A stretch of 64,000 bases of DNA from Polyangiales bacterium (lineage in GTDB: Bacteria; Myxococcota_A; Polyangia; Polyangiales; Ga0077539): positions 608,001 to 672,000 of the forward strand of contig JBGARZ010000002.1 of assembly GCA_044229975.1 (NCBI GenBank), written 5' to 3'. The notes under the pieces are model-generated. The model was not told the DNA's origin and ran no database searches. It worked only from the letters and a program-made list of their open reading frames with translations. Below are positions 1 to 64,000 of the stretch, in pieces (positions within the stretch are counted from its first letter, which is position 1; each line of letters begins with the position of its first letter). The position numbers and the translations under genes are program-made.

Positions 1-266
1 CGATTGTCCGCAGCGGCGCTGCCCTCAGTCTCCACGTCGACGGCGTGAGTGCCCTGACGGGACCGCTCCCCGGGTTGATGCGCGACCCCACCAACACGCC
101 GGTGTACCTGGGCGTCGGTCGATGCGTCGCGGGAGCGCCGGGCGCGAACATCAACTCCGACGGCACGACCTGGCTCGACGGGAGCATCGACGAGGTCGCC
201 GTTCTGCATCGGGCGATGTCGTCGGCCGAGCTGCTCGACGTCGCGCAGGGCCGCTGCTCGCCCTAA
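1..266 (+). CDS. C-terminal fragment of LamG-like (concanavalin A-like jellyroll) domain protein, 5' truncated
   Basis: Frame is open from nt 3 (IVRSGAALSLHVDGV...). Ends with a typical LamG motif, LGVG...WLDGSIDEVAVLHRAMSSAEL; stop TAA at 264-266. Confidence 0.7.
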   Translation, partial: IVRSGAALSLHVDGVSALTGPLPGLMRDPTNTPVYLGVGRCVAGAPGANINSDGTTWLDGSIDEVAVLHRAMSSAELLDVAQGRCSP

Positions 267-1279
267 CCGAAGGAGGCCACCACGGCCGCGTGATCGGACT
301 CGACGTCCTCGCGCCCCTCGGCTCCGCCGTCCTTCAGCGTCTCGTTGAGCACCCGCGCCGAGCGAAACCTCCGCCACAGCGCGCGGCTCACCAGTATGTG
401 ATCGAACTGCTGCCCTGCCCCGCGATGGACGATGGTGTACCGCTGCTCGGGCGGGACGCTCTTGGCGCAGTGCTGGAGAATCCCGCGCTCCAGCGAGGCG
501 ATCTGTTCGAGGTCGGCGTGCCGACCGCGGGGCATCTCCGCGAGCTCACCGGCGACGGCGCGCACCACGGAGGCCTCGGGCGGGTCGTTGAAGTCACCGA
601 GCACCGCGAGCTGCACGTTGGGCTCGCGCATCAATCGAGCGTCGACGCGGGAGCGCAGGTGCAGCGCTTCGGCGAGGCGCATCACCGTGGCGCGCGCAGC
701 GCCTTCGGCCCAGGCGTAGTGACCGGCGTCGCCCGTGGGGTCACCCCCGGCGTCGACCTTCGGCACGGGCCGCGCCGACTTCAGGTGCACCACCATCAGC
801 ACCATCGAGGTGTGGTCGGGCAGCGTGACGGTGACCTCCAGCACGCCGCGCTTGGACTGGATGCGAGACCCGAAGGGCCGCGCGTCGCCCTCCGCGAAGA
901 CCGGGAAGGCGAGCTCGCCCGCGCCGTGGGTCTCCACCGACGTGATGGGGAAGCGCGAGAGCACGCCGCACGCGATGCCGCGGCTGTCGGCGACGCCCGC
1001 GACGGCCGGGAGGTAGCGCTTGTCGCCGAGGTGCGAGCGCAGCGCGTCGAGCACGTGGGCGCCTTCGACCTCCTGGAACGCGATGACGTCGGCGTCGGTG
1101 CGCGAGACCACCGAGGCGATGGCGTCGAGCTTGCGCTGGAAGAGCGTGCGCGCGCGGCGCTGCGCCCAGATGCCGAAGCCCTCGCGGTCGAGCTGACCGA
1201 TGACGTGGGGGACGGCGTCGTCGAAGAAGTCCCGGCAGTTGAACGTCGCGATGCGGAAGTCCACGCGCTCGTCTCCCAC
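263..1279 (-). CDS. Endonuclease/exonuclease/phosphatase (EEP) family protein
   Basis: IATFN, DVIAFQEVE, VVHLKS, LGDFND, FDHILVS and SDH motifs. Confidence 0.9.
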   Translation of the reverse strand: MGDERVDFRIATFNCRDFFDDAVPHVIGQLDREGFGIWAQRRARTLFQRKLDAIASVVSRTDADVIAFQEVEGAHVLDALRSHLGDKRYLPAVAGVADSRGIACGVLSRFPITSVETHGAGELAFPVFAEGDARPFGSRIQSKRGVLEVTVTLPDHTSMVLMVVHLKSARPVPKVDAGGDPTGDAGHYAWAEGAARATVMRLAEALHLRSRVDARLMREPNVQLAVLGDFNDPPEASVVRAVAGELAEMPRGRHADLEQIASLERGILQHCAKSVPPEQRYTIVHRGAGQQFDHILVSRALWRRFRSARVLNETLKDGGAEGREDVESDHAAVVASFG

Positions 1280-1283
1280 GCGC

Positions 1284-2549
1284 TCAGGTCGCCCCGCGGA
1301 CCTGGCCCGCGCCGCGCACCACGAACTTCTCCGCCGTCAGCTCGCGCGCCGACATCGGACCGAAGGCGTGCATGCGGCTGGTCGAGATGCCGATCTCCGC
1401 GCCGAGCCCTAGCTCGCCGCCGTCGTTGAAGCGGGTGGACGCGTTGCGCAGCACGCACGACGCCGTCACCTCGCGCAGGAAGCGCTCGCCCGCCTCGTCG
1501 TCAGCAGTGACAATGGCGGCGCTGTGCTCGGTGCCGTGCACAGCGATGTGGGCGAGTGCCTCGTCGAGCCCGTCGACGCAGCGCACGGCGAGAACGAGGC
1601 CGAGGTACTCGGTGTTCCAGTCGTCGGGGGTCGCGGCGATGGAGGGGACGTCTGCGTGGGTGAGCACGGCGCGCGCGGCCTCGTCGGCGCGAATCTCCAC
1701 GCCCGCTACGCTGAGGCGACGACCGAGGTCGGGGAGGAAGCTCGCCGCGACGGCGCGGTGCACCAGCAGCGTCTCCATCGCGTTGCACACGCCGGGTCGC
1801 TGGACCTTCGCATTGAAGACGATGTCCGAGGCCATGGCGAGGTCGGCCGCGCCATCGACGTAGACGTGGCAGACGCCCGCGCCGTGGCGGATGACGGGCA
1901 CGCGGGCGTGGGCGTCGACGAAGGCCATGAGCGCCGCTCCGCCGCGAGGGATGGCGAGGTCGACGCGCCCGGTGGCCTGGAGGAGCTCGGTGACGAGCGC
2001 GCGGTCGGGGTCGGTGATGAGACAGACGGCGTCGGCGTCGAGGCCCGCGTCGGTGACGCCCGCGCGCACGGCCTCGGCGAGCGCGGTGTTGGAGCGGAGT
2101 GCCTCGCTGCCGCCGCGGAGCACCACGGCGTTGCCCGATCGGAGGGCGATGGCGGCGCTCTCGACGGTGACGTTGGGGCGCGCCTCGTAGATGACGGCGA
2201 CGACACCGAGGGGGATGCGTCGGCGTGAGACGCGCAGGCCGTTGGGGCGAGTGCCGAGCGAGCGCTCCTCGTCGAGGGGGTCGGGCATCGCGGCGATCTC
2301 GCGGACCGACGCGACGACGCCGTCGAGGCGCGAGGGCGTGAGGGCGAGGCGGTCGCGCATGGCGGCCGAGAGGTCGGTGGCGAGGCGGAGGTCTTCGGCG
2401 TTGGCCGCGAGGATGGCCTCACGCCGGGCTGGCGCGGCGAGGGCGCGGGCGATGGACTCCAGCGCGGCGGTGCGACGGTCGGCGGTGGTGCGTGCGAGGG
2501 CCCGTTGGGCGGCGCGCGCGCTGGCGAGGAGCGGATCGAGGGACGCCAT
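1284..2549 (-). CDS. proA: Gamma-glutamyl phosphate reductase (glutamate-5-semialdehyde dehydrogenase)
   Basis: PLGVVAVIYEARPNVT, RPGVCNAMETLLV and NASTRFNDGGELGLGAEIGIST motifs. Start placed at MASLDP (2549). Confidence 0.95.
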   Translation of the reverse strand: MASLDPLLASARAAQRALARTTADRRTAALESIARALAAPARREAILAANAEDLRLATDLSAAMRDRLALTPSRLDGVVASVREIAAMPDPLDEERSLGTRPNGLRVSRRRIPLGVVAVIYEARPNVTVESAAIALRSGNAVVLRGGSEALRSNTALAEAVRAGVTDAGLDADAVCLITDPDRALVTELLQATGRVDLAIPRGGAALMAFVDAHARVPVIRHGAGVCHVYVDGAADLAMASDIVFNAKVQRPGVCNAMETLLVHRAVAASFLPDLGRRLSVAGVEIRADEAARAVLTHADVPSIAATPDDWNTEYLGLVLAVRCVDGLDEALAHIAVHGTEHSAAIVTADDEAGERFLREVTASCVLRNASTRFNDGGELGLGAEIGISTSRMHAFGPMSARELTAEKFVVRGAGQVRGAT

Positions 2550-2604
2550 GGTCAAGGCACCGTACCACCAACGACCGCGGCGGCGTGCGGTACCATCCGC
2601 GGCC

Positions 2605-3321
2605 ATGAGCGACGAGACCGCGGCCACGACGACCCACCCGGACGAACCCTCCATCACCGTTCGGCGCATCCATCGGCGCGACCTCAACAAGTCGTGGGAG
2701 TTCTTGAAGCTGTGCTTCCGCCTCGTGAACCGCGAGACGCTGGAGTACCAGCGGCCCCGCTCGAAGCGACGCTTCCTGGAGGTGTACGAGGAGGAGGGGG
2801 TCGAGCAGCTCCTCTTCGAGGTGGCGGGGGCGGACGGGGCGGAGATCGTCGCGTACGCGGAGTGCGCCTTCGAGATCACCGGCTCGGACAACTGGATGAA
2901 CGAGAGCTTCTTCACGCGGCGCGACATGCGGCCGATGTTCGTCGAGGAGCTCGCCGTGCATCCCGGGTATCAGGGACGCGGCGTGGGCAGCTTCGCGCTC
3001 GAACAGCTCGAACACCTCGCGCGAGTACGGGGCTGCACGCACCTCGTGCTGGAGGTCGCCGAGAACAACAAGAACGCGCTGAAGTTCTATCGGGGCAGGC
3101 ACTTCCAGAAGCTGGACGCGGCGGTGTTCATGGCGAAGCGCGTGAACAGCGACGACGAGTTGCTGCCGCCGCGGCCGCTCAAGCACCGACAGGTGACCGA
3201 GAGCGTCAAGGTCACGAAGCCGACGAAGTCCGCGAAGCCGACGAAGGTGACGCCGAGCGCGAAGAAGCCGGGGCGCGCGACGAAGACGGTCGTCGTCGCC
3301 GTGTCGAAGAAGAAGGGCTGA
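2605..3321 (+). CDS. GNAT family N-acetyltransferase with Lys-rich C-terminal tail
   Basis: VEELAVHPGYQGRGVGS (acetyl-CoA motif A) and LEVAENNKNALKFY. Start MSDETA. Confidence 0.85.
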   Translation: MSDETAATTTHPDEPSITVRRIHRRDLNKSWEFLKLCFRLVNRETLEYQRPRSKRRFLEVYEEEGVEQLLFEVAGADGAEIVAYAECAFEITGSDNWMNESFFTRRDMRPMFVEELAVHPGYQGRGVGSFALEQLEHLARVRGCTHLVLEVAENNKNALKFYRGRHFQKLDAAVFMAKRVNSDDELLPPRPLKHRQVTESVKVTKPTKSAKPTKVTPSAKKPGRATKTVVVAVSKKKG

Positions 3322-3324
3322 GGG

Positions 3325-3573
3325 TCAGAACGGGTCGCGGCGGACGGCCTGAACCACCGTCGGCGTGAACGATCGCCGCGGGTCGGCGGGCACGTACCGC
3401 GGCGCGCTGCGGGTGTGGATCCAGAAGTACGGGTGGGCGATCACGCCGTCGACGGGGATCACGGGCGCGTCGAAGCGGGAGCGTGGACGCGGTGCCGTGG
3501 CAGCGGGCGGGGTCTGCGCGAAGGAGAGGGTTGGGAAGAGGCAGAGGGCGGCGGCCAGTGCGAGGGTCTTCAT
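3325..3573 (-). CDS. 82-aa secreted protein, GltF/CglF-like (not called separately in the ORF track)
   Basis: Signal peptide MKTLALAAALCLFPTLSFA, then VDGVIAHP...R...RRSFTPTVVQAVRRDPF. Resembles small myxobacterial GltF-type proteins (recalled pattern). Confidence 0.6.
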   Translation of the reverse strand: MKTLALAAALCLFPTLSFAQTPPAATAPRPRSRFDAPVIPVDGVIAHPYFWIHTRSAPRYVPADPRRSFTPTVVQAVRRDPF

Positions 3574-3616
3574 GGGGCCATGAAGACGCGCGGCCTCCGT
3601 GGAGGATCTACGCGAT

Positions 3617-5782
3617 CTACAGGGTGTAGTGGACGGAGGTGCCGCGCTCGCCGACGGCCCAGATGTCCGTGGCCGACGAGCCCCAGATGCTGCGCAACGT
3701 CTCGGTGGTGCCCGACGGGACGGACGACCAGCGAGCGCCATCCCAGTGGAGGATGGTGCCGCCCTCGCCCACGGCCCACACGTCGTTGGCGGAGGTTCCC
3801 CACACGCCGTAGAGCGTCGACAGCGAGCCGGTGAGCACGTTCGACCACGCGGAGCCCGTCCAGTGGCGCGCGGCGCTGCGACCGACGAGCCAGATGTCGT
3901 TGGGCCCGGAGCCCCAGATGCCGAAGTAGGACGAGGTCCCGGCCGCGGTGTCGGCTGACCATGTGGTGCCGTTCCAGCGGTAGACGCCGGCGCCCACGGC
4001 GCGCACATCGGTCGGTGAGGCGCCCCACACGGCGTAGAGTTCCTGGTTGGTGGGGATGCCGGTGGAGATGTTGGACCAGCGGGTGCCGTCGAAGCGCGCC
4101 GCGGCGCCGACGCCGACCGCGAAGACGTTGTTGGTCGACTCGGCCCACAGCGCGACGAGCTCCAGCGTCGGCAGCGGCATCGACTGCGTGAACATCCCGG
4201 CGCCCTGGAGGAACACCCCGACGCCGCGCTTGCCCGACCCGTCCGTCGGAATCGTGAGTCCCGAGATGAACACCGTGGTCGCCGACCCGGTGATGCCACG
4301 CAGGATCAGCGGATACGCCGTCCTCGACCACGCCGAGCCGTTCCAGATGGCGAGCGTGCGGGCGGCCACCGCGCCGACGAGGTTGGGCGCCGCGCCCCAG
4401 ATGCCCGTAAAGGTCTCCGTCGATCCCGTCGGAACCGCCGTCCAGTGCCCCGGCACCATCGCGCCCGGCGGAACATCCGTCGGCACTCCGCCGTCCGTCG
4501 TCGTCGGCCCACCGGGGATCGGGTCGAAGCCGCGTACGCGACCCAGCGCCTGCCCCGTCGGCGGATTGCTGATCTCACCGCGCCCGAGCTGACCGTTGGC
4601 GTCGCCGCCCCAGCAGACGACCTCACCCGTTCCGCGCACGGCGCACGCGAAGTCCGCCCCGACGCTCAACTGAAACGCGTTGGCCAGACCCGTCACCGCC
4701 GCGGGCGTCGCGCGATCGCGCGCCATGCCGTCGCCGAGCTGCCCCGCCGTCCCCTGCCCCCAGCACTGCACCGCGCCCGATCGCTGCCGCGCGCAGGTCT
4801 CGCGCCCACCCGCGGCGACCTCCACCACGTTGGCCAGACCCGTCACAGCGACCGGCGCCGCGCGGTCGGCCATCGCGCCGTCGCCGAGCTGACCGAGCGT
4901 CCCGTTGCCCCAGCACGACACCTCGCCCGAGGCGCGCACCGCGCACGAGTGACCGATGCCTGCGCTCACGCCGACCGCGTCGACGAGCCCCGACACCACC
5001 ACCGGCGTCGCGCTGTTGCCCATGGTGCCGTTTCCGAGCTGGCCCTTCTCGTTGTAGCCCCAGCAGAGCACCGCGCCGTTGGCGCGCACCGCGCACGTGT
5101 GCTGCCTGCCCGCCGCGATGCTCGTCACGTCGTCGGCGCCGCTCACCAGGGTCGGGCGCGCGCGGTCGGACATCGTGGAGTCGCCCACCTGACCGACGGT
5201 GTTCTGTCCCCAGCAGGTGACCTGGCCCGAGCGGCGCAGCACGCAGGTGTGCGTCTCGCCGACGGCGACCTGCGTGGCGTCCTCGATCTGCACGACCTCG
5301 ACGGGCGCGAGGCGATCGAGCTGCGTGCCGTCGCCGAGCTGACCGTTGCGGTTGGTGCCCCAGCACATCACGCGACCGGTGGCGCGCACCGCGCACGCGT
5401 GAAAGCTGCTGATGGCGACCTGCACCGCGTCGCTGATGCCCGCCACGTTGACGGCCGCCGCGCGGGTCATGGTGGTGCCGTCGCCGAGCACGCCGCTGCG
5501 GTTGCTGCCCCAGCAGCGGATCGTTCCGTCAGGGCGGCGGGCGCAGGCCGAGGCGTTGCCCGCGGAGACCTGAACGCCACCACCGTCGGTTCGCATCGAG
5601 GTCGGTCCCGCGTCGCCGGGAGGGTTGGTGCTTCCGCGGTCGGTCATGGTCGAGACGCCGCCGTCGGTGCGGGTCACGGTGCCGTCATCGTTGGGCACCG
5701 TCATGAGCACCGGGTCACCCGGCGAACAGCTCATCATCGACAGCAGCGAGGCGCCCATCCAGCGAAGCGTTGAGGTCTTCAT
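3617..5782 (-). CDS. Lipoprotein with RCC1-repeat propeller and a second propeller of 'VWGxSxxDVWAVG' repeats
   Basis: Lipobox-like LLSMMSC. About 7 repeats of H(T/A/S)CA...G.V.CWG.N..GQLGDG, followed by repeats such as [19 protein letters not shown]. Confidence 0.85.
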
Positions 5783-5882
5783 GATCGGTAGGGGCGCGAC
5801 CTTACCGCGCAGCACCAGCGCCCGGAAACGGTGGCCTGCCAAAAGGTGTCCCCGGAGTGATGCGCCCGCGTACGATGCCGCC

Positions 5883-6428
5883 GTGAGCGAAGACGCAAAG
5901 CAGGCCGCACCGATCCAAGTGACGATCTACACCGATGGTGGCGCGAAGCCGAACCCCGATGGGCCGGGCGGGTGGGGCGCGTTGTTCATCACCGGGACAC
6001 AGCGGCGGGAGATCTCGGGCGGTGAGCCGAGCACGACCAACAACCGCATGGAGCTGATGGCCGCCATCGCGGCGCTGGAGGAGCTGAAGAGGCCCTGCCT
6101 GGTGACGCTCTGGACGGACAGCCAGTACCTCAAGAACGGCATCACCGAGTGGATGCCCAACTGGGTCAAGCGCGGCTGGAAGACGGCCTCGAAGCAGCCC
6201 GTGAAGAACCAGGACCTCTGGCAGCGCCTGCACGCCGCCGCGCAGAAACACCAGATGACCTGGAAGTGGGTCAAGGCCCACAACGGTCATCCCCTCAACG
6301 AGCGGGTCGACCAGCTCGCCACCGAGGCGCGCGAGAAGATCGAGCGCGAGGGCGTGGGGTCCGTGGTGTCAAAGCACCGCGAGGTCGTCCCGATGGACGG
6401 CCTCTTCGCCGTGCGGCGCTCCGAGTAG
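5883..6428 (+). CDS. rnhA: Ribonuclease HI
   Basis: [53 protein letters not shown] start at 5883. Confidence 0.95.
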
Positions 6429-7493
6429 CTCCGCCGCCTCGCGCGAGTTGCGCCCGCGGATGGCGCTGATCTCCGCGCTGGAGAAGGCGGTCAATCCCCG
6501 CGCGAAGGCCACACCATCGGCGCCCAGGAGGTCGACCGGGTCACCGCGGCGGAAGGTTCCGCGCACCTCGGTGACGCCCGATGGGAGGAGCGAGCGTCCG
6601 CCCTCCAGCACCGCCTTGCGCGCCCCCGCGTCGACGACGAGCGAGCCGCGCGCGCGGAGCGTGTGCGCGATCCAGTGGGAGCGCGCCGAGACCCGCTGCT
6701 CCATCGGGAGGAAGACCGTCCCCACGTCGTCGCCGCGCATCAGCGCCGCGAGCACGCCCGGCTTGCGACCCGGCGCGATGACGGCCGTCGCGCCGGAGCT
6801 CGTCGCCGCCCGCGCGGCCTTGAGCTTGGTCACCATGCCCCCTTTGCCACCGCCTGAAATGTCCTTGCGGACGAAGCGATCGACGCCCCGGTCGCCGCCC
6901 GCGACCACAGGGACGCGACGGTCGCCGTCGAGCAGACCGGGCGCGACGGAGAGCATCACGAGGAGCTCGGCGCCCACGAGGTTGGCCACCTGCGCGGAGA
7001 GCGAGTCGTTGTCGCCGAAGGCGATCTCCTCGACGCTGACGGTGTCGTTCTCGTTGATGACGGGGATGGCGCCGCGCGCGAGGAGGGCTTCGAGGGCGCC
7101 GCGGGCGTTGAGGTAGCGCTTGCGCTCGGCGAAGTCGGAGTGGGTCAGCAGCACCTGGGCCGCGACGCGCTTGCGACGCGCGAAGACCTCCGACCAGAGG
7201 CGGATGAGCAGGCCCTGACCCGCGGCGGCGCAGGCCTGGAGCTGGTCCATGCGACGCGGGCGGACGGAGAAGCCGAGCGCCTCGACGCCGAGCGCGATGG
7301 CGCCCGAGGAGACGAGCACCACGCGACGGCCGGGTGTCTCGGCGAGGTCGACGAGCTCGTTGGCGAGGCCGTCGAGCACGGCGCGGTCGATGGCGCCGCG
7401 CGGGTCGGTGAGCACGCCGGTGCCGATCTTGACGACGATGGTGCGGGCGCGGCGGAGGGGGGAGAGTCGATCGAGGCTGGCGTCGGGGTCCAT
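6369..7493 (-). CDS. proB: Glutamate 5-kinase with PUA domain
   Basis: [31 protein letters not shown] and GGMVTKL motifs. PUA domain ends [10 protein letters not shown]. Confidence 0.95.
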
Positions 7494-7561
7494 GACAGCG
7501 CCGGACGGAGTACCAGATCGGGCGCCCGGTGGGGCCGCTGGTTTTGCTATACGAGCGGCCG

Positions 7562-10477
7562 ATGCCCGTCCCCCCCGATGCCCTTCAGCGATTGCTCGCC
7601 ACGGTTCGCAAGCGCAGCCCCTCGATGCGTCTCGCGCAGGCGACCGAACTCTCCCAGCCCGGCAACGTGCTGTGCGAGCGCGAGTCCGACGAGGAGGCCG
7701 TGCTGCTGGTGCAGGTCCCCGGCTGGTCGGTGTCTGCGACCGTGGTGCTTTACCCGACCGAGGGCGAGTGGGCGTGCGACTGCGGCGGCGCCGACCCCTG
7801 CGCGCACATCGTCGCGGGGGCCATCGCGCTCGACGCCGCCCGGCGCGCGGGCGTCGAGCTCCCGTCGGCCGCGCGGGTGCAATCGAAGCTGCGCCACGAG
7901 CTCTCGGTGGTCGGGCAGAGCCTCGCGGTCGCACGAACCATCGTCGGCGCCGACGGCGCGGAGACGCCCTGCACGCAGCCGTTGTCGCAGGTGACCACCC
8001 CGCTCGCGACCACCGAGGCCGACGTCGATGTCGACCGGCTCATCGACCCCGACCATGGCGGCACCGTCGCTCCGAAGGACGTCCCGGCGCTGCTCGCGGC
8101 GCTTGCGTTGTGTGAGGACGTTCGCCTCGCCGGGCGCGTGGTGCGGGTGTCTACCGACGCGGTGCTCCCACGAGCGACGCTCGACGACCACCCCAAGGGC
8201 TTCGCACTGCGCATCGAGCGCGACCCGTCGGTGAGCGCCGTGCTCGTCGCGGGCGTCGTGCGCTGTGGTGACACGGTGCGGCCGCTCGGCGCGACGGAGG
8301 TCACCGGACCGCGATTGGAGCGCCTGCCCATCCAGCGGGTGTTTGCCGAGAAGGATGTCGTCGAACTGGTGCTGAGGGCGCTGCCGGAGCTCAACGCGAA
8401 GGTGCCCGTCGCGGTGCGCTCGCGGTCGCTGCCGAGCATCGCGAAGGGCGTCCGCCCGCGCGTCGCCTTCGAGGTGACGATGCTGTCGCACGCGATGTCG
8501 GTGCTGCCGACGGTGGTCTACGGCGACCCGGCCATCGCGAAGGTGGAGGATGGTCGACTGGTGCACCTGAGTGGGGGTGTCCCGGTGCGCGACGAGGCCG
8601 CGGAGGTGCGCGAGGTGCACCGACTGCGCGACGAGCTCGGGTTGATGCCGGGCGTGCGGACGTCCTATCGCGGGAGCGACGCGGCGCGCTTCATCGCGAA
8701 GCTGCGAACGTGGTCGCCGTCGCCGCAGCACACCGCGTCGTCGCTCTTCGGTGATCGGGCCCTCACGCCGAAGCTCACGGTGCGTGATTCGGGCTTCGAT
8801 CTCTCCTTCGACCTTCCGGGCGAAGGCGAAGGCGCGCCCGTGCGGCAGGCCGATGCGGCGACGGTGATGCAGGCGTGGCGTGAGGGGCTGGAGGTCGCTC
8901 CGCTCAGCGACGGGACGTGGGCGCCGCTGCCCGCCGCGTGGCTACGAGAGCACGGTCATCGGGTCGCCGACCTGCTCGCGGCGCGCGATGACGAGGGAGA
9001 GGTTCCGCGAGCGGCGCTGCCTGCGCTGGCGCGGTTGTGTGAAGAGCTGGAGACGCCGGCGCCGCCGAAGCTGGCGGGGCTCAAGGCGCTGGTCGACGGC
9101 TTCGAGGCGATTCCCTCCGTGGCCTTGCCCGACGACCTCACGGCGACGCTGCGCCCCTACCAGCGGCGCGGCGTCGACTGGCTGTGCTTCCTGCGCGACG
9201 CGGGGATGGGCGCGGTGCTCGCCGACGACATGGGCCTCGGCAAGACGCTCCAGACGCTGTGCACCTTCCGCGGGCGGGTGCTCGTGGTGGCGCCGCGCAG
9301 CGTGCTGCACAACTGGAGCGACGAGGTGCGGCGCTTCCGGCCGGGGCTCTCGGTGTCCGTCTACCACGGCGCCGGTCGCTCGCTCGACGCGCGCGCGGAC
9401 GTCACGCTCACCACCTACGCCGTGCTCCGACTCGACGCGGGCGAGCTCACGAAGCAGCGCTGGGACATGGTCGTCCTCGACGAGGCACAGGCCATCAAGA
9501 ACCCCGACAGCCAGGCCGCCCGCGCGGCCTACCAGCTCCGCGCGGAGTCTCGCGTCGCGCTCTCCGGCACGCCCGTGGAGAACCGTCTCGAAGAACTCTG
9601 GAGCCTCGTTCACTTCACCAACCCGGGGCTGCTGGGCGGGCGCTCGGACTTCGACGAGCGCTACACGAAGCCCGCGTCCGACGGCGACGCCGAGGCCATG
9701 CGACGACTGCGCGAGCGGGTGGGGCCGTTCCTGCTGCGTAGGCTGAAGCGCGAGGTGGCGCCCGAGCTGCCGCCGCGCACGGAGGCGGTGCTGAAGTGCG
9801 ACCTCGACGAGCGCGAGCGGGCCGTCTACGACGCGGTGCGGGCGGCGTCGCAGAGCGAGGTGGTCGAGGCGTTGCGCGCGGGCGGCAACACGCTCGCGGC
9901 GCTCGAAGCGCTGCTGCGGTTGCGACAGGCGGCGTGTCACAGCGGGCTCGTCCCGGGGCAGCACGCCGACACCTCGTCGAAGGTGACGTGCCTCGTGGAG
10001 GCGCTGGAGTCCGCGGCGGCCGATGGTCACAAGGCGCTGGTGTTCTCGCAGTGGACGTCGCTGCTCGACCGGGTGGAGCCGCACCTGCGCGAGGCGGGCA
10101 TCGGGTTCAATCGCCTCGACGGGTCGACGCGCGATCGGGCCGAGGTGGTGACGGCGTTTCAGCGCGCGGATGGGCCGCCGGTGATGCTGGTGTCGCTCAA
10201 GGCGGGCGGCACGGGCATCAACCTCACCGCAGCCGACCACGTCTTCCTCCTCGACCCGTGGTGGAACCCCGCCGTCGAAGACCAGGCCGCCGACCGCGCG
10301 CACCGCATCGGTCAGCTACGGCCCGTGACGATCTACCGCATCGTCGCGAGCGAGACCGTCGAGGAGCGCATCGTCGAGCTCCAGGCCCGCAAGCGTGCCC
10401 TCGCCGAAGCGGCACTCTCCGGCGGCGACCCGTCGGCGTCGCTCACCCGCGACGACCTCCTCGCGCTGCTCGCCTAG
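7562..10477 (+). CDS. SWIM zinc-finger / SNF2-family (DEAQ box) helicase
   Basis: CDC...CAH SWIM motif; [42 protein letters not shown]. Confidence 0.92.
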
Positions 10478-11313
10478 ACCGCGCGGAGAAACGCCAGCAG
10501 ACGCCGCGCCGTCCCTTCGCAGTCGTCGACCTGCGGGCTGTGGCCGACGCCGGGCACCACCTCGATGCGCGCGTGCTCTGGCAGGTGCTCGCGGAAGAAC
10601 GCCAGCCCCGACGAAGGCAGCACCCGCTCCTCGGCGCCCCACAGCAGGAGCACCGGAGCGGTCACGGCGCGCACCTCTTCGACGGTGAGGTAGTTCTGCG
10701 GCCCAAGGCCGCCGAGGAGCTCGCGCATCGCGGGTCGACTGAAGCCGCGGCGCAGGCTCGCGGCGAAGAGCGGCCGCAGCCGTGTCCGACGCACCAGCAG
10801 CCGGTCGATGAAGGCCTCCGCCTCCGCGTGGCTCTGGAGCGTGAAGGTGCGCCGCAGCGCGAGGAGCTCGTCGTCGGAGAGGGGCGCGCCACCCGGAGCC
10901 ACGAGGGCGAGAGCCCGAACCCTGGCGGGGCGGTCGACCGTGTAGCGGAGCGCGAGGGCCGCGCCCATGGAGTTGCCGATGAGCACGGCGGGTTCGTCGA
11001 GGGCGCGGTCGAGGGCGTCGCGCGTCCCCTCGTAGACCTTGGCGCCGTCGAGCGGCGTGGGCGCCGAGCTGTATCCGTGGCCGGGGAGGTCGGGTGCGAT
11101 GAGCCGCCGCACATGGGGGCGCAGGGCCTGGAGGAGCGGCGCGTTGTACGACGCCGACGAGTTGAACCCGTGAAGGAGAACCGTCGTCGGTAGCGGACCG
11201 TCTCCGAGCGTCTCGACCCAGTGCATCGACCCGGTCGTGGTGGGCGCAGAGCGGCTGCGCCAACCACGGGCGCGGAGCGAGAGGCGGGCGAGGCGTTCGC
11301 TGAGGAGGGTCAT
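10474..11313 (-). CDS. Alpha/beta-fold hydrolase
   Basis: LLHGF, PDLPGHG, GNSMG nucleophile elbow and GVGHSPQ. Confidence 0.85.
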
Positions 11314-11347
11314 CGGCGCGCGCCGACGATAGCAGCAAGCGTCGACG

Positions 11348-12280
11348 CTACGGGCGGACGGCGCTGACGGTCGTCGGCGGCATGGTGCTCGGGGCGGCCG
11401 CGCCCACCACGGTGCGCGGGGGGTTGGACGCGGGCGACACGACGATCTCCACGCGGCGGTTGTTGGCGCGACCCTCGGGGGTCTCGTTGGGCGCCACGGG
11501 GCGCGTCGGACCCATGCCCGCCGCCTCGATCTGCGACTCGGGGATGCCGCGCGAGATCAGGTAGCTGCGCACGGACTGGGCGCGCGCGAGCGAGAGCGCC
11601 TGGTTGTCGGCGGCCGAGCCGCGCGAGTCGGTGTGCCCCTCCACCACGAGGTGGCGTCCACCCTGATCGATCAGACCGCGCGCGACCTGGTCGAGCCGCT
11701 GCTGGGCGATGGGAAGGAGCGCCGACTGACCCGTCGCGAAGAGCACCTCGCCCGAGAGGGTGATGACGGTTCCGCGCTGCTCCTCGCGCACCGCGGCGAC
11801 GCGGCGGAGGCTCTCCAGCGCAGCGGCGGCCTGACGCTCGGCCTCGGCCCGACGCTGCTGCTCGGTGGCGAGCTGCTGCGCGGTCTGCGCCTGCGTCTCA
11901 CGGGACTGCTGAAGCGCGGTACGCGCCTGCGCGAGCTGCTCCCCCGTGAGCTGCTGCGCGGTCTGCTGCGCGCCCTGGCGCTCCTGCTCGGCCTGCATCG
12001 CCTCGCCGCGGGCCTCGACGGTCTGGGCGCGGCGCAGAGCCACGTAGGAGAGGTCGCGGGTCACATCGGAGCCGGGCTCGGCGGCGTAGCTGCGCTCGGC
12101 GCGGTCGAGGTCCTGCTGGGCGTTGTGCAGGTCGACGAGGGCGAGGCGGGCCGCGGGGCCGTTGCTCGCGCGGGTCATGGAGGCGCGCGCTTCGATGAGC
12201 TCACGCGGGGCCGCGGAGCTGGAGGCGCAGCCGTTGAGAGCGAGGACGCCGAGGGCGGTCGACAAGAGGATGTACTTCAT
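11348..12280 (-). CDS. OmpA-family lipoprotein with N-terminal DUF4398-like coiled coil
   Basis: Lipobox LNGC; VLFATG, VEGHTDSRGS, LSLARA and NRRVEI motifs. Confidence 0.9.
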   Translation of the reverse strand: MKYILLSTALGVLALNGCASSSAAPRELIEARASMTRASNGPAARLALVDLHNAQQDLDRAERSYAAEPGSDVTRDLSYVALRRAQTVEARGEAMQAEQERQGAQQTAQQLTGEQLAQARTALQQSRETQAQTAQQLATEQQRRAEAERQAAAALESLRRVAAVREEQRGTVITLSGEVLFATGQSALLPIAQQRLDQVARGLIDQGGRHLVVEGHTDSRGSAADNQALSLARAQSVRSYLISRGIPESQIEAAGMGPTRPVAPNETPEGRANNRRVEIVVSPASNPPRTVVGAAAPSTMPPTTVSAVRP

Positions 12281-12297
12281 GGTGCTGCTCCGTTGCT

Positions 12298-12657
12298 TCA
12301 CTGAACCGGGGACTGGGCCTGGACCTCACGCACCTGCGTGCTGGCCTGCATGGCGGCGGCCATCGCGGTGGTGCGACGCGAGAGCGCCAACGCGAGGTCG
12401 GCGTCGGCTTCGGCGCGCGCCAGGACACGCTCGGCGCGCTCGCCCTCACCGTCTCGCGAGAGGGTCTCCGCCTGCGCGAACTGCTCGCGGGCGTACTGGA
12501 GATGCAGCGCTGCGGTGGGGTTCTGCTCCGCGCCCACTTCGCGCGCCGCGCGGATGGCGGCCTGGGCCGAGCCCATGCGCGCCGACGAGGCGGTGGTGCC
12601 TGCGCAGGCGGCGAGGCCGAGCGCGGGAAGGATCAACCATCGAGGGAGTGTGTTCAT
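12298..12657 (-). CDS. DUF4398-like lipoprotein
   Basis: Lipobox LAAC; AAIRAAREVGA...LQYAREQ...RAEADADLA. Typical tandem partner of OmpA. SD AGGAG upstream. Confidence 0.8.
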   Translation of the reverse strand: MNTLPRWLILPALGLAACAGTTASSARMGSAQAAIRAAREVGAEQNPTAALHLQYAREQFAQAETLSRDGEGERAERVLARAEADADLALALSRRTTAMAAAMQASTQVREVQAQSPVQ

Positions 12658-12693
12658 GTTGGATTGGCTCCTGTTGGGGTCTGCCCGCACCAA

Positions 12694-12709
12694 TCCAAGG
12701 TCTGTGCCG
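12694..12709 (-). promoter_or_regulatory. Possible sigma54 -24/-12 promoter (variant -12) for DUF4398-OmpA
   Basis: Minus strand reads CGGCAC-AGACC-TTGGA; consensus is TGGCAC-N5-TTGCW. Confidence 0.4.
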
Positions 12710-12940
12710 CCCGCTCCGACGTGCGCGAATCACACTGGATACCCAGGGGCGATCGCGACGCTGCGCGCCGTGACGGAATGGTGGCGATCGTAGGCGCCGC
12801 CGCGCGTCCGCCACACGACCGTGACCCACGTGAGCGGATACGCCCCACGTCATGGGTCGGAGCCGCGAAGGTGGACTCTCGTCGCGTCGACGGTGATAGG
12901 GTCCGCGCCCCCGACCACTCCCACCGAAGACGGTGCCCCG

Positions 12941-15900
12941 ATGCGTCTCCTGCGTTCGTCCGTGATCGTGCTCCTCTCCCTCGCGGCCTGCTCCAGCGAC
13001 CCCCAACCGATCAACACACCCGACGGCGGCACCGCCACCGACGCGGGCACTGACGCGGGCACCGACGGCAGCAGCGCGCCCGACGTCGTCACCGGCGATC
13101 GCCCGCCGACGGGCGACGGCGGCGTCGTCACCCGCCCGGAACCCCGCATCACCACCTGTCCTGGCGCCTCGGCTCCGTCGCTCGCGTCGGGCACCTGCGC
13201 CGTCACCGCAGGCAGCGCCGCGCTCCTGATCACGGGCGACGTGCTCACGCCGGGTGAGGTGTTTCGCGGCGGCCAGGTGCTCGTCGACACCGCGGGCGTC
13301 ATCCGCTGCGTGGGCTGCGACTGCTCCACCTCCGAAGGCGCCGCGGGCGCGACCGCCGTGGTGTGCCCCGACGGCGTCGTGTCGCCCGGCCTCATCAACG
13401 CGCACGACCACCTCACCTTCGCGCAGAACCCGCCGTACAACCGCACCGCCGAGCGCTACGAGCACCGCCACGACTGGCGCCGTGGCGCGCGCGGCCACAC
13501 GCGCCTCTCGTCCGCGGGCAGCGCCAGCAACGATCAGGTCGCGTGGGGCGAGCTGCGCTTCGTCCTCGGCGGCGCCACCTCCGTCAACGGCTCGGGCGGC
13601 GTCGCGGGCTTCCTGCGCAACCTCGACCGCGCGACGCAGGACGGCCTCGGCCAGCCGGTGGTTCGCTACGAGACCTTCCCCCTCGGCGACTCCGGCGGCG
13701 AGACGCTGTCCATGGGCTGCGGCTACCCCTCCATCGACACCGCGATGGAGATCGCCAACGTCGACGCGTACACGCCCCACGTCGCCGAAGGGATCGGCGC
13801 CGAGGCGCGCAACGAGTTCACCTGCATCCGCATGGGGGCCAACGACCTGGTGGCGCCGCAGAGCGCCTTCGTCCACGGCGTCGGTCTGCTCCCGCCCGAC
13901 ATCGCCGAGATGGCCACGCAGGGCACCGCGCTCATCTGGTCGCCGCGCTCCAACGTGACCCTCTACGGCGACACCGCGCGCGTCACCGAGTACGCCCGCC
14001 TCGGGGTTCCCATCGCCCTCGGCTCCGACTGGCTCATCAGCGGCTCCATGAACATGCTCCGCGAGCTGCGCTGCGCCGACACCCTCGACACCAACTTCTT
14101 CGGCGACTTCTTCACCGACGAGGCGCTCTGGCTCATGGCCACCCGCGACGCCGCGGCCGCCCTCGCCGTCGACGACGCCGTCGGCATCATCGCCACCGGT
14201 CGCGTCGCCGACCTCGCCATCTTCAACGGCGCCACCCACCACGATCACCGCGCCGTCATCGACGCGGCGCCCGGCGACGTGGTGCTGGTGCTGCGCGGCG
14301 GCGCGGCCCTCTACGGCGACGCGCCCGTCGTCAGCGGCCTCGCGGGCGGTGCGATGTGCGACACGCTCGACGTGTGCGGCGTCGCCAAGCGCGTCTGCGT
14401 CTCGCGCGACCTCGGCGGGCGCACCCTCGCGGCGCTCACCAGCGCCAACTCCACGCGCTACCCCCTCTTCTTCTGCGGCGAGCCGATGAACGAGCCGTCG
14501 TGCCTCCCCGAGCGCAACGCCATGGGTTCGCTGCCCAACCCGGTGGTGGCGGGGTCGACCCGCTACACCGGCGTCTCCAGCGCCGACGACATGGACGGTG
14601 ACGGCGTGCTCAACGCGATGGACGACTGCCCGCGCGTCTTCAACCCGGTGCGCCCGGTCGACAACGGGACGCAGGGCGACGCCGACCGCGACGGCGTGGG
14701 CGACGCGTGCGACCCCTGCCCCCTCACCCCCGACTCGACGACCTGCGCCGCGCCCGACCCCAACGACCGCGACGGCGACGGCACCTCCAACGAGCGCGAC
14801 AACTGCCCCGACGCGCGCAACTCCGACCAGGCCGACCGTGACATGGACGGCCGCGGCGACGTCTGCGACCCCTGCCCCACGGCCGCCAACCCCAACGGCG
14901 CCGCCTGCCCCGCCAGCGTGTACGCCATCAAGACCGCCATGGTCGCGATGGGCTCGCGCGTGACCGTCACCGGCCCCGTGGTGACGGCCGTCTCGCGCAA
15001 CGGCTTCTACGCCCAGGTGGCGCCCGGCGACCCGCTCTACACGGCGCCCGAAAACTCCGGGATCTTCGTCTTCACGGGCACCGCCCCGATGGTCACCGTG
15101 GGCGACCGGGTCACCATCGGCAACGCGCTCATCGCCGACTTCTTCGGGCAGATCCAGCTCTCGGGCGCCACCGTCACGGCGACCTCGCGCGGCGTCACGC
15201 TGCCGCCTCCGGTCGCGGCGACGCCCGCGGAGGTCACCACCGGCGGAACGCGCGCGACGGCGCTCGAAGGCGTGCTCGTGCGCGTCAGCGACGTGACCGT
15301 CACCAACCCCACGCCCGCTCCCCTCGGCGGCGACACGGCGCCGACCAACGAGTTCGAGGTGAGCGGCGGCCTACGCGTCGACGATGGCCTCTACCTCACG
15401 GCCCCATTCCCGGTGATGGACGAGCGCTTCGCCTCCATTACGGGCGTGCTCTACCTCGCGCGCAGCAGCTCGAAGCTCAACCCGCGCTCGGCCGACGACC
15501 TCGTCGCGGGCGCCGCGCAGCTCGCGGCCTTCCCGACCACGACGGTGTTCGCCCGGGTCGGCGCGACGGCGGCTCCGACCTTCCCGACCGAACTCGCGGT
15601 GCAGCTCACGCGCGCCGTGGCCACTGCCAGCACCGTCACGGTGACGTCGAGCGACCCGGGCCTCGTGGTCGCCGACGTGGTGATCCCCGCCGGCATGACG
15701 CGCGTGGTGATTCCGGTGACGGGCGTCACGGCTTCGGCCACGGCGTACACGCTCACGGCGACGCTCGGCGCCTCCACGCGCACGGCGCAGGTGCGGGTGC
15801 TCGGGGCCACGGAGGTTCCGCGGCTCTCGTCGCTGACGCCCGCGATGAGCACGGCTTCGCTCGGCGCGACGACGACGCTCACCGTCACGCTCGACATTCC

Positions 15901-16639
15901 GGCGCCGCCCGGCGGCACCCCGGTGATGCTCGCCAGCACCGCCGGTGGAACGCTCCCCGCCATGGTGCTCGTCCCCGCTGGAGCGCTCACCGCGGACGTG
16001 GTGTTCACCGCCGGGTCTGCCGTCGCGACGGCGACCGTCACGGCGACCCTCGGCGCCGACACGCGCACCGCCATGGTGTCGGTGGTCGAGGCCCCATCGG
16101 GTGGCCTCGTCATCAACGAGGTCGACTACGACCAGGTCGGCACCGACAACGGCGAGTTCGTCGAGATCTTCAACGGCACCCTCGCGCCCATCGACCTCTC
16201 CACGGTGGTGCTGGTGCTGGTCAACGGATCCAACAGCCGCGAGTACGGCCGCGTCGCCCTCTCTGGAACGCTCGCTCCCGGTGCGTACGCGGTGGTGGCC
16301 AACGCGGGCGTGACCCTCCCCGCGGGCGTGGCGCGCTTCGCGATGGCCAACGACACCCTCCAGAACGGCGCGCCCGACGGCGTCGCGCTCATCAACACGG
16401 CGACGGCCGCGCTCATCGACGCGCTCTCCTACGAGGGCCCCATGAGCGCCGCGACCATCACCGGCGTCACCGGCACCGTGAGCCTCGTCGAAGGCACCGT
16501 GCTCGCGACGACCGTGGCCGACTCCAACACCGCCGTCGCCTCGCTGGCGCGGCTGCCCAACGGCGCCGACACCGACGACGCCGCGACCGACTGGCGCTTG
16601 TCCAACCGGCCGACGCCGGGCGCCGTCAACGCTCCTTGA
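12941..16639 (+). CDS. Large lipoprotein: amidohydrolase + thrombospondin type 3 repeats + OB-fold-like + Ig-like + lamin-tail domain
   Basis: Lipobox LAAC. PGLINAHDH, HVAEG, FVHG and ALGSDW metal motifs. DxDGDGV..DNCP repeats. VTAVSRNGFYAQ/SGIFVFTG and ALEGVLVRV (nuclease-type OB). VINEVDYDQ.GTD.GEFVEIFN (LTD), ending PTPGA.N. Confidence 0.85.
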   Translation: MRLLRSSVIVLLSLAACSSDPQPINTPDGGTATDAGTDAGTDGSSAPDVVTGDRPPTGDGGVVTRPEPRITTCPGASAPSLASGTCAVTAGSAALLITGDVLTPGEVFRGGQVLVDTAGVIRCVGCDCSTSEGAAGATAVVCPDGVVSPGLINAHDHLTFAQNPPYNRTAERYEHRHDWRRGARGHTRLSSAGSASNDQVAWGELRFVLGGATSVNGSGGVAGFLRNLDRATQDGLGQPVVRYETFPLGDSGGETLSMGCGYPSIDTAMEIANVDAYTPHVAEGIGAEARNEFTCIRMGANDLVAPQSAFVHGVGLLPPDIAEMATQGTALIWSPRSNVTLYGDTARVTEYARLGVPIALGSDWLISGSMNMLRELRCADTLDTNFFGDFFTDEALWLMATRDAAAALAVDDAVGIIATGRVADLAIFNGATHHDHRAVIDAAPGDVVLVLRGGAALYGDAPVVSGLAGGAMCDTLDVCGVAKRVCVSRDLGGRTLAALTSANSTRYPLFFCGEPMNEPSCLPERNAMGSLPNPVVAGSTRYTGVSSADDMDGDGVLNAMDDCPRVFNPVRPVDNGTQGDADRDGVGDACDPCPLTPDSTTCAAPDPNDRDGDGTSNERDNCPDARNSDQADRDMDGRGDVCDPCPTAANPNGAACPASVYAIKTAMVAMGSRVTVTGPVVTAVSRNGFYAQVAPGDPLYTAPENSGIFVFTGTAPMVTVGDRVTIGNALIADFFGQIQLSGATVTATSRGVTLPPPVAATPAEVTTGGTRATALEGVLVRVSDVTVTNPTPAPLGGDTAPTNEFEVSGGLRVDDGLYLTAPFPVMDERFASITGVLYLARSSSKLNPRSADDLVAGAAQLAAFPTTTVFARVGATAAPTFPTELAVQLTRAVATASTVTVTSSDPGLVVADVVIPAGMTRVVIPVTGVTASATAYTLTATLGASTRTAQVRVLGATEVPRLSSLTPAMSTASLGATTTLTVTLDIPAPPGGTPVMLASTAGGTLPAMVLVPAGALTADVVFTAGSAVATATVTATLGADTRTAMVSVVEAPSGGLVINEVDYDQVGTDNGEFVEIFNGTLAPIDLSTVVLVLVNGSNSREYGRVALSGTLAPGAYAVVANAGVTLPAGVARFAMANDTLQNGAPDGVALINTATAALIDALSYEGPMSAATITGVTGTVSLVEGTVLATTVADSNTAVASLARLPNGADTDDAATDWRLSNRPTPGAVNAP

Positions 16640-16640
16640 T

Positions 16641-17108
16641 TCAGAACGTCGTGCGCACGCGGTTGGTCCCCTCGGGGACCGGTCGCGGCTCGTCGGCGCG
16701 GCGGTCTTCCTTCACCACCTCGGCGTCGGGCGTGCGGTGCCCGAGCGCCGCTTCGATCATGTCGCGCGCCTGCTCGGGCGTCTGGTCGGAAGCCTCCACG
16801 ATGATGCGCTTGAACTCGTCGTGCTGGAGCTCGATGACGAGGGCGTTGTTCTCGTCGTGGACGTCGCAGAACACGTTGCCCGAACCGTCGGCCATCAGCA
16901 GCGTGCCCGCCACGATGAGCCCGGTGTGGCGCACGCCGCGAAACTGCGACCCCACGGGCATGTACATCACCTTTGAGATGTCGGGCCGCGCGGTGACGCT
17001 GACGATGTGGGCCAGCGGGACGGTGATCGAGCTCCGCAGCGCGAACACCTTGTCGAGGCCCTCCATGTTCACGGTGAGCGCCTGATCCTTGATCGCGAGT
17101 GTTGCCAT
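16641..17108 (-). CDS. Hypothetical protein (possibly PH-like fold)
   Basis: GGAGG SD upstream of MATLAIK. Coding-like composition; DKVFALRSSITVPLAHI segment. Confidence 0.7.
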   Translation of the reverse strand: MATLAIKDQALTVNMEGLDKVFALRSSITVPLAHIVSVTARPDISKVMYMPVGSQFRGVRHTGLIVAGTLLMADGSGNVFCDVHDENNALVIELQHDEFKRIIVEASDQTPEQARDMIEAALGHRTPDAEVVKEDRRADEPRPVPEGTNRVRTTF

Positions 17109-17207
17109 GAGCGGCCTCCGTGTCGGCGCTCCCATCGCTCCGCCAGGAGCTTGATGAGCGGCGCGCCTACGGGTCTGCCTGTTGCCACCCCGGCGTAGCG
17201 TCAAGGC

Positions 17208-18575
17208 TCACCCCAGGGGGCGCTGCCGCACGATCATTCGCATCCCGTGCTTGGGCACCAGCGTGACGCGCGGCTGCACCTCGACCGGGTGACCGGGCAC
17301 CAGCGACAGCCGATGCCGCTGCATCAGCACCGCCAACAGCAGCCTCGCCTCGACCATCGCAAACGAGCGCCCGATGCACGCCCGCGGACCCGCGCCGAAG
17401 GGCAGCCACGCGAGCTTCGGCAGCGCGGCCTCACCCTCCGGCGAGAAACGCTCGGGACGAAACGCCGCGTGGTCGGCGAACCATCTCGGGTCGCGATGGG
17501 TCATGTAGATCCACAGCACCACCTCGCTGCCCTTCGGAACAGCGTGCCCGCCGATCTCCGTGTCCTCGGCCGCCTGTCGCGCGACCATGTACACGGGCGG
17601 ATAGAGCCGCATCGACTCCTTGATGACCTGCTCGGTGTACGGCAGCGCATCGAGGTCGGCGAGCGTGGGCAGCCGGCCGCCCAGCACACCATCGAGCTCG
17701 GCGTGCAGCGCGCTCTCCGCGGATGGGTTCTGCGAGAGCAGGTACAGCGTCCAGGTGAGGGCGTGCGACGTGGTCTCATGCCCGGCGAGGAAGAGCGTCA
17801 CGAGCTGGTCGCGCATCTCCCGCAGCGAGAGCCCCTGTCCGTCGCCCTCGTCATCGCGGGCGTCGACGAGCATCTGGAGCAGGTCGCTGCGACCGCCAGC
17901 GCCCAAGCCCTCGGCGCGGCGGCGCTCGATCATTCCGTGGATGATGCGATCGAGCGTCGCGACGGCGCGGTCGAGCCTCCGTCGCCACGGCGACGGGACC
18001 CACTTCGGGAGGAAGTCAGGCACCGAGAGCGAGTCCTGAAACGCCGTCATCGCCCCCGCGACGTCGCCCACGTCGCCGCTCGCGTCGTGGCCGAAGAGCG
18101 TTCGTCCGACCACGCGCAACGTGAGGGCCATCATGTCCGTGGAGAGGTCGCGCTCCTCACCGTCGCGCCATTGCGCGGTGGTGCGGGCGGCCTCGTCGAC
18201 CATGGCCGCGGCGTAGCCCTCCATGCGAGCGCGAGCGAAGGCGGGCTGCACCATGCGCCGCTGCCGCTGCCACGTCGCGCCGTCGCTGGTGAGCAGTCCG
18301 TCCCCGAGCACCGTGGCGAGCTGCCGGAAGGCGCTGTGGGTCTTGGTGTACTTCGCCGCGTGGGTGACGAGAACGTCTCGCAGGTGGTCGGGGTGGCGCA
18401 GCACGAAGAGGTCGCCGCGGCGGGTGGTGACCCGGTAGAGGTCGCCGTAGCGGGCGAAGCGGCCGGCCACCACGCCCAGCGGGTCGAAGAGAAATCCCGC
18501 TTGCTGGAAGAGCGCCGTCCAGCGCCCTCCAGCGGTTGGTCCGAGGAGGGTTGGCGCAGTCGGTGTCGCGGTCAT
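17208..18575 (-). CDS. Cytochrome P450
   Basis: LAGHETT (I-helix), KESMRLYPP (ExxR), FRPERF and PFGAGPRACIG (heme Cys). Confidence 0.95.
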   Translation of the reverse strand: MTATPTAPTLLGPTAGGRWTALFQQAGFLFDPLGVVAGRFARYGDLYRVTTRRGDLFVLRHPDHLRDVLVTHAAKYTKTHSAFRQLATVLGDGLLTSDGATWQRQRRMVQPAFARARMEGYAAAMVDEAARTTAQWRDGEERDLSTDMMALTLRVVGRTLFGHDASGDVGDVAGAMTAFQDSLSVPDFLPKWVPSPWRRRLDRAVATLDRIIHGMIERRRAEGLGAGGRSDLLQMLVDARDDEGDGQGLSLREMRDQLVTLFLAGHETTSHALTWTLYLLSQNPSAESALHAELDGVLGGRLPTLADLDALPYTEQVIKESMRLYPPVYMVARQAAEDTEIGGHAVPKGSEVVLWIYMTHRDPRWFADHAAFRPERFSPEGEAALPKLAWLPFGAGPRACIGRSFAMVEARLLLAVLMQRHRLSLVPGHPVEVQPRVTLVPKHGMRMIVRQRPLG

Positions 18576-20188
18576 CGCGCGGAGGGTACGCGCGTCGGCT
18601 CGTCGGGTCGCGGGGGGTCGTCGGCCTCCGCACGGGAGATGGAGCCGTCACCATCGTCGTCGAGCGCCCGCAGGATTCCATCGACGAGCAGTGGCGATGG
18701 CACGCTGCCCGTGGTCTCCGCGAGGGCCTCCCGCAGCTCGGACTTCGACACCGCCTTGTCCTGGTTGGCGTCGACGCCCTCGAAGCGTCCGAGTTGTCGC
18801 CAGAGCGACATGGAGAAGGCGTCCACGACGATCATCTTCAGCTCGCGTCCGCTGTCGCGGGCTGGGATGCGCTCGGGGTGCTGCTCGGCGAAGAGGCGCA
18901 GCGGCTCGATGTGGTCCATCCCGTCGAAGAGCACCCGCACGGTCGCCACGCGGTAGTCGCGCGCGTCGTCCAGCGCCTTTCCCCCGATGGCGGTCACGGT
19001 GTCGCTCGCGTCGACCGTCACGCCGTCGTCCACCTGGAGGAAGCCCGGCGCCGGTCGCGGGGCCTTCGACCGCGACGCTGCCACGGCCTCGCGCAGCACG
19101 CGCCCCGGAACCGCCGCCACCACCACCTCGTTGGCGAAGGGCAGCTCGGACTCCAGGTCGCCGTAGGTGAACGCCTTGCTGTACTCGCGGTTGGCGCGGA
19201 TGCCGCCGCCGTTGATGAGGCACACGTCGGCGCCGAGCGCGTCGCGCACGCACGAGGCGATGAGCGTCCCGACGGAGGTCTGTCGGACGCGCGTTCCCAG
19301 GGAGGAGAGGGTCTGTCCTTCGGCGAGCGTGAGGAAGGTCGCGGCGTTGAGCGCCTTCACGGGCTGCATGTGCTGGTCGACGAGGGCGCGCAGCGAAGCG
19401 TCTTCGGGGTAGTCCGCCACGGGCACGAGGCGCACGGCGACGGTCGGCAGGTCGGGCTCGCCGACGGGTGCCACCTCGGGCCACGCGAGGTCGACCACCG
19501 CGGCATAGGCGGCATCGGCGCCCGCCTTGATGACCCACGCGCTGCCGACCTGCTCGATGTACGGCTCGTGCTCGTGCCCCGCCACCACCAGCGGAACCGG
19601 CGGGTCCCCCTGCTGCAACGCCAGCGCACGATCGCGGGCGAGCGACTGGTGCGTGAGCGCGATGACGCACGCGCAGCCCGACACGTCGGCGAGCGTCCGC
19701 GCGGTGCCGAGCACGGCGTCGTTGGCGGGCAGCATCGGCAGTCCCCCAAACGCCCCCGGGCGGTAGAGCGACGGGTCTTCGGTCACCACGCCCACGAGCC
19801 CCACGCGCACCGCGCGGGTCGCGGCGCCCTGCACCACGACGACCTCCGAGGCCGGGAGCGACGGCTCGTAGCCGGGGACGTTGGTGTTGAGCCACGTCCC
19901 ACGAAACTCCCTCACGCGCTTCGAGAGCGCCTCCGCGGGGACGTCCTGCTCGTGGTTGCCGAAGCAGGTGTGGGTGATGGGGATGGCGTTGAGGCAGTCG
20001 ATCATCCCGGCGCCTCGGTCGAGGCTCGACAGCAGGCTCGGCGCCACGAAGTCACCGGCCAGCGTGGTGAGGAGCCGGTCGGCCGGCGCCACCGTCGCCG
20101 CCTCGCGCACGAGGCTCTTCAAGCGCGGGAGGTGTTCGAGCGAATAGACGTCGTTGACGCAGACGAGGCGCAGCGTGGGTCCTGGCAT
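18572..20188 (-). CDS. 5'-nucleotidase family metallophosphoesterase with two C-terminal EF-hands
   Basis: NDVY, AGDF, FGNHE, LTH, GHEH; INGGGIR..LPFAN (5'-NT C domain); EF-hand loops DANQDKAVSKSE and DDDGDGSISRAE. Confidence 0.88.
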   Translation of the reverse strand: MPGPTLRLVCVNDVYSLEHLPRLKSLVREAATVAPADRLLTTLAGDFVAPSLLSSLDRGAGMIDCLNAIPITHTCFGNHEQDVPAEALSKRVREFRGTWLNTNVPGYEPSLPASEVVVVQGAATRAVRVGLVGVVTEDPSLYRPGAFGGLPMLPANDAVLGTARTLADVSGCACVIALTHQSLARDRALALQQGDPPVPLVVAGHEHEPYIEQVGSAWVIKAGADAAYAAVVDLAWPEVAPVGEPDLPTVAVRLVPVADYPEDASLRALVDQHMQPVKALNAATFLTLAEGQTLSSLGTRVRQTSVGTLIASCVRDALGADVCLINGGGIRANREYSKAFTYGDLESELPFANEVVVAAVPGRVLREAVAASRSKAPRPAPGFLQVDDGVTVDASDTVTAIGGKALDDARDYRVATVRVLFDGMDHIEPLRLFAEQHPERIPARDSGRELKMIVVDAFSMSLWRQLGRFEGVDANQDKAVSKSELREALAETTGSVPSPLLVDGILRALDDDGDGSISRAEADDPPRPDEPTRVPSAR

Positions 20189-20280
20189 TGGGGGTGACGA
20201 GTGTCCGCCGTCCGTCACGCGGAGGCCAGCGCGGTGAAGGGCGTTGCGGTCGTGCGTCGCATGGGCGAGACAGCCCGACA

Positions 20281-22476
20281 GTGCTCCGCCGCTACACCCT
20301 GACGACGCTGCTCGGTTCGGCGCTGCTCTTCGCGGTGCAGCCCCTCGTCGCCCGCGCGCTCCTGCCCCTCACCGGCGGCGTCCCCGCCCTCTGGAACACC
20401 TGCGTCGTCTTCTTCCAGGTCGCCCTCCTCGCCGGCTACGGCTACGCCCACTTCGCGCCGTCGCGCCTCTCGCCGCGCGCCCACGCGGCGCTCCACGTCG
20501 CCCTCCTCGCCCTCGCGCTCGCGACGCTGCCCTTCGGCCTCTCCGCCCTCGGCCCCGCGCCCGATGGCGACCCGACGTGGTGGCTCCTGTCGGCGCTGCT
20601 CCGCCGCGTGGCGCCCGTCTTCGTCCTGCTCTCCACCGGCGCGCCACTATTGCAGCGCTGGTACGCAGGCGCCCCCGATGGCGACCTCCGACCGCTGCTC
20701 GCGGCCAGCAACGTCGGCAGCCTCGCGGCGCTGCTCGCCTACCCCCTCGTCGTCGAACCGCTGCTCCCGCTCGCCGCCCAGTCCCGCGCCTTCACCGCGG
20801 CGTACGCCGTCTACGTGGTGCTCGTCGCCGCATGCGCGTGGTCGGCGCCGCGCGGTCCGTCGGCGGAGCCCGCCGTCTTCGCTCCGACGCCCGTGCGCGT
20901 CTGGCTGCGCTTCGTCGCCCTCGCCTTCGTCCCGTCGAGCCTGATGATGGGCGTCACCACCCACCTCGCCACGGACGTCGGATCGTTTCCGCTGCTCTGG
21001 GTGGTGCCGCTCGCCATCTACCTCGCGAGCTTCGTCGTCGTGTTCGCGCGACCGCCCGCCGACGCGCCGTCACCGCGCGTCACGGCGCCGTACCTCGCGC
21101 TGCTGCTGCTGATGTTCTTGTTCACGGCCCCGCAGGTGGCCACGCGCCTGCCGCTCATCATCGGGCACCTCTGCCTCTTCACGGCGACCGCGCTCCTGCT
21201 GCACGGCGAGCTCGCCCGCACCCGCGCGCTCGCGGGCTCGGTCACCGCCTTCCAGCTCGCCATCGCCGTTGGTGGTGCGCTCGGCGGCGCCTTCAACGCG
21301 CTCGTCGCGCCGCGCCTCTTCGTGCGCGTCACCGAGTACCCGCTCGCCATGGCCCTCGCCATCCTGCTGGTCCCTGAGCCTCCGCCCCCAGCCGATCCGC
21401 GTGACCGCGAGGAAGCCTTCCTGCGCGCTATGGGCGCCGACCCGGTGGCCGTTCTCGGCGCACGACCGCCGCGTCCCGTTCGTCCGCGCTACACGGCCCG
21501 CGACCTCGTCGTTCCGCTCGCGGTGGGCGCCCTCGCGCTCCTGCTCTTCCGCGCGCCGGAGGTCACCCGCGCGGCCTCGCTCGTGCGCTACGGGTTGCCG
21601 CTGATGCTGCTGGTGCTCGCCTCCATCGGCCGTCGCGCGCGGCTCGCGGCGGGCCTCGTGGCGATCCTCCTCGCGGGTCGCTTCGACCGCGCCATGGTGC
21701 ACGCCTCGCGCACCTTCTACGGCGTGATGCGCGTCGAAGACGTCCACGGCGTCCGACGCTTTCTGCACGGCACGACCCTCCACGGCTTGCAGTACCTCTC
21801 GGCCAAGCAACGCCTCGAACCCGTTGCCTACTACGCCGGGCGCAGCCCCATCGGGCAGGTGATGGGCGCCCTCGGACCGTCGCTCGACGGTCGCACCGTC
21901 GGCGTGGTGGGCCTCGGCGTCGGGATGCTCCTCGCCCACGCGCGCCCCGCCCAGCGCTGGACCTTCTACGAGCTCGACCCCGAGGTCGACGCCATCGCGC
22001 GCCGTCACTTCACCTGGCTCCGCGACGCGCGCGCCCCGTGGAGCGTCCTCACCGGCGACGCGCGACGCACCCTCGCCCGCGACCGTCACGCGCGCCACGG
22101 GCTGCTCGTGCTCGATGCGTTCAGCTCCGACGCCATCCCGACGCACCTGCTCACCCGCGAGGCCCTCGCGCTCTACCTCGCGCGCACCGACGCCCGCGGC
22201 GTGCTCGCCTTCCACGTCACCAACCGTCACGTCGCGCTCGATGGCGTGCTCGCGGCCCTCGCGCGCGACGCCTCGCTCGTCGCCCTCCGCGGACGCGGGA
22301 CCTCCCTCGGCCCGGATGGTCCCATCACCACGACCTGGGTCCTCGTCGCCCGTCGCCGCGAAGACCTCCTCGGCCTCGACACCGACCCGCGCTGGCAACG
22401 CCTCGAAGCCCGCGCCGGCTCCGCCGCCTGGACCGACGACTTCTCCAACATCCTCGGCGTCATCCGCTGGCGCTGA
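20281..22476 (+). CDS. Fused membrane domain / spermidine-synthase-like SAM-dependent protein
   Basis: Many TM segments (LLFAVQPL, ASNVGS), then HGTTLHG, VGVVGLGVG, FYELDP, LVLDAFSSDAIPTHL, WTDDFSN. GTG start at 20281. Confidence 0.85.
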   Translation: MLRRYTLTTLLGSALLFAVQPLVARALLPLTGGVPALWNTCVVFFQVALLAGYGYAHFAPSRLSPRAHAALHVALLALALATLPFGLSALGPAPDGDPTWWLLSALLRRVAPVFVLLSTGAPLLQRWYAGAPDGDLRPLLAASNVGSLAALLAYPLVVEPLLPLAAQSRAFTAAYAVYVVLVAACAWSAPRGPSAEPAVFAPTPVRVWLRFVALAFVPSSLMMGVTTHLATDVGSFPLLWVVPLAIYLASFVVVFARPPADAPSPRVTAPYLALLLLMFLFTAPQVATRLPLIIGHLCLFTATALLLHGELARTRALAGSVTAFQLAIAVGGALGGAFNALVAPRLFVRVTEYPLAMALAILLVPEPPPPADPRDREEAFLRAMGADPVAVLGARPPRPVRPRYTARDLVVPLAVGALALLLFRAPEVTRAASLVRYGLPLMLLVLASIGRRARLAAGLVAILLAGRFDRAMVHASRTFYGVMRVEDVHGVRRFLHGTTLHGLQYLSAKQRLEPVAYYAGRSPIGQVMGALGPSLDGRTVGVVGLGVGMLLAHARPAQRWTFYELDPEVDAIARRHFTWLRDARAPWSVLTGDARRTLARDRHARHGLLVLDAFSSDAIPTHLLTREALALYLARTDARGVLAFHVTNRHVALDGVLAALARDASLVALRGRGTSLGPDGPITTTWVLVARRREDLLGLDTDPRWQRLEARAGSAAWTDDFSNILGVIRWR

Positions 22477-22614
22477 CATCAATGTCAGACAATGACCTCG
22501 CGCGGTCACCCGACCGATGTGGGCTTTCCCATCGCGGGCGCGTCAGCTACGACGGCCCTGCCGCGCGCCACCGTGATCGTTGCGGTGCCATCGTAGATCC
22601 CGAGGAAACGGTCC

Positions 22615-23778
22615 ATGCATTCGAGTGCTCGTTGGTTGGCAGCAGGTCTCCTGGTCTCCCTCTCCTTCGCCTGTAGCGCGCGCGGCGGCGGTGGTGGCTT
22701 CATCGACCCCGACGCTGCGACGGGCAGCGACGTCACCCCGTCACCGATGGACTCGGCGAGCCCGACCCCCGACACCGGGAAGACTCCCTCCGACGTGGGC
22801 TTCGCCAACGACCTCGCCACGCCGCCGACCGACAACGGCGGCCCGCCCGTCGACCTCGGGGTGCCCGCGCGGTGCGGTGATGGCCTGTGCACCAGCGGCG
22901 AGACGTGCACCTCGTGCCCGGGAGATTGCGGCGCGTGCCCGGCCCGCTGCGGCGACGGCGCCTGCCAGAGCAGCGAGAACTGCACCTCGTGTCCCGGCGA
23001 CTGCGGCGCCTGTCCGGCGAGCTGCGGCGACGGGAGCTGCGCGGGCGGCGAGACCTGCATGACGTGCACGCCCGACTGCGGGGCCTGCGCACCCCGCTGC
23101 GGCGATGGCACCTGCAACGGCTCCGACACCTGCACCAACTGCCCCGGCGACTGCGGCGCCTGCCCGCCCTCGTGCGGCAGCCTCGGCAACTGCGCGGCGT
23201 GCGCGGCCAATCCCGCGTGCGGGTGGTGCACCTTCCCGGGCCAGTGCGAGGCCGGCAATAGCTCGGGTCCGACCAACGGGAGCTCGTTCTGTCCGACCCT
23301 GGGCTCGTGGATTCGTTCGACGAGCGCGTGCTCGGCGCCCGACGCCGGCTTCGTCGACGCCGGGGCTCCCAACATCACCGCGGCCTGCGTGAGCACCAGC
23401 ACCGGGACGTCGGCCCAGTGCGGGTGGATCCTCGAACGCTCGATCACCTGTACGAGCGGCACCAGCGTGCTGGTCGGCTGCACACCTCCAGCGGGCGACG
23501 CGGGCACCGGGGTCGACCCCTGCCCCACTCCGCTCGGGTCTTCCCTGGGTGACCCGATGATCCGGGTCTGCGCGGGCTCTGGTCCCTGCTCCACGGGGCT
23601 CACGCTCGCTCCCACGGCATCCGCCGCGCCCGGGGCCAACGCCGCGGATGACGGGTGCGGGGTCGGTCCGCTCGGCCGCTTCACCTGCCCCGCGTCGGGC
23701 GTGGTGAGCGTGTACTGGCGCGCCTACGACAACGCCAACCGGGCCTCCACCCGCTGCACCCTCGGCCGCGGCAGCTGA
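22615..23778 (+). CDS. Cys-rich lipoprotein (four CGDG repeats plus PSI-like segment)
   Basis: Lipobox SFAC; 4x CGDGxCxxxETCxxCPGDCGAC; CAACAANPACGWC. Confidence 0.8.
   Translation: MHSSARWLAAGLLVSLSFACSARGGGGGFIDPDAATGSDVTPSPMDSASPTPDTGKTPSDVGFANDLATPPTDNGGPPVDLGVPARCGDGLCTSGETCTSCPGDCGACPARCGDGACQSSENCTSCPGDCGACPASCGDGSCAGGETCMTCTPDCGACAPRCGDGTCNGSDTCTNCPGDCGACPPSCGSLGNCAACAANPACGWCTFPGQCEAGNSSGPTNGSSFCPTLGSWIRSTSACSAPDAGFVDAGAPNITAACVSTSTGTSAQCGWILERSITCTSGTSVLVGCTPPAGDAGTGVDPCPTPLGSSLGDPMIRVCAGSGPCSTGLTLAPTASAAPGANAADDGCGVGPLGRFTCPASGVVSVYWRAYDNANRASTRCTLGRGS
22873..23172 (+). repeat. Intragenic 75-bp tandem repeat x4 (25-aa CGDG unit)
   Basis: TGCGG(T/C)GA(T/C)GG at 22873, 22948, 23023 and 23098. 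Confidence 0.85.
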
Positions 23779-23789
23779 GCGTCGAAACC

Positions 23790-24980
23790 TCACGCCTCCG
23801 CGGCGTGGGCGCGCCGATGGACGGACTCGCGCTCGTAGATGCGGAGCACCGCGAGGGCGAGCGCCATCAACACGGGCCCGAGCAGGAGCCCGATGATGCC
23901 GAAGGCTTCGACCCCTCCGAAGAGCGCGATGAATGTCAGCAGCGTGGGCATCGCGGTGCTTCCGCCGACCAGCCTCGGGCGGATCACGTAGTCCGACACG
24001 ACGACCACCACGAGCACCCCCCAGAGCAGCTCGGCGACGCCGCGCCCCGGGTGGTGCGTCAGAATGAGATAGAGCCCAGCGGGAACCCACACGACGAGCG
24101 TCCCGACGCCCGGGAGTAGCGACGCGACGGCCGTGAGCGCGCCCAGCAGCGCCGGCTCGGGAACGCCCGTGAGCGCGAAGCCGATGCCCGCGAGGAGGCC
24201 CTGCGCGAGGCCCGTGAGTACGGTGCCCGCGAGCACGCTGCGGCCCACGCGACGAAACTCGTCGAAGAGCGCGTGCGTGTGCCGCGGGTGCAGCGGGAGG
24301 ACGTTCTCGATGCGCTGCGTGAGCGCCGACCAGTGCACGAGCGTGAAGTGCAGCGTGATGAGCGCGAAGATCAGACCGAGGATCCAGTGAAACGCCGCGG
24401 CCGCCACGGCCGTCGCGACCGCGGTGGCGTGCGCGGCGACGGAGCCCGCGGACTCGCCGAGTCGGGCGCCGAGGTCACCGACGTGGAGGTGATAGCGGGA
24501 GGCGCTTCGCGCGACGACCTGGCTGAGCGCATCGAGCGGTCCACCGTGATCGAGCGCGCGCGGAATGGCCGCGGCCACCACGCCACCGCGATAGACGACG
24601 AGCCCGAAGAGGAGCGCCGCGGCGCCGACGACGGACACGCCCGCGAGGAGCGTGCACATGAGCGCCGACCAGTCGACGCGACCCCCGAAGCGCGCGCGCA
24701 GCCGACGGTGGAGCGGCTGCATCGTGAAGGCTCCGAGGGCTCCCACGAAGAGGCCGACGGCGACCGGGTGGGCGATCCAGAGCACGGCCGCCACGGCGAG
24801 GAAGGAGCACACCGAGAGGGCGCGGCTCTCGCGCGGGTTGTACAGCGGCGCGATCGCGCCCGGGATGGTGCGACGGTCCCCCGCGTCCTGCGGCAGAAGG
24901 TCGAACGAGGGCCGCGACTCGCGCGACACGGCGGTCAGTGACGGTCGATCGGGTGGGCCGATGCGCACGGCGGCGCTCAC
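23790..24980 (-). CDS. AI-2E family transporter
   Basis: Hydrophobic; SLLPGVGT..VWVP, DYVIRPRLVG, LFGGVEAFGIIGLLLGPV. Start uncertain. Confidence 0.85.
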   Translation of the reverse strand: MSAAVRIGPPDRPSLTAVSRESRPSFDLLPQDAGDRRTIPGAIAPLYNPRESRALSVCSFLAVAAVLWIAHPVAVGLFVGALGAFTMQPLHRRLRARFGGRVDWSALMCTLLAGVSVVGAAALLFGLVVYRGGVVAAAIPRALDHGGPLDALSQVVARSASRYHLHVGDLGARLGESAGSVAAHATAVATAVAAAAFHWILGLIFALITLHFTLVHWSALTQRIENVLPLHPRHTHALFDEFRRVGRSVLAGTVLTGLAQGLLAGIGFALTGVPEPALLGALTAVASLLPGVGTLVVWVPAGLYLILTHHPGRGVAELLWGVLVVVVVSDYVIRPRLVGGSTAMPTLLTFIALFGGVEAFGIIGLLLGPVLMALALAVLRIYERESVHRRAHAAEA

Positions 24981-25065
24981 GGCTCTGACTCGCGGTGGTC
25001 AAAGCCATGGGGCGAAGGGTGTCGAGTCGGCGTCATGAGGGTCAGGCGTCTCCGAGCACCCCCTG

Positions 25066-25081
25066 AGCAGCCGACATGCCA
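25066..25081 (-). promoter_or_regulatory. Putative sigma54 promoter upstream of AI-2E transporter
   Basis: Minus strand TGGCAT-GTCGG-CTGCT (GG-N10-GC). Confidence 0.5.
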
Positions 25082-25147
25082 CACGGGAAACGTCGTGCGA
25101 CGCGATCGCGGGGTGTGACGGATTGCCTCGACCTGTGGCGGGCGCGA

Positions 25148-25903
25148 CTAGCCCTTCTTCGCGCCCTTTCGCTTCGCCTTGCCCGGCGTGCGACGGAAGC
25201 GCTTGCGCTCCTCACGGTCGGCGCGCAGCGCGAACTTCCCCGCGGTGCAGAGCCGCGCGGCCGTGCGGTCGACGAGGGTCCAGGCGGCGTTGCGCAGCAG
25301 CGAGTGGCGCTTGTCGGCCTCGACGTCGGGCGCGCCCAGGTCGGGGAGACGGGCGGCGAGCAGGGCGACGTGGTCGAGCGCGAGCTTGGCCGCGACGAAG
25401 CGCGCGAGGACGGCGTCGTGCTCCGCCCAGAACGTCGTCAGCTTGCGCGCGTCGTCGTGCAGGTCGGCGACCCCGACGCCGAGCAGCACCTGCTCGCACC
25501 ACTCCAGCACCGTCTTGTCCCCGCGGTACGCGTGGCGGATCGCGTCGACGACGTTCTTCTGCGCGGCGCGCGCGGCGGCGTAGTCCTTGAGTTGCGTCGG
25601 CGTGAGGTTGCCGATCGCCTCCTGGCGGCGCTCGTACTCTTGCTGGAGGTCGGCGAGCCGGGCGACGGCGCGCTCGAAGTCGGCGATCTCGGCGGCGGTG
25701 ATGTCCGCCTCCGGGGTCATCGGCGTGGCGACGAGCGCGTCGCGGTGGTCGTTGGCCGCCGAGACGAGCAGGCGCGCCCAATCGAGGTACTCGCCCACGT
25801 CCGCGGAGGGTCGGCGAACCTCCTCGGCCAGCAGCGTCTCGGGCGGGACGATGGCGGTCTTCGCGGCGGTGCGGGTCGGCTTCTTCCTGGTGCGAGCAGT
25901 CAT
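25148..25903 (-). CDS. Hypothetical alpha-helical protein with basic termini
   Basis: Strong SD AAGGAGGAGG before the ATG. 251 aa, helical pattern, Lys/Arg-rich ends. Confidence 0.8.
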   Translation of the reverse strand: MTARTRKKPTRTAAKTAIVPPETLLAEEVRRPSADVGEYLDWARLLVSAANDHRDALVATPMTPEADITAAEIADFERAVARLADLQQEYERRQEAIGNLTPTQLKDYAAARAAQKNVVDAIRHAYRGDKTVLEWCEQVLLGVGVADLHDDARKLTTFWAEHDAVLARFVAAKLALDHVALLAARLPDLGAPDVEADKRHSLLRNAAWTLVDRTAARLCTAGKFALRADREERKRFRRTPGKAKRKGAKKG

Positions 25904-25979
25904 CGGAAACCTCCTCCTTGGGGTCGTGGGCGACGGTACCAGCGCACCGCCGTCACCCCCAACAATCCCGAGGCCCCCT

Positions 25980-27247
25980 CTACGAGCGCGGCGTCGGCGC
26001 AGGCAGCAGCAACCCCGTCGCCCCCGCGAGCACCCCCAGCACCGCGATCACACGGAACACCGTGCCCATCTCCGACGCGAGGTGCACGCCCGCGCGGTGC
26101 AACACCACCGGGTCGACGCCGACGCCGTGGTCGGGCCCGAGCATCCGTCGCAGCAGCGCCTCCGGGACGTCGCCCGCCACGCGCGCCGCGAGCAACGCAC
26201 CGAGCGCGCCCACCGCCGCCGCCCCACCGATGGAGCGGAAGAACATCGTGCTCGCCGTCGCCACGCCGCGCGCCGCGAAGCCCGCCCGCTCCTGCACCGA
26301 CACCAGCAGCGCCGTGTTGGCGAAGCCCATGCCCGCGCCGAAGACCAGCATCGTCGCCCGCATCGCCGACGTCCCTGCGCCGGTCGCGAGCAGTCGCCAG
26401 AGCACGACCGTCGAGAGGCCGACCGTGATGAGCCCGCCGCGCACCAGCACGCGGTAGCTCACGCGCGAGAGCAGGCGACCGGCGACGGCGCTGGCGACGG
26501 GCCACCCGATGAGCATCGGAGCGACGGCGGCGCCTGCTTCGGTGGGCGTTCCGCGCAGCACCGATTGCACGTAGAGCGGGAGGTAGGTGAGCGAGGCGAT
26601 CATCACGGCGCCCATGAGCGCGCCGGCGGCGCTCGCGACGACCATGAGCCGGTCGCGCAGGAGCGAGAACGACGCCGCGGCCTCCTTCACGCGACGCTCT
26701 CCCTCGCGGTAGTACGCGACGAGCAGCGCCGCCGACAGCAGCCCGAACGGAACGTTGATGTAGAAGACCCACCGCCACCCGAGGGCGCGGACGATGAGCC
26801 CGCCGAGCAGCGGGCCGGAGATGCCCGCGAAGCCCCACACGGCGCCGAAGAGCCCCTGGATGCGACCGCGCTCTTCGACGGTGAAGAGGTCGCCGATGAT
26901 GGTGAGCGCCACCGGCTGCAACGCCCCCGCGCCGACCCCCTGCACCGCGCGAAATACGATGAGCTGCCACATGCTCCCCGCCGCGCCGGAGAGCACCGAG
27001 CCCACGAGGAAGAACGCCAGCCCGGCGAGCATCACCGGCCTCCGCCCGCGCACGTCGGCGAGCTTGCCCCACACGGGGATCGTGAAGGTGCTCGCCAGCA
27101 TGTAGATGGCCGTGACCCACCCGTAGAGCTCGATGCCGTGGAGGTCGGCCACCACCGTCGGCATGGCCGTCGCGATGACCGTCGCCTCCATCGCCGACAT
27201 GAACATCGACAACAGCACCGCCGCCACCACCGGCGCGCGTCGCACGC

Positions 27248-27251
<4 letters not shown>
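25980..27251 (-). CDS. MFS drug:H+ antiporter (DHA2/EmrB-QacA-like)
   Basis: MEATVIATAMP, GKLADVRGRR (motif A), RAVQGVGAG, GPLLGG, WRWVFYINVP. GTG start overlaps the ABC-F stop (GTGA). Confidence 0.88.
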
Positions 27252-29212
<1,961 letters not shown>

Positions 29213-29275
29213 GGCGGCACCCTTCGCACAGTCTCCGGGCGGGCGCGACCCGATATCGAAGCCGTGGGCGGGACG

Positions 29276-29785
29276 TCAGCGAGCGGCGACGTCGGCGCCG
29301 CGAGGGCGGACGGAGACGATGGTTCCTTCGACGGTGTCGGTGCCGAGGTGGGCGGCCGCGAGCACGGTGCGGAAGGCGCCGAGCACGGTGACCTCGCGCA
29401 GGCTCAGGGTGACCGTGCGCGCCGGGACGTCGTCGGAGAACACCACGTTGAAGCCGCCCATCTCCGCGAAGAGCCGCAGCGTGTCGGCGACGGGCGCCTC
29501 GCGGAGGTTCATCGCGTGGATGCGTCGCCGGCCGCGCGCGCCCATGGCCTCGGCGAGCGGGTCGCGCTCCACCTCCGGCGGGATGCGCACCGTCCCGCGC
29601 TGCCACGAGTCGGCGAAGAGCGTTCGCGTCGGCGCGGCTTCGGTCGCAGTCGCGGGATCAGCCGCGGGTTCGATCCAGCGCGGGAGCGCGGCGATGGAGG
29701 GCTCGGCGCACGACGCCACGGGGCGCGTGGTGGCGCAGGCGGTGGACAGGACGCACGCGGCGACGAGGCATGACAGTGGGCGCAT
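29276..29785 (-). CDS. Lipoprotein with stand-alone secretin N0/STN-like domain
   Basis: Lipobox STAC. MNLREAPVADTLRLFAEMGGFNVVFSDDV..TVTLSLREV...AFRTVL resembles PilQ N0. SD GGAGG. Confidence 0.7.
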   Translation of the reverse strand: MRPLSCLVAACVLSTACATTRPVASCAEPSIAALPRWIEPAADPATATEAAPTRTLFADSWQRGTVRIPPEVERDPLAEAMGARGRRRIHAMNLREAPVADTLRLFAEMGGFNVVFSDDVPARTVTLSLREVTVLGAFRTVLAAAHLGTDTVEGTIVSVRPRGADVAAR

Positions 29786-29855
29786 CGGGTTGAACCTCCG
29801 TGGGACGTGGACGACGCCCGATGATGCCAGCGAAGGCGGTGCGTCGGACAGTGGG

Positions 29856-31466
29856 TCAGCCCGGCGGAACCGGCGCGTCGAGCACCTCGCGCACCTTGGA
29901 GAGCAGGGCGCCCGGCGTCAGCGGCTTGGACAGAAACTGCGCCCCGGCCTCGGCGAGCCCCGGCGGAACCACCGATCCATCGGTGTACCCCGACATGAAC
30001 ACCACCCGCAGCCCCGGCCGGAGCGGGACGATGCGCGCCGCGAGCTGCCGCCCACCCATCCGCGGCATCACCACGTCGGTGAGCAGCAGGTGGATCTTCG
30101 CCGGGTACTGCTCGCACACGAGGAAGGCCTCGCCGCCGTTTTGCGCTTCGAGCACGTTGTAGCCCTGGCGTCGCAGCACCGTGCGGGCGACGGCGCGCAC
30201 CTGTTCGTCGTCGTCGACCAGGAGGATCGTCTCGCTCCCGCGGGCCCCTGCAATCGCGGGCGACCGCGGCGGCGCGGGGTCGGCGGGGCGATCGGCGCAC
30301 GGCAGGTAGATGCTGATCGAGGTGCCCTGCCGCGGCTCGCTCGTGACGGTGATGTGCCCGCCGCTCTGATGCACGACGCCGAAGACCACCGCGAGGCCGA
30401 GGCCGGTGCTGCGTCCGATGGGCTTGGTCGTGAAGAAGGGCTCGAAGATGCGGGCCTTCGTCTCGGCGTCCATCCCCACGCCGGTGTCGGTCACGGTGAG
30501 CATCACGTAGGAGCCGGGCGCGACGCCGAGGTGCTCCGCCGCGTACGCCTCGTCGAGGGTGACGTTGGTGGTCTCGACCGAGAGCTTGCCCCCGTGGGGC
30601 ATGGAGTCGCGCGCGTTGAGCACGACGTTGAGCAGCACCTGTTCGAGCTGACCCTGGTCGGCGAAGACGTGTCCGACCGAGCGACCCGCGATGAGCGACA
30701 GCTCGATGCCGTCGCCCAGCACGCGGCGGAGCATGCGCTCCATCCCGAGCACCGCGTGGCTGACGTCGACGGCGCGCTGCTGCACCGACTGCCGCTGGCT
30801 GAAGGTGAGGAGCTGCCGCGTGAGCTCGGCGCCGCGCTCGCTCGCCTTGCGCACCTCCAGGAGGTCGGAGTGGATGGAGTCGCCCGGCGTGGTCGTCTCC
30901 ACCAGCAGGCTCGTGTAGCCGATGATCACCGAAAGGAGGTTGTTGAAGTCGTGCGCGATGCCGCTCGCGAGGAGCCCGATGGCCTCCATCTTCTGCGCGT
31001 GGCGCGACTGGTCTTCGAGCCTTCGCTGCGACTCCATGGCGACGCGCCGCTCGGTGACGTCGCGCAGGCTGCCCACGATGGCGCCCACCGCCGGGTCGTC
31101 GAGGAGGTTGGTGCCCGTCGCGCTCACCCAGCGCGCGAGGCCGTCCTTGTGCATCGCGCGCGCCTCGATGCGCACGGCCGCGCCAGGCCGAGCCCGCACC
31201 ATGGCCATCGCCTCGGCGACGCTCGCCCGATCGTCGGGGTGGACCCACGACATGAAGCTCTGCCCGACCATCTCCTCGGCCGTGTAGCCCAGGAGCTCGA
31301 ACACCGACGGGCTCAGGTAGAGCACCAGCCCCTCGCGCGACGTCAACGCCGTGACATCCGTCGCGCGCTCGACCACCGCGCGAAAGCGAGCGTCGTTGCG
31401 CGCCTCCATCGCGGCGAGCCGCAGACGTAGCGAGTCCACCTCGCGCTGTAGCTCCGCCTCGCCCAT
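29856..31466 (-). CDS. Hybrid sensor histidine kinase (PAS-HisKA-HATPase-REC)
   Basis: WVHPDD (PAS), GIAHDFNNLL, NARDSM, DTGVGM, FEPFFTTK, GLGL, ILLVDD, TDVVMP, KP. Alternative start at 31514. Confidence 0.92.
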   Translation of the reverse strand: MGEAELQREVDSLRLRLAAMEARNDARFRAVVERATDVTALTSREGLVLYLSPSVFELLGYTAEEMVGQSFMSWVHPDDRASVAEAMAMVRARPGAAVRIEARAMHKDGLARWVSATGTNLLDDPAVGAIVGSLRDVTERRVAMESQRRLEDQSRHAQKMEAIGLLASGIAHDFNNLLSVIIGYTSLLVETTTPGDSIHSDLLEVRKASERGAELTRQLLTFSQRQSVQQRAVDVSHAVLGMERMLRRVLGDGIELSLIAGRSVGHVFADQGQLEQVLLNVVLNARDSMPHGGKLSVETTNVTLDEAYAAEHLGVAPGSYVMLTVTDTGVGMDAETKARIFEPFFTTKPIGRSTGLGLAVVFGVVHQSGGHITVTSEPRQGTSISIYLPCADRPADPAPPRSPAIAGARGSETILLVDDDEQVRAVARTVLRRQGYNVLEAQNGGEAFLVCEQYPAKIHLLLTDVVMPRMGGRQLAARIVPLRPGLRVVFMSGYTDGSVVPPGLAEAGAQFLSKPLTPGALLSKVREVLDAPVPPG

Positions 31467-31582
31467 CGCTCCGACGCACTCTACTCCACCTCCGCCTCCG
31501 CTGGGGAGGCTCATCGCGCGGTCGGTGGTGTGGACCCGTCGCCCTACCCTCGTCGGATGCGTTCGTGAAAACATCGGTCTTC

Positions 31583-33712
31583 ATGTTGAGCCGCCACGCC
31601 CTCCTCGCGCTGCCCGCCCTCGCCCTCGTCGCCTGTAGCGAGCCCGCCCCCGCCGACACGCCCGACGCGGCCGCCGACGTGACCGCAGCCGACGACCGCG
31701 GCTCCCCCATCGACACTCCGCCGGTCATCGATCGCCCCGCCGCGCTCGATGCGTTCGACGCCAACGTCACTCCAGACGTCGCGCCCGACACGGGCCCCGC
31801 GCGCTGCGCGTCGGACGGCGATTGTGTCGGCAACGCCGGCGGCCCCGCGTGCGACGCCACCTCGGGCCGCTGCGTGGCGTGCACCGCGACGTCCGACCGC
31901 TGCGCCGCCGGTCAGTACTGCGTCGCCGCCACCAACACCTGCGCCGCGGGCTGTCGCGACGACGCCGCGTGCAGCGCGGGCGCCGACGGCGGCGCGGCCT
32001 CCCGTCACTGCGACACCGCGACGCACGCGTGCGTCGACTGCGCCACCGACGCGCACTGCCCGTCGGGTGCGCTCTGCGTGGGCAGCGTCTGCGTCGCCGG
32101 GTGCAACGCCGGTCGCCCCTGCCCCGCGTCGCAGCAGTGCTGCGGCGGAGCGTGCGTCGACCCGCAGTCCAACATCGCCCACTGCGGCGCGTGCGACGCC
32201 CGCTGCACCATCGCGAGCGGCACTGCGGCGTGCATGAACGGCACGTGCGCCGTCGGCGCCTGCACGGCGCCCAACGCCAACTGCGACGGCAACGCGACCA
32301 ACGGCTGCGAGACCGACACGTCCCGCGACGTCATGCACTGCGGCGGCTGCGCGATGCCCTGCGCGGCGCGCGCCCACGCGACGGCGTCGTGCGGCTCGGG
32401 CACCTGCTCGTACGTCTGCGAGACCGGCTTCGCGGACTGCGACGGCGACGCGAGCAACGGCTGCGAGGCCGACACGCGCACCAGCACCGCCGCGTGCGGC
32501 GCCTGCGGGACGCGCTGCGATCCGCCCAACGCGACGGCGGCCTGCGTGGCGAGCCGCTGCGAGGTCGCGGCTTGCGCGACGGGCTTCGGCAACTGCGACG
32601 GCAACGCCACCAACGGCTGCGAGACCGACACCCGCGCGACCGTCGCCCACTGCGGCACCTGCGGAACCGTCTGCCCGGGCGCGGCCAACGCCGTCGCGGC
32701 CTGCGCGGCGGGCGCCTGCGCGACGGTGTGCACGGCGGGCTACGCGGACTGCGACGGCATGGCAGGCAACGGCTGCGAGACCGATACGCGCAGCAGCGCG
32801 ACCCACTGCGGCGGCTGTGGGCGCACCTGCGCGCTGCCCAACACGGCGACCTCGGGCTGCGCCGCGTCGCTCTGCACGGTGGCCACCTGCGCGACCAACT
32901 TCGGCAACTGCGACGGCGTGGCGATGAACGGCTGCGAGACCGACACGCGCACCGCCCTGGCTCACTGCGGCGCGTGCGGCGTGGCGTGTGGAGCGGGCCT
33001 CACCTGCACGGCGAGCGCATGCACCCCGCTCGCGAACTGCGCGGCGATTCTCGCGGCGTTTCCCGGCATCGCGAGCGGCGCTTACCCCATCGACCCGGAC
33101 GGCGCCGGGGGTGACGCGCCCTTCACCGTGTACTGCGACATGACCGCCGACGGCGGCGGCTGGACCATGGTCTACAAGCTCTCGTCGGGCGTCGCGGGTG
33201 AGCCCGATGCGCTCTGGGCGGGCGGCGCGGTCAACGACGGCACGGCCGCGCTCCTCAACACGGCGCGCGGCGACGCGCAGTACGTGAGCCGCCTCCTCGG
33301 CCGCTGGAACTCCGGCCTCACCGTCACGCAGGCGCGGGTGGTGATGTACGAGGCGGGCGTCGCGTCGGCGTTCATGCGCTTCAACGCGGCGGGCAGTGAC
33401 CGGACCAACTGGTTTGCCCTCGGTCGCATGCAGGCCGGGTCGTGGACCGACCTCGGCACGCAGGGACAGAACTTCTTCCAGATCTCGGCGGCCGGAAACT
33501 ACGGCCGTCACTGGTTCGTGAACCGCAACTACGGCGGCTGCCCGGCCGACGCGGGCTGGCTGGTGCTCAACGGCTCCACCGACATCACCTGCGACTGGGC
33601 GACGCGCGTCCCAACGGTGTCGATCATGTTTGCCCGCGGCACCACCGTCCAGAACTGGAACGACTACCCCAACGTCGGCCTCGCCGACGCGATGGCGGTC
33701 TACATCCGATGA
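31583..33712 (+). CDS. Cys-rich repeat lipoprotein with C-terminal fibrinogen-like (YCDM..DGGGW) domain
   Basis: Lipobox LVAC; five DCDG...NGCETD...HCG.C repeats; YPIDPDG..VYCDMTADGGGWT. Confidence 0.85.
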   Translation: MLSRHALLALPALALVACSEPAPADTPDAAADVTAADDRGSPIDTPPVIDRPAALDAFDANVTPDVAPDTGPARCASDGDCVGNAGGPACDATSGRCVACTATSDRCAAGQYCVAATNTCAAGCRDDAACSAGADGGAASRHCDTATHACVDCATDAHCPSGALCVGSVCVAGCNAGRPCPASQQCCGGACVDPQSNIAHCGACDARCTIASGTAACMNGTCAVGACTAPNANCDGNATNGCETDTSRDVMHCGGCAMPCAARAHATASCGSGTCSYVCETGFADCDGDASNGCEADTRTSTAACGACGTRCDPPNATAACVASRCEVAACATGFGNCDGNATNGCETDTRATVAHCGTCGTVCPGAANAVAACAAGACATVCTAGYADCDGMAGNGCETDTRSSATHCGGCGRTCALPNTATSGCAASLCTVATCATNFGNCDGVAMNGCETDTRTALAHCGACGVACGAGLTCTASACTPLANCAAILAAFPGIASGAYPIDPDGAGGDAPFTVYCDMTADGGGWTMVYKLSSGVAGEPDALWAGGAVNDGTAALLNTARGDAQYVSRLLGRWNSGLTVTQARVVMYEAGVASAFMRFNAAGSDRTNWFALGRMQAGSWTDLGTQGQNFFQISAAGNYGRHWFVNRNYGGCPADAGWLVLNGSTDITCDWATRVPTVSIMFARGTTVQNWNDYPNVGLADAMAVYIR
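32279..32947 (+). repeat. Intragenic ~156-bp repeat x5 (CDGxxxNGCETD unit)
   Basis: (A/G)ACTGCGACGGC...AACGGCTGCGAG at 32279, 32435, 32591, 32747 and 32906. Confidence 0.85.
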
Positions 33713-33716
33713 GCGT

Positions 33717-34994
33717 TCAGCCCGGGATGGTGATGCAGCCGAACTGGACCTCGATGCGGGCGCTGCCTGCGCGGAGCTGTTCGTTGGCGCTCTCACACGA
33801 CGCGGGGCAGAGGTTGACCCGCGTCGGGTGCGCGTCGTCGTCGTAGTACCAGCCGCCCGTCGTCCGACACGCGGCGGCGTTGGCGACCTTCCCGATGACC
33901 GACCGCGATGTCCCGGTGACCACCACGTTCACGAGCCGCGGGTCGAGCACCGACCCTCCCGGCGGCGCCGGGAGTTCGAGGTCACACGCGATGCGGCTGC
34001 TGCGCTCGACGGCCGTGGCGACCCGCTCGAAGAAGGGCACCCATGCCGCCGCGCCGTCGCAGAGCTTCGCCCGCACGCCGCCAGTGCGAGCGACGAGCGT
34101 GGTGTAGACGCTGCCCGAGGTCGGCGGCGACGAGCCGTCGGGGTACATGCAGCGCGTGGCCGGGTTGGTCTCGCTGCCCCAGCCGTAGATTCCGCTGAAG
34201 GTATAGCCCGCGAAGAGGCCCGCCCACGACGGGTCGAGGAGGCCGGGCGGCAGGCTGAAGGAGCCGGAGTTGGGGTTGGTCCCGCCGCGGAAGCGATCGA
34301 ACTCGTCGGCCGTGAGCCGCGACTGGTCGTCGGTCACCACCACGATGGTCTTGCTCGCGTCGGCGCGCAGGAACTCCCGCCACGCCTCGCCGCCCCGCGG
34401 GTCGGCGCTCGTGTACCCGTGGGTCTGGCCGAGCGTGCCGAGGAGCTGCTCCAGGGGCTGCGTGCTGCGGACGTCCACCGAGGAGTGGAAGAAGCGCTCG
34501 CCGTTGCCGCAGGCGTCGTCGCCCGCGAGCGGCCGCGGGATGCACACGGCGTAGCGACCGCTGCCAGCGACGGTGACGCTGCGCCGCACGTTGCGGAGGG
34601 AGAGCATCACGACGCGGTAGTCGAGGCCGCGCGAGCCCACCACGCGGGCGAAGTCGTTGAGCCCGCGGATCACTTCATCGATGGCCGGCGCCATGCTGAT
34701 GGAGTTGTCGACCACCCAGATGATGTCGACGGGCTGCCGCTCGACCTGGGCCTCGACCGCGCTGGTCGAACACGCCGCGTCGGGCGAGAGCACGAGGTCG
34801 GTGGGGACGTCGCGAGGCCCCGTCTGGACATCGGGGGGAGGGCCCGCGTCGACGATCACGACGTCGGCGGACGGCCCATCGCGGCGGCCCGCATCGAAGC
34901 CCGCGTCGGCGACGAAGGTGCGCGGCGGTAGATCGCCGGCGCAGGCGGGGAGCAGCCCGAGGAGACCCACGGCGAGGCGCGACGATCGAGGCAT
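33717..34994 (-). CDS. Cys-containing vWA-domain lipoprotein
   Basis: Lipobox LPAC; MIDAS DIIWVVDNSISM, VVVTDD; C-terminal GGWYYDD...LCPASC. Confidence 0.8.
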   Translation of the reverse strand: MPRSSRLAVGLLGLLPACAGDLPPRTFVADAGFDAGRRDGPSADVVIVDAGPPPDVQTGPRDVPTDLVLSPDAACSTSAVEAQVERQPVDIIWVVDNSISMAPAIDEVIRGLNDFARVVGSRGLDYRVVMLSLRNVRRSVTVAGSGRYAVCIPRPLAGDDACGNGERFFHSSVDVRSTQPLEQLLGTLGQTHGYTSADPRGGEAWREFLRADASKTIVVVTDDQSRLTADEFDRFRGGTNPNSGSFSLPPGLLDPSWAGLFAGYTFSGIYGWGSETNPATRCMYPDGSSPPTSGSVYTTLVARTGGVRAKLCDGAAAWVPFFERVATAVERSSRIACDLELPAPPGGSVLDPRLVNVVVTGTSRSVIGKVANAAACRTTGGWYYDDDAHPTRVNLCPASCESANEQLRAGSARIEVQFGCITIPG

Positions 34995-35164
34995 TCCCTT
35001 CGGGTAGCACGGTCGGCCGTGACCGTGGGCCTCACCCTGGTGACGGTCGTGTGAGGGGAAACGCCTCAGCGCGCGCGTCACGCCCGCCGCGCTGGACCGC
35101 TCGACCGAAGAGGGTGGTAGCTTCGGAGCGTCCTTTGGCCGCGAGTCTTCTGAGAGTCTGCCAA

Positions 35165-35180
35165 TGGCGCACGAGATGCA
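35165..35180 (+). promoter_or_regulatory. Putative sigma54 promoter upstream of small acidic protein
   Basis: TGGCGC-ACGAG-ATGCA (GG-N10-GC), about 60 nt before an SD-led ATG. Confidence 0.45.
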
Positions 35181-35241
35181 GCCTCGTCGTGGGTGACGGA
35201 GCCGCCAGACGCGCCCGTCACTCACGAGGAGCGAGAGAGCA

Positions 35242-35568
35242 ATGAAGCCATCCAGGACCAGGACGCCGGAACTCCACATCGGAGGCCGCATGGACGACGG
35301 CAACGCCTTCATCCGCGACCCGGGCTCCGGCCCCGCACGGACCAAGGACAGCCTCGCGGAGAACCTTGCGGAGCAGTTCCTCACGTCGGCCACGTCGGCG
35401 GAGGAGGCAGGGCAGGAGGAGTTTGACCGCGAGGTGCCCGAGGAGTCGGGCGGCCCCTTCGTGCGATCGAGCGGCGCGAAGGAGTACGCGCGCACCTCCG
35501 ACGCGCCCGACATCCCCGACGCCGAGCGCGAGCCCTTCCCGACGCCCATGCGCGTCGGCCGCCGCTAG
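35242..35568 (+). CDS. Small acidic hypothetical protein
   Basis: SD GAGGAG; 108 aa; LAEQFLTSATS...EESGGPFV...EPFPT. Confidence 0.75.
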   Translation: MKPSRTRTPELHIGGRMDDGNAFIRDPGSGPARTKDSLAENLAEQFLTSATSAEEAGQEEFDREVPEESGGPFVRSSGAKEYARTSDAPDIPDAEREPFPTPMRVGRR

Positions 35569-36632
35569 CGCGCGAGCACCAGCGCGCTGTCTCCAAACTC
35601 GTGCTGGAGGTATCCCCGGCCCGCCGCGAAGCGCAGCGAGGCGTGCAGCAGCGGCGCGCTCGCGAAGGCCGTGAGCAGCGCGAAGTGCGAGGTGCCGGGC
35701 TCGTGCATCCCCGTGAAGATCCCGTCGACGACCCGCGGCGTCGTCCCCTCCCCCAGCACCAGAGCCGTCATCGCCGTGCCCGCGCTGAGCACTCCCTGCG
35801 ATGCATCGGCGCGCCCCTCCAGCGCCCGCACCACGCTCGTCCCCACGGCAATCACCCGACCGCGGCGCGCACGGCAACGCGCCACGGCGTCCACGGTCGC
35901 CTGCGGGATGTCAGAGCGCTCGGGCCACGGCATCGCGGCATCGAGCACCTCGTCTCCCGTCGAGGACAAGCCCGCGGCGTGAGTGATGGCTGCGAGCTCG
36001 ACGCCCGACTCGCGCAGGGCCTGCACCAACGCCCACGAGAGCGGTCGCCCCGCCGACGGCATCTCCAGCGACCACGGTCGCGACGCGAAGGGCGTCTGCA
36101 CATCCCACAGCGCGAGCTCGTCGCGGAGATGCGCGTACTGCACCGGCCGACCGATGGCGTACAGCCGCCGCCAGAACGCGTCGCCCTCATGGGAGAAGCG
36201 CACCGTCACCAACCGCGCCGATCGGTCGGAGCGCGCCTCGACGACCGCGCGCAGATCACCCGCGCAGGTGAGCACCTCGCCCGGTGAGAGCACCGGAGGC
36301 GGAGCGCGGTGCTCCGTGCGGGTGCGCCAGTCCCCGTCGCCGAAGAGCACCACGTCCCAGGCTCCGTCGTCGTGGTGATGGGCGAGGCGCAGCTCCATCG
36401 CTTCGCCCGCGGGGCCCTTCGCGGAGAGCGAAGCCGGGAGCGTCGCCGCGTCGTTGACCACCAGCAGATCGCCCGCCCGCAGGAAGCGCGGAAGGTCTGC
36501 GATGCGGGCGTCTTCCAACGCCTCCGACGACGGGTCGATCACCAGCAGCTTCTCCGCCAGGACGTCGCCCCGCACGCCCGTCGCCGCGGCGAGCACCTCG
36601 TCGCCGTAGGAGCCCGATGGAACGGCGTTCAT
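35565..36632 (-). CDS. QueA-like protein (SAM:tRNA ribosyltransferase-isomerase fold, non-canonical motifs)
   Basis: GDLLVVNDAATLPA, VQTPFA..PWSLEMPSAGRP, RVIAVGTSVVRALE, TGMHEPGTSH, YLQHEFGDS. ATG overlaps the SDR stop (ATGA). Confidence 0.85.
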   Translation of the reverse strand: MNAVPSGSYGDEVLAAATGVRGDVLAEKLLVIDPSSEALEDARIADLPRFLRAGDLLVVNDAATLPASLSAKGPAGEAMELRLAHHHDDGAWDVVLFGDGDWRTRTEHRAPPPVLSPGEVLTCAGDLRAVVEARSDRSARLVTVRFSHEGDAFWRRLYAIGRPVQYAHLRDELALWDVQTPFASRPWSLEMPSAGRPLSWALVQALRESGVELAAITHAAGLSSTGDEVLDAAMPWPERSDIPQATVDAVARCRARRGRVIAVGTSVVRALEGRADASQGVLSAGTAMTALVLGEGTTPRVVDGIFTGMHEPGTSHFALLTAFASAPLLHASLRFAAGRGYLQHEFGDSALVLAR

Positions 36633-37363
36633 GACTGCACCTGCGCGACGAAGCTCGGCGCGTGGAGGCGGTGTCCCGGCGTGATGTTCTCGGCGTGGGC
36701 GATGATGTCCACGAAGCGCTCGGCGACCGCCCCAGGTGCGCTCAGGGTCGCGCGATCGGCGTGGGGCATCGCGTCGGCGTGCATCGCCGTGTCCATCTCG
36801 CCCGGGTCGACGGACACCACGCGCACGCCGCTCTCTTCGAGCTCGGCCGACCAGATGCGACCGAGGTGATCGAGCGCCGCCTTCGAGGCGCCGTACGCGC
36901 CCCACGCGGGGTACGCCTCCACCGCAGCATCGGAGCTCACCAGCAGCACCAGCCCCCGCGCCCCGAGCAGCATCGGCCCGAGCAGCGCCTTCGTCAGCCG
37001 GAACGGCCCCAGCACGTTGACCGCCAGCGCCCGCTCCAGCGCCTCGCAGTCCGTGTCCGCGAGCAACCGCAGCGGAACGTGGCCCAGCGTGCTCGCGTTG
37101 TGCACCACCACGTCGACCCCACCCAGCGCGGCGAGCGCCTGCCCCGCGATGCGGTGGATCGCCTGCTTGTCCCCCACGTCGCCCGCCACCGCGTGCGCCT
37201 CGCCACCCGCCGCCACCACCTCCGCCGCCACCGCGTCGAGCGCGGCCTCGGTGCGTGCCACCAGCGCGAGCCGCGCGCCTCGCCGCCCCAACGCCAGCGC
37301 CAGCGCGCGCCCCAAGCCCGCTCCAGCTCCCGTCACCACGATTCTCAGCCCGTTGATGTCCAT
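36629..37363 (-). CDS. Short-chain dehydrogenase/reductase
   Basis: VTGAGAGLG, VHNAS, SSDA, YGASK and DPGEMDT motifs; SD AAGGAG. Confidence 0.92.
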   Translation of the reverse strand: MDINGLRIVVTGAGAGLGRALALALGRRGARLALVARTEAALDAVAAEVVAAGGEAHAVAGDVGDKQAIHRIAGQALAALGGVDVVVHNASTLGHVPLRLLADTDCEALERALAVNVLGPFRLTKALLGPMLLGARGLVLLVSSDAAVEAYPAWGAYGASKAALDHLGRIWSAELEESGVRVVSVDPGEMDTAMHADAMPHADRATLSAPGAVAERFVDIIAHAENITPGHRLHAPSFVAQVQS

Positions 37364-37406
37364 ATGCCGCGTCACTCCTTCGGTGGTTGGGAGTCTGTGT
37401 CGCGGG

Positions 37407-37461
37407 TGCCAGCCGGTTGGCCGTTCTGCCAATACGCTGGCATCCTGCCAACGCATGGACA
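37407..37461. promoter_or_regulatory. Three tandem 16-bp imperfect palindromes (candidate XRE operators)
   Basis: TGCCAGCCGGTTGGCC (37407-37422), TGCCAATACGCTGGCA (37427-37442), TGCCAACGCATGGACA (37446-37461). Confidence 0.7.
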
Positions 37462-38015
37462 CCCCCGCCGACGTCGCCGAGCGCCTCGCCGCCAACATCC
37501 GCGCGCTGCGTGAAGCCCGCGGGCTCACCCAATCGCAGCTCGCGCGCCAGTCGGGCCTGCCCCGCGCGACGTGGGCCAACCTCGAAAGTGGCGGCGCCAA
37601 CCCCACGCTCGCCGTGATGCAGAAGGTCGCCGTCGCCCTCCAGGTGTCCTTCGAGGAGCTCGTCGCGGCGCCCATCGCGGGCGCGCGCTTCTTCGCGAAG
37701 GACTCGCTCCCGGTGCAGTCCCGCGGGCAGGCGACCATCCGCAAGCTGCTGCCCGACCGCGTCCCCGGAACAGAGATCGACCGCATCGCGCTGCCGCCGG
37801 GCGCGCGCATGACGGGCGTCCCGCACACACCGGGGACCCGCGAGTACCTCACCGTCGAGACCGGCTCCATCGCCCTCACCGCGAGCGGCCAGACGTGGAC
37901 GCTCCAACCCGGCGACGTCCTCGCCTTTCGCGGCGACCAGAAGCACTCCTACGCCAACCCCGGCCGCGGCGCCGCGGTGGGCTACTCCGTCGTGATGCTC
38001 CGACCCGTGGATTGA
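37455..38015 (+). CDS. XRE-family HTH regulator with C-terminal cupin
   Basis: IRALREARGLTQSQLARQSGLPRATWANLESGGANPTL; PHTPGTREYL; GD...FRGDQKHSYAN. Confidence 0.92.
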   Translation: MDTPADVAERLAANIRALREARGLTQSQLARQSGLPRATWANLESGGANPTLAVMQKVAVALQVSFEELVAAPIAGARFFAKDSLPVQSRGQATIRKLLPDRVPGTEIDRIALPPGARMTGVPHTPGTREYLTVETGSIALTASGQTWTLQPGDVLAFRGDQKHSYANPGRGAAVGYSVVMLRPVD

Positions 38016-38051
38016 CCGGCCGCGCGCGATGGGGTTCCACTGCGCGCCCTC

Positions 38052-38891
38052 ATGCTCAACGACCTTCGTTTCGCCTTCGTCGGCGCGGGCAACATGGCCG
38101 AGGCCCTCATCCGCGGGCTCATCGCGTCGGGCGCCGTCCCCGCTTCGCACATCACCGTCTCGGGCCGCCGCCGCGAGCGCACCGACCGCACCGCCGAGCG
38201 CCTCGGCGTCACCGCCGCCACCGACAACGCCCACTGCGTCGCCGGGGCCGACGTGGTGATGCTCTGCGTGAAGCCCCAGGTGCTGCGTGGCGTCCTCGAA
38301 CAGGTCGGCCGCGACATCCCCCGCGAGGCGCTGGTGGTCAGCGTCGCCGCGGGCATCTCGGCCTCGTCCATCGAGGCCCAGCTCGCGCCCGGCCAGCGCG
38401 TCGTGCGCAGCATGCCCAACACCGGCGCCGTCGTGCGGCAGAGCGCCTCCGCCATCGCCCCAGGAGCCAGCGCCACCGAGCGCGATCTGGCCGTCGCCAA
38501 GGACATCTTCGATCGCGTGGGCCGCACCGTCGTCGTCGACGAGGTGCACCTCGACGCGGTCACGGGGCTCTCGGGCAGCGGGCCCGCGTACATCTTCCTC
38601 ATCATCGACGCGCTCGCCGACGCGGGCGTGAAGGTCGGCCTCTCGCGCGACGTGGCCTTGGAGCTCGCCGCGCAGACCGTGATGGGCTCCGCGCAGCTCC
38701 TGCTCCAGACCGGCGAACACCCCGGCAAGCTCAAGGACCAGGTGACCTCCCCCGGCGGCACCGCCATCGCGGGCCTGCACACGCTCGAAGCGGGCGGCCT
38801 TCGTACGACGCTCATCACCGCCGTCGAGACCGCCACACGACGCTCGAAGGAGCTCGGCGAGGCAGCCGCGGCGGCAGCAGCGCACAAGTGA
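38052..38891 (+). CDS. proC: Pyrroline-5-carboxylate reductase
   Basis: FVGAGNMA, CVKPQ, RSMPNT, TGLSGSGPAY, VTSPGGT. Confidence 0.95.
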   Translation: MLNDLRFAFVGAGNMAEALIRGLIASGAVPASHITVSGRRRERTDRTAERLGVTAATDNAHCVAGADVVMLCVKPQVLRGVLEQVGRDIPREALVVSVAAGISASSIEAQLAPGQRVVRSMPNTGAVVRQSASAIAPGASATERDLAVAKDIFDRVGRTVVVDEVHLDAVTGLSGSGPAYIFLIIDALADAGVKVGLSRDVALELAAQTVMGSAQLLLQTGEHPGKLKDQVTSPGGTAIAGLHTLEAGGLRTTLITAVETATRRSKELGEAAAAAAAHK

Positions 38892-38902
38892 GGCGGTGAC
38901 CC

Positions 38903-39901
38903 ATGGACGACGCCGTCAAGATCGAGCACGAGACCACCCCCAACAGCGACGGCTGGGAGCTCTCGCTCCGGCACACCGTCGCCCATCGGACGCAGCACCA
39001 CGGAGATGAGGCCCCGAAGCGCCCCGTGCTCGTGGTGCCGGGCTACGGGATGAACTCGTTCATCTTCGGGTTTCACCCGAGCGGGCGGTCGCTGGAGCAC
39101 CACCTCGCGTGGCGCGGCTTCGACGTGTGGAGCGTGGACTTCCGCGCCCAGGGCCGCTCGCGCTCCACGGGCGGTTCGATGAAGGGCTGGGGACTCGCCG
39201 AGCTCGCCACCGTCGACACCACCGCCGCCGTCGACCACGTGCTCAAACGCACCGGCGCCGCGCAGGTCGACCTCATCGGCTGCTCCCTCGGCACGGCCAT
39301 CATGCTCGGCCACGCCGTACTCGGTGACCGCACCCGCCTCGGGTCGCTCGTCGCCTTCGGTGGGCCCCTTCGTTGGGAAGACGTCCACCCGCTGGTGTCG
39401 GTGGCCTTTCGCTCCCCGCGACTCGCGGCCGCCATCCCCTTCAAGGGCACGCGCGCCCTCGCAGGCTTCGCGCTGCCGTTGCTGCTCAAGACGCCGCTGC
39501 TGTCGATCTATCTCAACCCCAGGAGTTCGGACATGAGCCGCTGGCGCGAGATGATCAACACCGTCGAAGACCCCATTCCCCAGATCAACGGCGAGATCGC
39601 GCAGTGGATCCTCGACCGCGACCTCACCCTCCGCGGCACCAACATCACCCGCGGCGCCGAGACGCTCACCAACCCGCTGCTCTGCGTGGTCGCCCTGCAA
39701 GACGGCATCGTCCCCGTCGAGACGGCGCGCTCGCCCTACCGTCACACCGGCGCGACCGTGAAGGCCATGCTGGAGGTCGGCGACACCGAGCTGCCACACG
39801 CCCACGCCGACCTCTTCCTGTCGCGCGAGGCCGAGGCCCGGGTCTTCGAACCGACGGCACGATGGCTGGCCCAGCCGACTTCCGTGATCGCCGGAGTGTG
39901 A
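38903..39901 (+). CDS. Alpha/beta hydrolase (PhaC/lipase-like)
   Basis: VLVVPGY, DFRAQG, IGCSLG, QDGIVP, HADLF. Confidence 0.8.
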   Translation: MDDAVKIEHETTPNSDGWELSLRHTVAHRTQHHGDEAPKRPVLVVPGYGMNSFIFGFHPSGRSLEHHLAWRGFDVWSVDFRAQGRSRSTGGSMKGWGLAELATVDTTAAVDHVLKRTGAAQVDLIGCSLGTAIMLGHAVLGDRTRLGSLVAFGGPLRWEDVHPLVSVAFRSPRLAAAIPFKGTRALAGFALPLLLKTPLLSIYLNPRSSDMSRWREMINTVEDPIPQINGEIAQWILDRDLTLRGTNITRGAETLTNPLLCVVALQDGIVPVETARSPYRHTGATVKAMLEVGDTELPHAHADLFLSREAEARVFEPTARWLAQPTSVIAGV

Positions 39902-39917
39902 TAAGAGCGGCGCTCCC

Positions 39918-41375
39918 ATGAGCGACCTGAACAAGCCCGCCGACGACAGCTTCGCCTCCCTCTTCGCACAGTCCGGCGGCCCGAGCCGCAAGAGCGGTCC
40001 CTCCGTGAAGGTCGGCGCGCGCATCGAGGCGGCGATCGTCCAGATCACCGCCAACGCCGTCTTCGTCGACCTCGACCAGAAGCGTCAGGCGTACCTCGAC
40101 CGCGCCGAGGTGCTCGGCCCCGACGGCCAGCTCACCGTGAAGGTCGGCGACAAGCTCGTCGCCCACGTGCTGGAGATCGACGGCCGCTCCGGGTCGGTGC
40201 GCCTCGGCCGCTCGCTCGGGAAGAACGGCGACGTCAGCTCGCTCGAACTCGCGCGCGAGCAGGGCATCTCCGTCGAGGGGAAGATCGCCGCCATCAACAA
40301 GGGCGGCGCCGAGGTGGAGCTGTACGGCGTGAAGGCGTTCTGCCCGACGTCGCAGCTGGACAACCGCTTCGTGCAGGACCCCACCTCGCTCATCGGCAAG
40401 ACCTTCCAGTTCAAGGTCACCGAGGTGCGTGAGGGCGGCCGAAGCATCGTGCTGTCGCGCCGCGCCCACCTCGAAGCCGAGTCGCGCGAGGCGATGGACA
40501 AGCTCCTCACCACCCTCGCCCCCGGCGCCATCGTGAAGGGCACCGTCTCGGGCGTGCGCGACTTCGGCGCCTTCGTCGACCTCGGCGGCGTCGAGGGCCT
40601 CGTGCCCGCGAGCGAGCTCTCCCACGACAGCCGCGTGCGCCCCGCCGACATCGTCAACATCGGCGACGCCATGGAGGTGCAGGTCAAGGAGATCCGCGGC
40701 ACCGGCCGCGACACCAAGATCACCCTCTCGCTCAAGGCCCTCTCCGCCGACCCGTGGGAGGCCATCGAGGTCATCGCTCCGGTCGGTCGCGTGGTCTCCG
40801 GTGCGGTCACCCGCCTCGCCGACTTCGGCGCCTTCGTGCGCCTCGGCAGCGGCATCGAAGGACTCCTTCACGTCTCGGAGCTCCCGGGTCGCGTCGATCA
40901 TCCCTCCAAGGTGCTCGCCGAGGGCCAGGCGTTGCTGGTGGTGGTTCGGTCGGTCGACCGCGGCACCAAGAAGATCTCCCTCGCGCTCGCGCCCGAAGGC
41001 TCGACGGCAGGCAGCGCGGCCCAGTCCCGCTCGCTCCCCGTCGGAACCATCGTGAAGGCCACCGTCGACCGCATCGAGACCTTCGGGGTGTTCGTTCAGG
41101 TCGATGGGACCAACGGTCGCGCGGGTCGCGGGCTCATCCCCAACGCCGAGCTCGGCGTCCCCCGCGGGGCCGACCTCCGCAAGCTCTTCCCTGAGGGTCA
41201 CGCCGTCACCGCCAAGGTCGTCGAGACCGGCGAAGGTCGCCTGCGCCTCTCCATCCGCGCCATCGGCGCCGACGAAGAGCGCGCCGCCTACGACGGCTAC
41301 CAGAAGACCACCAAGGGCGCGGGGAAGACCGGCGCGACCCTCGGTGATCTCCTCAAGTCCCGCCTCAAGCTCTGA
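39918..41375 (+). CDS. Ribosomal protein bS1 paralogue (5 S1 domains)
   Basis: N-terminal DSFASLF; S1 repeats (AFCPTSQL, DFGAFVDLGGVEGLV..SEL, DFGAFV..GIEGLLHVSEL, TFGVFV); C-terminal TLGDLLK. Confidence 0.88.
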   Translation: MSDLNKPADDSFASLFAQSGGPSRKSGPSVKVGARIEAAIVQITANAVFVDLDQKRQAYLDRAEVLGPDGQLTVKVGDKLVAHVLEIDGRSGSVRLGRSLGKNGDVSSLELAREQGISVEGKIAAINKGGAEVELYGVKAFCPTSQLDNRFVQDPTSLIGKTFQFKVTEVREGGRSIVLSRRAHLEAESREAMDKLLTTLAPGAIVKGTVSGVRDFGAFVDLGGVEGLVPASELSHDSRVRPADIVNIGDAMEVQVKEIRGTGRDTKITLSLKALSADPWEAIEVIAPVGRVVSGAVTRLADFGAFVRLGSGIEGLLHVSELPGRVDHPSKVLAEGQALLVVVRSVDRGTKKISLALAPEGSTAGSAAQSRSLPVGTIVKATVDRIETFGVFVQVDGTNGRAGRGLIPNAELGVPRGADLRKLFPEGHAVTAKVVETGEGRLRLSIRAIGADEERAAYDGYQKTTKGAGKTGATLGDLLKSRLKL

Positions 41376-41417
41376 CCCGTAGCCACCGTCAACCGACGGC
41401 CCGCCCCCCGTCTCCCA

Positions 41418-43658
41418 TCACAGCCCCGCGCGCACCTCGTCGGACGAACCCGCCGCCCCATCGGGCGCGTCGCCGATCGCGCTGGTGCGGCCGCCTTCGC
41501 CGCCCATCCCACCGCCGCCGCGCGTGCACGTGAGCCCCGAGATCGAGGGCGAGCTGCCCAGGTAGTAGACGCACACCGACGGCCCGCCGGGGCCACCTGA
41601 TCCGCTGCCGCCCGTGCCGCCCGTGCCGCCGCGCGCGCCCGCGCCGCCGCCGCCCGCGTTGCCCGCAAAGCCGCCGCCCGCGCCGCCGTTGCCACCCGCG
41701 CCGCCGCTGCCGCCGTTGCCGCCGTTGCCGCCGGAGCCGCCGCGGCCCGACGAGAGTCGACAGTCCTCGATGCGGACGTTGGACGACGCGCTCATCACCG
41801 CAAAGGACCCGCCGCCCCCGGAGCCGCCGGTGCCTGGTGCGCCCGCGCAACCGCCACCACCACCGCCACCGCCTCCGCCGCCGTTGTGGTTGACGCACGA
41901 CGGCGGAAAGATGACCAGCGCGCTGCCGCCCGTCCCCGCGCCGCCGCCGCCACCGCCGCCGCCGGCCGCCGCGTCGGTTCCGCTCACGCCGCTCGGCGCG
42001 AGGTAGATGCCCGTGTTGGGGTCCGCCGAGCCGACGCTCGACGCGCTGCGGCCGTTGTTGCCGTTGCGGCCGTCGGTGCCGTTGTTCGCCGCGCCCGCCG
42101 CGGGGGGAGACGCCGCCATCACTCCCGCGCAGGTACCGAAGCACTCGATGCACGCCGTCCCGCGCGTCGCGCCTGCGCCGCCGCCGCCACCCGCCGCACC
42201 GCCCGCCGCCGTCGCGCCGATGGCCCCGCCTGCGCCAGGGGAAGCGCCCGAGCCCGACGCGCCGCCCGCGCCGCCCGTCGCACCGCAGGGCGATGATCCG
42301 CCGCCGCCACCGTTGGGCGTACCGCCGCCCGTGCCCGTCGCGCCGCTCGCGCCCGTCGTACCGTTGGTCCCTGCCGGCCCGCTCGCCCCGCTGCCCGCGG
42401 CGATGGTGCACGCCCGCAGCGTGAGCAGCGCCGACCCGTTGACCACGCGCACGCCGTAGCTGCTGCCGCCCGGCGTGGTCGCACTGGCCGATTGGATGGT
42501 GAGCAGTTGGAGCTCGGTCGCCCGCGCCAGCTCGTTGGCGAAGACCGCCGTGGTGTCGCCCTGGATCACCGACGACGTGTCGCGCGAGCGCGTCCACCCG
42601 CTGAGGTCGTCGTAGCCGCCGTAGAGGCTCACTCCGCCGACGAGCTCGACCGAGCTGCGGTAGGTGCCCTGCGCGACGTACACCGGCCGCAGGAGCGCCC
42701 CTATGCGCGCGAGGTTGATGGCCGCGGCGATGGTCTGGAGCGGCATGTCGCGCGTGCCGGGGTTGCCGTCCGAGCCGCGCGGCGACACGAACACCGCGAT
42801 GCTCGCGTCACCATCGATGCCGTCACAGTTGGTGTCCTGAAACATCAGGTCGGGCGCGTCGGCCACGCTGCGGTTGCACTCGCAGCCGTTGGCCGGCATC
42901 CGATCGACGTCCGCGAACCCGTCGGCGCAGGTGTACGCGCAGACACCCATGGCGCACGCGGCGGTCTGGTTGGGGCCCGCGGTGCAGCGCGTGCCGCAGG
43001 TTCCGCAGTTGGCGAGGTCGGTCTGGTAGTCGGGGCCCCGGTGCGCACACATCGGCGCGGTGCCCGCGACCATGCACATGTCGACGGTGCACGCGTCCAT
43101 GTCGTCGCAGTTGTACGGGGCGCTCCGAACGCAGCGGTTGCGGCCCGCCTGGCAGCTCCAGGTGCCGGTGCAGGGGTTGCCGTTGAGGCGCGCGCAGGTC
43201 GCGTCGCCGACCTCGCAGGGCAGCTCGGTGACGCAGCCCGACTCCTGCGCGCAGAACTGATCGCCCGGGCACCGCATGTCGTTGGACGCGTGCACGCAGC
43301 GCCCCGCCGCGGCGTCGCAGCTGTCGTCCGTGCACGCGACGGCGTCGTCGCAGCTCGCGGGTCCGCCCACCACCACGCAGCGCCCGAGGCGGCACGCCTG
43401 CGCGTTGGTGCAGAGGTCGGGCGCGGTGCAGTCGTCGACCGTGCGACACGCTCGACCTGCGTCGAGGGAGACGTCCACGGCTGCGTCGACGCCGAGGTCC
43501 GCGGGAGGCACATCGACACTGGCTTCGGTGACCGTGGGGAGGTCGTCGCTGCCCGCGTCGAGCACGCCCGTGTCGAGGTCGTAGACCACCGGCGTCGGGT
43601 CGTTGCAGGCCACGAGCAGGAGAATCCCCAGCGAGAGCAGGTGGCGAGAGCGTCCCAT
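41418..43658 (-). CDS. Lipoprotein: Cys-rich repeats + DUF1565/beta-helix-like domain + PGRS-like Gly-rich region
   Basis: Lipobox LVAC; CDD..ACT.D.C repeats; DTNCDGIDG; VFVSPRGSDGNPGT..PLQTIAAAI; GGY; long GGxGGxGG runs. Confidence 0.8.
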   Translation of the reverse strand: MGRSRHLLSLGILLLVACNDPTPVVYDLDTGVLDAGSDDLPTVTEASVDVPPADLGVDAAVDVSLDAGRACRTVDDCTAPDLCTNAQACRLGRCVVVGGPASCDDAVACTDDSCDAAAGRCVHASNDMRCPGDQFCAQESGCVTELPCEVGDATCARLNGNPCTGTWSCQAGRNRCVRSAPYNCDDMDACTVDMCMVAGTAPMCAHRGPDYQTDLANCGTCGTRCTAGPNQTAACAMGVCAYTCADGFADVDRMPANGCECNRSVADAPDLMFQDTNCDGIDGDASIAVFVSPRGSDGNPGTRDMPLQTIAAAINLARIGALLRPVYVAQGTYRSSVELVGGVSLYGGYDDLSGWTRSRDTSSVIQGDTTAVFANELARATELQLLTIQSASATTPGGSSYGVRVVNGSALLTLRACTIAAGSGASGPAGTNGTTGASGATGTGGGTPNGGGGGSSPCGATGGAGGASGSGASPGAGGAIGATAAGGAAGGGGGAGATRGTACIECFGTCAGVMAASPPAAGAANNGTDGRNGNNGRSASSVGSADPNTGIYLAPSGVSGTDAAAGGGGGGGGAGTGGSALVIFPPSCVNHNGGGGGGGGGGGCAGAPGTGGSGGGGSFAVMSASSNVRIEDCRLSSGRGGSGGNGGNGGSGGAGGNGGAGGGFAGNAGGGGAGARGGTGGTGGSGSGGPGGPSVCVYYLGSSPSISGLTCTRGGGGMGGEGGRTSAIGDAPDGAAGSSDEVRAGL

Positions 43659-43714
43659 GCTCGCGACGGTATCGCAGAGAGCGTCGCGACGACGAGGGTA
43701 TGCTCCGCGATCCA

Positions 43715-43999
43715 ATGACCGACACGCAGGGCATCATCGAGACGAAGCTGACCGAGGCGCTGGCTCCGACCCGGCTCACCATCGAGGACGAGGGGCACCT
43801 CCACGCGGGCCACGCCGGCGCGAAAGCCCACGGCGGCGGCCATTTCCGCGTGACCATCGTGAGCGCGGCCTTCGAGGGACTCGGGCCCGTGACGCGGCAC
43901 CGTCGGGTCTACGCCGTGCTGGCTGAGGAGATGAAGTCGCGCATCCACGCGCTGGCGCTGACCACGCTCACGCCGGCCGAAGACGCTCGCTCGGCGTAG
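43715..43999 (+). CDS. bolA: BolA family protein
   Basis: IEDEGHLHAGH, HFRVTIVS..FEG, RHRRVY, IHALAL. Confidence 0.92.
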   Translation: MTDTQGIIETKLTEALAPTRLTIEDEGHLHAGHAGAKAHGGGHFRVTIVSAAFEGLGPVTRHRRVYAVLAEEMKSRIHALALTTLTPAEDARSA

Positions 44000-44008
44000 G
44001 CGCCGACG

Positions 44009-45322
44009 TCACTCGGGCGCTGCGGCCGTGGGCTCCGTCGGCGGTCGCCGGACGCGCACCATCTTCACCCGCCGCGCGCTCGCCTCGACCACCTCCAGCT
44101 CGGCGCCGCCCGGCACCGCGATGGTGTCGCCCACCTGCGGGATGTGACCTGCGAGGACGATGCAGAGCCCGGCCAGCGTCGAGTAGTTGTCCCCCTCGGG
44201 CAGGTCGAAGTCGATGGCCCGGTTGACCTCGTGCACCGGCGTCTGGCCCGCGATGAGGTAGCTCCCCGCGGCCTCGCGCTGCACCCGCACCGGGGCCGGG
44301 TCGTTTTCGCTCAAGATCTCCCCGACCAGCTCTTCGAGGAGGTCTTCGACCGTCACGAGCCCGACCACCGTGCCCACCTCGTCGACGAGCATGGCGATGG
44401 GCGTGCGATCGGTCTGAAGCTCCTTGAGGAGGTCGACCGCGCGCACGCTGCCCGGCGTGAACTTGATGGGCCGCAGGTACGCCTCCAGCGAGAAGGTCTC
44501 GCCGCGCAGCACCGGCCCCAGCGCGTCACGCTGCGTGAGGTACCCGATCACGTTTTCTTCGGAGCCGTCGTAGACAGGGAGCCGCGCGAACCGCGCCGTG
44601 CGGGCGAGCAGACCGAGCTCGGCGCTGGTGACGTCCTTGGACACCATCACCACGGACCGCCGCGGCACCATCACATCGACGGCGCGCAGCGACTGGAAGT
44701 CGATGGCCCGCGACGCGATCTCGCTCGCGCTCTTGTCGAGCGAGCCCACGCGCGCGGCCTCCTCGACGAGCTCTTGAATCTCCTCGGGCGACAGCCGCGC
44801 CTCGGTGAAGCTGGTCTTGTCACCGACCAGGCCGAGCACCGCGTTGGAGGCCGCCGTGAGCACCCACACCAGCGGCCGCACCACCGACGCCATGCCCCGC
44901 AGCGCAGGTCCGAAGAGCAGCGAGTAGCGCTCCGCCGAGCGCAGCGCGAGCGACTTGGGCACCAGCTCGCCCACCACGATCTCCAGAAACGAGATGCACG
45001 CGATCACCGCCACGAGCCCGAGGGTCGACGCGTAGGCGCCCAGCAAAGGCACTCCGCGGAGGTGCACCGCCACGTCGTGCGCGAGCGCCTCGCCGCCGAA
45101 GGCCGCCGCCGTGGTGCCCACCACGGTGAGCCCGATCTGCACCGTCGCGAGGAAGCGCTCGGGCTTGTCGCGCAGCCACAGCACCGCCGCGACGCCGCCG
45201 CGCTTCTCCTCGGCCAGCTCCGCGAGACGCGTCTTGCGCACCGAGAGCACCGCGATCTCCGCCGCGGCGAAGAGCCCGTTGAGCAGCATCAGCACCATCA
45301 CGATGACGAGCTCGCCGATCAC
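44009..45322 (-). CDS. Hemolysin-family / CNNM (DUF21-CBS-CorC) membrane protein
   Basis: NGLFAAAEIA, FLATVQIG, GELVPKSLA, DVMVPR, TVEDLLEELVGEI, TLAG. Confidence 0.9.
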   Translation of the reverse strand: MIGELVIVMVLMLLNGLFAAAEIAVLSVRKTRLAELAEEKRGGVAAVLWLRDKPERFLATVQIGLTVVGTTAAAFGGEALAHDVAVHLRGVPLLGAYASTLGLVAVIACISFLEIVVGELVPKSLALRSAERYSLLFGPALRGMASVVRPLVWVLTAASNAVLGLVGDKTSFTEARLSPEEIQELVEEAARVGSLDKSASEIASRAIDFQSLRAVDVMVPRRSVVMVSKDVTSAELGLLARTARFARLPVYDGSEENVIGYLTQRDALGPVLRGETFSLEAYLRPIKFTPGSVRAVDLLKELQTDRTPIAMLVDEVGTVVGLVTVEDLLEELVGEILSENDPAPVRVQREAAGSYLIAGQTPVHEVNRAIDFDLPEGDNYSTLAGLCIVLAGHIPQVGDTIAVPGGAELEVVEASARRVKMVRVRRPPTEPTAAAPE

Positions 45323-45783
45323 GGGTGCCCTCGCTCTCCGTGGCCGTGGTGATGCCCATCGCCCTCACACCGCGCGTCGGCCCAGCCCACCCAGTACGGA
45401 CCATCCGGCCCGTGCTCGCGCTTCCAGATGGGCACCCGCGACTTGATGGCGTCGATGAGCGCCTGGCACCCGCGAAAGGCTTCGCCCCGATGCACCGCGC
45501 TCGCCGCGCACACCACGGCCGCGTCGCCGACCCCGAGCGAACCCACGCGGTGCAGCGCCGCAAAGCGAACGCCCGGCATCTGCGCGCTCAACTCCGCGGC
45601 GATGCGCTCCATCTCGGCGACCGCCATCGCCGGGTACGCCTCGTAGTCCAGGCGCGTCACGGCGCGGCCCTCGTTGTGGTCGCGCACCACCCCGACGAAC
45701 ACGTCGACGCCGCCCGCCGTCGGGTGCGCCACCGCTGCCACCACCGCCTCGATGGACAGCGCCTCCGTCGACAACGCGAACAT
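45319..45783 (-). CDS. moaE: Molybdopterin synthase catalytic subunit
   Basis: FVGVVR, LDYEAY, HRVG, HRGEAF, IKSRVPIWKRE. Confidence 0.95.
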   Translation of the reverse strand: MFALSTEALSIEAVVAAVAHPTAGGVDVFVGVVRDHNEGRAVTRLDYEAYPAMAVAEMERIAAELSAQMPGVRFAALHRVGSLGVGDAAVVCAASAVHRGEAFRGCQALIDAIKSRVPIWKREHGPDGPYWVGWADARCEGDGHHHGHGERGHP

Positions 45784-45789
45784 CCCCGC

Positions 45790-46275
45790 CTACTCCTCGC
45801 GCCGCCAGGTTCCGGTGCGGCCGCCGGACTTCTCCAGCAGCGCGACCTCGGTGATGACCACTCCGCGCTCCAGGCCCTTCACCATGTCGTAGAGCGCGAG
45901 CGCCGCGATGGACGCACCCGTCATCGCCTCCATCTCCACGCCGGTGCGGTCGCGCGCCTCGGCCGTCACGGTGATCTCGGCGCCCTCGTCGGTCCACGCG
46001 AGCGCCACGGTCACGCCCGTCAGCGCGACGTGGTGGCAGAGCGGAATCACCTCGGGTGTTCGCTTGGCGCCCATGATCGCCGCGAGGCGCACCGTCGCGC
46101 CCACGTCCCCCTTCGGACCGTCGCCCGACCGCGCCGCTGCCACCGTCGCGGGGAGCATCCGCAGCCGGGCCCTCGCCACCGCGCGTCGTTGCGTCTCGAC
46201 CTTCTCGCCGACCCCGACCATGTGCACCGCGCCGGACTCATCGACGTGCGTCGGACGCATCGGATCGTTGCTCAT
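45790..46275 (-). CDS. moaC: Cyclic pyranopterin monophosphate synthase
   Basis: THVDESG.VHMV, KGDV, IPLCH, TGVEMEAM, YDMVKG, EKSGG. Confidence 0.95.
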   Translation of the reverse strand: MSNDPMRPTHVDESGAVHMVGVGEKVETQRRAVARARLRMLPATVAAARSGDGPKGDVGATVRLAAIMGAKRTPEVIPLCHHVALTGVTVALAWTDEGAEITVTAEARDRTGVEMEAMTGASIAALALYDMVKGLERGVVITEVALLEKSGGRTGTWRREE

Positions 46276-46338
46276 CGCGGGCGACACCATCGCACAGCTC
46301 GCGCCGCGCGCGTGATAGCGTCGGCGCCGTCGACGGCC

Positions 46339-48033
46339 GTGCTGAGCAACGTGGTGAGGTTCCTGGCGCTGATTGGCGCGCTGGTGTTCGTGCATGAGCT
46401 CGGACACTTCGTGTGGGCGAAGGCGTACGGCATCAAGGTGCTGAAGTTTTCGCTGGGCTTCGGCCCGCGCGTCATCGGCATCCGCTACGGCGAGACCGAC
46501 TACTGCGTGGGCCTCGTCCCCTTCGGCGGCTTCGTAAAGATGCTGGGCGAAGACCCCGGCGACGAGATCCCCCACGAAGACCTCCCCCGCGCCTTCCACG
46601 CCCAGTCGCTGCGCCGACGCTTCGCCGTCGTGCTCGCCGGGCCGATGATGTCCCTGCTCTTCCCGGTGCTGCTCTACTTCGTGGCCCTCCTCGGTCGCAG
46701 CGACCTCACGCCGCCCCTCATCGGAACCGTCGCCGCCGGTTACCCCGCCGCCGGCCTCCTCCTCCCCGGCGACCGCGTGACGGCCATCGAGGGCCGGGAG
46801 ATCCAGTCCTTCGAGGAGATTCGCGAGGCCATCGCCCACGCCCCGCGCCACACGCTCCGCTTCGACGTCGAGCGCGCGGGCGTTCCCGTCGTCGTGCGCG
46901 TCACCCCGGAGGCCGTCACCACCGAGCGCCCCTTCGACGAGCGCGTCACCACCGGCTTCCTCGGCGTCGCGCCCGGCTTTCCGCTCCCGGTGGTCGGCGT
47001 CATCGCCCCGTCGCCCGCCCACACCGCGGGGCTCCGCACCTTCGACGTGGTGACCATGTACCGCGGCGCGCCCATCCGTCGCTGGTCCGACCTCGAAGCG
47101 TCGCTCACCCGCTCGCGCGGCTCGACGGTGCCGCTCGCCTTCCTCCGCCCGCGCGCCATCGAGGGCGCCCTCGGCGGTTTCATGGACATCGAGGTCTTCG
47201 ACCCCGGCCTCGCGCAGATCGCCCCCGAACCCGGCACCGGCGCGATGACCACCCGCACCGGCATCGAAGCCTCCGACCTCTACCTCTCCGACGTCGCCGC
47301 CGACAGCCCCGAGGCCCTCATGGGCCTGCGCCGAGGCGCTCGTGTGCTCGCCCTCGACGGCGCGACGCCGCCCTCCTGGGAGCGCTTCATCGCCTCGCTC
47401 ACGACGAGCCCCGCCCGCCTCCGCACGCTCCGCTTCACCCTCGACCATCGCACGGCGGAGGGCGGCTTCTCGCTGCGCCCCGTGATGATCACCGACGAGT
47501 TCGGCGAGCGCACCGTGCAGCTCCGTCCCGGCCTCGATCGCTGGCGGCCCATCGTCGCCGAGGCGCCCGTCGCCAACCCCCACCCGATCCGCTACGCGTT
47601 CTCGGGCGCCATCTCCGAGACCGCCGAGGCCCTGCGCTTCTTGAGCATCGGCATCGTGCGGATGCTCCAGGGCCGCGTCCCGGTCGCGAGCGTGGGCGGG
47701 CCCATCGCCATCTACGACGCGTCGCGCACCGTCGCGGTCGACGGCGTGTGGGGCTTCTTCCGTCTCATGGCGCTCATCAGCCTCAACCTCGGGCTGCTCA
47801 ACCTCCTCCCCGTGCCCACCCTCGACGGCGGCCACCTGCTCTTCTTCGGGATGGAGGCCGTGATGCGCCGCCCCGTCCCACTGCGCGTGCGGCAGGTGGC
47901 CTCGGTGCTCGGGCTCCTCCTCGTGGTGGGCGTGATGCTCCTCGCCTTCCGCAACGACCTCGAACGCAAGCTCGGCGTCGACCTCGGCGTCCACACCTCG
48001 GCGGCTTCACCGCTGGTCCCTGGTCCGGGGTAG
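46339..48033 (+). CDS. rseP: RIP metalloprotease RseP (site-2 protease) with expanded PDZ region
   Basis: VHELGHF, FSLGFGP, PFGGFVKM, AGP, GGPI, NLLPVPTLDGG. GTG start at 46339. Confidence 0.9.
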   Translation: MLSNVVRFLALIGALVFVHELGHFVWAKAYGIKVLKFSLGFGPRVIGIRYGETDYCVGLVPFGGFVKMLGEDPGDEIPHEDLPRAFHAQSLRRRFAVVLAGPMMSLLFPVLLYFVALLGRSDLTPPLIGTVAAGYPAAGLLLPGDRVTAIEGREIQSFEEIREAIAHAPRHTLRFDVERAGVPVVVRVTPEAVTTERPFDERVTTGFLGVAPGFPLPVVGVIAPSPAHTAGLRTFDVVTMYRGAPIRRWSDLEASLTRSRGSTVPLAFLRPRAIEGALGGFMDIEVFDPGLAQIAPEPGTGAMTTRTGIEASDLYLSDVAADSPEALMGLRRGARVLALDGATPPSWERFIASLTTSPARLRTLRFTLDHRTAEGGFSLRPVMITDEFGERTVQLRPGLDRWRPIVAEAPVANPHPIRYAFSGAISETAEALRFLSIGIVRMLQGRVPVASVGGPIAIYDASRTVAVDGVWGFFRLMALISLNLGLLNLLPVPTLDGGHLLFFGMEAVMRRPVPLRVRQVASVLGLLLVVGVMLLAFRNDLERKLGVDLGVHTSAASPLVPGPG

Positions 48034-48045
48034 AGTCGGACGCCT

Positions 48046-48702
48046 ATGCGTCGCTCACTGGAGCTCGACCTCGAAGCCTGTGACGCCCTGCTGGGGCTCC
48101 TCCGCCTGCACGCCGCCTCCGAGGTGCACCGCTGGCCGGCGCACCTTTCGGGCGTCCTCGTGTCCGCCGTCGCCGACGAGATGGACCGCATCGAGGAGAC
48201 CGTGCGCACCCTCGGCATGGCCTACGAGCACCTCGAATCGCACGGGGTCGCGACCCTCGACCGCACGCCTCAGTCGCGCTTCTCCGACGTCGACGAGGCG
48301 TTTCATCTCGTCGCCTGCCCGGTCGCTTTGGCCCTCGACCTCGACGCCCTCCGCGTCGCCCTCGACCGCGGCGACGCCGACACCCGCGACGAGGCCGTGC
48401 GCCTCTCCCACGCACTGCGCACGGTCATCGCTTCGGTCGCCGAGAGCGAGCTCCTCGTCTGCCGTCGGCTGCTCCTCGCCGGCGCCGAACAGCCGCCCGA
48501 CCGGGTGCTGCGCTTCGTCGACGCCTACCTCGCGAGCGCCTGGCCCGTCGGCGCCAAGCCGCAGGCGTCGCTCCCCAGCATGCTGCCCGTCGCGCTCGGG
48601 TACGAGGTGCACCCGTCGCTCACCGACGTCTCGACGAGCGCCCACTCGGGCGGCGACTCCACCGCCGTGTTTCGCCTCGACGCCGAGCTGGAGGACCTGT
48701 GA
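48046..48702 (+). CDS. Hypothetical protein
   Basis: 218-aa ORF with coding-like codon use; stop overlaps the next GTG. Confidence 0.65.
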   Translation: MRRSLELDLEACDALLGLLRLHAASEVHRWPAHLSGVLVSAVADEMDRIEETVRTLGMAYEHLESHGVATLDRTPQSRFSDVDEAFHLVACPVALALDLDALRVALDRGDADTRDEAVRLSHALRTVIASVAESELLVCRRLLLAGAEQPPDRVLRFVDAYLASAWPVGAKPQASLPSMLPVALGYEVHPSLTDVSTSAHSGGDSTAVFRLDAELEDL

Positions 48703-49232
48703 GCCGCAGACTCGGCGCCCTCCTGGCGCTGCTGTTATCGGTCGCACCGCTGACGGCCATCGCAACGACGGTGGTCCCGGTCACCACCGAGGAGCTCACC
48801 CGGCGCTCGGACGAGGTCGTGCTCGCCACGGTGCGCGCGTCGTCGTCGCGCTGGGAGCACGGGCTCATCGTCACGGACCACGAGCTCACGGTCGACGCCA
48901 CGGTCCGCGGCAGCGCCCTCCCCCGCGCCACCATCTTCGTCCGCACCCCCGGCGGAACCGTCGGCCGCATCACCCAGGTCATCCCCGACGCGCCCTCGCT
49001 GGAGGTCGGCCGCAGCTACGTCTTCTTCCTCTCCGGCGGCGTGGGCCAGGTTCGCTTCCTGGCGCATCTCACGGCGGCCGTGGTGCCCGTGCAGGCGTCT
49101 CCCCAGGGCGCCCTCGTCGCGCAGCCCCCGGTGGCGCTGCTCACCGACAGCTCGCGCTCCGCCGAGGCCGCCCCGGCGGCGCCCGTCTCGCTGCCCACGC
49201 TCCTCGATCGTGTTCGCGCGGTGCCGCGGTGA
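48699..49232 (+). CDS. Secreted hypothetical protein (typical partner of matrixin-type protease)
   Basis: Signal peptide; TTV....EELTRRSDEVVLATV...PGGTVG...YVFFL. Coupled to the protease gene by GTGA. Confidence 0.75.
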   Translation: MSRRLGALLALLLSVAPLTAIATTVVPVTTEELTRRSDEVVLATVRASSSRWEHGLIVTDHELTVDATVRGSALPRATIFVRTPGGTVGRITQVIPDAPSLEVGRSYVFFLSGGVGQVRFLAHLTAAVVPVQASPQGALVAQPPVALLTDSSRSAEAAPAAPVSLPTLLDRVRAVPR

Positions 49233-50140
49233 AGCTCAGCCCTGTTGCTGCGGCCCTCGCGCTGCCGCTCCTCGTGAGCTCATCAGCGAGCGCGTACTGC
49301 CGCACGATGACGACCCGCAGTCGCGCGCAGGAGGGCGAGTGCCCGATGTACGGCGTCGCCCTCTCGTGGCGAAACCTCTGCACCGGCTACTCGCTCTACC
49401 GCGCCAACCTCCAGGCCGGTCTCACGCTCCCCGACCTCGATCGCATCACCGCCTCCTCGACGGGCGCCTGGGGCCGCGTGGCCTGCGACGACAACGGCCG
49501 CGAGCCCCAGTACTTCCGCATCGTCCCCAACGGAACGACCTCCAACCCCACGGGCTACAACCCCTTCGGCCCCAACTCCAACACCGTGTCGTTTCGCCCG
49601 AAGTGGGAGGACGACGCGCTCCACCGGCCCGGCACCATCGCCATCACCGTGGTGACCTTCGACTCGCTGACGGGTGAGATCTTCGACGCCGACATCGAGC
49701 TCAACAGCCGCGCGTCCACCAACGCCGGGGGATTCGTCTTCGCCGTTGGGCGCATGCCCGAGCCCGACGAGTGCGACCTCCAGACGATTCTGACCCACGA
49801 GTTCGGGCACTTCCTCGGCCTCGCCCACTCCAACATCACCCGCGCGGTGATGTACCCGACGGCGGGCCTCGGCGAGATTCGCAGCGACCTCAACAACGAC
49901 GACTCCGCCGGCATCTGCGCCATCTACCCTGAGCGGGCGACCCCGCCGGGCCGCTGCATCGGCATCCCCTACGGCGGCCTCGCCACGACCCCGGGCGGCG
50001 CCCGCGTCGTCGGCGCCAACAACGTCTCCTGCGCCGTCGGTCGCGCGCCCGTCACCGCTTCGGGGCTGCTCCCGCTCTGCGCCTTCGCCGTGTTCACGCT
50101 CGCCCGACGTCGTCGGCGCGCGCCCGTGAATTGCGATTGA
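49229..50140 (+). CDS. Matrixin/M10-like zinc metalloprotease with MYXO-CTERM-like tail
   Basis: Signal ...ASA-YCRT; GEIFDADIELN; THEFGHFLGLAHS; Met-turn AVMYP; tail SCAVG-hydrophobic-RRRRR. Confidence 0.88.
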   Translation: MKLSPVAAALALPLLVSSSASAYCRTMTTRSRAQEGECPMYGVALSWRNLCTGYSLYRANLQAGLTLPDLDRITASSTGAWGRVACDDNGREPQYFRIVPNGTTSNPTGYNPFGPNSNTVSFRPKWEDDALHRPGTIAITVVTFDSLTGEIFDADIELNSRASTNAGGFVFAVGRMPEPDECDLQTILTHEFGHFLGLAHSNITRAVMYPTAGLGEIRSDLNNDDSAGICAIYPERATPPGRCIGIPYGGLATTPGGARVVGANNVSCAVGRAPVTASGLLPLCAFAVFTLARRRRRAPVNCD

Positions 50141-50292
50141 TGCCGAGGTTGTGACGTCCCGTTCGCGGTCCAACGCTCACAGCCCGCTGTGAACGCTTGT
50201 CCACGCGAATCCCTGCTCGTCGCCCCGGACCGTTGAACGTCTGCCGCGGGGACTCTCTTCGCGACCCGCGTGATTTTTCGACGGACGACCGT

Positions 50293-50308
50293 TGGTACGG
50301 CCGCTGCT
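50293..50308 (+). promoter_or_regulatory. Putative sigma54 promoter upstream of ECF sigma gene
   Basis: TGGTAC-GGCCG-CTGCT (GG-N10-GC), followed by GGAGG SD and ATG at 50338. Confidence 0.55.
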
Positions 50309-50337
50309 CTAGCGCTCCGCCGGAGGCAACAAGCGAT

Positions 50338-50949
50338 ATGACCCACCCGACCCACGAGACGACCCTCGACGATCAGGCCCTCGTCACCCGGCTGCTGCGC
50401 GGAGACGCAGCCGGTTGGAAGGAGTTCCAGGTGCGCTTCGACCGCCTCGTACGGCGACAGGTCGAGCGCGTCTGCCGCGGCTTCGCCCGCGTGCTGGGCA
50501 ACGACGAGATGGAGGAGATCCGCGCGGAGTTCTACCTCTCGCTGGTCGACCGCGAGATGCGCAAGCTCCGCCTCTTCGACCCGGCGCGCGGCCTCAAGCT
50601 CTCCAGCTGGGTCGCCCTGCTCGCAGGCAACTCGGCGCGCGACTTCCTCCGCTCGCACCGTCGCCGCCCCGCCACCCTGAGCTCCACCGGAGAGGTCGAC
50701 CGCGTCGACGACCGCGACCTCTTCGAGGACGCCGCGCGCAACGAGCGCTGCGGTCGCACCCTCGAAGCGCTCAAGGGCTTCGCGCCGCAAGACCAGCGCC
50801 TCCTCCTGATGCTCCACGTCGAGGAGGCGTCGGTCGAAGAGATCGCCCGCGCCTGCGGCGGCTCGGAGAAGACCGTCTACACCCGCGCGCATCGCATCCG
50901 CGCCCAGATGCGCCAGCGCTGCAACCCCTCCTCCTCCCTCGCCGCCTGA
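50338..50949 (+). CDS. ECF-type sigma-70 factor
   Basis: DDQALV..LLRGD..GW, FDPARG.KLSSWV, ARDFLR (sigma2); SVEEIA...SEKTVYTR.HRIR (sigma4). Confidence 0.85.
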   Translation: MTHPTHETTLDDQALVTRLLRGDAAGWKEFQVRFDRLVRRQVERVCRGFARVLGNDEMEEIRAEFYLSLVDREMRKLRLFDPARGLKLSSWVALLAGNSARDFLRSHRRRPATLSSTGEVDRVDDRDLFEDAARNERCGRTLEALKGFAPQDQRLLLMLHVEEASVEEIARACGGSEKTVYTRAHRIRAQMRQRCNPSSSLAA

Positions 50950-51011
50950 CCTCCCCAGAAATTACCGCTCCTCCCCGGCGCCCCCGCTACGGTGCGTTTG
51001 CACCCCGCGCC

Positions 51012-51587
51012 ATGTCGTCGTCGCTCACCACCCCCGCCCCCGCGACCTGGTCGCTCGGAGCCGCCCTCGTGGCCGCCCACCTCGCGCGACGCCTGGCCCA
51101 CCACGCCGGGCCCGACGCCCTCGTGCGCTGGGGCGCCATCCGCTCGGGCGACCACCGCCTCGCCGACTCGTGGCGACTCGCCGCGCACGGCTGGCTGCAC
51201 ATCCACGCGCTGCACCTGCTGCTCAACCTCGTGCCGCTGCTCCTCCTCGGCCCATGGATCGAGCGCCGCGTCGGACGTCGCCGCCTCATCGCCACATGGA
51301 CCGGCGCCACCGTCGCGGGCGGCCTGCTCGCCGCCACCACGGCTCCCTCGGGAGCGCTCGTGGTGGGCGCTTCGGGCGGTAGCTTCGGTCTCCTCGGCCT
51401 GACCCTCGCTCAGCTCGCAGCAACCCCGTCGCGCACGCGCACGGCGCTCGCGGCCTTCGTCGTCGTGCATCTCGCCGCCGACCTCGGCGACCCTGGCGCG
51501 GCGCTCTCCGCTCACCTCGGCGGGCTGCTCATGGGCGCCATGGCGGGCTTCGCGTTTCGCCCGCGCGGGACCGTCGCGACGGCGTAG
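51012..51587 (+). CDS. Rhomboid-family intramembrane serine protease
   Basis: WRL....LH....HLLLN, VGASG (catalytic Ser), AHLGG (catalytic His). Confidence 0.85.
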   Translation: MSSSLTTPAPATWSLGAALVAAHLARRLAHHAGPDALVRWGAIRSGDHRLADSWRLAAHGWLHIHALHLLLNLVPLLLLGPWIERRVGRRRLIATWTGATVAGGLLAATTAPSGALVVGASGGSFGLLGLTLAQLAATPSRTRTALAAFVVVHLAADLGDPGAALSAHLGGLLMGAMAGFAFRPRGTVATA

Positions 51588-51591
51588 CGGA

Positions 51592-52689
51592 TCAGCGCGG
51601 GGCCGTGCAGGCGATCTCGATCTGCAACGCCGCTGCGCTCATCGCGACGCGGTCGCAGGTCGCGCCGAACATGGTGAGCGTCGAGCGGTCGGCGTCGGTC
51701 CAGTCCCAGCCGTCCTGGCGGCTCGGGTCGCGGGTGATGGGCGTGGCGCCCTGGCTCACCGTCACCGTCGCCTCGGCCGGAACCGACCGGCCGACGCCAA
51801 ACACGCAGCGCGACACCTGCCGCTGGATCTGATCGAACGCGCTGGTGAGATCTTCCGGTCGGCGGACGCTGTAATAGGGCCGAGCCGAGGTCGCGGGGTT
51901 GGGTCGTCCACCGGCGACCGCGAGGCGCGAGAGCGAGGCGATGAGCTCGGGCTGACCGTCACCATCGATGCCCACGACGTAGGTGGGAATGCCGCCCGCC
52001 GCGAGCTCACGGAGCGCCTGCACCGTGCGCGCATCGTCGAGGCAGAGGGACGGGTCGTCCTCGCACTGCTGCTGGCCGGTGCCGCCGAGGGCCGTGCACT
52101 CGCAGCGCGCCCCATCGAGAGCGCCGTTGCAGTTGGGCGCGCCATCGGTCGCGAGGAGCAGCGCGCGAAACCGGTTCGGCGCCGCGCGGCCCTGGAGGTA
52201 GCGCCCCGCGGACTGAACCCCGAGCCAGGTCGGGGTGCGACCGTTGGGCCCGGTCTCGGCGAAGCGACGCAGGATGAGCGGTGCTTGCGCGAGCGCCGGG
52301 TTGAGGTCGGGGGTCGGCGCCACCGTGCAGAGGCCGACCACCCCGACGCCCGGGAAGAACTGCAACCCCATCGCGATGCGATCCTGATAGCGGGGGAGCG
52401 TGGTGGTGAGCGCGGAGATGAGAACGCCCCAGCGCTGAGGCACGCCCGCGCCGCCGAGCAGGTCGCGCTCCATGGAGGTCGAGCGGTCGGCGACGAGCAA
52501 GAGCTCGACCGACGAGGGTTGCGCGACCACGCGGGTCGGGACGCACACGTCGACGAGAGGAACGTCGCGCGGAACGTCCCCGGCGACGTCGACGCGATCG
52601 ACGCTGGCGTCGACGAGCAGGCCCGTCCTGGCGCCGCACGAGAACATCACCGACGCACAAGCTGCGATCAGTGCGTGGCCGTATCGCAT
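51592..52689 (-). CDS. CglB-like Cys-containing vWA lipoprotein
   Basis: Lipobox FSC-GARTGL; MIDAS VADRSTSM; GRTPT; LLATDGAPNC; TYVVG; DGWDW...GATC. Confidence 0.8.
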   Translation of the reverse strand: MRYGHALIAACASVMFSCGARTGLLVDASVDRVDVAGDVPRDVPLVDVCVPTRVVAQPSSVELLLVADRSTSMERDLLGGAGVPQRWGVLISALTTTLPRYQDRIAMGLQFFPGVGVVGLCTVAPTPDLNPALAQAPLILRRFAETGPNGRTPTWLGVQSAGRYLQGRAAPNRFRALLLATDGAPNCNGALDGARCECTALGGTGQQQCEDDPSLCLDDARTVQALRELAAGGIPTYVVGIDGDGQPELIASLSRLAVAGGRPNPATSARPYYSVRRPEDLTSAFDQIQRQVSRCVFGVGRSVPAEATVTVSQGATPITRDPSRQDGWDWTDADRSTLTMFGATCDRVAMSAAALQIEIACTAPR

Positions 52690-52713
52690 CGCCCAACCTC
52701 CCCTGCGGACCGC

Positions 52714-53976
52714 CTACGAGACCGAGTCCGTGGCCGCGTCGCCGTAGCCCAGGGCGTACTGCCGCCAATGGAGAAACAGCGTCTGCGCGATGGACATCAT
52801 CGGCACCGCGAGCAGCGCCCCGAGGATGCCGAAGGCGTGCTCACCCGCGAGCAGCGAGAACACGATGAGCACCGGGTGGATCTTCGCCTGGTCGCCCATG
52901 ATCTTTGGGTTGAGCAGGTTGGCTTCGAGCTGATGGATGCCGATGATCCAGAGCAGCACGAAGACGGCCGTGCCGAAGCTCTGCGTGAGCCCGATGGCGA
53001 CCGCGGGCACCGAGCTCAGCACCGTTCCGAAGATGGGGATGAGGGAGAACACCGTCGCGATCACGGCGAGCGTGGGCCAGTACTTCAGGTCGGCGAGCGC
53101 GAAGCCCACGGCGCTCAGCGAGCCGTTGACGAGGCAGATGATGAGCTGCCCGCGCACCACGCCCGAGAGACCGCGATCAAGGCGGCGCAGCAGCAGGTCG
53201 AAGGACTCGCGCGACTCCGGTCGCACCAGCGTGCGGAAAAAGCCCAGCACGCGCGCCTCGGTGATGAGCAGGTAGGCGCTCACCATCAGGGTCATGAAGA
53301 AGTTGAAGATGCCGCCGATGACGCCGCCGATGATGCCGCGGCCCACGCGCACCACATCGCCGACGTGCCCCTGCCCGAGGCGCCGCAGCTCGCGCTGCAT
53401 CGAGTCGCCTTCGCTCTGCGGCTGTCTCCGCGGTCGGATGCGCCAGTGCGAGTCGTCCTCCCGCTCGACGACCACGCCCTCGGGAGGCAGCGAGACGCGT
53501 AGCACCCCGTTGGCCTCCGGGGTCACCCGCAGCGCGCCGTCTTCGGGCGGGCGCTCGCCCGTCAGGTCGTTTTCTTCGCGCGGCGGTGTCGCGACGACGA
53601 CGCCCTGCGCCCGCGCCACCAGCGAGCGAACCTTCGGCATCCAGTCGCGCTCGGCCCGCGCGCGCAGCGTCGGCACCTCATGCACGAGAAACGATCGCGC
53701 CTCGGTCACCACCCGCGGCGTGATCGCGAGCAGCCCGAACACCAGACCCGCGACGAGCGTGACGTAGATGCCGAGCACCGCGGTCCACCGTGGCATCGAG
53801 CGACCGGCGACCTTCACGCGGGTGAGGGCACCGACCACCGGGTGCAGCACGTAGGCGAGCAGGGTGCCGATGACGAAGGGGCGCAGCACCGCCCACGAGA
53901 AGTAGAGCGACGTGGCGATGACCGCGACCCAGACGGCCGCGAAGAGGAGGCGCCGCCGGCGCACCACGTCGATCAT
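52714..53976 (-). CDS. AI-2E family transporter with soluble insertion
   Basis: PFVIGTLLAYVLHPVV, VRGQL, SLIPIFG, QLEANLLNPKIMG...IHP, GILGALLAVP. Confidence 0.88.
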   Translation of the reverse strand: MIDVVRRRRLLFAAVWVAVIATSLYFSWAVLRPFVIGTLLAYVLHPVVGALTRVKVAGRSMPRWTAVLGIYVTLVAGLVFGLLAITPRVVTEARSFLVHEVPTLRARAERDWMPKVRSLVARAQGVVVATPPREENDLTGERPPEDGALRVTPEANGVLRVSLPPEGVVVEREDDSHWRIRPRRQPQSEGDSMQRELRRLGQGHVGDVVRVGRGIIGGVIGGIFNFFMTLMVSAYLLITEARVLGFFRTLVRPESRESFDLLLRRLDRGLSGVVRGQLIICLVNGSLSAVGFALADLKYWPTLAVIATVFSLIPIFGTVLSSVPAVAIGLTQSFGTAVFVLLWIIGIHQLEANLLNPKIMGDQAKIHPVLIVFSLLAGEHAFGILGALLAVPMMSIAQTLFLHWRQYALGYGDAATDSVS

Positions 53977-54554
53977 CGACCGGACGCCTTGGCCTTGCGA
54001 GCGGGCTTGCGGCGACCGCCAGGCACCGAGTCGATGGGCGAGTCACCCAGCGGTCGGAAGTAGGGGGCCAGGCGGTTCCAGGTGTCGCTGAGGGCCTCGG
54101 GCATGACGCGGAGGTCGGCCACGACGGGCATGAAGTTCATGTCGCCGCGCCACCGCGGGACGATGTGCACGTGCAGGTGCTCGGCGATGCCCGCGCCCGC
54201 CGCCGCGCCGATGTTGATGCCGATGTTGATGCCCTCGGCGTTGACCGCGACCTTCAGCGCCGAGCCCGCGGCGCGCACCAGTTCGAAGAGCGCGGCGTGC
54301 TCCTTCGGGGTGAGCTCGTCGAGGTTGTTGGCGTGCCGCGTCGGCACGACCATCAGGTGACCCGCCGCGAAGGGGTATTTGTTGAGCATCACGAAGGCGT
54401 CGGCGCGCACGCACAGGATGAGGCGCTCGGGCAGCTTCGCGGGGTCTTCCGCGGGGTACTTGCAGAAGATGCAGCCGGGCTCCTTCGGGCCGCGGATGTA
54501 CTCCATGCGCCACGGGGCCCAGAGACGATTGGGGGAGTCGTTTCGGCTGGTCAC
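53973..54554 (-). CDS. HIT-family hydrolase (Ap4A phosphorylase/hydrolase-like)
   Basis: LWAPWRMEYI, CIFC, NKYPF..GHLMV, AGAGIAEHLHVHIVPRW. Start uncertain. Confidence 0.9.
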   Translation of the reverse strand: MTSRNDSPNRLWAPWRMEYIRGPKEPGCIFCKYPAEDPAKLPERLILCVRADAFVMLNKYPFAAGHLMVVPTRHANNLDELTPKEHAALFELVRAAGSALKVAVNAEGINIGINIGAAAGAGIAEHLHVHIVPRWRGDMNFMPVVADLRVMPEALSDTWNRLAPYFRPLGDSPIDSVPGGRRKPARKAKASGR

Positions 54555-54634
54555 GGAGCGCGCAGGGTGGCGCGCGTTGCCACAGGAATCAACGGCCAAC
54601 CGATCGGCGACCGCGACGCGTGCAGGACACCGGA

Positions 54635-54680
54635 GCCCCTCTCCTGCGAGGGAGAGGGGCGCGCGGCGGCGGGGGTGAGG
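54635..54680 (-). repeat. Hairpin / boxC- or REP-like element downstream of rpsA, possible terminator
   Basis: Perfect 10-bp stem GCCCCTCTCC-N6-GGAGAGGGGC (54635-54660), preceded on the minus strand by CCTCACCCCC; no U-tract. Confidence 0.6.
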
Positions 54681-54709
54681 TCAGGAAGGGAGGAGAGAGG
54701 AGGACGCGA

Positions 54710-56494
<1,785 letters not shown>

Positions 56495-56603
56495 GCAGTC
56501 GTTCTATGACCTGTCCTCGCGCACCGTCGGGGGGAGACTCTTCCTCACACCGCCGCGGCGACCATCGCCGCGCGTGTCAGGAAGAACCGATGGTGCAGTG
56601 GAG

Positions 56604-56649
56604 TTGACCGAGGAGCGTTGGTGGGTTCGCCGAACCCACTTCGGGTCAA
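56604..56649 (-). other. Stem-loop in rpsA 5' leader
   Basis: GTGGGTTCG-C-CGAACCCAC (56621-56639) enclosed by TTGACC...GGTCAA. Confidence 0.55.
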
Positions 56650-56657
56650 TGCGGGCT

Positions 56658-56686
56658 CTGTTAGAGCAATCGCCGAAACCTGTCAA
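56658..56686 (-). promoter_or_regulatory. Sigma70-type promoter for rpsA
   Basis: Minus strand TTGACA-17 nt-TAACAG; the -35 overlaps the cmk stop codon. Confidence 0.65.
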
Positions 56687-57372
56687 AGGGCTCCGCGCCC
56701 GCGGGCCAGAGCGACGATGGCCGCCACGACCTCGTCGGGCGTGAGCCGGTCACTGTCCACCCGTACAGCGTCGGCCGCCTCTCGCAGCGGGGCGATCTCC
56801 CGGCTCGCATCCTGGTGGTCGCGCTGCCGCACGTCCGCGAGCGTCGCCTCGTAGTCCGCGTCGGTGCCCTTCGCGCGAAGCTCCTCGCAGCGCCGACGCG
56901 CCCGCTCCTCCGCCGTCGCCGTGAGGAAGACCTTCAGCTCCGCTTGCGGAAACACCACCGTGCCGATGTCGCGGCCCTCCAGCACCACCGCCCCGTGACG
57001 GCCGAAGACCCGCTGCGCGTCGAGCAGCGCCTCGCGCACCGCCGGGTACGCCGCCACCGCGCTCGCGCCCATGGACATCTCCGGCGTCCGCAGCGCGTCG
57101 CCCGGATCGCTCCCGTCGATGAGCACCCGCGTGACGCCGCGATCGCCCGCTTCGAGACGCAGCGCGCCCGACGCCACCGCCGCCCGTACGGTCGCCTCCA
57201 CGCCCGCCCGGTCGCCCATCGCCACGCCCGCCCGCGAGGCCACCAGCGCCGACGCCCGGTAGAGCGACCCCGTGTCCACCAGCGTGTACCCGAGCGCCGC
57301 CGCCACCTGCCGCGCCACGGTGCTCTTGCCCGCGCCCGCGGGCCCGTCGATCGCCACCACGATGCCGCTCAT
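56683..57372 (-). CDS. cmk: Cytidylate kinase
   Basis: VAIDGPAGAGKST, DTGSLYR, VLEGRDIGTVVFP, RDHQDASR..APL; ATGA overlap with aroA. Confidence 0.95.
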   Translation of the reverse strand: MSGIVVAIDGPAGAGKSTVARQVAAALGYTLVDTGSLYRASALVASRAGVAMGDRAGVEATVRAAVASGALRLEAGDRGVTRVLIDGSDPGDALRTPEMSMGASAVAAYPAVREALLDAQRVFGRHGAVVLEGRDIGTVVFPQAELKVFLTATAEERARRRCEELRAKGTDADYEATLADVRQRDHQDASREIAPLREAADAVRVDSDRLTPDEVVAAIVALARGRGAL

Positions 57373-58727
57373 TCCATCACCTCGATGTCTCCGCCCAGTC
57401 CACGCAGCACCGCCGCGAAGTCCGGGTCGCTCGTGTCGACGCACGCGACGTCGTCGATGGTCGTCTCGCCGTCGGCCGCGAGCGCCAGCACCGCCGCCGC
57501 CATCGCGATGCGGTGATCGCCGCGCGTCGCCACCACGGCCCCGCCCTTCGGTCGTCCGCCGCGCACCAGCAACCCGTCCGCCGACGCCGCGTGCTCGATG
57601 CCGAAGGCCGCGAGCATCGCCGCGAGCGCTGCCACCCGATCGCTCTCCTTCACCCGCAGCTCGGCCAGGTCTTCGAAGCGGCTCTCGCCCGGCGACACCG
57701 CCGCCGCCGCCACCAGCGCCGGGATCTCGTCGATGCACCGCGTGGTCAGCTCGCCCGCGACATGCGCCGCCCGACGGAGCGTCCCCGTGCCCGCGACGCC
57801 GACGTGGAGGTCGCCCACCGGCTCGCCGCCGACCTCTCCCTTCGGTGCCACGCCCGCGCCGCCCCCCTGGTCGCGCAGCGCTTCGAGGAAGCCAGTGCGC
57901 GTCGGGTTGACGCCCACGCCGCGCACCTGGATCCGCGATCCCTCCACCACGTGCGCCGCCGCCACCCAGAACGCCGCCGCCGACGGATCGCCCGGGATCT
58001 CCAGGTCGAGCGGCGCGAGCGCACCGTCCCATCCGCTGGGGTCGAGCACGCACATCGGCCCGAGCGTTCGCAGCGGAACGCCCATCGCCAGCAGCATCCG
58101 CTCGGTGTGGTCGCGCGAGAGCGTGGGCTCGCGCAACGAGGTCTCGCCGTCCGCGAAGAGCCCGGAGAGCAGCAGGCACGACTTCACCTGCGCGCTCGCC
58201 GCGGCCAGCGACTCGTCGCTCGCGAAGAGCCTTCGTCCGCCCGTGAGACCGCGGATGACCAGCGGCGCCGTCTCGTCGCGTCGCACCGGGTCGATGGTCC
58301 CTTCGATGCTCGCGCCGCGGGCGCGCAGCGGTCGCGTGATGCGACCCATCGGGCGACGCGAGAGGGAGGCATCGCCAACCAGCGTCGTGTCGAAGCCCTG
58401 CGCAGCAAGAACGCCCGCGACCAGCCGCATGGACGTGCCCGCGTTGCCGCAGTCGAGCGTCGCGTCGGCGGGCGCACCGAGCCCACCGAGGCCGCGGCCC
58501 TCCACCCTCACCGAGCGCCCGTCCAACTGGTGCGTGGCGACACCGAGCGCCTCCATGATGGCGCGGGTGCGGGCCACGTCGTCGCCCGGCGAGAGCCCGC
58601 GCAGCACGCTGTCACCCTCGGCGAGCGACGCGAGAATCCACGCCCGGTGCGAGATGGACTTGTCGCCCGGGACGCGGAAGGCTCCGCGCAAGGGACGGGT
58701 CGCGGGGCGGACGATCCAACGGCGCAT
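57369..58727 (-). CDS. aroA: 3-phosphoshikimate 1-carboxyvinyltransferase (EPSP synthase, class II-type)
   Basis: PGDKSISHR, DCGNAGT, SAQVKS, RDHTERML, NPTR, IDEIP, LRVKESDR, DHRIAM. Confidence 0.95.
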   Translation of the reverse strand: MRRWIVRPATRPLRGAFRVPGDKSISHRAWILASLAEGDSVLRGLSPGDDVARTRAIMEALGVATHQLDGRSVRVEGRGLGGLGAPADATLDCGNAGTSMRLVAGVLAAQGFDTTLVGDASLSRRPMGRITRPLRARGASIEGTIDPVRRDETAPLVIRGLTGGRRLFASDESLAAASAQVKSCLLLSGLFADGETSLREPTLSRDHTERMLLAMGVPLRTLGPMCVLDPSGWDGALAPLDLEIPGDPSAAAFWVAAAHVVEGSRIQVRGVGVNPTRTGFLEALRDQGGGAGVAPKGEVGGEPVGDLHVGVAGTGTLRRAAHVAGELTTRCIDEIPALVAAAAVSPGESRFEDLAELRVKESDRVAALAAMLAAFGIEHAASADGLLVRGGRPKGGAVVATRGDHRIAMAAAVLALAADGETTIDDVACVDTSDPDFAAVLRGLGGDIEVME

Positions 58728-58795
58728 GCGCGGCGGCATACACGATCGACCCCCTCGGCGTCACGAGCGCGCGCCGGGCTGATACAACCGTCGCC

Positions 58796-60502
58796 ATGGA
58801 CTTCGCCCGCCGCTCCATCGTCGCCGCCTGTCTGCTCTCGCTCGCCGCCGGCTGCGACGACGCACCGACCACACCAGTCGATGCCGCCGTGTCCGACCTG
58901 GGCAGCGATACGGGCTCCGACCTCGGCTTTGCTGTCGATGTGCCTGAAGCCGTCGATGCGGGCGCGGCTGATGTGGTCGACGCGAGCGCCTTCGGCCCGG
59001 GACCGTATGGCCTTCGCCCGCGCGACCTCGCGGGCCCGTTTACCGTGATGACCGAGGCGGGCCCGTGGTCACTGCAAGAGCACTTCACTGGCGAGGACAG
59101 CTACGTGTTCATCGTGGTGACGGCGGCGAGCTACTCGACCAACCTGCTCGCCGGAAGCATCGAAGAGCTCATCGATCGCTCACCCCGCAACGTCCACTAT
59201 TTCTTCCTCACCACCACGGCGACGACGCAGCTCGAAGCCTTCCAGCAGCGCACCCAGGAGGCGCTCGGCAACCTCGGCGAGGAAGACCGCGCGCACTGGG
59301 CGCAGCGCTTTCACTTCGTGAGCGAAAACCTCACGACGATGCAGAACTGGCTCGGCGAGCTCTACCGCGCGCGCCGCAACACCACGAACATGGTCCCGCG
59401 CTACGAGTCGGTGCAGTGGGCGGTCGACCGCACGCAGCACATCCGCGAGGTGGGCCAGCTCGGTCGCCTCGCCTCTGGGGGACTGCGCCTCGAGCTCCCG
59501 CTGCTCGCCAACGAGGCCCGCTACTACAACTTCGAGTACGCCCGCGAAGCCGAGCTCGCGTCGCACCCCGCCACCACCGTCACGCTCCTCGACCACGCCA
59601 TGGTCGTCGACAACATCGACGTCGACGCGACGCTGCCCGACGCGACCGCAATGGCGAGCTTCGACACGCTCGAAGTCGACCTGAGCACCGACTGCGTCAA
59701 CCGCCGCGACGGTGACTGCGGCGCGTGGGACTACCTCTCGCACCTCTGGCTGTGCTCTGAAGCGACACCCTCCGCCGACGCAGGCGCCCCCTCTCCCGAC
59801 GCGGGACCGCAGTGGCGCTGCGACACCGAGCTCGCCCGCTGGATCACCACCTACTGGCGCGAGGGCCGCTGGGTCACCGACATCTCGGGCGTTCTTCCGC
59901 TGCTCCGCGCGGGCGGGCGGCAGCACCTCCGCTGGTACGCGTCGCGGCAGTTCGATCCGCGGCCCGCTCCCTATGTCGCGAGCCTCTCGCTGCGCTTCGG
60001 CAACCGCGCGCGAGCGGTGCGTCCCTTCGAGACGCGGCTGCTCTACCAGGGCGGCAACCTCAACGCGACGTGGACCGAGCGGCACCCCGCGCAGCGCTTC
60101 ACCGTGCCCGCCGACACGCGCCGCGCCGAGCTCTACGCGCTCATCACGGGTCATGGTTCGGAGACGAGCCAGTGCGCGGAGTTCTGCAACCACGGGCACC
60201 ACCTGCGGCTCAACAACAACGACCACGTCATCGACTTCCCTGAGGCGCGCTCGGCCGACGGGTGCAACGACATGGTCGACCAGGGCGTGGTGCCCAACCA
60301 GCACGGCACCTGGTACTTCGGCCGCGGCGGCTGGTGCCCGGGGTGGGACGTTCGGCCCGTCGTCATCGACGTCACCTCCGAGCTGCGCATGGGCGGCGAC
60401 AACGAGCTCACCTACGGGGTCACCGTCGACAACCGGGCCATCACCTCGATGGCGGGCTACGGCAACGTCGTCGTCACCGCCTACCTCGTGCTGTCGCGCT
60501 GA
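58796..60502 (+). CDS. Peptide-N-glycosidase F-like lipoprotein
   Basis: Lipobox AAGC; CGAWDY, ELARWITTY.R, ITGHG, CAEFCNH.H, GTW..GRGGWCPG (PNGase F-type motifs). Confidence 0.78.
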   Translation: MDFARRSIVAACLLSLAAGCDDAPTTPVDAAVSDLGSDTGSDLGFAVDVPEAVDAGAADVVDASAFGPGPYGLRPRDLAGPFTVMTEAGPWSLQEHFTGEDSYVFIVVTAASYSTNLLAGSIEELIDRSPRNVHYFFLTTTATTQLEAFQQRTQEALGNLGEEDRAHWAQRFHFVSENLTTMQNWLGELYRARRNTTNMVPRYESVQWAVDRTQHIREVGQLGRLASGGLRLELPLLANEARYYNFEYAREAELASHPATTVTLLDHAMVVDNIDVDATLPDATAMASFDTLEVDLSTDCVNRRDGDCGAWDYLSHLWLCSEATPSADAGAPSPDAGPQWRCDTELARWITTYWREGRWVTDISGVLPLLRAGGRQHLRWYASRQFDPRPAPYVASLSLRFGNRARAVRPFETRLLYQGGNLNATWTERHPAQRFTVPADTRRAELYALITGHGSETSQCAEFCNHGHHLRLNNNDHVIDFPEARSADGCNDMVDQGVVPNQHGTWYFGRGGWCPGWDVRPVVIDVTSELRMGGDNELTYGVTVDNRAITSMAGYGNVVVTAYLVLSR

Positions 60503-60648
60503 CGGAGTCGTCCTACGAGATGACGCACAGCGCGCCACTGCGACGGACTCCGGCGAACCGGCGCTGACGGGGTGCCTGGTCCGTGTGCCGGTTCACAGGA
60601 GGTCCCGGCTCTCGTCGGGGTCGTCCCCTGCGGGTTAGGGTGGCGTCC

Positions 60649-61419
60649 ATGACGTCTGGCCTCGGAGTGGGACTCTTCTTCGTCCTGTTGATCGGCGGCA
60701 TGGCCGTGATGTTCATCTGGGCCTGGCTCGGCGGCCGCAGAGAAGATCGCGAGCGGCGGGAGGTGGTCGAGCGTTGGTACGCCGGAGTGGAGCGGAGGCG
60801 TGAGGAGGCGCGCGCAGAGGCTCGCACTCACCTGGCGTCGCTCTCGCCGGACGAGATCCGAGCGCGGCTCCGTGTGTCGGTCTGTCGGCACGCCCCGAGC
60901 GAGGCGCAGCTCCCGCCGGGTAGCTGGCTGTTGGCCGAGGACCTCGCCTGCCGCCTCATCGTCGAGGAGTTTCCGTTGCAGGAAATCGATCCCGACGTGC
61001 GCGCTCGCCTGCCCGAAGACGACGCGTCGCTCGCGCGAATCGCGCTGGAGCAGACCTTCGCCGCGCCGCTGGAGGCCGGCGCTCAGCGCGCGCCCAACGG
61101 CTGGCTCGCCGCTCCCGACCGTCTCCTCGGCGCGGTCCCGTCGGTGCTGGCTGGGGCCGGCGCCGACGTCGTGTGGAGGGCGCTTCCGGTCGACGTCGAA
61201 GCACTCGCCGCACTCGCCGCGAACACCCCGATCGAGGGGCCGCTGAAGCACGCGATGTTCTTCTGGGACGGCGCGCGCCTCGAACAGATCTCCGCGTACG
61301 CTCACACGGTCATCGGGCCGACGACGCCACACTTCACGCTTCGGCTCCCCGCGTCGATGCGCGCGATGACCGACCTGCCGACAGATCCGACCGGACGGAT
61401 CGGCGTTCGCCGGCGCTGA
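60649..61419 (+). CDS. Hypothetical single-pass membrane protein
   Basis: N-terminal TM helix (GLFFVLLIGGMAVMFIWAWL), charged helix and globular C-terminal domain. Confidence 0.65.
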   Translation: MTSGLGVGLFFVLLIGGMAVMFIWAWLGGRREDRERREVVERWYAGVERRREEARAEARTHLASLSPDEIRARLRVSVCRHAPSEAQLPPGSWLLAEDLACRLIVEEFPLQEIDPDVRARLPEDDASLARIALEQTFAAPLEAGAQRAPNGWLAAPDRLLGAVPSVLAGAGADVVWRALPVDVEALAALAANTPIEGPLKHAMFFWDGARLEQISAYAHTVIGPTTPHFTLRLPASMRAMTDLPTDPTGRIGVRRR

Positions 61420-61454
61420 CCTCGCGCTGATCCACCCTTTGGGGGATGCCAGCG

Positions 61455-61706
61455 TCAACGCCCGGCTGCGAGCGCCGACGGCGCCCCGAGAACCTTCGCG
61501 ACGAGCTCGCGCCCGTAGAGTCGGGCGGCCAGATACAGCTCGATCTCCCGCTCGGTCGCGCCGGGGTGCTGCGCGCGCACGCCGACCTCCGCGAGCTGCC
61601 GGACCGCCAACGAGAGGCCGGCGGCGATGCCCAGACGCTCCGCAGGCGACAACGACCGCAGGTGCTGGTGGTAGAAGCGCGCCGCGGTGGGGGAGGTGTC
61701 GTTCAT
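61455..61706 (-). CDS. Small helical 'DTSP' protein (family usually next to a nucleotidyltransferase)
   Basis: MNDTSP..A.....LRSLSPAERL..A..LS......GVRAQHP.......LAARLYG pattern. Confidence 0.7.
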   Translation of the reverse strand: MNDTSPTAARFYHQHLRSLSPAERLGIAAGLSLAVRQLAEVGVRAQHPGATEREIELYLAARLYGRELVAKVLGAPSALAAGR

Positions 61707-61835
61707 CACGAGCCAGATCGATCCGTACCACGCTGCCAGCGCGCATGGCACAGCTCGCGACGGCCCGACCATCGACGAACGGGACGAGCGACGCCCCGGT
61801 CGAAGCGCAGACGGCTGCGTCCGGCGCGCTCGCGC

Positions 61836-62852
61836 TTACTGTTGCGCGGTGCCGCCGAGCTCTTGCAGCGCGGAGCTGATGCGCAGCACGCGCCCCGCCT
61901 CGACCGAGTTGGCCTGCACCGTCAGCGTCACACGCTCGCCATCGGCCCGAGCCACGACGCCCTCGCGCAGCAGCCGACCCAGCCCGAGGATGCGCACCAT
62001 CACCTGACCCGCGAGCTCGCGCGTTGACGCATCCACGAGCCGAACGATCTCCCGCGCCGCCGCCTCGGTGTGCGCCTGCCCCGCCGCGCGCACGCTCACG
62101 TCACCCGGGACGTCGCCCCACGCCACGAGCCGATCGAGCCCCTCGCCCGTGCGCGCCACGCCCCGCGTCGGAACCCTCACCCGCGCCCGAATCGCCGCGA
62201 GGTCGGCCGCCACCTGAAGCGATCCATGGCGGCCGTCGACCAGCGCCCACAGGTCGTTGAAGCGGTCGTCGTCGCGCACCGAGCGCCGCTCTTCGCCGAC
62301 GAGCCGCGCGGCCACGCGGCGCACCAGCGAGCGCTCCATCACCACCACCACGTCGCTCGCCGGAAACATGTACGCCCGCTGCCCGACGCTGACGTACGCG
62401 ATGCCCTGTTCGGTGCCCTCTTCCGGTGACACGCCGGGCGTCCGCTCGCGCGCCGCCTGCAACACGGCGGCGCGGTCGTAGCGACCTCGCGCGACGATGA
62501 TCGGCCAGCCCACGGTGGCTGCCGTGCCGGGCGGCAGGTACACGCCAAAGGCGAGGTGATCGGCCTCGTGGAGCGCGTCGAAGCCCAGCTCGCGGCGCAC
62601 GCCACCGACGTCGGCGCCGAGGGTCACGGCCAGCTCCAACGCCCCGTCGAAGTGCGGCGAGCGGCGCGCCTCGGTCAGCTCGAAGCGACCCCACGCCACG
62701 GCGCCGGGCGGCAGGAGCGCGAGCAGCTCGCCGTGCACGTCGGGCGGTCGCGGAGCCTCGGCGCGGGCGGTGGCAGCGGTGCCCGTCGAGGCGCACCCGA
62801 CCGGCGCGAAGAAGCAGAGGAAGAGCGCGAAACCATGGAGGGAGCGGGTCAC
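61836..62852 (-). CDS. Hypothetical lipoprotein
   Basis: GTG start; lipobox PVGC; LLALLPPGA motif; coding-like composition. Confidence 0.7.
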   Translation of the reverse strand: MTRSLHGFALFLCFFAPVGCASTGTAATARAEAPRPPDVHGELLALLPPGAVAWGRFELTEARRSPHFDGALELAVTLGADVGGVRRELGFDALHEADHLAFGVYLPPGTAATVGWPIIVARGRYDRAAVLQAARERTPGVSPEEGTEQGIAYVSVGQRAYMFPASDVVVVMERSLVRRVAARLVGEERRSVRDDDRFNDLWALVDGRHGSLQVAADLAAIRARVRVPTRGVARTGEGLDRLVAWGDVPGDVSVRAAGQAHTEAAAREIVRLVDASTRELAGQVMVRILGLGRLLREGVVARADGERVTLTVQANSVEAGRVLRISSALQELGGTAQQ

Positions 62853-62920
62853 GGCGCGCGTTCTATCACGGCTGCCCGCCGACGCCGTGGCGACCATGGT
62901 AGGGCTCCGGGCCAACCGTC

Positions 62921-63733
62921 ATGTTGTCCTACGCCGTCGTCACTGCTCCGGGTGCCTCTCCCGATCGTTCGTGCCTGGTGCTCCACGGCATCCTCGGATC
63001 GAAGACCAACTGGCGCACCCTCGCCCGTCGCTTCGTCGCCGAGCTCCCGTCGTGGGCCTTCGTGCTCGTCGACCTCCGCAAGCACGGCGCCTCGCAAGAC
63101 CTCCCGCCCCCGCACACCCTCTCGGCCGCGGTCGACGACCTCGTCACCCTCGCCCCCTTGCTCGCGCCGCCCGTGCGCGGGGTGCTCGGGCACAGCTTCG
63201 GCGGGAAGGTCGCCCTCGCCTACGCGGAGGCCACACCGTCGCTCACGCACCTCGTGGCCGTGGACTCCAACCCCGGCGCGCGGCCCGACCGTCACGGCTC
63301 CGAGGCATCACTCCGCGCCCTCGACACGCTCGCCGCCATCGGTCCCACCTGGGCGACCCGCGAGGACTTCATGCAGGCCGTCGTCGCCGATGGACACGAC
63401 CGTGGGATGGCCGCATGGCTCGCCATGAACCTCGAACACGCCGACCAGGGCTTTCGCCTGCGCGTGGAGATCCCGGCGATTCGCGCGCTCCTCGACGGTT
63501 ACTTCGAGCGCGACCTCTGGCCCGTGGTCGAGTCCCCGCCGCCCGGTCGACGCACGGGCTTCATCCTGGGTGGTGACTCCCTCGTGATGGACGCCGCCGA
63601 GCGCGCCCGCCTCGACGCCGTGGCCGCGCGCGGTGACTGCGAGGTGATCGTCGCCGCGGGCGCCGGGCACTGGGTTCACGTCGACGCGCCCGACGCCACC
63701 GTCGCGGGCGTCGTACGCCTGCTCAGTTCGTAG
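62921..63733 (+). CDS. Alpha/beta hydrolase (YbfF/ABHD11-like esterase)
   Basis: LHGILGSKTNW, DLRKHG, GHSFGGK, AGHWVHVDAP. Confidence 0.88.
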   Translation: MLSYAVVTAPGASPDRSCLVLHGILGSKTNWRTLARRFVAELPSWAFVLVDLRKHGASQDLPPPHTLSAAVDDLVTLAPLLAPPVRGVLGHSFGGKVALAYAEATPSLTHLVAVDSNPGARPDRHGSEASLRALDTLAAIGPTWATREDFMQAVVADGHDRGMAAWLAMNLEHADQGFRLRVEIPAIRALLDGYFERDLWPVVESPPPGRRTGFILGGDSLVMDAAERARLDAVAARGDCEVIVAAGAGHWVHVDAPDATVAGVVRLLSS

Positions 63734-64000
63734 GCGGTCGCCAGCGGGCGAGCTCGCGCATCGGTCCGTTGAGGTAGCGCTCGACCTCCGGGCCCACCGA
63801 GTTGGTCTCCTCGTAGTGCTCGCCCATCGCCTCGGCGAGGTAGGGGACGACGGGGTTCACGACGTAGTTGTAGGCCGGGACGATGTAGCCGAGAAAATCC
63901 TCGGTGAGCCCGCCGACGAAGGCGTAGCGAACGTCGGGGTTCATGAGCATCAGGTCGCGCAGATAGGGCGGCTGCGGGCCCATCGCGAGGTCGGGTCGGT
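63723..64000 (-). CDS. C-terminal fragment of a protein resembling neutral ceramidase-like family, truncated at window edge
   Basis: Frame is open to the edge; GLTEDFLGYIVP...HYEETNSVGP. Confidence 0.55.
   Translation of the reverse strand, partial: RPDLAMGPQPPYLRDLMLMNPDVRYAFVGGLTEDFLGYIVPAYNYVVNPVVPYLAEAMGEHYEETNSVGPEVERYLNGPMRELARWRPPTN

Follow-up and report, generated by a model that had tools for sequence, protein, structure and literature searches.

A QueA-fold paralog paired with a dedicated SDR: a candidate redox-stress module apart from queuosine synthesis

Introduction

QueA transfers the ribosyl moiety of SAM to preQ1-tRNA; its gene often clusters with tgt, and the reaction needs no SDR. 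Those passages of reviews that were available give the enzyme this one role, the addition of SAM ribose to preQ1-tRNA. SoxR regulators outside the enteric bacteria control transporters and small-molecule-modifying enzymes, according to the accessible passages of one account (PMC4146615).

Here we describe a locus in which an SDR gene is coupled to a gene for a QueA-fold paralog, referred to below as QL. It lies within a stretch of 64,000 nucleotides from contig JBGARZ010000002.1 (the window), to which all positions refer.

Results

Organization of the locus

The module consists of three genes and the sites between them.

35565..36632, minus strand: QL gene (QueA-like), 355 aa, PF02547
36629..37363, minus strand: SDR gene, classical, dedicated subfamily, 244 aa, PF00106
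37375..37380, minus strand: AAGGAG, ribosome-binding-site-like, 11 bases ahead of the SDR start
37407..37422, unstranded: operator-like palindrome 1, 2 mismatches to TGCCAA-N4-TTGGCA
37427..37442, unstranded: operator-like palindrome 2, 1 mismatch to TGCCAA-N4-TTGGCA, the top-scoring site genome-wide
37446..37461, unstranded: operator-like palindrome 3, 2 mismatches to TGCCAA-N4-TTGGCA, overlapping the XRE-cupin start codon
37455..38015, plus strand: XRE-cupin regulator gene, 186 aa, HTH_3 and Cupin_2

The SDR stop and QL start overlap as ATGA (36629-36632), and the XRE-cupin gene diverges from the SDR-QL operon across a gap of 91 bp; every element of this arrangement, as the initial annotation had described it, is in place. 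Gene starts were set by homology, the open reading frame list having given longer frames (35565..38885, 36629..37879, and 37017..38015). GC3 is 0.89 to 0.93 in all three genes, and no ribosome-binding site is visible ahead of the XRE-cupin ATG. Among the adjacent genes in this window there is neither soxR nor a glyoxalase gene, the adjacent regulator being the XRE-cupin protein. Downstream of it lie proC and a hydrolase gene, which do not recur at other loci and were excluded from the module.

QL retains the QueA fold with a rebuilt set of conserved residues

QL matches Pfam PF02547, its sole Pfam family, at 166.5 bits (gathering threshold, 25) but falls below both QueA equivalog cut-offs (133.6 versus 324 bits for NF001140; 96.9 versus 267.45 bits for TIGR00113). 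It is approximately 32% identical to the canonical QueA of the same genome. The five altered motifs on which the initial annotation was built can each be read in the protein when it is aligned to solved QueAs: RPVQYAH (162-168), EMPSAGRPL (190-198), THAAGLSS (217-224), TGMH (307-310), and HEFGD (344-348). The QueA motifs PLPPY, AAPTAGLHF, LHVGxGTF, TNFHLP, and (F/Y)SxGD are invariant in 13 QueA rows and replaced in 114 QL rows; the genome's own QueA carries FSYGD as its C-terminal motif.

A core of N60, E238, G264, T265, R269, E272, H310, G347, and D348 is common to QL and QueA. The QueA-invariant residues R67, R163, R331, H183, H222, and H225 (numbered as in the L061 QueA) are absent from QL, and the family-invariant T64, Y166, E190, S193, G308, H316, H344, and E345 stand in for QueA residues. 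Near-invariant histidines occur at 218/219, 310, 316, and 344, together with several invariant carboxylates. Because the altered motifs form this new invariant His/Glu set, a metal-dependent reading is opened; with four of the QueA motifs remodeled and D61 variable (104/162), QL may have lost SAM chemistry.

A structure model of QL (pLDDT, 95.8) retains both QueA domains, including the β-barrel, and its fold search matched QueA structures only (Foldseek E values, 1e-23 to 5e-22). A VIA search gave a top match, to QueA, with a Z score of 26.6 (rmsd, 8.9 over 275 residues); the next row reached 7.9, and the remaining rows covered the β-barrel alone (Z < 8). TM-scores of 0.51 to 0.53 and rmsd values of 8 to 10 Å against QueA structures suggest that the domain arrangement is shifted in the QL model. 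Searching the ESM Atlas with QL returned PF02547 clusters alone.

QL is very probably separate from queuosine synthesis

A canonical queA-tgt pair is encoded elsewhere in the same genome (G000:C38:392551-394753), so that QL, as far as sequence tells, is not this organism's QueA. The claim that the window contains neither tgt nor another que gene agrees with a search covering tgt, queA, queC, queG, and queF: tgt, canonical queA, queC-like, and queG-like genes all map outside it, and no QueF match came up in this 93%-complete genome. Among 41 related genomes, all 21 that carry QL also show another, lower-scoring match, which in this bulk survey falls in the range of canonical QueA.

Genomic context and phylogeny, both named in the initial annotation as checks, separate the two families as well. 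The tgt gene lies within 5 kb of QL in 1 of 80 GTDB loci, where it is next to a separate canonical queA. In a tree built in quick search mode, 67 QL rows are set apart by one branch (SH-aLRT, 97) and 13 QueA rows by another (99). An 11.85-Mb Nonomuraea replicon carries SDR-QL and one PF02547-type place, and no Tgt match on it appears among the 60 matches listed; the 11 further, unlisted matches all belong to other genera according to the tally. In two archaeal genomes QL is the only PF02547 match, and no canonical QueA was found. Tgt is present in all seven bacterial QL hosts tested. QL very probably serves a role other than queuosine synthesis.

The SDR is a constant partner of QL

An SDR gene lies directly upstream of QL in 79 of the 80 GTDB loci, a linkage far beyond chance, and the one miss begins 2 bases from a contig end. 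The same 21 of the 41 related genomes hold both genes and the other 20 hold neither, so the conserved SDR link, on which the initial annotation had staked its reading, stands. The pairing recurs in 25/25 Bacillota, 8/8 Deinococcota, and 4/4 full-length archaeal loci and in 10/10 Cyanobacteriota-phylum regions. Across 162 pairs, SDR and QL diverge in step (r = 0.94 between their pairwise identities), a value inflated by shared ancestry. The QL family comprises 417 clusters at 50% identity (E values up to 1e-30); the pair is found in ammonia-oxidizing archaea, and QL hosts include the culturable Rhizobium etli, Myxococcus, and Neobacillus. Its occurrence is sparse, at 1/151 across two phylum samples. 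SDR-QL fusions were dropped as evidence: 11 of 19 long SDR matches carry both Pfam families, most with garbled halves typical of frameshifted assemblies, and both halves are clean in only one (P0125).

The SDR has TGxxxGxG at residues 11 to 18, an intact N116-S144-Y157-K161 tetrad, and a WGAY motif. R37, kept in 159 of 162 sequences, suggests NADP(H) as the cofactor and thereby a reaction that would usually run in the reductive direction. No NCBIfam cut-off was reached among the 25 best families shown, and no sepiapterin/benzil-reductase-like enzyme came up in the highest-ranking PDB or NCBIfam matches.

A prediction of the SDR-QL complex, in which SAM was included and ligands were left unscored, gave a score of 0.75, compared with 0.09 for the best of three controls. 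The mark for this score was reached by 116 of 157 solved pairs and 2 of 215 mismatched pairs, counts that are only rough here because our own alignments and ligands were used. Contacts agree to at least 96% between runs, with partner pLDDT of at least 90. The covariation signal is weak: 11 interface pairs are among the top 500 inter-protein pairs (3.1 expected), with 1 in the top 25 and the named contacts widely spread in rank. Judging from these models, SDR and QL probably form a physical complex, whose predicted footprint on QL covers residues 59-66 and 174-186, aligned to the VIPAR and RYQT stretches of QueA.

Regulators beside the pair point to redox stress

The operator TGCCAA-N4-TTGGCA, allowing up to 3 mismatches, is present in 41 of 48 XRE loci (shuffled mean, 2.1; maximum, 7) and in 3 of the 21 that lack an XRE match; the XRE-cupin protein has its own conserved operator, in line with the XRE-cupin control first proposed. 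The position of palindrome 3 over the XRE-cupin start codon is as would be expected for autorepression. Inspection of the eight next-best operator sites in the genome revealed no additional regulon member. Cupin residues H124, E130, and H164 are kept in 48 of 49 aligned copies and could form a metal site.

In relatives, other regulators occupy this place. SoxR proteins beside the pair score above the equivalog cut-off, and of the 42 loci whose upstream sequence spans at least 1.3 kb, 29 have soxR divergent from the pair. In 34 of 35 SoxR loci, a palindrome resembling the SoxR box has 0 to 2 mismatches; where SoxR is missing, 16 of the 17 loci scanned show 5 to 7. SufR-like regulators, which carry three spaced cysteines, occur at 12 metagenome, 3 Nitrososphaeraceae, 2 Deinococcota, and 1 Cyanobacteriota-phylum loci; Cys-rich GAF kinases adjoin the pair in Bacillota, Deinococcota, and locus L244, and a Rieske-GAF regulator does so in one case. 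SoxR and SufR-like loci are nested within an XRE-rich clade of a quick tree, and 20 of the 67 QL tree rows have no adjacent regulator. This exchange of the XRE-cupin protein with iron-sulfur-type sensors points to redox stress; by analogy with these relatives, redox control is likely at the present locus too. SufR-like and GAF sensors report the iron-sulfur or oxygen state of the cell and so read an internal state, which an internal damage product fits as well as a foreign compound does.

The most regular additional neighbor is a glyoxalase/VOC gene, found downstream of the pair in 24 of 25 Bacillota loci by means of a profile derived from these loci themselves; Pfam PF00903 was confirmed for five of these genes. 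The gene lies between SDR and QL at locus L248 and is fused to the SDR at L252. These VOC partners show a His-Glu-His-Glu pattern, and their best named matches, glyoxalase I and methylmalonyl-CoA epimerase, are below cut-off. Single loci carry an ABM-SDR fusion (P0129), an FAD monooxygenase, a redoxin, or an arylamine N-acetyltransferase. No transporter recurs among the clustered neighbors.

Discussion

We lean toward the view that the pair performs redox-stress chemistry on a small molecule. The XRE-cupin protein would repress the SDR-QL operon through the three palindromes until a redox or pathway signal lifts repression, with oxidative stress the likely inducer. The SDR would then use NADPH to reduce a reactive small molecule, perhaps of the quinone, phenazine, or dicarbonyl type, and QL would cap the reduced molecule with the ribosyl part of SAM through its retained core. 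A metal at H310, H316, H344, E345, and E190 would activate this acceptor, which replaces the tRNA-bound preQ1; where a glyoxalase-type partner is present, it may open or isomerize the product. That the SDR reduces and QL caps within the predicted complex is a tentative proposal, less likely than not. The predicted interface, which leaves out the SDR catalytic residues S144, Y157, and K161, counts against it, as do the rebuilt motifs and variable D61 of QL, the lack of a recurrent transporter, the many loci with no adjacent regulator, and, at the present locus, an XRE-cupin regulator with neither an adjacent glyoxalase gene nor a wider regulon in evidence. The fullest version is a widespread bacterial and archaeal complex, made up of an NADPH reductase and a metal-bound QL, that would reduce redox-cycling toxins and keep them reduced with a SAM-derived cyclopentyl (ribosyl-isomer) cap; it is doubtful.

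The same residues and sensors would also suit the clean-up of an internal metabolite by oxidation and elimination, a role for which LuxS and SAH hydrolase offer an analogy. Here a damage product derived from SAM or a nucleoside would be oxidized or reduced by the SDR at a hydroxyl or carbonyl of its ribose, QL would be a metal-dependent lyase or isomerase cleaving the product, and the glyoxalase-type partner would isomerize the dicarbonyl so formed; SAM-like compounds would be substrates for removal rather than donors. The new His/Glu set, the His-Glu-His-Glu pattern of the VOC partners, the general iron-sulfur-type sensors, the lack of a linked transporter, and the presence of QL in ammonia-oxidizing archaea all favor this account. 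We consider it rather unlikely nonetheless, given that R37 points to a usually reductive NADP(H) enzyme, that the spread of the pair is patchy and accessory (21/41 relatives; 1/151 in the phylum samples), and that non-enteric SoxR targets are described, in the passages available, as acting on antibiotics-like small molecules (PMC4146615). Alternatively, the His/Glu set of QL might bind one iron or two and help to restore damaged iron-sulfur clusters or clear NO-derived species, with the SDR as the source of reducing power. Four near-invariant histidines with several invariant carboxylates are reminiscent, in number, of the ligands in di-iron repair proteins, and the SoxR, SufR-like, Cys-GAF, and single Rieske-GAF regulators fit; but the fold is that of QueA, its structural matches include no iron protein, suf and isc genes do not recur among the clustered neighbors, and SDRs pass hydride, rather than single electrons, to acceptors of the carbonyl type, which makes this role improbable.

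Two further readings keep QL on RNA. Modification or repair of an RNA besides preQ1-tRNA, in which QL would transfer the ribosyl group as QueA does and the SDR would then reduce the product, would agree with the retention of both QueA domains and with a modest difference in mean net charge (-4.2 for QL versus -1.5 for QueA). It is quite improbable in view of the missing QueA-invariant arginines, the predicted SDR footprint on stretches whose QueA counterparts presumably bind tRNA, and the surroundings of the pair, where no RNA or RNA-modification gene recurs and 14 SDR-QL loci gave no Rfam match. A second, stress-induced true QueA that forms epoxyqueuosine on tRNA could explain why PF02547 is QL's only Pfam family, why sources label its homologs S-adenosylmethionine:tRNA ribosyltransferase-isomerase, and why all tested bacterial hosts have Tgt. 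The subthreshold equivalog scores, the motif switches, the SDR partner that QueA does without, and the occurrence of QL in archaea and, with no Tgt match, in Nonomuraea leave it scarcely credible.

Reduction followed by capping, our preferred though tentative reading, would be a reaction without description in the literature searched. That full-text search, with most subscription papers outside its coverage, found no study of the SDR-QL family. Streptomyces SCO1804, listed as QueA (PMC4932002), is likely a QL family member, judging from gene order. Since the family is named QueA in databases, predictions of queuosine synthesis would be inflated. What the pair does may prove to be novel SAM chemistry or a further branch of the defense against redox stress: if capping is correct, QueA chemistry freed from tRNA would be a new conjugation route, and a toxin-capping complex would have been wired repeatedly to unrelated iron-sulfur sensors while hidden under a QueA annotation. 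A fixed partner, a predicted complex, new invariant residues, and presumably inducible promoters in culturable hosts make the reaction directly testable.

Comparison with known systems

With QueA (EC 2.4.99.17; PF02547; PDB 1WDI, 1VKY, and 1YY3), QL shares the two-domain fold and N60, E238, GT(T/S), R269, E272, H310, and GD. It differs by the invariant E190, H316, H344, and E345, by five rebuilt motifs, by an SDR partner instead of tgt, by dedicated regulation, and by its occurrence in archaea and on a replicon with no Tgt match. The SDR has the glycine motif, tetrad, and WGAY of classical SDRs that use NADP(H) (top-ranking by profile, PDB 4Z0T and the YciK-type 3I1J; NF006509) but represents a subfamily that, in 41 relatives, occurs only alongside QL. 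Like PuuR-type XRE-cupins (NF007408), the regulator combines HTH_3 with Cupin_2, is divergent from its operon, and has an operator over its own start; it scores 35.6 bits against a cut-off of 211 and has its own operator, TGCCAA-N4-TTGGCA. The non-enteric SoxR regulons of P. aeruginosa and S. coelicolor, as far as the passages of PMC4146615 describe them, name no QueA-fold protein among their members, and at the present locus the regulator is an XRE-cupin protein and no transporter recurs beside the pair; one QL sub-clade nonetheless resembles these regulons in being divergent from soxR, with a SoxR-box-like palindrome and small-molecule-type enzymes.

The QL gene is coupled to a reductase and faces a divergent regulator

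The initial annotation described a short-chain dehydrogenase/reductase (SDR) gene coupled by ATGA to a QueA-fold (QueA-like; QL) gene, with an XRE-cupin gene divergent from both, and the gene coordinates bear out this layout:

36632-35565, minus strand: QL, QueA-like by homology and Pfam
37363-36629, minus strand: SDR, overlapping the QL start at ATGA
37455-38015, plus strand: XRE-cupin regulator, on the strand opposite to SDR-QL

Three palindromes, spaced by about 20 bp, lie within the 91-bp SDR/XRE-cupin gap and the regulator's start. An operator consensus, TGCCAA-N4-TTGGCA, was derived from 49 intergenic regions; allowing up to 3 mismatches, a match occurs at 41 of the 48 loci that bear an XRE gene, against a mean of 2.1 and a maximum of 7 after shuffling, and at 3 of the 21 loci where no XRE match was found. 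When the matrix is built from other loci, the top-scoring site in the genome is the central palindrome of the window. The third palindrome covers the XRE-cupin start codon, which suggests that the regulator represses its own gene. Downstream of this gene, proC (above cut-off) and an alpha/beta hydrolase gene (window 38052-39901, plus strand; gaps of 36 and 11 bp) may share its transcript; this neighborhood is not conserved at other QL loci. An acidic 108-amino-acid open reading frame (window 35242-35568, plus strand; GC3, 0.93), whose stop overlaps the QL stop at CTAG, has no match in Pfam or NCBIfam.

QL is distinct from the canonical QueA of its host

The initial annotation proposed looking for a separate queA-tgt pair and placing QL in a QueA phylogeny. 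The genome does encode a canonical queA elsewhere, with tgt immediately after it, so QL is not its only QueA. QL bit scores fall far under both QueA equivalog cut-offs. In an 82-row maximum-likelihood tree from a quick search, 67 QL rows lie on one side of a branch (support, 97) and 13 canonical QueAs are set off by another (support, 99); two long plasmid-borne rows fall near QueA. queC-like and queG-like genes are found at other places in the genome, the latter (G000:C38:596882-597082) about 11 kb ahead of the window start and about 46 kb from the module, and a search of this 93%-complete genome gave no match to QueF. A second tgt-family gene (L004:1390-2601, equal to G000:C21:28302-29357; 461.8 bits) is distant from queA; two other hosts also carry two full-length tgt-family copies.

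Further QueA-like types occur on plasmids. Sinorhizobium meliloti GR4 plasmid pRmeGR4a (L087:5366-12360) carries a distinct gene (PF02547, 253 bits) with Glu at the E190 and E345 positions of QL and without an SDR. It belongs to a run of genes (SnoaL-like, PqqD-like, radical SAM-SPASM, B12 radical SAM, PLP decarboxylase, and CPBP protease) that resembles a cluster for a peptide or natural product, in which QueA chemistry may be in use. A third type, on a long branch and with motifs LEIPSAG and DMFGD, is found on Salmonella plasmid p6M-54 (L221:4365-8119), flanked by a MarR regulator/FAD oxidoreductase and a RidA gene, with IS26 and an integron nearby.

The SDR-QL pair is widespread and its regulators vary

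A protein search with QL returned 6,985 matches at an E value of ≤1e-20 among 7,996 candidates, QL and QueA mixed together; a full-library search gave 417 clusters at ≤1e-30. Of 595 GTDB matches, the best 80 come from Myxococcota, Acidobacteriota, Planctomycetota, Pseudomonadota, Bacillota, Cyanobacteriota, Verrucomicrobiota, Deinococcota, and also two archaeal groups; relatives of the window's genome by protein similarity are mostly Myxococcota. Among these best 80, an SDR lies immediately upstream of QL in 79, an XRE-cupin is close by in 49, and tgt is close by in 1, upholding the proposed linkage to SDR rather than tgt. SDR/QL start-stop overlap is common. Across 41 related genomes, QL and the SDR subfamily occur in the same 21 and neither occurs in 20, although these are kin and hence not independent. 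A set of 80 metagenome loci and 5 additional ones includes 72 with at least 200 bases upstream; 68 of these 72 have an SDR, and the four that lack it all start 26 bases or less from the end of a contig. The distribution is patchy and marks the module as accessory: matches were found in 36 of 151 genomes of a sampled Bacillota order and 12 of 151 Cyanobacteriota, 101 Deinococcota gave 10 matches (8 of them QL), and 121 Nitrososphaeraceae gave 4 complete copies plus 2 fragments, with none beyond the seed genome in samples of Pseudomonadota (151) and Bacteroidota (151). Loci L020, L027, and L044 have Heliomicrobium/Enterobacterales record titles yet closely resemble Acidobacteriota and Myxococcota loci; these may be mislabeled records or recent transfers of the module.

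The regulators beside the pair point to redox stress. An annotated soxR is divergent from the pair in Rhizobium; in the Rhizobium-type sub-clade, SoxR with its cysteine motif is present at 29 of 42 loci having enough upstream DNA, and a SoxR box (≤2 mismatches) is present at 34 of 35 SoxR loci. SufR-like regulators (127 bits, under the 178.8 cut-off) occupy 12 other loci of that set, with more at 3 Nitrososphaeraceae, 2 Deinococcota, and 1 Cyanobacteriota-phylum loci. Candidate operators at the SufR-like loci are conserved inverted repeats of a separate kind (TAAAG-N6-CTTTA-like and CAAG-N6-CTTG-like):

Upstream of SDR: L162, L165, L167, L169-L172, L174, L175, L189, L192, L216
Further inverted repeats: L243, L248, L251

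XRE-cupins are found in 7 of 10 Cyanobacteriota-phylum regions with a different QL clade (Pfam check on one). SoxR and SufR-like loci nest within an XRE-rich clade of the 82-row tree; therefore, regulators have been exchanged while the pair stayed constant. Some Bacillota and Deinococcota have Cys-rich GAF kinases and NarL-type regulators after the pair, and one locus has a Rieske-GAF-sigma54 activator. The XRE-cupin retains cupin residues H124, E130, and H164 and probably senses a signal related to that of the other regulators. In Bacillota, 24 of 25 loci have a glyoxalase-type gene after QL; such a gene lies between SDR and QL in L248, and an SDR-glyoxalase fusion of 363 amino acids is immediately upstream of QL in L252:3008-4096 (genome G357). 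Upstream of SDR in one cyanobacterium is a small ParB-N-like gene (L074:3436-3714) without an NCBIfam match, whose product presumably resembles sulfiredoxin.

A rebuilt active site and a predicted complex

Comparing 114 QL rows with 13 QueA rows, we found N60, P66, E238, G264, T265, R269, E272, H310, G347, and D348 in both. QL-invariant T64, Y166, E190, S193, G308, H316, H344, and E345 replace QueA V, P, A, T, N, L, Y/F, and S, while R67, R163, R331, H183, H222, and H225 (L061 QueA numbering) are invariant in QueA and lost in QL. All 162 paired rows have E190, H310, and H316; H344 is found in 161 and E345 in 157 (Asp in 4); D61 is variable. These invariant replacements argue for a rebuilt site under strong selection, not a decayed enzyme. 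The QL model (pLDDT, 95.8) matches exclusively QueA structures in a fold search, and SDR retains its full catalytic tetrad together with R37.

A predicted SDR-QL complex passes (0.75 versus 0.09 for the best of three controls) a mark that 116 of 157 solved and 2 of 215 mismatched pairs meet, these counts being approximate (own alignments, two ligands). Contact agreement is at least 96% and partner pLDDT at least 90. Of the four QueA chains that the fold search turned up, none bears a title naming an SDR complex, so a score carried over from a known structure seems unlikely. The predicted interface comprises QL residues 59-66, 150-159, 174-186, 200, 213, and 215 and SDR residues 57-82 and 126-133, with the SDR catalytic residues outside. 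Support from covariation is weak: of the top 500 pairs, 11 fall in the interface, versus 3.1 expected, and of the top 25, 1 does.

Possible functions

The best-fitting single account, and a tentative one, is that SDR would reduce a redox-cycling or carbonyl compound and that SDR-bound QL would then add the ribosyl part of SAM to the reduced product, a cap that would prevent re-oxidation. This would explain the constant pairing, the retained core, the loss of the QueA arginines, and SoxR control, and it is consistent with the non-enteric SoxR targets that modify small molecules in passages of PMC4146615.

The residues common to QL and QueA may bind SAM, and the new His/Glu set of QL may hold a metal; nearly as likely as reduction and capping is a metal-dependent lyase that clears a damage product formed within the cell from SAM or a sugar. 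The Cys-rich GAF kinases may resemble the iron-sulfur sensor AirS, and the Nonomuraea GAF may resemble haem-binding DosS. A role in iron/NO handling is unlikely. The lost arginines may be tRNA-binding in QueA, and an RNA target other than preQ1-tRNA seems a shade more doubtful still. That QL is a second true QueA is highly improbable. Tgt was found in 7 of 7 bacterial QL hosts examined by family search, which counts against independence of QL from the queuosine pathway. Pointing the other way, the 11.85-Mb replicon of Nonomuraea gerenzanensis encodes a response regulator, GAF kinase, SDR, and QL, and a search covering that replicon gave no match to Tgt. QL is also the sole PF02547 match in two archaeal genomes (both small and possibly incomplete MAGs), each with one long, low-scoring TGT-family gene, taken as the archaeosine enzyme.

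Comparison with known systems

Our literature search found no study of an SDR-paired QueA-like family. The known role of QueA is covered in passages of PMC5699537, PMC9092360, PMC1282579, PMC7694415, PMC6313347, and PMC12503941, of which PMC1282579 gives the homologues as bacterial only. Tables name SCO1804 as QueA (PMC4932002), sco1803 as a dehydrogenase (PMC11272600), and SCO1802-SCO1801 as a kinase-regulator pair (PMC9739842). We conclude that the SDR-QL locus encodes a real, regulated, mis-annotated variant of the QueA fold with a dedicated reductase.
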